Of a stretch of 27,667 nt of DNA, positions 1 through 27,667 are shown in pieces. The notes beneath the pieces are model-generated. The model did no database searches. It was not told where the DNA came from and saw only the letters and a list, made by a program, of their open reading frames with translations. Position 1 is the stretch's first letter; each line of letters begins with the position of its first letter. The translations under genes were made by a program, and so were the position numbers. The stretch lies in the NCBI GenBank assembly GCA_038998365.1, contig JAVZHJ010000001.1, positions 1 through 27,667 on the forward strand. The letters run 5' to 3'. This stretch comes from Candidatus Aenigmatarchaeota archaeon (lineage in GTDB: Archaea; Aenigmatarchaeota; Aenigmatarchaeia; CG10238-14; SCSR01).

Positions 1-372
1 AAGCAGTTCAAGTTTTTCTTCCTCTTCTGGTGATTTATGTGCTATCCCAAGATATAGCCCGACATATGTTGCCAAATATTCTGATGCAGCATAAAATAGA
101 AGAACTGAAGGAAAAACTGGATAAAGAACAAGAAGTAAAGATAATTTTGTAATTAAAATACAGGCTAATTTTTTCATTTGATGATAGTTCTCTATCAAGA
201 TATATTCCAATTTATCTTTAATATCTGGGAGGAGAATGTGTAGCTTAGTATCTCCAAGAAAATTTATTTTTTCCCCCAAACTTACTATTCTCCCCAAATC
301 TTCTGCACATTTTTCTGTACCAATGCTTGGCAGAATATATAGCAAATATTCATTTAAACTATCTCTAACCAT
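1..372 (-). CDS. Hypothetical protein, truncated at the left window edge (MVRDSLNEYLLYILPSIG...), with one hydrophobic segment
   Basis: Manual translation: ATG at 372-370 preceded by GTGGAGAA (SD-like), then 124 codons with no stop to position 1. Absent from the ORF track because its stop lies outside the window. Confidence 0.6.
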   Translation of the reverse strand, partial: MVRDSLNEYLLYILPSIGTEKCAEDLGRIVSLGEKINFLGDTKLHILLPDIKDKLEYILIENYHQMKKLACILITKLSLLLVLYPVFPSVLLFYAASEYLATYVGLYLGIAHKSPEEEEKLELL

Positions 373-439
373 TTCTCCACTAATTATTGGAAAAGAACGA
401 AAGGTTAAATTCTTTACTCTGCAACACAAATAGATTTAT

Positions 440-1309
440 ATGTTTGAAGTTGTAGGCTTTTTAATCGCTTTTTTGGGTTCTTCTTTAGCCGCAGCTTTTG
501 ACCTTAAGATAACACCAACAGAAATTCCTGACGAAATACCACATACCATGATAGCCTTAGCTCTAATTTTATCTTGCTTTCAAAGCTTACTCGAATTCAG
601 CTTTTCTCCTTTAATTGAAAGTTTGTTGTACGGCTTTTCCCTTCTTGCTTTTGGCTTTTTGATGTATCGCTTAGGCCAATGGGGAGGAGGTGATGCTAAA
701 GTCTTGGCAGCTATTGGCTTTTTCACTCCTTTCATTTCACCTTTAACCAAAAACCTTTTATTGCCTTTTGCTTTCAGCTATCTTGTGAATGTTTTTATTG
801 TAGGAGCAGCTTACATGCTTTTTTACGCTTTTGTTCTCGCAGCTCTAAACAAAAAAATTATCACAGAATTCTTGAAAAGCGTTAAGTCTAGCTGTAAGAT
901 CATAGCAATTTCAATGGTAGCTTTGCTTCTTCTGTTCTGCTCAACAAACATTCTGCTCTTCAACTTTTTTGGTTTGTCAGCAGATTTTTATTCCATATTC
1001 TCAAATTCCCTCTTGCTCTTGATCTTGACTTTGAGCTTGTTCTTGATCTGGATTTTCGTTAAGACGGTTGAAGACAAAGCTTTCAAGAGAAGAATTCCTA
1101 TTTCTAAGCTTAAAGTTGGAGATGTTCTGCTAGAAAGCAAGCTTTGGGAAGGTATAACTGAAAAAGAGATCAAGAAAATTAAAAAATCGGGGAAAAAATC
1201 AGTTTGGATTAAGGAAGGCGTGAGATTTGCACCTACTTTTCCTTTGGCTCTAATTTTCACTTTGTTATTTGGAGACTTAATTTTATTTTTGTTTTCTTTG
1301 ATTGGCTAA
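440..1309 (+). CDS. Prepilin/preflagellin peptidase, A24 family (class III signal peptidase)
   Basis: Multi-TM protein with N-terminal Asp motif (AAAFDLK) and GxGD motif (WGGGDAK); C-terminal ...VRFAPTFPLAL...GD is typical of archaeal A24 peptidases. Confidence 0.85.
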   Translation: MFEVVGFLIAFLGSSLAAAFDLKITPTEIPDEIPHTMIALALILSCFQSLLEFSFSPLIESLLYGFSLLAFGFLMYRLGQWGGGDAKVLAAIGFFTPFISPLTKNLLLPFAFSYLVNVFIVGAAYMLFYAFVLAALNKKIITEFLKSVKSSCKIIAISMVALLLLFCSTNILLFNFFGLSADFYSIFSNSLLLLILTLSLFLIWIFVKTVEDKAFKRRIPISKLKVGDVLLESKLWEGITEKEIKKIKKSGKKSVWIKEGVRFAPTFPLALIFTLLFGDLILFLFSLIG

Positions 1310-1864
1310 AAAATCTCCCCAGTTATTGGTATAAATTGGTTTTTTATTAGGCGTGAGTGGAATGTCATACATTCTTGCTGTTAGTCTCATTTCCTTATCT
1401 CTTGTTATTAGTCCAGAATTTTCAAAAATAACTTGTGAGATGATTTGAGCATCGTTTGGGTCTAAATTCTTTTCGATAGAATCTATCAAAAGTTCTTTAT
1501 CACCATAAAAATTAGATTTTTCGATAACTTCTTTCCAATTTTTACAAGGTCTTCCCAAAATTCTTACATTTTCTCTGTTCAAAAGTTTTATAACTTTTTC
1601 ATATTTCTCTTGAACTATATAGCCGTAGATATCTTTTACTGTAGATAAAGTTTCTTCTAAGACTATTCTATAAATTGTTATCAACCTATTACTAAAAATT
1701 TTTTTATATTTTCTCTCGCCATCATTTCTATTTTTCAAAACATCAAGAATTATGTTAGTGTCTATGGCGAATATTGCCCTATTATCTTCAAATCTTCTCA
1801 AATTGTAATCTATGAATGAATATCTAAGCCTTCTCAAAGTTTCTTCAAAAAGTTCATTTTCCAT
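1283..1864 (-). CDS. PIN-domain (VapC-like) nuclease
   Basis: IDTNIILD, VLEE, NDAQI and LITRD place the acidic PIN active-site residues. AT-rich (13/60 G+C in line 1681). Confidence 0.75.
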   Translation of the reverse strand: MENELFEETLRRLRYSFIDYNLRRFEDNRAIFAIDTNIILDVLKNRNDGERKYKKIFSNRLITIYRIVLEETLSTVKDIYGYIVQEKYEKVIKLLNRENVRILGRPCKNWKEVIEKSNFYGDKELLIDSIEKNLDPNDAQIISQVIFENSGLITRDKEMRLTARMYDIPLTPNKKPIYTNNWGDFLANQRKQK

Positions 1865-1881
1865 AAATTATTTAAAAGAAC

Positions 1882-2452
1882 CTAGTATTTTATTTTTTTC
1901 TCAAATTTTCTCTCTATGATTGAAAACAAACTCTTCAATTCTTCATCTTTTAGAATTGATCTTACATCATTTAGAAAAATTGAAAATTTTTCCTTTTCAT
2001 AACCTTCTTCTTTGTATTCCAAGGCCTGAATTCCCATTTCTAGTTTTTCCAGCTGCTTAACAAGCTTTGCCTCTTCACTTTTCTGTTCTATGAATTCTTT
2101 CCAAATAGAAAAATATTTTTCTTTTAAGTCATTTGGAAGAAGCGAAAGAATTTTTTCCATGGCTTCATTTTCTTTTTGTTTCAATTTTTTCCAAACCTAA
2201 TTTTTTCTTTGCAAAATTGTCCCAATCACCAATTAAAGCTTCTGCTAAATCATGAATTAATGCCATCCTAACCATTTTTTCCGTGTCAAGTTTTTTAATG
2301 TCAGAAAAAATCATGCAAAGAACCGCACTCCTAAAACTATGTTCAGCCACAGATTCTGGGTTTTCTATGCCGACATTAGTTACCCAGCCTGTTCTTTCTA
2401 TCTTTTTCAATTTTCCAATTGTTTTGAAAAACTCAATCAATTCTTCATTCAT
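1882..2452 (-). pseudogene. HD-domain hydrolase (YfbR/HDDC2-like 5'-deoxynucleotidase family), split by a +1 frameshift
   Basis: ORF 2165..2452 (RTGW, ESVAEHSFR, IHDLAE..GD) and ORF 1882..2184 (KENEAM, KLEM) are consecutive halves of one protein. Removing one A from the A6 run (T6 at 2185-2190) gives one 189-aa frame. Confidence 0.8.
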
Positions 2453-3735
2453 TTCTTTTTCTCCAATCTTTCAATCCCATTCATGTATGGCCTTAAGACT
2501 TTTGGAATTACCACACTTCCATCTTTTTGCTGGAATTGCTCAATTATAGCTATCATTGTCCTGCTTGTTGCTAAGGCTGTGTTGTTCAAAGTGTGTACAA
2601 AGCCGGCTGGCGGCTTTCCAGGACCTTCTCTATATCGAATGTTAAGCCTGCGGGCTTGATAATCTGTGCAATTAGAATTTGAACCGGTTTCCCTAAACTT
2701 GCCGTCAGCCATCCAGCATTCAATATCATACTTTTTAGCAGCTATAGTTCCTATGTCGCCAGTGCAAATGTTGACAACACGATAATGTAAGCCAAGCTGC
2801 TGGTAAAGCTCTTCTGAATTCCTTTGCAATTCTTCATGGATTTCCCAGCTTTGCTCTGGCAAGCAAAAAACAAATTGCTCTATTTTGTTGAACTGATGCA
2901 TTCTGAACAAGCCTTTGGTGAATTTTCCATGCGTGCCAATTTCTTTCCTGAAGCAAGGTGAAATGCCGCAAAGCCTTAAGGGCAAATCTTTTTTATCAAA
3001 AACTTCCCCCATGAACATTGCTCCCAATGGATGTTCAGCAGTTGCTATAAGATACAAAGGCTCTCCTTCAATTTTGTAAGTCACCATTTCAAAATCGCTT
3101 GGGTCTATCATACCTTCGTAAGCTTTCCTGTTTATCATGTAAGGTGGCTCGACCAAGATAAAACCTTTCTTCCTAAGAAAATCTATAGCAAATTTTTGTA
3201 TTGCTAGATCAAGCAGAACAAGCTCTTCTTTAAGGTAGAAGAAACCTGCTCCTGCAGCTCTCGCTGCTCTCTCTTGATCAATTAGGCCCAAGTTTTTCAG
3301 TATCTCCAAATGATCTTTGGGTTTGAAATCAAATTTTGGTGGTGAGCCCCATCTTCTTATTTCAACGTTATCGTTTTCATCTTTACCATAAGGCACACTC
3401 TCGTGTAAAAGATTTGGTAAGCTTAGTAAACCTTTCCTGATTTCTTCTTGCAGTTTTTCAGCTTCTCCTTCAAGCTCTTTTATTTTTTCAGGAATTTTTT
3501 CCGCTTCTTTCAAAAGCTTTTCCGCATCTTTCTTCTCTTTCTTCCTGATGGCAATTTCTCTGCTCAATTCATTTCTCCTTTTCCTCAAATTGTTGATTTC
3601 TGTTTGTAGTTTTCTCCATTCTTTATCGGCAGAAATAACTTTATCCAAAAGCTTCAGCTTTTCAGGATCTTGCCTTCTTTCGAGATTTTTTCTCACCAGC
3701 TCAGGGTTTTCCCTTATAAGCTTGATATCAAGCAT
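2449..3735 (-). CDS. serS: Serine--tRNA ligase
   Basis: MLDIKLIRENPE N-terminal coiled coil, LIATAE, motif 2 FRKE..GLFRMHQFNKIEQF, SNSNCTDYQARRL, TLNNTALATSR. Confidence 0.98.
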   Translation of the reverse strand: MLDIKLIRENPELVRKNLERRQDPEKLKLLDKVISADKEWRKLQTEINNLRKRRNELSREIAIRKKEKKDAEKLLKEAEKIPEKIKELEGEAEKLQEEIRKGLLSLPNLLHESVPYGKDENDNVEIRRWGSPPKFDFKPKDHLEILKNLGLIDQERAARAAGAGFFYLKEELVLLDLAIQKFAIDFLRKKGFILVEPPYMINRKAYEGMIDPSDFEMVTYKIEGEPLYLIATAEHPLGAMFMGEVFDKKDLPLRLCGISPCFRKEIGTHGKFTKGLFRMHQFNKIEQFVFCLPEQSWEIHEELQRNSEELYQQLGLHYRVVNICTGDIGTIAAKKYDIECWMADGKFRETGSNSNCTDYQARRLNIRYREGPGKPPAGFVHTLNNTALATSRTMIAIIEQFQQKDGSVVIPKVLRPYMNGIERLEKKK

Positions 3736-3783
3736 GTTTTCCCTACTAATTTTTCTTAATCTTTGAAGTTTAAATAATATTTT

Positions 3784-5073
3784 ATGAAGCTGAAAAGAGA
3801 GTTAGGCTTGCTGGAAACAACTTTTTATGGAATTGGAGTAATAATTGGAGCTGGAATTTTTGCTTTGATTGGGGAAGCCGCAGGCTTGGCAGGAAACTCT
3901 GTTTGGATTTCTTTCTTGATCGGTGCTTTTATTGCTATTTTCACAGGCTTAACCTATGCTGAGCTTTCTGCCATGTATCCAAAAGCAGGAGCTGTTTTTG
4001 TTTATGTCAAAAAAGCTTATGGCAGCGAATTTTGGGCTTTCTTGATAGGCTGGCTTTTGATCTTTGCTCTTATTTCCGGAATAGCAGCAGTTTCTCTTGG
4101 CTTCTCAGGCTATTTCACAAAACTTTTTGGGGCTGAAGGATTTTTGGCAAGAACAATTGTTTCAATTCTTCTCATCATTGCTCTTTCTTTCTTGAATTTC
4201 TTGGGGATAAAGGAAAGCTCAAGATTTTTCATAACCACATCTTTTATAGTTACACTAAGCTTAATTGCCATAATTTTCCTAGGGTTTTTTGGCGCTCCTT
4301 TAAATCCTCAAAAATATTTTGAAGCCCCAAGCTTGACAGGAGTTTTCTCAGCAGCAGCTTTGGTTTTCTTCGCTTACCTTGGCTTTGAGGATATAGTCAA
4401 CTTAGCAGAAGAAACTAAGAAGCCTAAAAAGATAATTCCCCTAGCTTTAATTCTTTCCGTAGTGATAACAACTTTAATCTATGTTCTGGTTTCAATGGCT
4501 GTTTTAAATGTTGTAAGTTGGGAAGAACTTTCTCAATCACCAGCTCCTTTGGCTCTAGCTGCTTCTAAAGTTTTTGGAGACAAAGCTTTTGTCATAATTT
4601 CACTTTCAGCTCTTTTAACTACTGCCGACACTTCTTTAGGACTTATGCTCGCAGCTTCTAGAATGCTTTATGGCATGGCAAAAGAAAATTCCCTCCCAAA
4701 AATTTTGTCAAAAGTTCATGAAAAAAGAAAAACACCATACTTTGCAGTTTTTGCAATTGCAATTTTATCCACAGCCTTTGTTTTCCTTAGAGACATAGAA
4801 AAAGTTGCGAAGATAACAAGTTTAGCTTCACTTCTTGCTTTCATAGCAGCAAACCTTTCTTTGATTCACTTGAGGTTCATGAAGCCTAAAATGAAAAGAA
4901 GTTTTATGGCTCCTTTAAACATAGGAAAATTCCCGCTCACAGCTTTTTTTGGCACTATATCTTGCATGGCTTTGCTTGGTTATTTTGAAATAGAGTTAAT
5001 TTTGTTAACTCTTGTAGTTTTAATTGCAGGCTCAGCAATTTTTGCTTTCAGAAAATTGAAGAAAAAGCATTAA
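3784..5073 (+). CDS. APC-family amino acid permease
   Basis: LKRELGL, GVIIGAGIF, YAELSAMYPKAG, FFAYLGFEDIVNLAEETKKP, ASRMLYGMA; about 12 TM segments. Confidence 0.92.
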   Translation: MKLKRELGLLETTFYGIGVIIGAGIFALIGEAAGLAGNSVWISFLIGAFIAIFTGLTYAELSAMYPKAGAVFVYVKKAYGSEFWAFLIGWLLIFALISGIAAVSLGFSGYFTKLFGAEGFLARTIVSILLIIALSFLNFLGIKESSRFFITTSFIVTLSLIAIIFLGFFGAPLNPQKYFEAPSLTGVFSAAALVFFAYLGFEDIVNLAEETKKPKKIIPLALILSVVITTLIYVLVSMAVLNVVSWEELSQSPAPLALAASKVFGDKAFVIISLSALLTTADTSLGLMLAASRMLYGMAKENSLPKILSKVHEKRKTPYFAVFAIAILSTAFVFLRDIEKVAKITSLASLLAFIAANLSLIHLRFMKPKMKRSFMAPLNIGKFPLTAFFGTISCMALLGYFEIELILLTLVVLIAGSAIFAFRKLKKKH

Positions 5074-5074
5074 G

Positions 5075-6163
5075 CTACCTTGTTATCTTGAATCCTTTAA
5101 CCAGCTCTAAAAGCTCTTTGGCCTTTGAATTCTTCTCAAAGTGATCCCTAACAGGCTTTATCATTTGGTCTAGATAATCAGCTACAGCGTTCTTCAAATC
5201 TAGGGGATGGAGCTCTCCTTGCTTGAAAGCTTTCTCAACTTCTTCATAAGATTTGAACTCTATAGCCCCACCAAATTTTAATGGTCTCTCAACTTTCATG
5301 CTCTTGAACTTTCTGAATATCAAATGCTTTGTGTAATCCAAAACTGGATTGTTCTCAGCTACTTTTTCAGGGCAATAAGCATTTTTAATTTTTTTGAAAA
5401 TTTCCTCTCTGCTATCGTGCATGAAGATTGCGCTCGAAGGCTTGCTCTTGCTCATCTTTGAGCTTATTGCTATGTCTATTGCTTTAATTTCATCAAAACC
5501 TTCAGGCTGCTTCACACCTTCCAAGCCCATGAGCATATGATGGCTTACCACTACAGGCTTCCACCAACCAAGCTTTGGCCCAATCTCGCGAGCCAACATG
5601 TTTGCTCTTCTTTGGTCTAAGCCTAATTGACAAATGTCAACTTGCAATTCAAAAATATCAGCAACTTGCATCGCAGGGTAAAAATATTGGGCAACTTCTT
5701 TAAGCTCACCAGCTTTCCTTCCCATTATGCTTAAAGCTCTATTTGCTCTGTTAACTGTGACATTTTTTGCTATCAAGATGACTTTCTTCCAATATTCTTT
5801 TCTGCTCGCCAAATCGCTGGCCCAAACAAACTCAACTTTTTTTGTGTCTACACCTGCAGCTTTCCAGACTTCTATGAAGTATTCGCCAGCAAGCTTTATT
5901 TTTTCTAAGTCGCCACCAAGCTTGTTGTTTATCCAAGCAAAGTAGTCCGCAAGGTAAAGCTTGAAGTGAATTCCAGCTTTTAGCAAATCTTCTATAAGCA
6001 TTGGCCTAAAAATTCCAAAAGCTATGTGAGCTAGACCTGAAGGCTCGAAGCCATCATAAGCTACAGGGTGCTCTTTGGTTTCTAGCAATTGCTTGAGCTC
6101 ATCTTCTGTGATTATTTCTTCGCCAACACTTTTAACAAGCTGGAATCTTTCTTCTAAATCCAT
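5075..6163 (-). CDS. tyrS: Tyrosine--tRNA ligase (archaeal type)
   Basis: AYDGFEPSGLAHIA (HIGH-like), YPAMQVADIF, GLDQRR, KMSKS, LHPLDLK. Confidence 0.95.
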   Translation of the reverse strand: MDLEERFQLVKSVGEEIITEDELKQLLETKEHPVAYDGFEPSGLAHIAFGIFRPMLIEDLLKAGIHFKLYLADYFAWINNKLGGDLEKIKLAGEYFIEVWKAAGVDTKKVEFVWASDLASRKEYWKKVILIAKNVTVNRANRALSIMGRKAGELKEVAQYFYPAMQVADIFELQVDICQLGLDQRRANMLAREIGPKLGWWKPVVVSHHMLMGLEGVKQPEGFDEIKAIDIAISSKMSKSKPSSAIFMHDSREEIFKKIKNAYCPEKVAENNPVLDYTKHLIFRKFKSMKVERPLKFGGAIEFKSYEEVEKAFKQGELHPLDLKNAVADYLDQMIKPVRDHFEKNSKAKELLELVKGFKITR

Positions 6164-6271
6164 AAATCAATATAGAATTTGTAATTTTAAATCTTCTTGA
6201 TGATTTTTTGTTAGACGTCAAAATTAAAAAAATAGATAAATAGAAGGAAACCAAAAAATAAAGAAGATTTT

Positions 6272-7537
6272 ATGATTCAATTGAGCTTTTTGGGAGCGAT
6301 GCAAACAGTAGGAGCTTCTGGAATTCTTGTTGATACTGGCACAGAAAAAATTCTGCTTGACTATGGGACAAAAATTAGAGAAGTTCCTCCACAATTTCCA
6401 ATCCCGATTCAAGGAAAGCCTGATGCAATTTTGCTTTCTCACTCGCATCTTGATCATTCAGGCGCAATTGCAATCTTTTCAGCAAATGGTCAAGGCTGCC
6501 CAATTTATTCAATAAACGTGACGAAGCCATTAACAGAACTTTTGCTTTTAGATTCTTTGAAAATAAGCCATGAAGAAGGCGTAAGCTTGCCTTTTAAGAA
6601 GAGAGATGTTGAACAAACTATGAAAAATTTTGTCTTGATTCCCTACAGAAAGCAATTCAAGCTCCGCTCTACAAAATTTGAATTTTTTGATGCTGGCCAC
6701 ATCCCAGGCAGTGCCATGATTCTTTTAAGCTTTGGAAATAAAAACCTTCTTTACACAGGTGATTTGAAAACAACAGACACAAGGCTTCTCAAAAAAGCTG
6801 ATTTGAACTTGCCAAAGATAGACTACTTGATAACAGAATCAACTTATGCTGATAGAGAGCATGCAGACAGAAAATCACAAGAGAAAGAACTGGTGAAAAT
6901 AATAGATGAAACTTTGGCTATGAACGGACATTGCTTGATAGCTGGTTTCGCTGTTGGTAGGCTTCAAGAAATTTTGCTTATCCTAGACAAACATGGAATA
7001 GATTATCCTGTTTATTTAGATGGAATGGCAAAGAAAGCCACAACAATAATAAACCAGCATAAGAGCTTGTTAAAAGAGCCTGAAAGCTTAGACAAAGCTT
7101 TGAAAAGAGTGGAGTATGTGGGCTCAGAGAGATCAAGAAAAAGAGCTTTAAAGAAACCAAGCGTTATCTTGACAACAAGCGGCATGCTTACTGGCGGGCC
7201 AGCAATTTGGTATATCAAGAAGCTTTATGCTGACAGAAGGTCTAGTTTGGTCTTAACCGGATGGCAGCTTGAAGACACTCCTGGCAAAATCTTGCTTGAG
7301 ACCGGCAGACTAATAACAAAAGATTTAGACTTAGAAGTGAAGATGTTTGTGAAGCGATTAGATTTCAGCGCACATGTTGGAAGGAGCGAGCTGTTTGAGT
7401 TCATAGAGAAGCTTAATCCTGAGAAAGTTTTTTGTATTCATGGTGATCACACTGAAGAGTTTGCTTCTGAGCTAAGGAAAAAAGGGTTTGATGCTGTTGC
7501 ACCTTTAGCGAACAATAGAATTTTCAGCCTCAAGTAA
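6272..7537 (+). CDS. MBL-fold beta-CASP ribonuclease (aCPSF-like)
   Basis: VGASG, LLDYG, HSHLDHSG (HxHxDH), AGHIPGS, YTGD, ESTY, FAVGRLQE, DFSAH, IHGD. Confidence 0.93.
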   Translation: MIQLSFLGAMQTVGASGILVDTGTEKILLDYGTKIREVPPQFPIPIQGKPDAILLSHSHLDHSGAIAIFSANGQGCPIYSINVTKPLTELLLLDSLKISHEEGVSLPFKKRDVEQTMKNFVLIPYRKQFKLRSTKFEFFDAGHIPGSAMILLSFGNKNLLYTGDLKTTDTRLLKKADLNLPKIDYLITESTYADREHADRKSQEKELVKIIDETLAMNGHCLIAGFAVGRLQEILLILDKHGIDYPVYLDGMAKKATTIINQHKSLLKEPESLDKALKRVEYVGSERSRKRALKKPSVILTTSGMLTGGPAIWYIKKLYADRRSSLVLTGWQLEDTPGKILLETGRLITKDLDLEVKMFVKRLDFSAHVGRSELFEFIEKLNPEKVFCIHGDHTEEFASELRKKGFDAVAPLANNRIFSLK

Positions 7538-7954
7538 AAAATATGTTTCTTCTTTATTTGATTTTCTATTTCTAATGAAAGTAATAGAGCCTCTATAAAC
7601 ATTAGAATCATATGTATTAAATCTTCCTGTTATTTCGATTTGTTCAATGTAGCCTTCAAGGCTATATGGTATATATCTTACTTGATAAGAATTTGGAATT
7701 CCTATGCCTACTATAACATCCATCAATTGTGATCTCAGACTTGATAAAGCTAGATCAAATAATTTTTTGGCCTCTATATTATTCATCTCACTTGCTTTTA
7801 CTATTCCTCTGTCCCCATACATCTTGTAGTACAAAACTATACGCCGATTCATTTCATTTATACTCTGAGCAATTAACTTTCTGTCTTCTTCTGTGAAATC
7901 AATTCTCATGATTCTTATTTCTTCGGTTTTTCTATTCTGTGTGTTTCTTGACAT
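7505..7954 (-). CDS. Hypothetical protein (149 aa, AT-rich ORFan)
   Basis: Long ORF filling the gap after the beta-CASP gene, overlapping its 3' end by 33 nt. No recognised motif. Confidence 0.6.
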   Translation of the reverse strand: MSRNTQNRKTEEIRIMRIDFTEEDRKLIAQSINEMNRRIVLYYKMYGDRGIVKASEMNNIEAKKLFDLALSSLRSQLMDVIVGIGIPNSYQVRYIPYSLEGYIEQIEITGRFNTYDSNVYRGSITFIRNRKSNKEETYFLLEAENSIVR

Positions 7955-7992
7955 AAACTTTTTATAAACAAAGGTATATATAAAGATTTCGC

Positions 7993-8044
7993 TACTATAG
8001 AATAGTAACGCTTAAATACTAGTAAAGATATAGTAACTACTATA
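7993..8044. promoter_or_regulatory. Three consecutive inverted repeats built on TACT/AGTA half-sites in a divergent intergenic region
   Basis: TACTAT-aga-ATAGTA (7993-8007), TACTAGTA (8017-8024), TATAGTA-ac-TACTATA (8029-8044). Confidence 0.5.
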
Positions 8045-8057
8045 AGGTGACAATCAA

Positions 8058-8306
8058 ATGGCAGATGGAAAAATTCATGAAATAAGAAAGATTGTGGGGA
8101 AAATTGCAGATTACATAGAAGTATTAAAAAAATATCCAGATAAAGAGTTGTGTAGAGAAGCTTTGGAACTCATAAACAGATACTGTCCTCGTAAACATAA
8201 TCCAAATGGAATTAAAGAAAAGAGAATCGAGGGAGATATAGAAAGAGCTCAAAGAATTTTGGGAATAATAGAAAATTTGGGGTTGGAGGAATATGGATAT
8301 CAATGA
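8058..8306 (+). CDS. Hypothetical protein (82 aa)
   Basis: SD-like AAGGTGA upstream of the ATG; overlaps the next gene by 14 nt. Confidence 0.6.
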   Translation: MADGKIHEIRKIVGKIADYIEVLKKYPDKELCREALELINRYCPRKHNPNGIKEKRIEGDIERAQRILGIIENLGLEEYGYQ

Positions 8307-8580
8307 AGAAATTTCATTGTGCTCTGAAAATTATGAAAAATGGAAAGCTTTAGCTTTATCTGCTCAAAACAAAGAAGAGAGCAAGAAATTCTTGGAAAAA
8401 GCTTTCTTCTGGCTTGAGTTGCAATCAGCTTTCATCACACTTTTTGCTGCTGAGCAAGCAAAAGGAAAAGATCCTGCTTTCAAGAGAAAGCTCCTTTTAG
8501 CCAAGACAAAGCTTTCAAAAAAGCTTGCTGAATATGCTGAAAATGTTTTGAATGAAATTGAGGGGAAAATGGAGGGTTGA
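8293..8580 (+). CDS. Hypothetical protein (95 aa, helical)
   Basis: GGAGG upstream of the start; codon usage resembles the housekeeping genes. Confidence 0.7.
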   Translation: MDINEEISLCSENYEKWKALALSAQNKEESKKFLEKAFFWLELQSAFITLFAAEQAKGKDPAFKRKLLLAKTKLSKKLAEYAENVLNEIEGKMEG

Positions 8581-8584
8581 TGTT

Positions 8585-8752
8585 ATGGTTTTATATCATA
8601 TGGATTTCAATCCAAGAAAAGAGGAAGAAGATTTTATAAAAATATTTGGGAAGATTACCGAAAAATATGGAAAAGACTATACATCAACTTTAATTGCCGA
8701 TAAAATAGGCAGTGAAGGGATGTTACACAATTATTTCGCACATCAACTTTAA
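8585..8752 (+). CDS. Hypothetical protein (55 aa)
   Basis: Same frame as track ORF 8552..8752; ATG at 8585 preferred because GGAGG lies at 8571-8575. Confidence 0.5.
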   Translation: MVLYHMDFNPRKEEEDFIKIFGKITEKYGKDYTSTLIADKIGSEGMLHNYFAHQL

Positions 8753-8796
8753 GAATCCAATTAAACTTATTTTCTTTCAATCCCTAATTCTAATTA

Positions 8797-10062
8797 ATGC
8801 CAAGAAAAAAGAAAGTGCAAAAAAAGGGGAAAATTAAAGAAGCTAGGCAAGCTAAGATAAAAAAGCCTAACAAGCTGAAAAGAAAAGTGATTTTCCTCTT
8901 AATAGACGGCTTGCCAGATTTAGCTGAGCAAAGAACTCCTTTGTCAGCAGCTCACAAACCAAATTTTGATTTCTTTGCAAGGAGTGGTATGTGTGGAGAA
9001 ATATTGCCAATAGAGAAGAAGTTCTGGAATGAGACAACAAGAACAAGCGTAAGCCATTTAGCAAATTTCTCTTTGCTTGGCTACGATTTAAAGCCTGAGC
9101 AAATGAAAAGAGGGCCAATTGAAGCTATAGGCTCAGACATACCTTACCAGCAAGGCTGGCTTGCCTTGAGATGCAATTTTGTCACCGTTGACAATGAGCT
9201 TAAAGTTTTGGATAGAAGGGTGGGAAGAAATTTTTTAGGCTTGGATGAAATCGCAAGATACATAAATGAGCATGTTAAGCTTGAAGTTGATCACATATTC
9301 ATGAGAACTTATGGACATAGAGCAGTTTTGATTTTGAAAGAAAAACTGAGCGATAAGATAAGCGATAGTGATCCCTATTTTAATTGGGAGAAAGTTAGGA
9401 AAATTGAAGCTTTTTCTCCAGAAGCTATAAGGTCTGCACAGCTTGTGCAAGAATTCATAGAAAAAGCAAGGCAAGTTATTGAATATCATCCAGCTAATGA
9501 GCAAAGGATTAAACAAGGCTTACCACCAGCAAACTACATAGTCACAAGGGAAGCTGGTAATAAGCTCCCAGCAATAAAAAACTTTCTCAAGAAATACAAA
9601 ATTCCAAAAGCTGTTTGTATTGCTGAAAATGGGGTGATGAAAGGGAGCTGCATGCTTGCGGGCTTTGATGCAATAACAATACCAGAGCTGAATTTTGAAC
9701 AAACTTTAAGGTTCATTTTTGACAACATAGAAAATGCTTTGGCTGAATATGATTTTGTTTATGCTCATGTTAAAGGGCCAGATGAGCCTGCTCATGATGG
9801 CGACTTCTTCAGGAAGCAGAAAGTGATTGAAAGAATAGATGATTATTTAGGAAGGCTTCGTGACTTCAATGGAATTTTAATCATAACTTCTGACCACATA
9901 ACTTCTTGCAAGACTAGGAAACATGAGTTTGGAGCAGTGCCAATTTTAATTTATGGAAAAGGTAGAGATGAAGTGCAAAAGTTTGATGAGCTTTCTGTGA
10001 AGAAAGGGAAGCTTAAGCTCATAAATGGTAAGAAGCTCTGGAAGATTGTATTTGGTAGATGA
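8797..10062 (+). CDS. apgM: 2,3-bisphosphoglycerate-independent phosphoglycerate mutase (archaeal ApgM type)
   Basis: LLIDGLPD, TPLSAAHKPNFD, S..ANFSLLGYD, RGPIEAIG, ALRCNF, HVKGPDEPAHDGD, ITSDH; Lys-rich N-terminal extension. Confidence 0.92.
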   Translation: MPRKKKVQKKGKIKEARQAKIKKPNKLKRKVIFLLIDGLPDLAEQRTPLSAAHKPNFDFFARSGMCGEILPIEKKFWNETTRTSVSHLANFSLLGYDLKPEQMKRGPIEAIGSDIPYQQGWLALRCNFVTVDNELKVLDRRVGRNFLGLDEIARYINEHVKLEVDHIFMRTYGHRAVLILKEKLSDKISDSDPYFNWEKVRKIEAFSPEAIRSAQLVQEFIEKARQVIEYHPANEQRIKQGLPPANYIVTREAGNKLPAIKNFLKKYKIPKAVCIAENGVMKGSCMLAGFDAITIPELNFEQTLRFIFDNIENALAEYDFVYAHVKGPDEPAHDGDFFRKQKVIERIDDYLGRLRDFNGILIITSDHITSCKTRKHEFGAVPILIYGKGRDEVQKFDELSVKKGKLKLINGKKLWKIVFGR

Positions 10063-10069
10063 GAAGATA

Positions 10070-10477
10070 TCATATCTTCTTTTTGATGAAAGCTATATCT
10101 TTCTTCATAACAGAAATTTCCTTTTTCATTAGAGACGTGTCTCTTTTCATCGTAGAGATCTCCATTTTTATTGTAGACATTTCTTTTTTCATCGTAGAGA
10201 TTTCCCCTTTCATTGTAGACATCTCTTTCTTCAGGGAAGCAACATCTTTCTTCACATTCAAAATTTCTGACTTAAGAAAGCCTATGCTTTCAGAAATATC
10301 TGAAACTTTTTTCCACAAACTCCAAAATCCTGTTAGCAGAGCTCCAAAAATTCCTATTATAGCACTGGGGAATTCCCCATGACTTACAAACTCACTATGA
10401 AAAATAAGCCAAATAATCAAACACAAAAGAAAAATGCTAGCCAACAAAAGTGCAATTAGCGAAGGGTCAACTTTCAT
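10070..10477 (-). CDS. Membrane protein: two predicted TM helices plus a heptad-repeat coiled coil
   Basis: Hydrophobic residues about 6-26 and 38-55, then KKEMSTM/KGEISTM/KKEMSTI/KMEISTM/KRDTSLM/KKEISVM repeats. Confidence 0.75.
   Translation of the reverse strand: MKVDPSLIALLLASIFLLCLIIWLIFHSEFVSHGEFPSAIIGIFGALLTGFWSLWKKVSDISESIGFLKSEILNVKKDVASLKKEMSTMKGEISTMKKEMSTIKMEISTMKRDTSLMKKEISVMKKDIAFIKKKI
10084..10270. repeat. Degenerate 21-nt tandem repeat with a 42-nt higher-order period (coding for heptads)
   Basis: cgtagagat at 10151 and 10193; tgtagacat at 10172 and 10214. Confidence 0.85.
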
Positions 10478-10587
10478 TTTATCACACCTGTTACTACAAG
10501 TGCAAAGAGTATATATCCTATTAGCATGAGAATGAAAAGGATAATACTGCCTATATCAGGAAACAATTCTTTCAGTAATTTGCCCAT
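10474..10587 (-). CDS. Small single-TM protein (37 aa: MGKLLKELFPDIGSIILFILMLIGYILFALVVTGVIK)
   Basis: Manual translation; TGA overlaps the ATG of the next gene (ATGA); TATA box about 26 nt upstream. Confidence 0.65.
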   Translation of the reverse strand: MGKLLKELFPDIGSIILFILMLIGYILFALVVTGVIK

Positions 10588-10607
10588 AAGAAGAGTTTAT
10601 TGGGGAT

Positions 10608-10617
10608 TATTTATATA
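10608..10617 (-). promoter_or_regulatory. Archaeal TATA box (TATATAAATA) for a probably leaderless transcript of the 37-aa ORF
   Basis: Centred about 26 nt upstream of the ATG at 10587. Confidence 0.55.
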
Positions 10618-10641
10618 GATTTGGAACTTCAAAAGTTGTAA

Positions 10642-11167
10642 TCAATCTTTAAAAACTTCATAGTGGAGTTGGATTTCATTTTTTGAAATTTTCTTTACTT
10701 CAAGCAATTTGAGTTTGGCTTCAAAGTCCAAACTTTCAAAAATTCTTATTCCTTTCCCGAAGACAATCGGCTCGATGTCAATGTAAATTTCATCAATTAA
10801 ATTTTCTTCCATAAAACTCGAATTCAATTTTCCACCACCACAAACCATTATCGTTTTGAATCCTCCTTTCTTTAAAATTTCTATCGCCTCTCTCGGGGAT
10901 TTTGCTGTAGAGACAAACTCAGGATCATGAATTTTTATTTGATTTTTTGTGACAACAATTGTCCTAATTTTGTTGAGATTAGAGCGATTAAATTCATCAT
11001 TTTTGAGCATAATTTCATAGGTTCTTCTTCCTATAACCATGTTGCCATGTTTTTTTGATCATGCTACTGTAGCTTTTCCATTCAACTTCACTAACCCAAC
11101 TTGTATCATCATTTTCTTTTGCTATCATACCGTTCGGTGTTGCTGCCATATAGAGGACAATTTTCAT
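10642..11167 (-). pseudogene. Dihydrofolate reductase/RibD C-terminal family protein, split by a +1 frameshift
   Basis: Unlisted 50-aa ORF 11015..11167 (MKIVLYMAATPNGMIAKENDDTSWVS) plus track ORF 10642..11040 (MVIGRRTYE, VCGGGKLNSSF, LIDEIYIDIEPIVFGKG). A7 run (T7 at 11050-11056); an A6 run would give one 174-aa frame. Confidence 0.85.
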
Positions 11168-11226
11168 AATATTTAAAAATGCTTTTTAAATATAACTTAA
11201 TTATAGCTCAAAACAAATTCTAATTA

Positions 11227-12411
11227 ATGATAGCAAGAAGGCTTGAAATAAGGCAAATCTTTGCCACAAACTCCAAGAAAACAATTGAAGTTGAGATTGA
11301 AACAGCAAAAGGCAAAGTTAGAGCTTCTGTTCCAATAGGCACTAGCAGGGGAAAGCATGAAGTTTTTTATTTACCAACAGAAGAAGCGATAAACAAGTTC
11401 AACTTGATAAGGAGAAGCTTCACGAATGAAGAATTCAAAGATCAAGAAGAAGTTGACGAGCTTATAAGAACAATAGATAAGACACCAGAGCTCAAAGAGA
11501 TTGGTGGAAATTTGGCTTTAGCAATTTCTTCAGCTTTCTTGAAAGCTTTTGCTTTGAATGAAGGTTTAGAAGTTTTCGAATATTTGGCAACTTTAACTAA
11601 AAGTGAGCTAAAAATGCCTAAGCCGGTTTGCAATGTTGCCGGAGGCTGGAAAGAAAGCAGGAGCGACATCCAAGAATTCTTGCTCTTGCCTGTTCATCAA
11701 TCCTCTTTTTTCGACTCAATTTCAAAAATCTCTCAAGCTTACCTTGATTTGAGCAAAACTTTAAAGCAAGCTGATCCAACTTTTGCTTATGGTAGGAATT
11801 GGGAATCAGGCTGGGTCACAAACTTGAACTTCATAGAGCTTTTGAACATTTTGAAGAAAATTGCAAATGAAAACTTGCTGAGAATTGGTTTGGATATAGC
11901 AGCTTCCCAGCTCTGGGATGGTAATCAGTATTATGTTTACCGCTATTCCAACAAAATCTTAAGCAGAATTGAGCAGCTCAGATTTATTCAAGATTTAGCC
12001 AAAGAATATCCAATAAGCTACATAGAAGATCCTTTCATGGAAGATGATTTCGTCTCTTTTGCTTCTCTCACAAGCATGCTGCCAAACAAGCTAATAGTAG
12101 CTGATGATTTGTTCGCAACAAATCTGAAAAGGTTGAAAGATGGTATAGAATTGAAAGCAGCAAATGCTATGATAGTGAAGCCTAGCCAAGCTGGAACGAT
12201 AAGTGATGTAATAAGAGTAGTGAAGCTTGCAAAAGAGAATAATATTATTACAGTAATGTCCCATCGCTCTGGAGAAACTGAAGACGATTTGATTGCTCAT
12301 TTAGCTATTGGCTTGGGCTGTGAGTATGTGAAATTTGGAATCTCTGGCGAAAGGATAAACAAGTTGAATGAAATGATAAGAATAGAAGAAAAAATTTCAG
12401 AAGAATTTTGA
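11227..12411 (+). CDS. eno: Enolase (divergent)
   Basis: ASVPIGTSRG, IGGN.ALAIS, DIQEF, LDIAAS, IEDPF, ADDLF, VKPSQ, SHRSGETED, VKFG. Confidence 0.92.
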   Translation: MIARRLEIRQIFATNSKKTIEVEIETAKGKVRASVPIGTSRGKHEVFYLPTEEAINKFNLIRRSFTNEEFKDQEEVDELIRTIDKTPELKEIGGNLALAISSAFLKAFALNEGLEVFEYLATLTKSELKMPKPVCNVAGGWKESRSDIQEFLLLPVHQSSFFDSISKISQAYLDLSKTLKQADPTFAYGRNWESGWVTNLNFIELLNILKKIANENLLRIGLDIAASQLWDGNQYYVYRYSNKILSRIEQLRFIQDLAKEYPISYIEDPFMEDDFVSFASLTSMLPNKLIVADDLFATNLKRLKDGIELKAANAMIVKPSQAGTISDVIRVVKLAKENNIITVMSHRSGETEDDLIAHLAIGLGCEYVKFGISGERINKLNEMIRIEEKISEEF

Positions 12412-12447
12412 AAAATTTTTTTAAATTCTAAATGATATATAAGGATA

Positions 12448-13101
12448 ATGAAAAAATATTCTTACGCTAAAAGTAAGCTCAACAACCAAATTTCAAATCA
12501 TATCAAGCGCTTGAAAAAATGGAAGTACAAGAACTTGTTTCTCTTCTGTTTGAGCATTGTTGTAGCTTATTTTATATTAAAAAACGAGGAAAGTCTTACT
12601 TTTCTGAAGAGTTTGCATGGTCTTGGCTACCTTTCAGCTTTCATTGCTGGTGCGCTATTCACTTCAAGCCTGACAGTTGCCCCCGCTACTGCTCTAATTT
12701 ACACTTTAGGCTCAACTTTTAATCCTCTTGTCCTAGCTTTCATAGGAGCTTTCGGTTCTTTGATGAGCGATTATTTGATTTTTAGGTTTGTGAAGCACAG
12801 GCTTGTAGATGAAATAAAGCTTTTGCATGAAGAAGTGAAGAAATTTTTAAGGCCTGTGACAAAACCTTTTGTGCCAAAAGATTTAAGGTTTAGGCTTTGG
12901 TTGTGGCAAAGGGCTGTTAATTCCAGGCTTAGATGGCTTATTCCAGTCATAGCTGGTTTTATAATAGCTTCTCCCTTGCCTGATGAGTTTGGAGTTGCTT
13001 TGCTTGGAGCAGCAAAATATGAAACAAAAAGGTTTGCCGTGCTATCTTACTTCTTGAATTTCATGGGAATACTTTTAGTTGCTTTTGTGGGAAGCCTTTA
13101 G
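12448..13101 (+). CDS. Membrane protein, VTT/DedA-like (tentative)
   Basis: Multiple TM segments; G..GS..SDYLIFRF and IIASPLPDE motifs resemble the SNARE-associated/VTT fold. Confidence 0.6.
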   Translation: MKKYSYAKSKLNNQISNHIKRLKKWKYKNLFLFCLSIVVAYFILKNEESLTFLKSLHGLGYLSAFIAGALFTSSLTVAPATALIYTLGSTFNPLVLAFIGAFGSLMSDYLIFRFVKHRLVDEIKLLHEEVKKFLRPVTKPFVPKDLRFRLWLWQRAVNSRLRWLIPVIAGFIIASPLPDEFGVALLGAAKYETKRFAVLSYFLNFMGILLVAFVGSL

Positions 13102-13128
13102 ATAAATTTAGAAAGTTAAAAAAAATAT

Positions 13129-14157
13129 ATGATTCTAATAGATGGCTCAGAAGGTTGGGGCCAAGTCTTGAGAACAAGCATTGCTCTAGCTGCTTTAACT
13201 CTCAAGCCAATAAAAGTCATAAACATAAGAGCTTCAAGACCAAAGCCTGGCTTGATGCCTCAACATTTGATGGGAATAAAAGTTGCTGCTGAATTTTGTG
13301 ATGCTGAAGTTTTTGGCTTGGAATACGGTTCAATGGAAGTAGAGTTCAAGCCTAGGAAACTTGATGTCAAAGATAAAACTATAGATATAGGCACAGCAGG
13401 CAGCATTTCTTTGCTATTGCAAACTTTAACTCCAATGCTAGCTTTTGCTAAAAAACAAGTAAGCCTTGAAATTATTGGCGGTACAGCAGGCTTAGGCTCA
13501 CCAACAATAGAATTTCTCCAGCATGTAACTTTCCCAATTTTAAGTAAGCTTAGCCTTCCTTTGCCTGAAATTGAAGTTTTAAAGCAAGGTTTTTACCCAA
13601 GAGGAGGAGGCAGGGTAAAGATAACTTTTAGGCCAACCAAGCTTTTAACTTCTGTAAACTTAACAAATCCAGGAAAAGTTTTAGCAATAAAAGGGATTTC
13701 TGTTGCAGGAAGCTTGCCTGAGTCAATAGCTTTAAGGCAAGCTGAAGCCGCAAAGCAGGCTTTGAGCAAGATAACGGAAAACATTCAAATTCAGCACTAT
13801 TCAGCAGCAACCTATTCCCAAGGCACATCAATCACACTTTGGGCTGAAACTGAGAATTCAATCCTTGGCTCGGATAATTTGGGCAAGCGTGGTGTTAGAG
13901 CTGAAGATATTGGAAGAGAAGCTGCTCAAGCTTTGATAAAATCAATTGAATCAAAAGCAGCTTTGGATAAATTCATGTCAGACCAAATAATTCCTTTCTT
14001 AGCTTTAGCTCATGGTAAATCTTCTGTAACAGTGGAAGAAATAACTCAGCATTGCCTCTCAAACATTTCTGTTTGCGAAAAAATTTTAGGCTGCAAGTTC
14101 TCTGTTGACAAGGCAAACAAAAGAATAGAAGTTGAAGGCATAAACTTCACACTTTAA
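13129..14157 (+). CDS. rtcA: RNA 3'-terminal phosphate cyclase
   Basis: IDGSEG.GQVLRTS, NIRASRPKPGL.PQH, GFYPRGGG, DQIIPFLAL, and catalytic His in TQHCLSN. Confidence 0.93.
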   Translation: MILIDGSEGWGQVLRTSIALAALTLKPIKVINIRASRPKPGLMPQHLMGIKVAAEFCDAEVFGLEYGSMEVEFKPRKLDVKDKTIDIGTAGSISLLLQTLTPMLAFAKKQVSLEIIGGTAGLGSPTIEFLQHVTFPILSKLSLPLPEIEVLKQGFYPRGGGRVKITFRPTKLLTSVNLTNPGKVLAIKGISVAGSLPESIALRQAEAAKQALSKITENIQIQHYSAATYSQGTSITLWAETENSILGSDNLGKRGVRAEDIGREAAQALIKSIESKAALDKFMSDQIIPFLALAHGKSSVTVEEITQHCLSNISVCEKILGCKFSVDKANKRIEVEGINFTL

Positions 14158-14185
14158 TTTTTAATCAAGAAAACAATTTCTTATT

Positions 14186-15165
14186 ATGCAGAGATTTCCT
14201 CCAAGAACAGCTGGAAGGCAAATGATAACCGAAGTTCCAATAGTTAAAGTTGGCCAAACTGTCAACGAGATAAAAAAATTGATCTCTAGAAAGACAAAGC
14301 GATTTGTAACCATTGATTACATTTATGTTGTTGATGAAGAAAATGTTCTGAAGGGGGTGATCTCAATCAAAGAACTTTTTGAAGTCAAAAAGAACAAGCG
14401 AATAGAAGAAGTGATGAAGAAAGATGTGATTTACGTTCATCCCTTTACTCATCAAGAAAGAATAGTTTATTTGGCTCTTTCACATGGAATAAAGATGATG
14501 CCAGTTGTTGATAAAGAAAAACATTTTTTGGGCGTGATTCCTTATGATACAATACTCCAAATCTTCAATCAAGAAGTTCGTGAGGATATTTTCAGCTTCG
14601 GTGGAATTTTTCATAGAGTTGGTCAAGAATTCAACACGATAAAAGATTCACCCAAAAAATGGTGAGGAGAAGAATGCCTTGGCTTTTGGTTGGAATTATT
14701 GGTGGAACAATAGCTGCCATGATAGTCAGCTTTTTTGAAGCCATGCTAAGCAAGTATTTGGTCTTAGCAGCTTTCATTCCAGTTCTAGTTTATGTGAGCG
14801 ATGCAGCTGGCACACAATCTGAAACTTTGATAGTTCGCGGTTTTGCTTTAGATCCAAAATTATCAATAAAGAATTGGGTGAAAAGGGAGCTACTTGTGGC
14901 ACTTTACCTTGCATTTGCTTGTGGCTTGCTCTTGGCAATTTTTGAAATCATAGGCTGGCAGAGAAATCTTTCCATAGCTTGGGTTGTTGGTTTTTCGATG
15001 TTCTTAGGCATAATTGCTGGAACTTCAATTTCCACTTTCTTGCCAATTGTTTTGAAAAAAATGAACATAGATCCTGCTGTTGCTGCTGGTCCATTTGCAA
15101 CTTTGCTTAGTGATATAGCTACTCTAGCAATTTATTTCAGTGTGGCAAGCATCTTCCTCATCTAA
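14186..15165 (+). pseudogene. mgtE: MgtE-type magnesium transporter (CBS pair plus membrane domain), split by a -1 frameshift
   Basis: CBS ORF 14186..14665 (TAGRQM, YIYVVD, MPVVD) and TM ORF 14659..15165 (RRMPWL, DPAVAAGPFATLLSDI). One extra A in the A6 run at 14654-14659 gives SPKKMVRRRMPW, 326 aa. Confidence 0.8.
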
Positions 15166-15268
15166 ACTGGCAAATCAGCTCGTGTTTCGCTAAATCTTTG
15201 TACACTGGTTTTTTGCAAAACTTACAAATTCCTTCAGGCTTTGGCAGTTCATTTGAGCTCTCTGCCAT
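15158..15268 (-). CDS. Small C2HC zinc-finger peptide (36 aa: MAESSNELPKPEGICKFCKKPVYKDLAKHELICQFR)
   Basis: Manual translation; C-x2-C-x10-H-x3-C spacing; ATG 7 nt after the Hsp20 stop with GTAGGA upstream. Confidence 0.6.
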   Translation of the reverse strand: MAESSNELPKPEGICKFCKKPVYKDLAKHELICQFR

Positions 15269-15275
15269 AGCTATC

Positions 15276-15701
15276 CTACTCAACTTTTATTTCTTTTCCT
15301 GCTTTCTTCTTTATCTTCTTTGGCAAAATTATTGTTAGAACACCATTCTTCATTTCAGCTCTAGCTTTCTCATAATCAACAGGCACAGGCAAAGTCAAGA
15401 ATCTTCTCATTTCTCCTAACCTTCTTTCGGCTCTGAATACCTTTTCCGTCTTTTCCAATTTCTTTTCCTTGTGCTGAGCCAAAATTTCCAAAGTGTTTTC
15501 CGTTGCTCTTATAGTTACATCTGTTTTTTCAAATCCTGGCAAGTCTGCCTTGACTATTAGCTCGTCATCTGTTTCACTCACATCAACTGGGAAGCTTCTG
15601 AAGGCTTCTAGTTCTTCTTCTATTGGCAACCACATCCTTCTCATGAGAAAGTTTAACCTTCTTCTCATCCTTTCAAATTCATCCCAAGGATCTTCCCACA
15701 T
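15276..15701 (-). CDS. hsp20: Small heat-shock protein (Hsp20/alpha-crystallin)
   Basis: [54 protein letters not shown]; SD GGTGAT. Confidence 0.95.
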
Positions 15702-15775
15702 ATCATCACCGAATTTAGATTATTTAAACACTAAAAATATATATTTTTCAAACTTATTTAAAAAGCTTATGGTTC

Positions 15776-16012
15776 CTAGGCTGAAGATTCTAGCTTGCCA
15801 CCACGATGCACATATTCAAAAATCACTTCTTTTTTTACTGATTCAGGAATGTTTTTAAGAATGACTTGACCTAAAACTTTTTTCAGCTCTGAGTTACTTA
15901 AGCTTCTGAGCATATTTCTTATTTCATCCAGTTGAATTTCATCTATTTCTCCATACAAATCTTTAACTCTGCTTTGAGAATATTTTGCAATTAGCTCTAA
16001 AACTTCAGCCAT
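15776..16012 (-). CDS. Hypothetical protein (78 aa)
   Basis: Starts immediately after the rps27e stop; no motif recognised. Confidence 0.65.
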   Translation of the reverse strand: MAEVLELIAKYSQSRVKDLYGEIDEIQLDEIRNMLRSLSNSELKKVLGQVILKNIPESVKKEVIFEYVHRGGKLESSA

Positions 16013-16207
16013 TTAGCCAAACCTCTCTAAAACTTTTCCTTTAACTCTAGCTTCTCCACCAGTTGGCTCTGCCAAAATTTCATTACACTTCAAGCATTTT
16101 ACAAGTGTGGTAGCTTTGCTGAAAATCACTTGCTCATTCTTACACTTTAAACACAAAACTCTCAAGAACTTGCTTTCAGGCAAAGTCACCAAGTTTTTAG
16201 TCTTCAT
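16013..16207 (-). CDS. rps27e: 30S ribosomal protein S27e
   Basis: [20 protein letters not shown]...[16 protein letters not shown]; directly follows rpl44e. Confidence 0.95.
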
Positions 16208-16488
16208 TTCTTCACCAGTTCAAACTTTTTAGCACGCCAGCCTTCGCCTTTAACATGCATTTTCCCACAAACTTTACACTTGAACCTCAAATCAACTTTT
16301 TTTGTTGGTTTTTCCCTTCCTTTTGGGTTTGAACGTGGGAACGAGCCGTAACCCTTCATCTTTCGCTTGAAAATTCTCTGACCATGAGTCATGCTACCCT
16401 TTGCTCTTCTCTTGGCTATTTCAACTTCATGTAGCTGGTGTGACTTACAATACGGACAATAAGTCCTGATTACTTTTGGGAATTTCAT
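16204..16488 (-). CDS. rpl44e: 50S ribosomal protein L44e (complete copy)
   Basis: [33 protein letters not shown]; SD AAGGTG at 16497-16502. Confidence 0.96.
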
Positions 16489-17572
16489 ATCTTATACACC
16501 TTAATGTCTTTTATTTTAATTTATAACTACTTAGTAAAGTATTAAGTTTATATTTTTTATCTGAATTGACGAAATTTATTTTATTCCTAAATAATTCTAA
16601 ATTTTTCTTTCCAGATATACACAATCTATATCTTCTTTTGTAATAACTATTAACTTCCCTTATTTTACCACTATTAATTCCTAATTCTAATAACATGGTT
16701 TTGATGATTTGAATTAACTTTTTATTTGTCATTTCAATAATTATTTGATATTTTGGTATTGTTACACAACCTTCATCATCAAATAAAGCCTGTAGAAAAA
16801 TCTCTTTTTGACCATCGACTAAATTTGCTAAAAAATCTAAGGATTTTATGCTTTTAAAGCTCAAAAACTCATTCAATAACATACCTATAATGGTAGGACA
16901 TCTGATGTCTTTAACCCCATTTCTTTGTGTTCTTTTATAAAGGTTTACATTTCCGAAAACATTTTGTATAAGTTCAGAAAATCTATTTAAAAGTTCTTCT
17001 GATTTATTCGTATACCAAATTATTGGACAATTAGATCGAAATTCTATGCAACCATCTCCCAATAGGTGGCCCAACAATTCTACCAAACTGCTATTCAAAG
17101 TTATGGGAAATTTTGGATTATTTATGGGCTTAGATAGACTACCACTGCATTTTATTTCTTTTAAATTATCGTTTAGAAGTTTCTTAAATTTTATACTCAT
17201 ATCGTGAGGCAATAAATTCAAGATATCCTTAATAAGTTTGAGTTGAACAAAAGATTTACCAGTTTTGTATTCTTTAATATGAGTAAGTCTTTTTCTTTTA
17301 AGCATAATTGATAATCTATTCTGAGTACCAACAAATTTTACACTGTAATCAAAGAAACTTCTAATAACAGCTGGGTCTATTTTCACATAAATTCGCTCAT
17401 TAGTCAAATCCCATAAGTTTAATTCTTTTCTCACATTCATTTTAACTCCTCTTTCATATTTCATTCTAATAAAAACAACTCTCTTATATTTTATTTACTC
17501 TTTTGGTAAGTGCATTTCCGATATTTCCGATAAACTCTGAACTAATTTTTAAAATTTTTTATCAACTTCATG
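16421..17572 (-). mobile_element. Putative homing-endonuclease insertion in rpl44e carrying a replacement rpl44e 5' end; bounded by an 11-bp direct repeat
   Basis: tcaacttcatg at 16421-16431 and 17562-17572; ttttgggaatttcata at 16474-16489 and 17615-17630. Both pairs are offset by exactly 1141 nt. The interior is AT-rich. Confidence 0.7.
16511..17464 (-). CDS. Free-standing two-motif LAGLIDADG homing endonuclease (intein-DOD-like, no splicing domain)
   Basis: LLGHLLGDGC and FLQALFDDEGC motifs; C-terminal YRLCISGKKNLELFRNKINF. The likely real start is ATG 17440 (GAGGAG at 17446-17451). No Hint-domain termini seen. Confidence 0.88.
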   Translation of the reverse strand: MKYERGVKMNVRKELNLWDLTNERIYVKIDPAVIRSFFDYSVKFVGTQNRLSIMLKRKRLTHIKEYKTGKSFVQLKLIKDILNLLPHDMSIKFKKLLNDNLKEIKCSGSLSKPINNPKFPITLNSSLVELLGHLLGDGCIEFRSNCPIIWYTNKSEELLNRFSELIQNVFGNVNLYKRTQRNGVKDIRCPTIIGMLLNEFLSFKSIKSLDFLANLVDGQKEIFLQALFDDEGCVTIPKYQIIIEMTNKKLIQIIKTMLLELGINSGKIREVNSYYKRRYRLCISGKKNLELFRNKINFVNSDKKYKLNTLLSSYKLK

Positions 17573-17629
17573 CTCAGTATGCTTCTTACAGTAAGGGCAA
17601 TAGGTCTTGACTAGTTTTGGGAATTTCAT
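17549..17629 (-). pseudogene. rpl44e: Truncated rpl44e 5' stub (26 aa: [26 protein letters not shown])
   Basis: 16/22 aa and 51/68 nt identical to the start of the full rpl44e; has its own AAGGTG SD at 17641-17646; homology ends at 17562. Confidence 0.9.
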
Positions 17630-17666
17630 AAAAGATTTAACACCTTCTATCAATTTAAATTTTTAA

Positions 17667-17903
17667 CTATTCTTTTAAAGGATCAATTTGGTAGAGTTTT
17701 TTACCATAAGTGGCTCCACAATCGCATCTTAAAAATTTTAAGTAGTCGTCAAACCTTCTTTTAATTCCCAATTCTTCCCTTTTTTCCTTATCAACAATGG
17801 TTATTTTCCTACAATTCTCACAAAAAAGGTAAATATCACCCAAAAAATTATATTTCAAAGATTTTTTCAGTTCTTTTAAAGCTAATAACAAGGTTTTAAT
17901 CAT
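17667..17903 (-). CDS. Hypothetical Zn-binding protein (CENC...CDCG, 78 aa)
   Basis: Two Cys pairs; AT-rich; lies between GINS and the rpl44e stub. Confidence 0.6.
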   Translation of the reverse strand: MIKTLLLALKELKKSLKYNFLGDIYLFCENCRKITIVDKEKREELGIKRRFDDYLKFLRCDCGATYGKKLYQIDPLKE

Positions 17904-17940
17904 AATTAATGATAAAAAGAAAAACTATTTAAAAGCATTG

Positions 17941-18486
17941 TTACTTGCTAACTTTAAACTCTTCAGCCAAACCTTTCTCTATCAAAATCTTAGCATTTTC
18001 TTCGGGAAGCTTAGCTATGTCGCCTTTTTCAAAAGGTCCATAAGTTTTCATATCTGCACCAACAAACTCAGGAACAGCCTCTTTGAAAACCACCATGCTT
18101 ATGCTTTCTTTTTCTTCAAGTTTTTCCATCATTTCTTTCAAAAATTTTTCTCTCCTGCTTTTTATAATTTCTTTAACTTTTTCGAAAAATTCTTTTTCTT
18201 CGTCAGTTAAATTTTCTACACTCAGCCCAACTCTTGCTGAATTTATAGCTTGAGTTACAATTTTTCTCTCCCTCCTGTTAAAAATGTCTTCAATTAACCT
18301 TTCTATATTCTTCAGTTCTACAGAAGCTTTTCTGTCTTCCATTTTTTCCAGAATTCTTCTCTTTTGCTGTAAATAATTCTTAACGTTTTGATAAAAATTT
18401 TCTGGTAGCTTAGAGAGCTTTGGCGATCTCTCTTCTTCCCTCTGAATTTTCCTTATCAATTCAAAGGTTATTGTTTCTTCGGCCAT
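17941..18486 (-). CDS. gins51: DNA replication complex GINS subunit (Gins51/Gins15 type)
   Basis: ITFE.IRKIQREE..S.KLSKLP.NFY, RRERKIV, LTDEEK, B-domain VPEFVG.D.KTYGPF.KGD. Confidence 0.9.
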   Translation of the reverse strand: MAEETITFELIRKIQREEERSPKLSKLPENFYQNVKNYLQQKRRILEKMEDRKASVELKNIERLIEDIFNRRERKIVTQAINSARVGLSVENLTDEEKEFFEKVKEIIKSRREKFLKEMMEKLEEKESISMVVFKEAVPEFVGADMKTYGPFEKGDIAKLPEENAKILIEKGLAEEFKVSK

Positions 18487-18865
18487 ATTTCAACCCTTTT
18501 TGATATTCATCAACAAATTTATCGAAAATTTTTTCCATTTCCTCTATAATTTTTTCAACTTCCTCTAAGCTCTTTTCCCCTTCTTCTATGTTGTCAAAAT
18601 GGCTTGTTTCTTCCCACCAAGCTTCCACTTTTTTGTAAAGCTCATACATTTCTTCTAATTTTTCATTACCCTTTATCGCTACTTCAAAACCATCCATTTC
18701 TATTAGTTTAGTTTCAGGATCTCTGATAATTTTTCCAGAAGCATCAATAATTTTTGGTATTTTTTCAAAAATACCACAATGATGAGCAATGCCCTCCAAA
18801 AGCCATTGAGAATAATGGAAAGCATATTCCCTACGTTCTTCCCAAGTTTTACCAACCCAAATCAT
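18461..18865 (-). CDS. Hypothetical acidic protein (134 aa)
   Basis: Fills the primase-GINS gap and overlaps the GINS start by 26 nt. Confidence 0.6.
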   Translation of the reverse strand: MIWVGKTWEERREYAFHYSQWLLEGIAHHCGIFEKIPKIIDASGKIIRDPETKLIEMDGFEVAIKGNEKLEEMYELYKKVEAWWEETSHFDNIEEGEKSLEEVEKIIEEMEKIFDKFVDEYQKGLKYGRRNNNL

Positions 18866-18888
18866 AATATAAACCTTAAGAATGATAT

Positions 18889-20205
18889 TTAAGTTCTTTT
18901 CCTTTTTTCTTTTCTGATCTTAAGCCTTTTGAAAGGATAATTAACAGGGTTTTTAATCACTATCTTATCACTGTTGTTAGTACAGAATTCATCCGGTTTG
19001 CATATACCTATGGCCTTATAGAAATTTTCATTGTTACAGTTTGGTGGCAATAAATTCCTCTCTTGCCTAAAATGCCACCTGAGCTGAGTTCTTAGATAGC
19101 TGTTTCTTAAGGGTGGTATATTCTTGGAATTCCAATCCATTATTTTATTTTCTATTTTATCCAAGTTCCATCCCATATTCTTTAAAAAATTTGTCAGGAC
19201 AAAAAGACTTCTCTTCCTCCCATCACTCAAGCCTTGGAGAATATTCTTGACACATGGGGGGAAATAATCTTCCGGTACTGCTTTTATTCTTTTCTTCACC
19301 AAAATCTTTGGTATTTCTTCCTTTGCCTCTACCAAATGTTTAGAGCTCCAGTCCAAAGCTTCTATAACCAATGCTTCAGCATCGTGCAAGCTTGATTTTG
19401 GAATCAAAAATTTTTCTTCGACTTTAGCTTTTTCTGGCAAAGCTTGTTGAACTTCAAACCTTTCGACATCTTCCGGTTTTATCGGCAAGCTAACATTCAA
19501 AGTTTTTTCATGCAAACTGTAAGGAAGCCTGAACAAATGTCTTAAGCCAAAGATGTCCATGGAAATTATTTTGAAAGGAGCGATTTCTCCATTTTCCATG
19601 ATTTCTTTCAAAGGCTTACCTATCTTACTGGCAATTTCTTCAGGTCTAAATAAAGCTGAAATTTCTTCTTTTAGCTGGTCTTTTATGTACCATTTAACAT
19701 ATTCTATTATTTTCTGTAAGATTTCCGGATATTGAGCAGCCGTAGGCTGAGCATTGATTTTTTCTGGCAAAGCTTCAAAAGGTATGCCAACATGAAAAGA
19801 AGAGCCGCCAGTAAATTTAACGCTATAACTGGAAACACCATGATCCTTGAAAGCTTCTATAAGTTGCTTGACTGTTAGCTTAGCAATTTCGAAATCATCA
19901 ACGTCAACATCAAACAAAACATCCCATCCAATCCTCATGGCATCAAGCTGGGCTTTGCTCAAGCCAACATCAAGCTTCATTGGTTGTTGCCATCTTTCAA
20001 GCGAGCCATGAAAAGAGATTGCACCTTTTGCTACAGACTGAAGAACATCTTGAATGTACTGTAGCATATCAGGCCTTTTTCCAAAAATCCCATCACGGTA
20101 AACAGCAACTACTTCCCTATTCTTTGCAGCTTCCACTATAGCTTTAAGAACTGATTCACGAGAATACCAATTCCAAATTCTCTGAAATTCTATCATGGCA
20201 ATCAT
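18889..20205 (-). CDS. priSL: DNA primase, DPANN-type PriS-PriL fusion
   Basis: PriS catalytic motifs WDVLFDVD, KFTGGSSFH and RHLFRLPYSLH; PriL-CTD FPPCV, GRKRSLF, PPNC and the Cys cluster. The start may be at the second or third Met. Confidence 0.9.
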   Translation of the reverse strand: MIAMIEFQRIWNWYSRESVLKAIVEAAKNREVVAVYRDGIFGKRPDMLQYIQDVLQSVAKGAISFHGSLERWQQPMKLDVGLSKAQLDAMRIGWDVLFDVDVDDFEIAKLTVKQLIEAFKDHGVSSYSVKFTGGSSFHVGIPFEALPEKINAQPTAAQYPEILQKIIEYVKWYIKDQLKEEISALFRPEEIASKIGKPLKEIMENGEIAPFKIISMDIFGLRHLFRLPYSLHEKTLNVSLPIKPEDVERFEVQQALPEKAKVEEKFLIPKSSLHDAEALVIEALDWSSKHLVEAKEEIPKILVKKRIKAVPEDYFPPCVKNILQGLSDGRKRSLFVLTNFLKNMGWNLDKIENKIMDWNSKNIPPLRNSYLRTQLRWHFRQERNLLPPNCNNENFYKAIGICKPDEFCTNNSDKIVIKNPVNYPFKRLKIRKEKRKRT

Positions 20206-20253
20206 GAAGAGCTAAGCTCTTCAATAGATAATTCTGAATATAAAAATAAGTTT

Positions 20254-20493
20254 TTATTTCTTCTTGATCTCTTTCCTCAAGCTTTGGAGTTTTATCTTGA
20301 AGCCGCATTTCTCGCATTGCAATTCCAAAGGAAGCTTGAACTCTTGTTTTTTCTTTTGTGCTTGACCACATTCTGGACAAGTTAAGTCAATGTTTGCAAT
20401 ATTTTCTCCTTTCAAAACAATCACCCTTACCTTTCCTTTTGTTTGGCCGGAAGAATTTTGTAAGTCTCGAGTTGTTATGTATTTTATCTCCAT
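20254..20493 (-). CDS. Small Zn-ribbon protein (CPEC...CEKC, 79 aa)
   Basis: Two CxxC motifs; co-oriented between rpl40e and the primase. Confidence 0.8.
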   Translation of the reverse strand: MEIKYITTRDLQNSSGQTKGKVRVIVLKGENIANIDLTCPECGQAQKKKQEFKLPLELQCEKCGFKIKLQSLRKEIKKK

Positions 20494-20497
20494 GCCA

Positions 20498-20668
20498 TCA
20501 CATAGGTCTTTTCTTCGGTCTCAAAGCTTTAGAGCCACATTTCCTGCATTTCACTTTTCCAGCTTTAACCTTAGCAGGATCTGCTCTAATTTTGCTCTTG
20601 CAAACTCTACAAACAAAAACTCTGGAGTAAAGTCTTGCAACAGCTTCTGAAAAAACTTTCTTTGCCAT
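20498..20668 (-). CDS. rpl40e: 50S ribosomal protein L40e (56 aa; below the ORF-track cutoff)
   Basis: Manual translation MAKKVFSEAVARLYSRVFVCRVCKSKIRADPAKVKAGKVKCRKCGSKALRPKKRPM; EA.ARL, CxxC, KCRKCG...LRPK. Confidence 0.88.
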   Translation of the reverse strand: MAKKVFSEAVARLYSRVFVCRVCKSKIRADPAKVKAGKVKCRKCGSKALRPKKRPM

Positions 20669-20732
20669 AAAATCACTTCATTAATCTTTTTTCTTTTTTC
20701 TATCTTATAAATTTAGAGCTATTTAAAGCCTT

Positions 20733-20740
20733 TTTATATT
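20733..20740 (+). promoter_or_regulatory. TATA box (TTTATATT) for the gene starting at 20760
   Basis: Lies 20-27 nt upstream of ATG 20760, consistent with a leaderless transcript. Confidence 0.45.
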
Positions 20741-20759
20741 CAAAAAATAATCAAAAATT

Positions 20760-21058
20760 ATGCCAGAAAAAAGAAGTTTCTGAAAATCTATGTGCTTGGG
20801 TTTATAACCTTGGGTATCTACTTTGTCTATTGGGCAGTTAAAACAAAGAATGAACTGAATGAGCTTGGAGCACAAATAACAACTTGCTGGCTTATGATAA
20901 TCCCAATAGCCAACATTTACTGGCTTTACAAGTATGCAGAAGGTTTTGCAAAAGTTACGAAGAAAGAAAGCACAATTCTATGGTTCTTGCTATTCTTCTT
21001 CATAGGAATAGCCATGCCAGCTATAGTACAAAGTGAACTAAACAAGCTTGTAAAATAA
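20760..21058 (+). pseudogene. DUF4234-like small membrane protein; apparent -1 frameshift near the N-terminus
   Basis: ATG CCA GAA AAA AGA AGT TTC TGA at 20760. One extra base (e.g. in the A6 run 20767-20772) joins it to [17 protein letters not shown]...[11 protein letters not shown] (99 aa). The alternative is a GTG start at 20792. Confidence 0.6.
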
Positions 21059-21078
21059 TTTCTTTCTTTCCTTTTTTT
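21059..21078 (+). terminator. Oligo-pyrimidine/oligo-T archaeal terminator
   Basis: tttctttctttccttttttt immediately after the stop codon. Confidence 0.45.
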
Positions 21079-21123
21079 AAAGCTTTAATAATTACAAAAA
21101 CCTATTCTCTTACTTAGAAAACT

Positions 21124-21705
21124 ATGCTCAAGCCTGAGATAAGAATTCTTGGTTTTGACGATAGTGCTTTCACACCAAAAAGCAAAGAGCTTGTTCCTGT
21201 TATAGGCGTAATTTTTCGTGGTGGCAAGTTTTTAGACGGCTTGCTCAAAACTGAAGTTTTGGTTGATGGAAATGATGCTACGGAAAAGATAATCAAGCTT
21301 GTCAACTCTACCCGCCACAAACAGCAGCTTAAAGTCATGATGTTCGATGGAATCACTCTAGCTGGATTCAACATGATTGATGTCAAAAGAATTTTTGAAG
21401 AAACTAAGCTTCCTGTCATAGTGATAAACAGAAAGATGCCTGATTTGGCTAAAGTTAAGAAAGCTTTGAAAAAATTTGAAGATTTTGAAGAAAGGTGGAA
21501 GGCTGTGGAAAATGCAGGCAAAATAAAAGAGTGCTACATCAAAGACTTTAAAAAGGTTTATTACCAAAATATAGGAATCGACGATGCTACGGCTAGGGAG
21601 GTGATAAAGCTGAGCTGCACAAGAAGCTACATTCCAGAGCCATTGAGGATAGCTCATATAATCGCTACAGGAATTGTAAGAGGAGAAAGCTATGGAAGAG
21701 CTTAA
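21124..21705 (+). CDS. DUF99 family protein (endonuclease V-like fold, UPF0215)
   Basis: RILGFDDS, GVIFRGG..LDG, VDG.DAT, DGITLAGFN.ID, IPEPLRIAHIIA. Confidence 0.9.
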   Translation: MLKPEIRILGFDDSAFTPKSKELVPVIGVIFRGGKFLDGLLKTEVLVDGNDATEKIIKLVNSTRHKQQLKVMMFDGITLAGFNMIDVKRIFEETKLPVIVINRKMPDLAKVKKALKKFEDFEERWKAVENAGKIKECYIKDFKKVYYQNIGIDDATAREVIKLSCTRSYIPEPLRIAHIIATGIVRGESYGRA

Positions 21706-22348
21706 GAGAAAATGGAAAAAAATTGAAAAGAAATATGGGATTTTCATTTATACTGCTCTATCATTAATTTTGCTTTACCTTTTTTCAATAACGAACATAA
21801 CAACTTACTTGCTTGTGATTTTAGGAATTCTTCTTCTTTATTACTTCAAGCAAGAATCTTACTTACCTTATATTTTAGGTGGTGCCATTGCAGCTTTGGC
21901 TTTGAAAACTGTTCTTGGTTTGATACTTGCCACAGATTATCCAGCAGTTTCTGTTTTGACATCTTCCATGCTTCACGATGAAAGCGTAGAAATAACTCAT
22001 TACAAATGGTTAGAAGAAAATTTGGGCTACAACAGAAGCTATGTAAATTCTTGGCCAATAAAAAATGGTTTTGAGATAGGTGATTTACCAATAGTTCAAG
22101 GAAGCGATGATTACAAAGTTGGGGATGTTATAGTTTATGAAGTCCCAGGTCAAAGCATTCCTATAATCCATAGGATAATAAAAATAAATCCCGATGGCAC
22201 TTACATGACAAAAGGCGACCACAATTCTGGCTTGCTTCCTTTTGAATATTCGGTCAAAAAAGAGCAAATAAAAGGAAGAGTAATCTTTATTATTCCAAAA
22301 TTAGGATATTTTAAAGTTATCTTTCACTGGATATTTGGAGGAATTTGA
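21692..22348 (+). CDS. Signal peptidase I (S26, Sec11-type Ser/His)
   Basis: TM segments, then VLTSSM, GD, GDVIVY, IIHRII, TKGDHN. Confidence 0.9.
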   Translation: MEELKRKWKKIEKKYGIFIYTALSLILLYLFSITNITTYLLVILGILLLYYFKQESYLPYILGGAIAALALKTVLGLILATDYPAVSVLTSSMLHDESVEITHYKWLEENLGYNRSYVNSWPIKNGFEIGDLPIVQGSDDYKVGDVIVYEVPGQSIPIIHRIIKINPDGTYMTKGDHNSGLLPFEYSVKKEQIKGRVIFIIPKLGYFKVIFHWIFGGI

Positions 22349-22669
22349 ATGTTTTGCCCAAAGTGTGGAAATTTGATGATTGTTGACAAGAAGAAGAAAG
22401 GTTATTTAGTTTGCAGGAAGTGTAGCTACAAAGTTAAATCTAAGGGTAAAGTGGAAATTGTGGAAAAATTACATGAAAAGAAAAAAGAAGTCATTGTTAT
22501 GGGGAAAGAAGAAACTATGGCTGAGCTTCCAACAACAACAATAATGTGTCCTAAGTGTGAAAATATGGAAGCTTACTGGTGGATGCAACAAACTAGGTCA
22601 GCGGATGAGCCGCCAACCATGTTCTACAAGTGCAAGAAGTGCGGCTTTAGCTGGCGTTCTTACGGTTAA
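22349..22669 (+). CDS. tfs: Transcription factor S (RpoM/TFIIS-like)
   Basis: MFCPKCG..M, CPKC, QTRSADEPPTMFYKC.KCG.SWR. Confidence 0.95.
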   Translation: MFCPKCGNLMIVDKKKKGYLVCRKCSYKVKSKGKVEIVEKLHEKKKEVIVMGKEETMAELPTTTIMCPKCENMEAYWWMQQTRSADEPPTMFYKCKKCGFSWRSYG

Positions 22670-22707
22670 AGAAAAAGCTTTTATCTTCCCATTCTTAAAT
22701 TAAACTC

Positions 22708-22995
22708 GTGGCAGACCATTATTCGCTTAGAAAAATTTCCTCAATTTCAAAAACTGACTCAAGAGTAGCTTTAATTGGCAAGGTTTCGGAAGCTTTAGAA
22801 AATTCTTTTATTCTTGAAGATGAGACAGGAAAAGTAGAAATTTTTTCTGAGCAAGAAGTTAAAGAAGGCGAAATCGTAAGAGTCTTTTGCTCACTTTTAG
22901 ATGGTAAGCTTAAAGCAGAGATAGTACAAAGCTTAAAAGGATTTGATTTAAATTTATTTAAGAGGGTAGAAGAATTATATAAGAGGGAAGGATGA
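22708..22995 (+). CDS. Small OB-fold protein (RPA14-like)
   Basis: RVALIGKV, FILEDETGKV, GEIVRVF; GTG start; directly upstream of PCNA. Confidence 0.7.
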   Translation: MADHYSLRKISSISKTDSRVALIGKVSEALENSFILEDETGKVEIFSEQEVKEGEIVRVFCSLLDGKLKAEIVQSLKGFDLNLFKRVEELYKREG

Positions 22996-22996
22996 C

Positions 22997-23746
22997 ATGT
23001 TTAAGGCAACTCTCAAAGATGTGGGCTTGCTTGTGAATTCTATTTCTACCATAGCAGAACTTATAGACGAAGGGGTTTTTAAACTAGAAAAAGATGGCAT
23101 AAGCTTACTTGCTTCAGACAGAGCCATGGTTGCAGCAGTTGATTTCAAGATTTCATCTTCGGCTTTTGAAAAATATGAAATTGATGAAGAGCAGTCCATA
23201 GGTTTGGACATTCCCAATTTTCTTTCTATTTTGAAAAGGGCAAGTGCCAGAGATAAAGCAACTTTCAGTTTACAAGATTCAAAACTTGAAATTGTTCTCG
23301 AGAATTCTAGCAAAAGAAGGTTCGTTTTACCTTTGCTTGAAATAAGTCAAGAAGAAGTTCCAAGAATTGACCAACTAGAATTCACAACAAAAGCTGAAAT
23401 GGATTCAGAAATTCTTGAATCCGGAATAGAAGATGCAGAAGTCGTTGCAGATGCTGTTGTTTTTGAAGCTTCTCCTTCTAAGTTTGTGATGAGAGCAGAA
23501 GGTGACATAAGTTCAACGCAACTTGAGTTAGAAAAAGGGAATGAATCTTTAAAAGAATTAAAAGCTAGTGGAACAGTAAAAGCAAGGTATCCACTAGATT
23601 ATCTTAAAAAGATGATTAAAGCTGCTAAGCTTACGAATGTTGCTAGAATAGAATGGGCACAAGATTATCCATTAAAGCTAAGCTTTAGAGTTGAGGATAA
23701 GCTCAACTTGGATTTTGTGCTAGCTCCGAGAGTCGAAGAAGAGTGA
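22997..23746 (+). CDS. pcn: DNA polymerase sliding clamp PCNA
   Basis: MFKATL, LIDEG.F, DRAMVA.VD, ARYPLDYL, DYPLKLSF, FVLAPRVEEE. Confidence 0.97.
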   Translation: MFKATLKDVGLLVNSISTIAELIDEGVFKLEKDGISLLASDRAMVAAVDFKISSSAFEKYEIDEEQSIGLDIPNFLSILKRASARDKATFSLQDSKLEIVLENSSKRRFVLPLLEISQEEVPRIDQLEFTTKAEMDSEILESGIEDAEVVADAVVFEASPSKFVMRAEGDISSTQLELEKGNESLKELKASGTVKARYPLDYLKKMIKAAKLTNVARIEWAQDYPLKLSFRVEDKLNLDFVLAPRVEEE

Positions 23747-23773
23747 GCTAGTTTTAAAATAATTGGTGAAAAA

Positions 23774-24433
23774 ATGTTTGAAAAAAAGAAATGTCCAAAC
23801 TGTGGAGAAAAAATAAAAGACGAGTGGAATTTTTGCCCTTATTGTGGTGAAGAATTTGTGAAAAGGGCTAGGACGAGAGAAAGCTCTTTGATACCTTTTG
23901 GTGAAGATATTTTTGAAGAAATAGAAAAAGAGTTTGAAAGAATGGATAAGATGTTTGGCTTACCTTCTTTCAAATTTTCCAGCTTTAAGTCAAAACCTTT
24001 TGCCAGAGGCGGGGGCATAAGCATAACCATAAGAAGTGGTACTGGCATGGAGCCAAAAATAGATGTGAAGACTTCCGGAGAATTTAAAAAAATTGAGCCG
24101 GAGTTAAAAAGAAAGCTTGGATTGAAATCTCCTGTCGAGGAGGTTGAAGAAGAAGCTGAAGAAGAAAAAGTTGAGCCAAGAAAAATTCCAAAAGTAACTG
24201 AAGAGCCTGAAACTCAAGTGAAGAATTTGGGAGACAGACAAATAATTTCAATAAAGTTGCCTGGAGTGGAAAGTGAAGAAGATATAGAAATAAAAAAGCT
24301 TGAACAAAGCTTGGAAGTCAAAGCTTTTGCTGGTGAAAAAGCTTACTTCACGCTTCTACCAATCCCAAAAGGATCTTCTATTTTAGAAAAAAAATTTAAA
24401 GATGGTGTGTTAAATATAGAAATTAAAAGGTGA
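23774..24433 (+). CDS. Zinc-ribbon plus C-terminal Hsp20-like domain protein
   Basis: CPNCG...WNFCPYCG; C-terminal IKLPGVESEEDIEIKKL..SLEVKA, FKDGVL.IEI. Confidence 0.8.
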   Translation: MFEKKKCPNCGEKIKDEWNFCPYCGEEFVKRARTRESSLIPFGEDIFEEIEKEFERMDKMFGLPSFKFSSFKSKPFARGGGISITIRSGTGMEPKIDVKTSGEFKKIEPELKRKLGLKSPVEEVEEEAEEEKVEPRKIPKVTEEPETQVKNLGDRQIISIKLPGVESEEDIEIKKLEQSLEVKAFAGEKAYFTLLPIPKGSSILEKKFKDGVLNIEIKR

Positions 24434-24434
24434 G

Positions 24435-25802
24435 ATGATGGCAGAGGTTCGGGAAGTTCCTGAGTCTCTGCGAGAATGGGAAAGGGTAGCAGCACATTCT
24501 CACATTCAAGGCTTAGGTTTAGATGGCTTAAAAGCAAAGCCTGTAGCTCAAGGAATGGTAGGGCAAATAGAAGCAAGAGAAGCTGCTGGTTTGGTTGTAA
24601 GATTAATAAAAGAAGGTAAGTTCGCGGGAAGAGCTATTCTCTTGGCAGGGCCTCCAGGCACTGGAAAAACTGCCATAGCTAACGCGATAGCAAAAGAGCT
24701 CGGTTGGGATGTTCCTTTTGTTCCTTTGGCTGCAAGTGAAATTTTTTCAACTGAAATGAGAAAAACAGAATTTTTAACTCAAACTTTAAGAAAAGCAATA
24801 GGAGCAAGAATTCATGAGATGAGAAAAATTTATGAAGGCGAGGTCAAAGAAATTTCAATAGAAAAAGCTCAGCATCCTTACAATCCTTACCAACAAATTC
24901 CAGTTGGAGCTACAATAAAAATTGCAACAAAAGATGAGAGCAAAAAGCTTACTATGGACCAAAGCTTTGCAATGCAGCTGATTCAACAAGGTGTTGAAAC
25001 AGGAGATGTGATTCAAATTGATGTCGAGGGAGGAAGACTTGTTAAGCTTGGTATGAGTGAAGAGGCAGCGAAAGAGAAAAAAGTTGATTTGACTTCTACA
25101 AAACCTGTACCAGTTCCAAAAGGAAAAGTTTTGAAAGAGAAAGAATTTGTTTATCCTGTAACACTGCATGCTTTGGATGTAGCAAGCGCAAGATCTGGAA
25201 CAGATATCTTCAGCTTCTTCTTTGGTGGAAGGGAATCGAAAGAAATTGAGCCAGAGGTGAGGAAAGAAGTGGATGAATACATAAAGGCTTTGGTTCAAGA
25301 AGGGAGATGTGAATTGTTGCCGGGCGTGGTTTTTATTGATGAATGCAGTATGCTAGACATAGAAACCTTTGCTTTCCTGAACAAAGCTTTAGAGCAAGAG
25401 CTTTCACCGATAATAATTTTCGCAACTAACAGAGGCTTTTCAACAATTAGGGGGACTGAAATTAAAGCTCCGCATGGAATGCCTTTGGATTTGGTTGATA
25501 GGCTTTTAATAATAAATACGAAGCCTTATGGAAAAGATGAAATAAGAAAAATTTTGGAGATAAGGGCAAAATCTGAAAAAATAAAAATTTCAGAAGAAGC
25601 TTTGGATTATTTGACTGAAATTGGAGCAAAAAGCAGCTTGAGATATGCTATTCAGCTTGTCGCCCCTGCTTTTGAAGTTGCAAAAGAGAAGAAAGAAGAA
25701 GAAATAAAGAAAGAGCATGTTGTTTATGTTGAAAAACTTTTTGCTGATGTGAAGAGAAGTGTTGAATATTTGAAGGAATATGAGAAGCAGTTTTTGGCTT
25801 AA
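24435..25802 (+). CDS. RuvB-like AAA+ ATPase (TIP49/pontin-reptin family)
   Basis: AAHSHIQGLGL, EAREAAG, GPPGTGKT, RKAIGARI, VTLH.LD, FIDE, ATNRG, PHGMPLDLVDRL, SLRYAIQL. Confidence 0.95.
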   Translation: MMAEVREVPESLREWERVAAHSHIQGLGLDGLKAKPVAQGMVGQIEAREAAGLVVRLIKEGKFAGRAILLAGPPGTGKTAIANAIAKELGWDVPFVPLAASEIFSTEMRKTEFLTQTLRKAIGARIHEMRKIYEGEVKEISIEKAQHPYNPYQQIPVGATIKIATKDESKKLTMDQSFAMQLIQQGVETGDVIQIDVEGGRLVKLGMSEEAAKEKKVDLTSTKPVPVPKGKVLKEKEFVYPVTLHALDVASARSGTDIFSFFFGGRESKEIEPEVRKEVDEYIKALVQEGRCELLPGVVFIDECSMLDIETFAFLNKALEQELSPIIIFATNRGFSTIRGTEIKAPHGMPLDLVDRLLIINTKPYGKDEIRKILEIRAKSEKIKISEEALDYLTEIGAKSSLRYAIQLVAPAFEVAKEKKEEEIKKEHVVYVEKLFADVKRSVEYLKEYEKQFLA

Positions 25803-25833
25803 ATTATTTTAAAGAAAAGGAGAATAATATTTT

Positions 25834-26175
25834 ATGGCTCAAGTAGAAATTTCTCATGCACCAATTCCGGAAAAATTTGAAATAGAAGAAGAGGTTGGTA
25901 AATTTTTGGAGAAAAATGAGAAGATTTGGAACATTACAAGCTTTAAGCTTGATGTTGATGTTCATAGTCCTGAAGGAAGGAAGAAGTATTCTCTTCATGC
26001 TCAAGTTAAAGCTTCTGATGAAATTTTTGTTGCTCAAGCAAGTGGCTGGGATGTACCTTCTGCTTTAAAGCTTTTGTTTGAAAGGCTAGGCAAAAAAATT
26101 GGGAAAAGCTTGAAAAAGAAGAAAGAGGAGAAAATTGAGATTTCAAGAAAACTGAAGATGAGGAAAGTTGTTTAA
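25834..26175 (+). CDS. Hypothetical protein resembling a stand-alone HPF/RaiA (ribosome hibernation) domain
   Basis: Pattern ..FLEK..K.......KLDVDVH...GRKKYSLHAQV......FVAQASGWD...AL....ERL.K.I suggests beta-alpha-beta-beta-beta-alpha. Recognised from memory, not by search. Confidence 0.55.
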   Translation: MAQVEISHAPIPEKFEIEEEVGKFLEKNEKIWNITSFKLDVDVHSPEGRKKYSLHAQVKASDEIFVAQASGWDVPSALKLLFERLGKKIGKSLKKKKEEKIEISRKLKMRKVV

Positions 26176-26963
26176 ATTTCTTTTATTGAAAGTTCAACGA
26201 GCTTCAATTGTATTTCTATGACTTTCTTCTTCTCTTCTTCTGGAAGGACTCTATATTCAGTAGAATTCTCATATCTTTTATCTTTCGACCAGCTTTTATC
26301 AGGCTTTCCTGTATCCTTGACACGAATTATCGCAACTGCTGGGATGTTGAAATATTTTGCTAAAGTCGCAACTGCCGCAGATTCAAGCTCAGCCGCGATG
26401 TAGCCTTTTTCATATCCCTTTTCATAGAATTCGTCCCAAGGGTAGCCCTTGTCTATAGGAGCAGAAAAGATCTTTCCGGAATGGATTTTTATTTTCTCTC
26501 TTTTCGCAATTTTTCTCACTTTCTTCACAAGCTTTTCGTCAAAGTTTGTTGGATCTTTAACTCCTCTTTCAAGAAGCTTTTGAATGTAGAATTTTGTGTG
26601 TTCCCCACCAACTTCTGATTTGAAAGGAAGAACTATGTCACCAACTTTCAAGTTTGATTGCTTAGTTGCATAGCAAGAGCCTATGAAATAAATTTCTTGA
26701 AGAGTGTCATTTTCCCTCAAAACCCTTTCATACTCATCAATTCCATATTCTATTCCTTGCTCACCATAACCAACACACAAGATGAACAATTTATGCTTAC
26801 CAACTTTAGCTACAAAAGAATTGTTGGCCAAAGGCGGTACATCATCGTAGCTCTTAAAATTTGAAGGCCAAAACTTAACTCCCACCAAAGGCTTTGCTCT
26901 GAAAAAATTAACGATGACTTCTTTGTCTTTTGGGTTAAGACTTGGTGTGATGAGTAGAGGCAT
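26172..26963 (-). CDS. Nucleoside phosphorylase family protein (PNP_UDP_1), divergent
   Basis: GYG, IYFIGSC, LKVGDIVLP, HSGKIFS, AAELESAAVATLAKYFNIPA.AI. Confidence 0.75.
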   Translation of the reverse strand: MPLLITPSLNPKDKEVIVNFFRAKPLVGVKFWPSNFKSYDDVPPLANNSFVAKVGKHKLFILCVGYGEQGIEYGIDEYERVLRENDTLQEIYFIGSCYATKQSNLKVGDIVLPFKSEVGGEHTKFYIQKLLERGVKDPTNFDEKLVKKVRKIAKREKIKIHSGKIFSAPIDKGYPWDEFYEKGYEKGYIAAELESAAVATLAKYFNIPAVAIIRVKDTGKPDKSWSKDKRYENSTEYRVLPEEEKKKVIEIQLKLVELSIKEI

Positions 26964-27045
26964 AATTTAATTTATAAAAATTCAATTTTTAAAAATTCCC
27001 TGTAATTAAATCTAAATTCAATCTTTTTATCTCAGCTTTAAGCTT

Positions 27046-27156
27046 TTACCCTTTCTTGGCAAGTTTTTTGGCTTTCACGAAAGCCCACAACTTCTTCGTC
27101 ATTGCACTCGGAGTTAAAGGAACACTGCCAAAAACTTGTTCAAGAGTTTCTTTTCT
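27046..27156 (-). pseudogene. Start-less SWIB/MDM2-like fragment (RKETLEQVFGSVPLTPSAMTKKLWAFVKAKKLAKKG)
   Basis: Open 36-codon frame preceded by an in-frame TAA (27157-27159); resembles the SWIB core L..V.G..P.....KKLW.Y/F.K...L. Confidence 0.6.
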
Positions 27157-27544
27157 TTAAAATGAAAATATACTTCATTGGCATGAAAGCCTCTAAGTCG
27201 CTTTGATATCCACAACTGCTACATTTATAACCAATTATAATATCTCTATTCAAAAGATTTTTTATTTTAACTGGCTCTATGCTGCTCTCACAAATCGGAC
27301 ATTTGTCTATTTTAGGCAATTTCAAAGTCTTTTTTGTCTTAGCTTTTACTTCAATCTCAGGAATTTTTAGAGCAATTCTTTTAACCCTTATTGGCGATAA
27401 GCTGTAGCTTTTATCTTCTTTCCTCAGTTTTTTCAAAACAAGCTCTGCAAGCTCTTCTTGTGACTCAACTTTAAGCCTTCTCTTTAGTATTTCTCTTACC
27501 GCTTCCATGACTTTGCTTTCTTCAGCAATTTTTCTATCTTTCAT
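27140..27544 (-). CDS. Conserved archaeal hypothetical Zn-ribbon protein (CPIC...CSSC)
   Basis: VESQEEL..LV, CPICES, KNLL, IGYKCSSCGY, KYIF; GGAGG upstream. Confidence 0.75.
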   Translation of the reverse strand: MKDRKIAEESKVMEAVREILKRRLKVESQEELAELVLKKLRKEDKSYSLSPIRVKRIALKIPEIEVKAKTKKTLKLPKIDKCPICESSIEPVKIKNLLNRDIIIGYKCSSCGYQSDLEAFMPMKYIFILKKRNS

Positions 27545-27667
27545 GCCTCCCCTCTCTTCAAAATGTCTATGATCGCGCCTTCCATAGAAAATTCTTTATA
27601 AATTCTACTTGTTGAAAAAATGAAGTGTTCTATGTCTTCCGTATATTTTCCATATTTTTTTCTCAAA
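27541..27667 (-). CDS. 3' end of a hypothetical protein truncated at the right window edge (...LRKKYGKYTEDIEHFIFSTSRIYKEFSMEGAIIDILKRGEA*)
   Basis: Open frame from the edge to TGA 27543-27541, overlapping the next ATG (ATGA). Confidence 0.55.
   Translation of the reverse strand, partial: LRKKYGKYTEDIEHFIFSTSRIYKEFSMEGAIIDILKRGEA

Follow-up and report, generated by a model that had tools for sequence, protein, structure and literature searches.

The window analyzed here, a stretch of 27,667 nucleotides, is part of the metagenome-assembled genome (MAG) of a tiny hot-spring archaeon of the Aenigmatarchaeota (DPANN) lineage. Read along the minus strand, the locus consists of the native promoter, Shine-Dalgarno sequence (SD) and a 5′ stub of the ribosomal-protein gene rpl44e, followed by an AT-rich leader, a LAGLIDADG gene, a second SD, and a complete rpl44e. 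The features are as follows.

17630..17666, minus strand: native rpl44e upstream region, with a TTTAAAT box and GAAGGTG
17562..17629, minus strand: native rpl44e nt 1-68, the part of the stub homologous to sister genome G002 by blastn
17629..17549, minus strand: stub ORF, 22 rpl44e codons plus 4 junction codons and TAA
17441..17561, minus strand: foreign AT-rich leader of the cassette, 121 nt, without counterpart in G002
16511..17440, minus strand: LAGLIDADG endonuclease gene, 309 codons from ATG 17440 (Pfam LAGLIDADG_3, E 3.9e-18)
16489..16510, minus strand: 22-nt junction with the replacement SD (AAGGTG) for rpl44e
16488..16204, minus strand: complete rpl44e (Pfam Ribosomal_L44, E 2.6e-23), overlapping rps27e
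16327..16488, minus strand: foreign (co-converted) rpl44e nt 1-162, codons 1-54, 77.2% identical to G002
16432..16443, minus strand: recoded patch, codons 16-19, from alignment to the stub; candidate immunity determinant
16204..16326, minus strand: resident (native-like) rpl44e nt 163-285, 98.3% identical to G002
16013..16207, minus strand: native rps27e, partner downstream of rpl44e (Pfam Ribosomal_S27e, E 1.6e-22), about 99% identical to G002

The first-pass annotation of this DNA had listed a stub with its SD, a spacer, an intact LAGLIDADG reading frame, a new SD and a complete rpl44e, and each element lies where that annotation had placed it. As had been claimed, stub and full copy align collinearly from their start codons, which lie 1141 nt apart, and 49 of the first 66 nt (74%) match; a repeat search finds 46 nt at 85% identity, and tblastx of one flank against the other gives E 2.6e-11. 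The low G+C content ascribed to the endonuclease gene is also borne out (about 0.20-0.31, versus 0.37-0.42 in rpl44e and rps27e). Both copies of the duplicated part end in the 11-mer CATGAAGTTGA, which is conserved coding sequence at that end and not a target-site duplication. No second rpl44e was found elsewhere in the source genome.

The stub has 26 codons in all, of which codons 1-22 are rpl44e-like and are followed by D-K-K-F-stop; the 22 rpl44e-like residues are identical to those encoded by G002, as is the DNA immediately 5′ of the stub's start codon (60 of 60 nt), and the native upstream motif (including the SD-like GAAGGTG 5′ of the stub ORF) is kept 5′ of rpl44e in the same-genus loci L009-L015. 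This native upstream region may now drive the stub only, possibly with read-through into the cassette. The leader, for its part, contains at about 17445-17520 a conserved promoter-like block that aligns with L074:2932-2998 at a score of 61, which none of 200 shuffles attained, as well as with L072:1177-1219, and it holds two tandem copies of ATCGGAAAT. A TTATAAAT-like box in the cassette is a candidate promoter element for rpl44e. A sigma-70 promoter and terminator scan returned 12 sites against 8.8 expected, but this bacterial model is uninformative for an archaeon. Microhomology between the stub junction and the 3′ end of the GINS gene of L067 (18 of 20 positions) is suggestive only, as 12 of 500 shuffles score equally high.

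The endonuclease is encoded by an ORF of its own, equipped with an SD and a start codon. The gene's longest reading frame (17464..16511) has 317 codons, and the true start is probably the ATG at 17440, behind GAGGAG. Two LAGLIDADG motifs, LGHLLGDG (D137) and LQALFDDEG (E231), each end in a catalytic acidic residue, and residues D137, G138, D229, D230, and E231 are invariant in the endonuclease alignment; the Pfam LAGLIDADG_3 match correspondingly comprises two stretches. The AlphaFold model (pLDDT 88.9, pTM 0.86) has the pseudo-dimeric alpha-beta-beta-alpha-beta-beta-alpha fold, with a core of approximately residues 120-310 that superposes on I-DmoI (TM about 0.75 by target) and PI-PfuI, and an extra N-terminal helical domain of about 110 residues. 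Foldseek matches the model to I-DmoI at E ~3e-8 (TM by target 0.72-0.77, rmsd ~3 Å) and to PI-PfuI at E 1.5e-10; PI-PfuI, which a profile search of the PDB finds at E 3e-13, is the best match in both sequence and fold. By sequence and predicted fold, then, the protein is an intact, free-standing, single-chain, two-motif LAGLIDADG homing endonuclease.

The closest homologues of the endonuclease, 35-59% identical, are found at seven other distinct DPANN loci, and all lie directly 5′ of rpl44e (59, 42, 40, 38, 38, 36, and 35% for L067, L070, L068/L069, L072, L074, L071, and L153, respectively). At all eight rpl44e-linked loci, the endonuclease stop and the rpl44e start are separated by between -23 and +22 nt; the window endonuclease forms a clade with those of L067, L068, and L070 (SH-aLRT 99); and a tree built from 123 related free-standing endonucleases groups the lineages according to the downstream gene (rpl44e, alaS, hjc, psmA, glmS, or topA). 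Judged by these relationships, the window endonuclease is a member of an rpl44e-specific lineage. A search of 5.8 billion proteins yielded no close donor, the best homologue being the one with 59% identity; the best in 118 genomes of the same order is 36% identical and lies in a different context.

The first-pass annotation had proposed searching DPANN genomes for LAGLIDADG genes accompanied by partial duplicates of their neighbors, and the stub design does recur: comparable stubs of 12-24 codons are present at alaS (L039, L075, and L076) and hjc (L089), and remnants in the opposite, 3′ orientation are present in two other DPANN contigs (L081 and L119). No convincing rpl44e stub was found 5′ of the seven other rpl44e cassettes; six have none, and the seventh (L071) has a possible 13-nt start remnant at L071:2280-2292, behind a promoter/SD-like motif. 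The stub is therefore not obligatory to the mechanism.

Comparison with the sister genome G002, which represents an empty site with an uninterrupted rpl44e, reveals that the window locus is a mosaic. Specifically, i) the upstream flank is 98.5% identical to G002 over 1568 nt, and blastn homology stops exactly at stub nt 68; ii) the first 66 nt of the stub match G002 at 63 positions, whereas the first 66 nt of the full copy match at only 50; iii) the 3′ part of the full copy matches G002 at 119 of 122 positions, and from rpl44e nt 163 through nt 554, well into rps27e, there are only 4 mismatches (~99% identity); iv) the divergence of the full copy runs 94 nt past the duplicated part, and rpl44e nt 1-162 differ from the flanks in mismatch density with a Fisher p of 2.5e-25; and v) over this same segment the full copy stands apart from every one of the eight same-genus species (72-77% identity), being 72-75% identical to the seven species other than G002, which are themselves 84-87% identical to G002 there. 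The pattern is the one that had been anticipated for an empty-site sister (5′ end like the stub, 3′ part like the full gene); the outcome named beforehand as telling against it, relatives that match the downstream copy throughout, did not occur.

Given the loss of homology at nt 68 and the regained identity from nt 163, the imported tract must consist of the leader, the endonuclease gene, the SD, and rpl44e nt 1-162. It is a co-conversion tract with a sharp boundary, closed by homologous recombination inside rpl44e. With head and SD imported and the tail native, the sole functional rpl44e is therefore a hybrid, and the little-decayed stub together with the sharply bounded tract points to a recent event. 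The earlier claim that deletion between the two CATGAAGTTGA repeats restores the gene stands insofar as removing 1141 nt does yield a single in-frame rpl44e; but the product, the stub joined to EIAKRR..., is not the true ancestral allele, because foreign DNA extends past CATGAAGTTGA to about nt 162 and the true empty allele would be G002-like over nt 69-162. Within the imported head, codons 16-19 change from KHTE to SHQL, with 10 of 12 nt differing from the stub, and Ser16 is common to the full copy and the rpl44e of L067, the closest cassette; gene nt 58-84, a stretch of 27 nt spanning the junction, are identical in the full copy and the native allele.

The cassette is present in one of the nine genomes of the genus (G000 only). 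All 40 of the 40 relatives with an rpl44e match have one uninterrupted rpl44e; at 29 relatives' loci (8 same-genus and 21 further), no LAGLIDADG gene or upstream stub was found within 1.5 kb of rpl44e; and none of the other LAGLIDADG matches in the 118 genomes of the order lies on a contig known to carry rpl44e. The homologous site is polymorphic among relatives for presence or absence of the cassette; a contig with the empty-site allele of a relative also occurs in sequencing run X3.

We consider it likely that a mobile cassette, comprising a promoter-like leader, the endonuclease gene, an SD, and some 54 rpl44e codons, entered the genome from an unsampled related archaeon via double-strand-break repair, that is, by intronless homing. 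This upholds and refines the first-pass reading of splice-free homing into an archaeal ribosomal-protein gene, which had predicted the mosaic seen against G002. The endonuclease would cut cassette-free rpl44e alleles near nt ~45-90; the right break end would invade a cassette-bearing donor and copy leftwards, first the rpl44e head, then the endonuclease gene, and finally the leader; and the left break end, because it would have no homology to the donor's upstream flank, would be joined illegitimately at or near the break, which would account for a stub that persists as far as nt 68. Two changes would jointly protect the new allele from being cut again: the site has been split, and codons 16-19, which lie immediately 5′ of the junction, are recoded. 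Both cleavage by the endonuclease and immunity of the recoded copy are what we infer from the arrangement of the sequences; as nt 58-84 are identical in the full copy and the native allele, immunity would need to rest on codons 16-19 and/or on differences beyond nt 85; alternatively, the enzyme may lack activity or be tolerated. Because the cassette supplies a working gene start, it would make its entry into an essential gene harmless without any intron or intein.

The left junction could also be explained if a pre-formed cassette that already carried the stub had homed precisely, with both junctions homologous, the left one lying inside the 68-nt stub or the upstream flank, and nt 68 being the fixed insertion point of the family, comparable to the site of an intron or intein. 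The boundary does fall in the middle of the perfectly conserved 27-nt stretch, as in a homing site split by its insert, and stubs recur in the alaS and hjc cassettes; yet the full copy retains the whole stretch, so that the site would not be destroyed, and the left boundary is not fixed in the family, as the stub is absent from six of the seven other rpl44e cassettes and the possible one in L071 ends after about 13 nt. The 3 mismatches in 66 nt between stub and G002, compared with 1.5% in the flank, could hint at patches of donor sequence, but the excess (about 1 expected) is not significant. We regard precise homing of a pre-formed cassette as possible but rather unlikely.

That the LAGLIDADG protein is domesticated or inactive, a resident regulator or maturase-like factor long linked to rpl44e, and the stub an old scar, seems to us improbable. 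Such a role might account for the extra helical N-terminal domain, and for adjacency to rpl44e having been kept in lineages so far apart that their endonucleases share only 35-59% identity; LAGLIDADG folds have indeed been co-opted as DNA-binding regulators, and WhiA is among the fold matches. A long-standing resident is, however, difficult to reconcile with a gene found in one of nine genomes of the genus and beside rpl44e in no other examined genome of the order, with a nearly undecayed stub and a sharply bounded tract, with invariant catalytic D and E residues, or with a G+C content low relative to the neighboring genes.

As the source is a MAG, and related strains and species share hot-spring sequencing runs, an assembly chimera of two organisms joined at conserved rpl44e sequence also has to be weighed, all the more since the right boundary falls in sequence common to the alleles. 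An independent Logan contig of 610 nt from run X1 nonetheless runs from the endonuclease 3′ end through the foreign head and the native tail into rps27e, and a single short public contig, also from X1, crosses the stub/leader junction by 11 nt before diverging from the window, although the Logan contigs used for this check are short and of low depth. The stub/leader junction, moreover, offers no homology on which an assembler might go astray, since the k-mers used in assembly are longer than the 11-nt repeat, and the same architecture occurs in unrelated assemblies. A chimera is thus very improbable.

We give still less credence to a local tandem duplication of the rpl44e 5′ end in which the upstream copy is decaying and the endonuclease gene inserted between the copies: the insert is flanked by a direct repeat, as such an origin would have it, but the stub and not the functional copy matches G002 (63/66 versus 50/66 nt, and 22/22 residues in the protein), and in the downstream copy divergence continues for 94 nt past the end of the duplication, which contradicts such an origin. 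Least probable of all is a spliced element, whether an intein, a group I or II intron, or an archaeal intron of the bulge-helix-bulge type, even though archaeal LAGLIDADG genes classically reside in rRNA introns and inteins and the closest relatives of solved structure are an intein endonuclease (PI-PfuI) and an intron-encoded enzyme (I-DmoI), since no intron or other RNA family of Rfam was detected in 15900-17950 even at E <= 1, Pfam finds only LAGLIDADG_3 and no Hint/intein splicing domain in the endonuclease ORF, this ORF is out of frame with rpl44e with stop codons between them, and splicing is not needed because the downstream rpl44e is complete at its head and comes with an SD and start codon.

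For intronless homing as we envisage it, the closest known counterpart, by analogy, is the mORF gene hybrid of fungal mitochondria, in which mobile ORFs create gene hybrids of atp6 in Allomyces macrogynus and of atp6, atp9, cox2, and nad3 in Glomus sp. (PMC3630166); free-standing GIY-YIG and LAGLIDADG genes accompanied by partial duplications of atp9, atp6, and cox1 have likewise been described (PMC7487136). As at rpl44e, an endonuclease ORF in a conserved gene brings a foreign copy of the terminus it displaces; a remnant of the native terminus persists and matches that of sister species, whereas the terminus in use has diverged (PMC3630166); and the arrangement is read as horizontal transfer with co-conversion, with no need for splicing. 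The two differ in that the mORF replaces the C-terminus and is often in phase with its host gene, whereas here, in mirror image, the 5′ end with its SD and start codon is replaced and the endonuclease, preceded by a leader of its own, is not fused in frame to the host gene, and in that the host is an archaeal chromosome rather than an organelle, the target being a gene for a cytoplasmic ribosomal protein.

The free-standing endonucleases of T-even phages (Seg and Mob, for example MobE) also practice intronless homing (PMC2790892, PMC2988022). Like the rpl44e endonuclease, they are embedded in neither intron nor intein, stand free between conserved genes, and are present or absent among relatives; they are thought to cut the endonuclease-free allele in a neighboring gene and to spread with co-conversion of the flanks. 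But the phage enzymes are GIY-YIG or HNH and not LAGLIDADG proteins, their genes normally sit cleanly between genes and leave no gene stub, and they act in mixed phage infection rather than between cellular chromosomes. The predicted single-chain, two-motif LAGLIDADG fold is instead that of the archaeal enzymes I-DmoI (e.g. 2vs7), I-Tsp061I (2dch), and PI-PfuI (1dq3), all of which are encoded inside spliced rRNA bulge-helix-bulge introns or inteins; the free-standing rpl44e endonuclease departs from the I-DmoI/PI-PfuI type both in its additional N-terminal domain and in relying on replacement of a gene terminus instead of splicing.

In the literature searched, no account of such cassettes in archaea, DPANN included, came to light. 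On balance we favor the view that free-standing LAGLIDADG cassettes make up a large, undescribed superfamily in DPANN, in which every lineage is tied to one particular housekeeping gene (rpl44e, alaS, hjc, proteasome alpha, glmS, topA, or ribH), at its start or in some cases at its end. These cassettes would spread without introns or inteins by overwriting the terminus, including its translation-start signals, with a recoded copy; stubs would be fresh scars marking the break point, and the cassettes would routinely promote mosaicism and horizontal transfer in the core genes that serve as phylogenetic markers for ultrasmall archaea.

If homing proceeds as proposed, a homing endonuclease can colonize an essential, intron-free archaeal gene at no cost to the host by bringing a replacement head and ribosome-binding site, and a mechanism documented in fungal mitochondria would extend to cellular archaeal chromosomes and to the 5′ ends of genes. 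From the sharp bounds of the tract, rpl44e nt ~45-90 can be put forward as a concrete candidate target of the enzyme, a new LAGLIDADG protein from a thermophile that carries an additional N-terminal domain. Should the pattern be general, DPANN marker genes for ribosomal proteins and tRNA synthetases would have been partly and repeatedly overwritten by foreign sequence, with consequences for the building of DPANN trees and for estimates of gene flow.

The rpl44e locus carries a LAGLIDADG endonuclease gene inserted between a stranded gene start and a complete copy of the same gene, and all of the elements named in the first-pass annotation (stub, AT-rich spacer, LAGLIDADG ORF, SD, full rpl44e, and the offset) are present:

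Features of the rpl44e locus in the window
Ahead of the stub ORF, minus strand: TTTAAAT box and GAAGGTG
17629..17549, minus strand: stub ORF of 26 codons, codons 1-22 being the rpl44e start
Between stub and endonuclease gene, minus strand: AT-rich stretch of 121 nt
17464..16511, minus strand: LAGLIDADG_3 ORF, longest frame (Pfam E 3.9e-18)
Between endonuclease gene and rpl44e, minus strand: 22-nt junction with AAGGTG
16488..16204, minus strand: complete rpl44e (Ribosomal_L44, E 2.6e-23), overlapping rps27e

The stub and full copy are collinear, with starts offset by 1141 nt, match at 49/66 nt, and are recovered by tblastx when the two flanks of the endonuclease gene are compared (E 2.6e-11). 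The endonuclease gene likely starts at ATG 17440, preceded by GAGGAG; its G+C is 0.20-0.31, and that of rpl44e and rps27e about 0.37-0.42. The host is an archaeon of the Aenigmatarchaeota (DPANN), and no second rpl44e was found elsewhere in its genome (622 kb in 60 contigs, 86% complete). Public runs containing the window sequence are hot-spring metagenomes. Elsewhere in the window, a single 438-codon ORF (18889-20205, minus strand) matches both the small-subunit and large-subunit DNA primase families of Pfam, suggesting a fused PriS-PriL primase.

The insertion is patchily distributed: rpl44e is single and uninterrupted in 40/40 relatives with a match, and none of 29 relative loci inspected had a LAGLIDADG gene within 1.5 kb of rpl44e or an upstream stub. 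The sister genome G002, whose rpl44e site is empty, delimits the foreign tract. Specifically, i) the upstream flanks are 98.5% identical over 1568 nt, with homology breaking off precisely at rpl44e nt 68, where the rpl44e-like part of the stub stops; ii) the stub agrees with G002 at 63/66 nt and in all 22 encoded residues, whereas the full copy matches at only 50 of the same 66 nt; iii) full-copy nt 1-162 are only 77% identical to G002, but nt 163-554 (the rpl44e remainder and rps27e) contain only 4 mismatches (mismatch density of nt 1-162 against the flanks, Fisher p 2.5e-25); and iv) the full-copy head is a genus-wide outlier at 72-77% identity, versus 84-87% between G002 and seven other species. 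The stub is therefore the resident gene head; judged by this mosaic, the functional rpl44e is an imported head on a resident tail, and the imported block (leader, endonuclease gene, SD, and 54 codons) extends from about 17561 to 16327. The first-pass annotation had anticipated an empty-site relative resembling the stub at its 5′ end and the full gene at its 3′ end, and G002 does both; the contrary outcome, relatives matching the downstream copy throughout, did not occur. Its reconstructed empty allele needs one correction: the imported tract reaches nt 162, and the ancestral empty allele was therefore G002-like over nt 69-162, not simply the stub joined to the window's codon 23 onward.

A second sharply bounded patch diverges from G002 at 15743-15934 (~75% identity over ~190 nt, flanks 98-100%). 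It covers the 3′ part of a 78-codon gene (ORF 15776-16012, minus strand) downstream of rps27e and ~30 nt past the stop, and could reflect either a further recombination tract or hypervariability of the gene end.

The endonuclease gene looks intact and its product is predicted to be catalytically competent. Both LAGLIDADG motifs are present, with D137/G138 and D229-D230-E231 invariant in an alignment with eight homologues; a profile search of PDB sequences matched the intein endonuclease PI-PfuI (E 3e-13); and a confident AlphaFold model (pLDDT 88.9) has a core (~residues 120-310) that aligns structurally with I-DmoI (TM about 0.75 by target) and with PI-PfuI, and an extra helical domain at residues ~10-110.

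The enzyme belongs to a lineage dedicated to rpl44e. Its nearest homologues in a search of 5.8 billion proteins (59%, 42%, and 40% identity) each lie immediately upstream of rpl44e on their own contigs, and four further such loci (L071, L072, L074, and L153) came from pattern scans of metagenomic and genomic contigs. This makes eight distinct rpl44e-linked loci, the window included, among 158 screened (the window and 157 retrieved relatives). The distance from endonuclease stop to rpl44e start is -23 to +22 nt in all eight. A tree of 123 distinct free-standing relatives places the window with the rpl44e-linked L067, L068, and L070 (SH-aLRT 99), and its lineages sort by downstream gene (proteasome alpha, hjc, rpl44e, alaS, glmS, topA, or ribH), with 12 label changes versus 39 in shuffles (0/200 as low). 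L153 (JAUYCX010000115.1), filed as a Candidatus Omnitrophota bacterium MAG, has an archaeal-type rpl44e (eL42) behind its cassette and is probably a mis-binned archaeal contig. The window's own genome contains a second free-standing LAGLIDADG gene (L002, contig C18; 302 codons, 67-975) with a proteasome alpha-subunit gene directly downstream (1084-1746), a pairing also seen in nine other DPANN loci, and a further, more degenerate LAGLIDADG ORF was noted at L005.

Partial duplicates of neighboring genes around LAGLIDADG genes, which the first-pass annotation had suggested seeking, do occur among the flanks of 133 free-standing loci compared. Stranded alaS heads of 12-22 codons lie upstream of three cassettes (L039:1088-1122, L075:2655-2729, and L076:2651-2731) and a stranded hjc head of ~24 codons upstream of a fourth (L089:2643-2747); in all four the endonuclease gene is preceded by an additional small ORF, wHTH or RHH-like. 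L081 and L119 are mirror cases, in which part of the tail of the upstream gene is left behind downstream of the endonuclease gene (33 aa, 64%, in L081; 46 aa, 52%, in L119). At L071:2280-2318, ~220 nt upstream of the rpl44e-linked endonuclease gene, ATGAAATTCCCAA stands behind a promoter/SD-like motif and gives way to unrelated sequence; it is a possible rpl44e stub of 4 codons (exact match of 11 nt, E about 0.04 in 960 nt).

The window leader (17445-17520, minus strand), which contains a tandem ATCGGAAAT x2, is conserved with non-coding sequence in L074 (2932-2998) and L072 (1177-1219), and therefore belongs to the element; the endonuclease proteins of these cassettes are <40% identical. The cassettes closest by leader are not in the endonuclease subclade of those closest by protein, suggesting that cassettes exchange modules by recombination.

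We propose that the enzyme would cut a cassette-free rpl44e near the stub/leader junction; that the right end of the break would invade the donor, with leftward copying through the rpl44e head, endonuclease gene, and leader; and that the left end, without homology to the donor's upstream flank, would undergo illegitimate joining at the break or close to it. In the window genome and G002 an extra 78-codon gene (17667-17903, minus strand; CxxC...CxC, zinc-ribbon-like, without a Pfam match) separates GINS from rpl44e, and GINS lies directly upstream in L067 and L068. Since the same-genus loci L009 and L013-L015 also have the GINS end directly upstream of rpl44e, without this gene, it is itself an insertion, specific to this lineage, at that hotspot. 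Alternatively, the stub may already have been present in the donor, with homologous recombination forming both junctions, but we consider this less likely: stubs are missing from six of the other seven rpl44e cassettes, pointing to event-specific left junctions. Codons 16-19, where stub and full copy differ at 10/12 nt, are a plausible candidate immunity patch, and Ser16 is common to the full copy and the closest cassette, L067. The 27-nt stretch directly 3′ of these codons, which contains the junction, shows no difference from the native allele; a simple "site destroyed" model is weak on this point.

An assembly artefact at the stub/leader junction is very unlikely, as an 11-nt repeat cannot lead an assembler to invent it. 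A 610-nt contig assembled independently in run X1 reaches from the endonuclease 3′ end through the foreign head and native tail into rps27e, and a contig from run X3 is the empty-site allele of a relative. Another X1 contig agrees with the stub and with the first 11 nt beyond the junction (window 17551), after which ~100 nt are unlike the window leader; either a variant cassette from the same population or a unitig artefact may explain it. We reject intron and intein readings because an Rfam scan of 15900-17950 at E <= 1 found no family and Pfam no splicing domain in the ORF. We conclude that the locus is a real, recent, and well-bounded homing scar.

In fungal mitochondria, mobile endonuclease ORFs bring a foreign carboxy-terminus to Allomyces atp6 and to Glomus atp6, atp9, cox2, and nad3, and the native remnant matches sister species while the inserted terminus does not (PMC3630166; also PMC7487136). 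The same logic of sister-like remnant and divergent import holds here, but the window cassette replaces the 5′ end together with its translation signals, and its endonuclease is a separate ORF. It also resembles the intronless homing of phage Seg and Mob enzymes (PMC2790892, PMC2988022), although the enzyme family is LAGLIDADG; and, unlike both fungal and phage systems, it targets an essential ribosomal-protein gene on an archaeal chromosome. The literature searched contained no description of such cassettes in archaea. The rpl44e homing scar is a good entry point for experiments.
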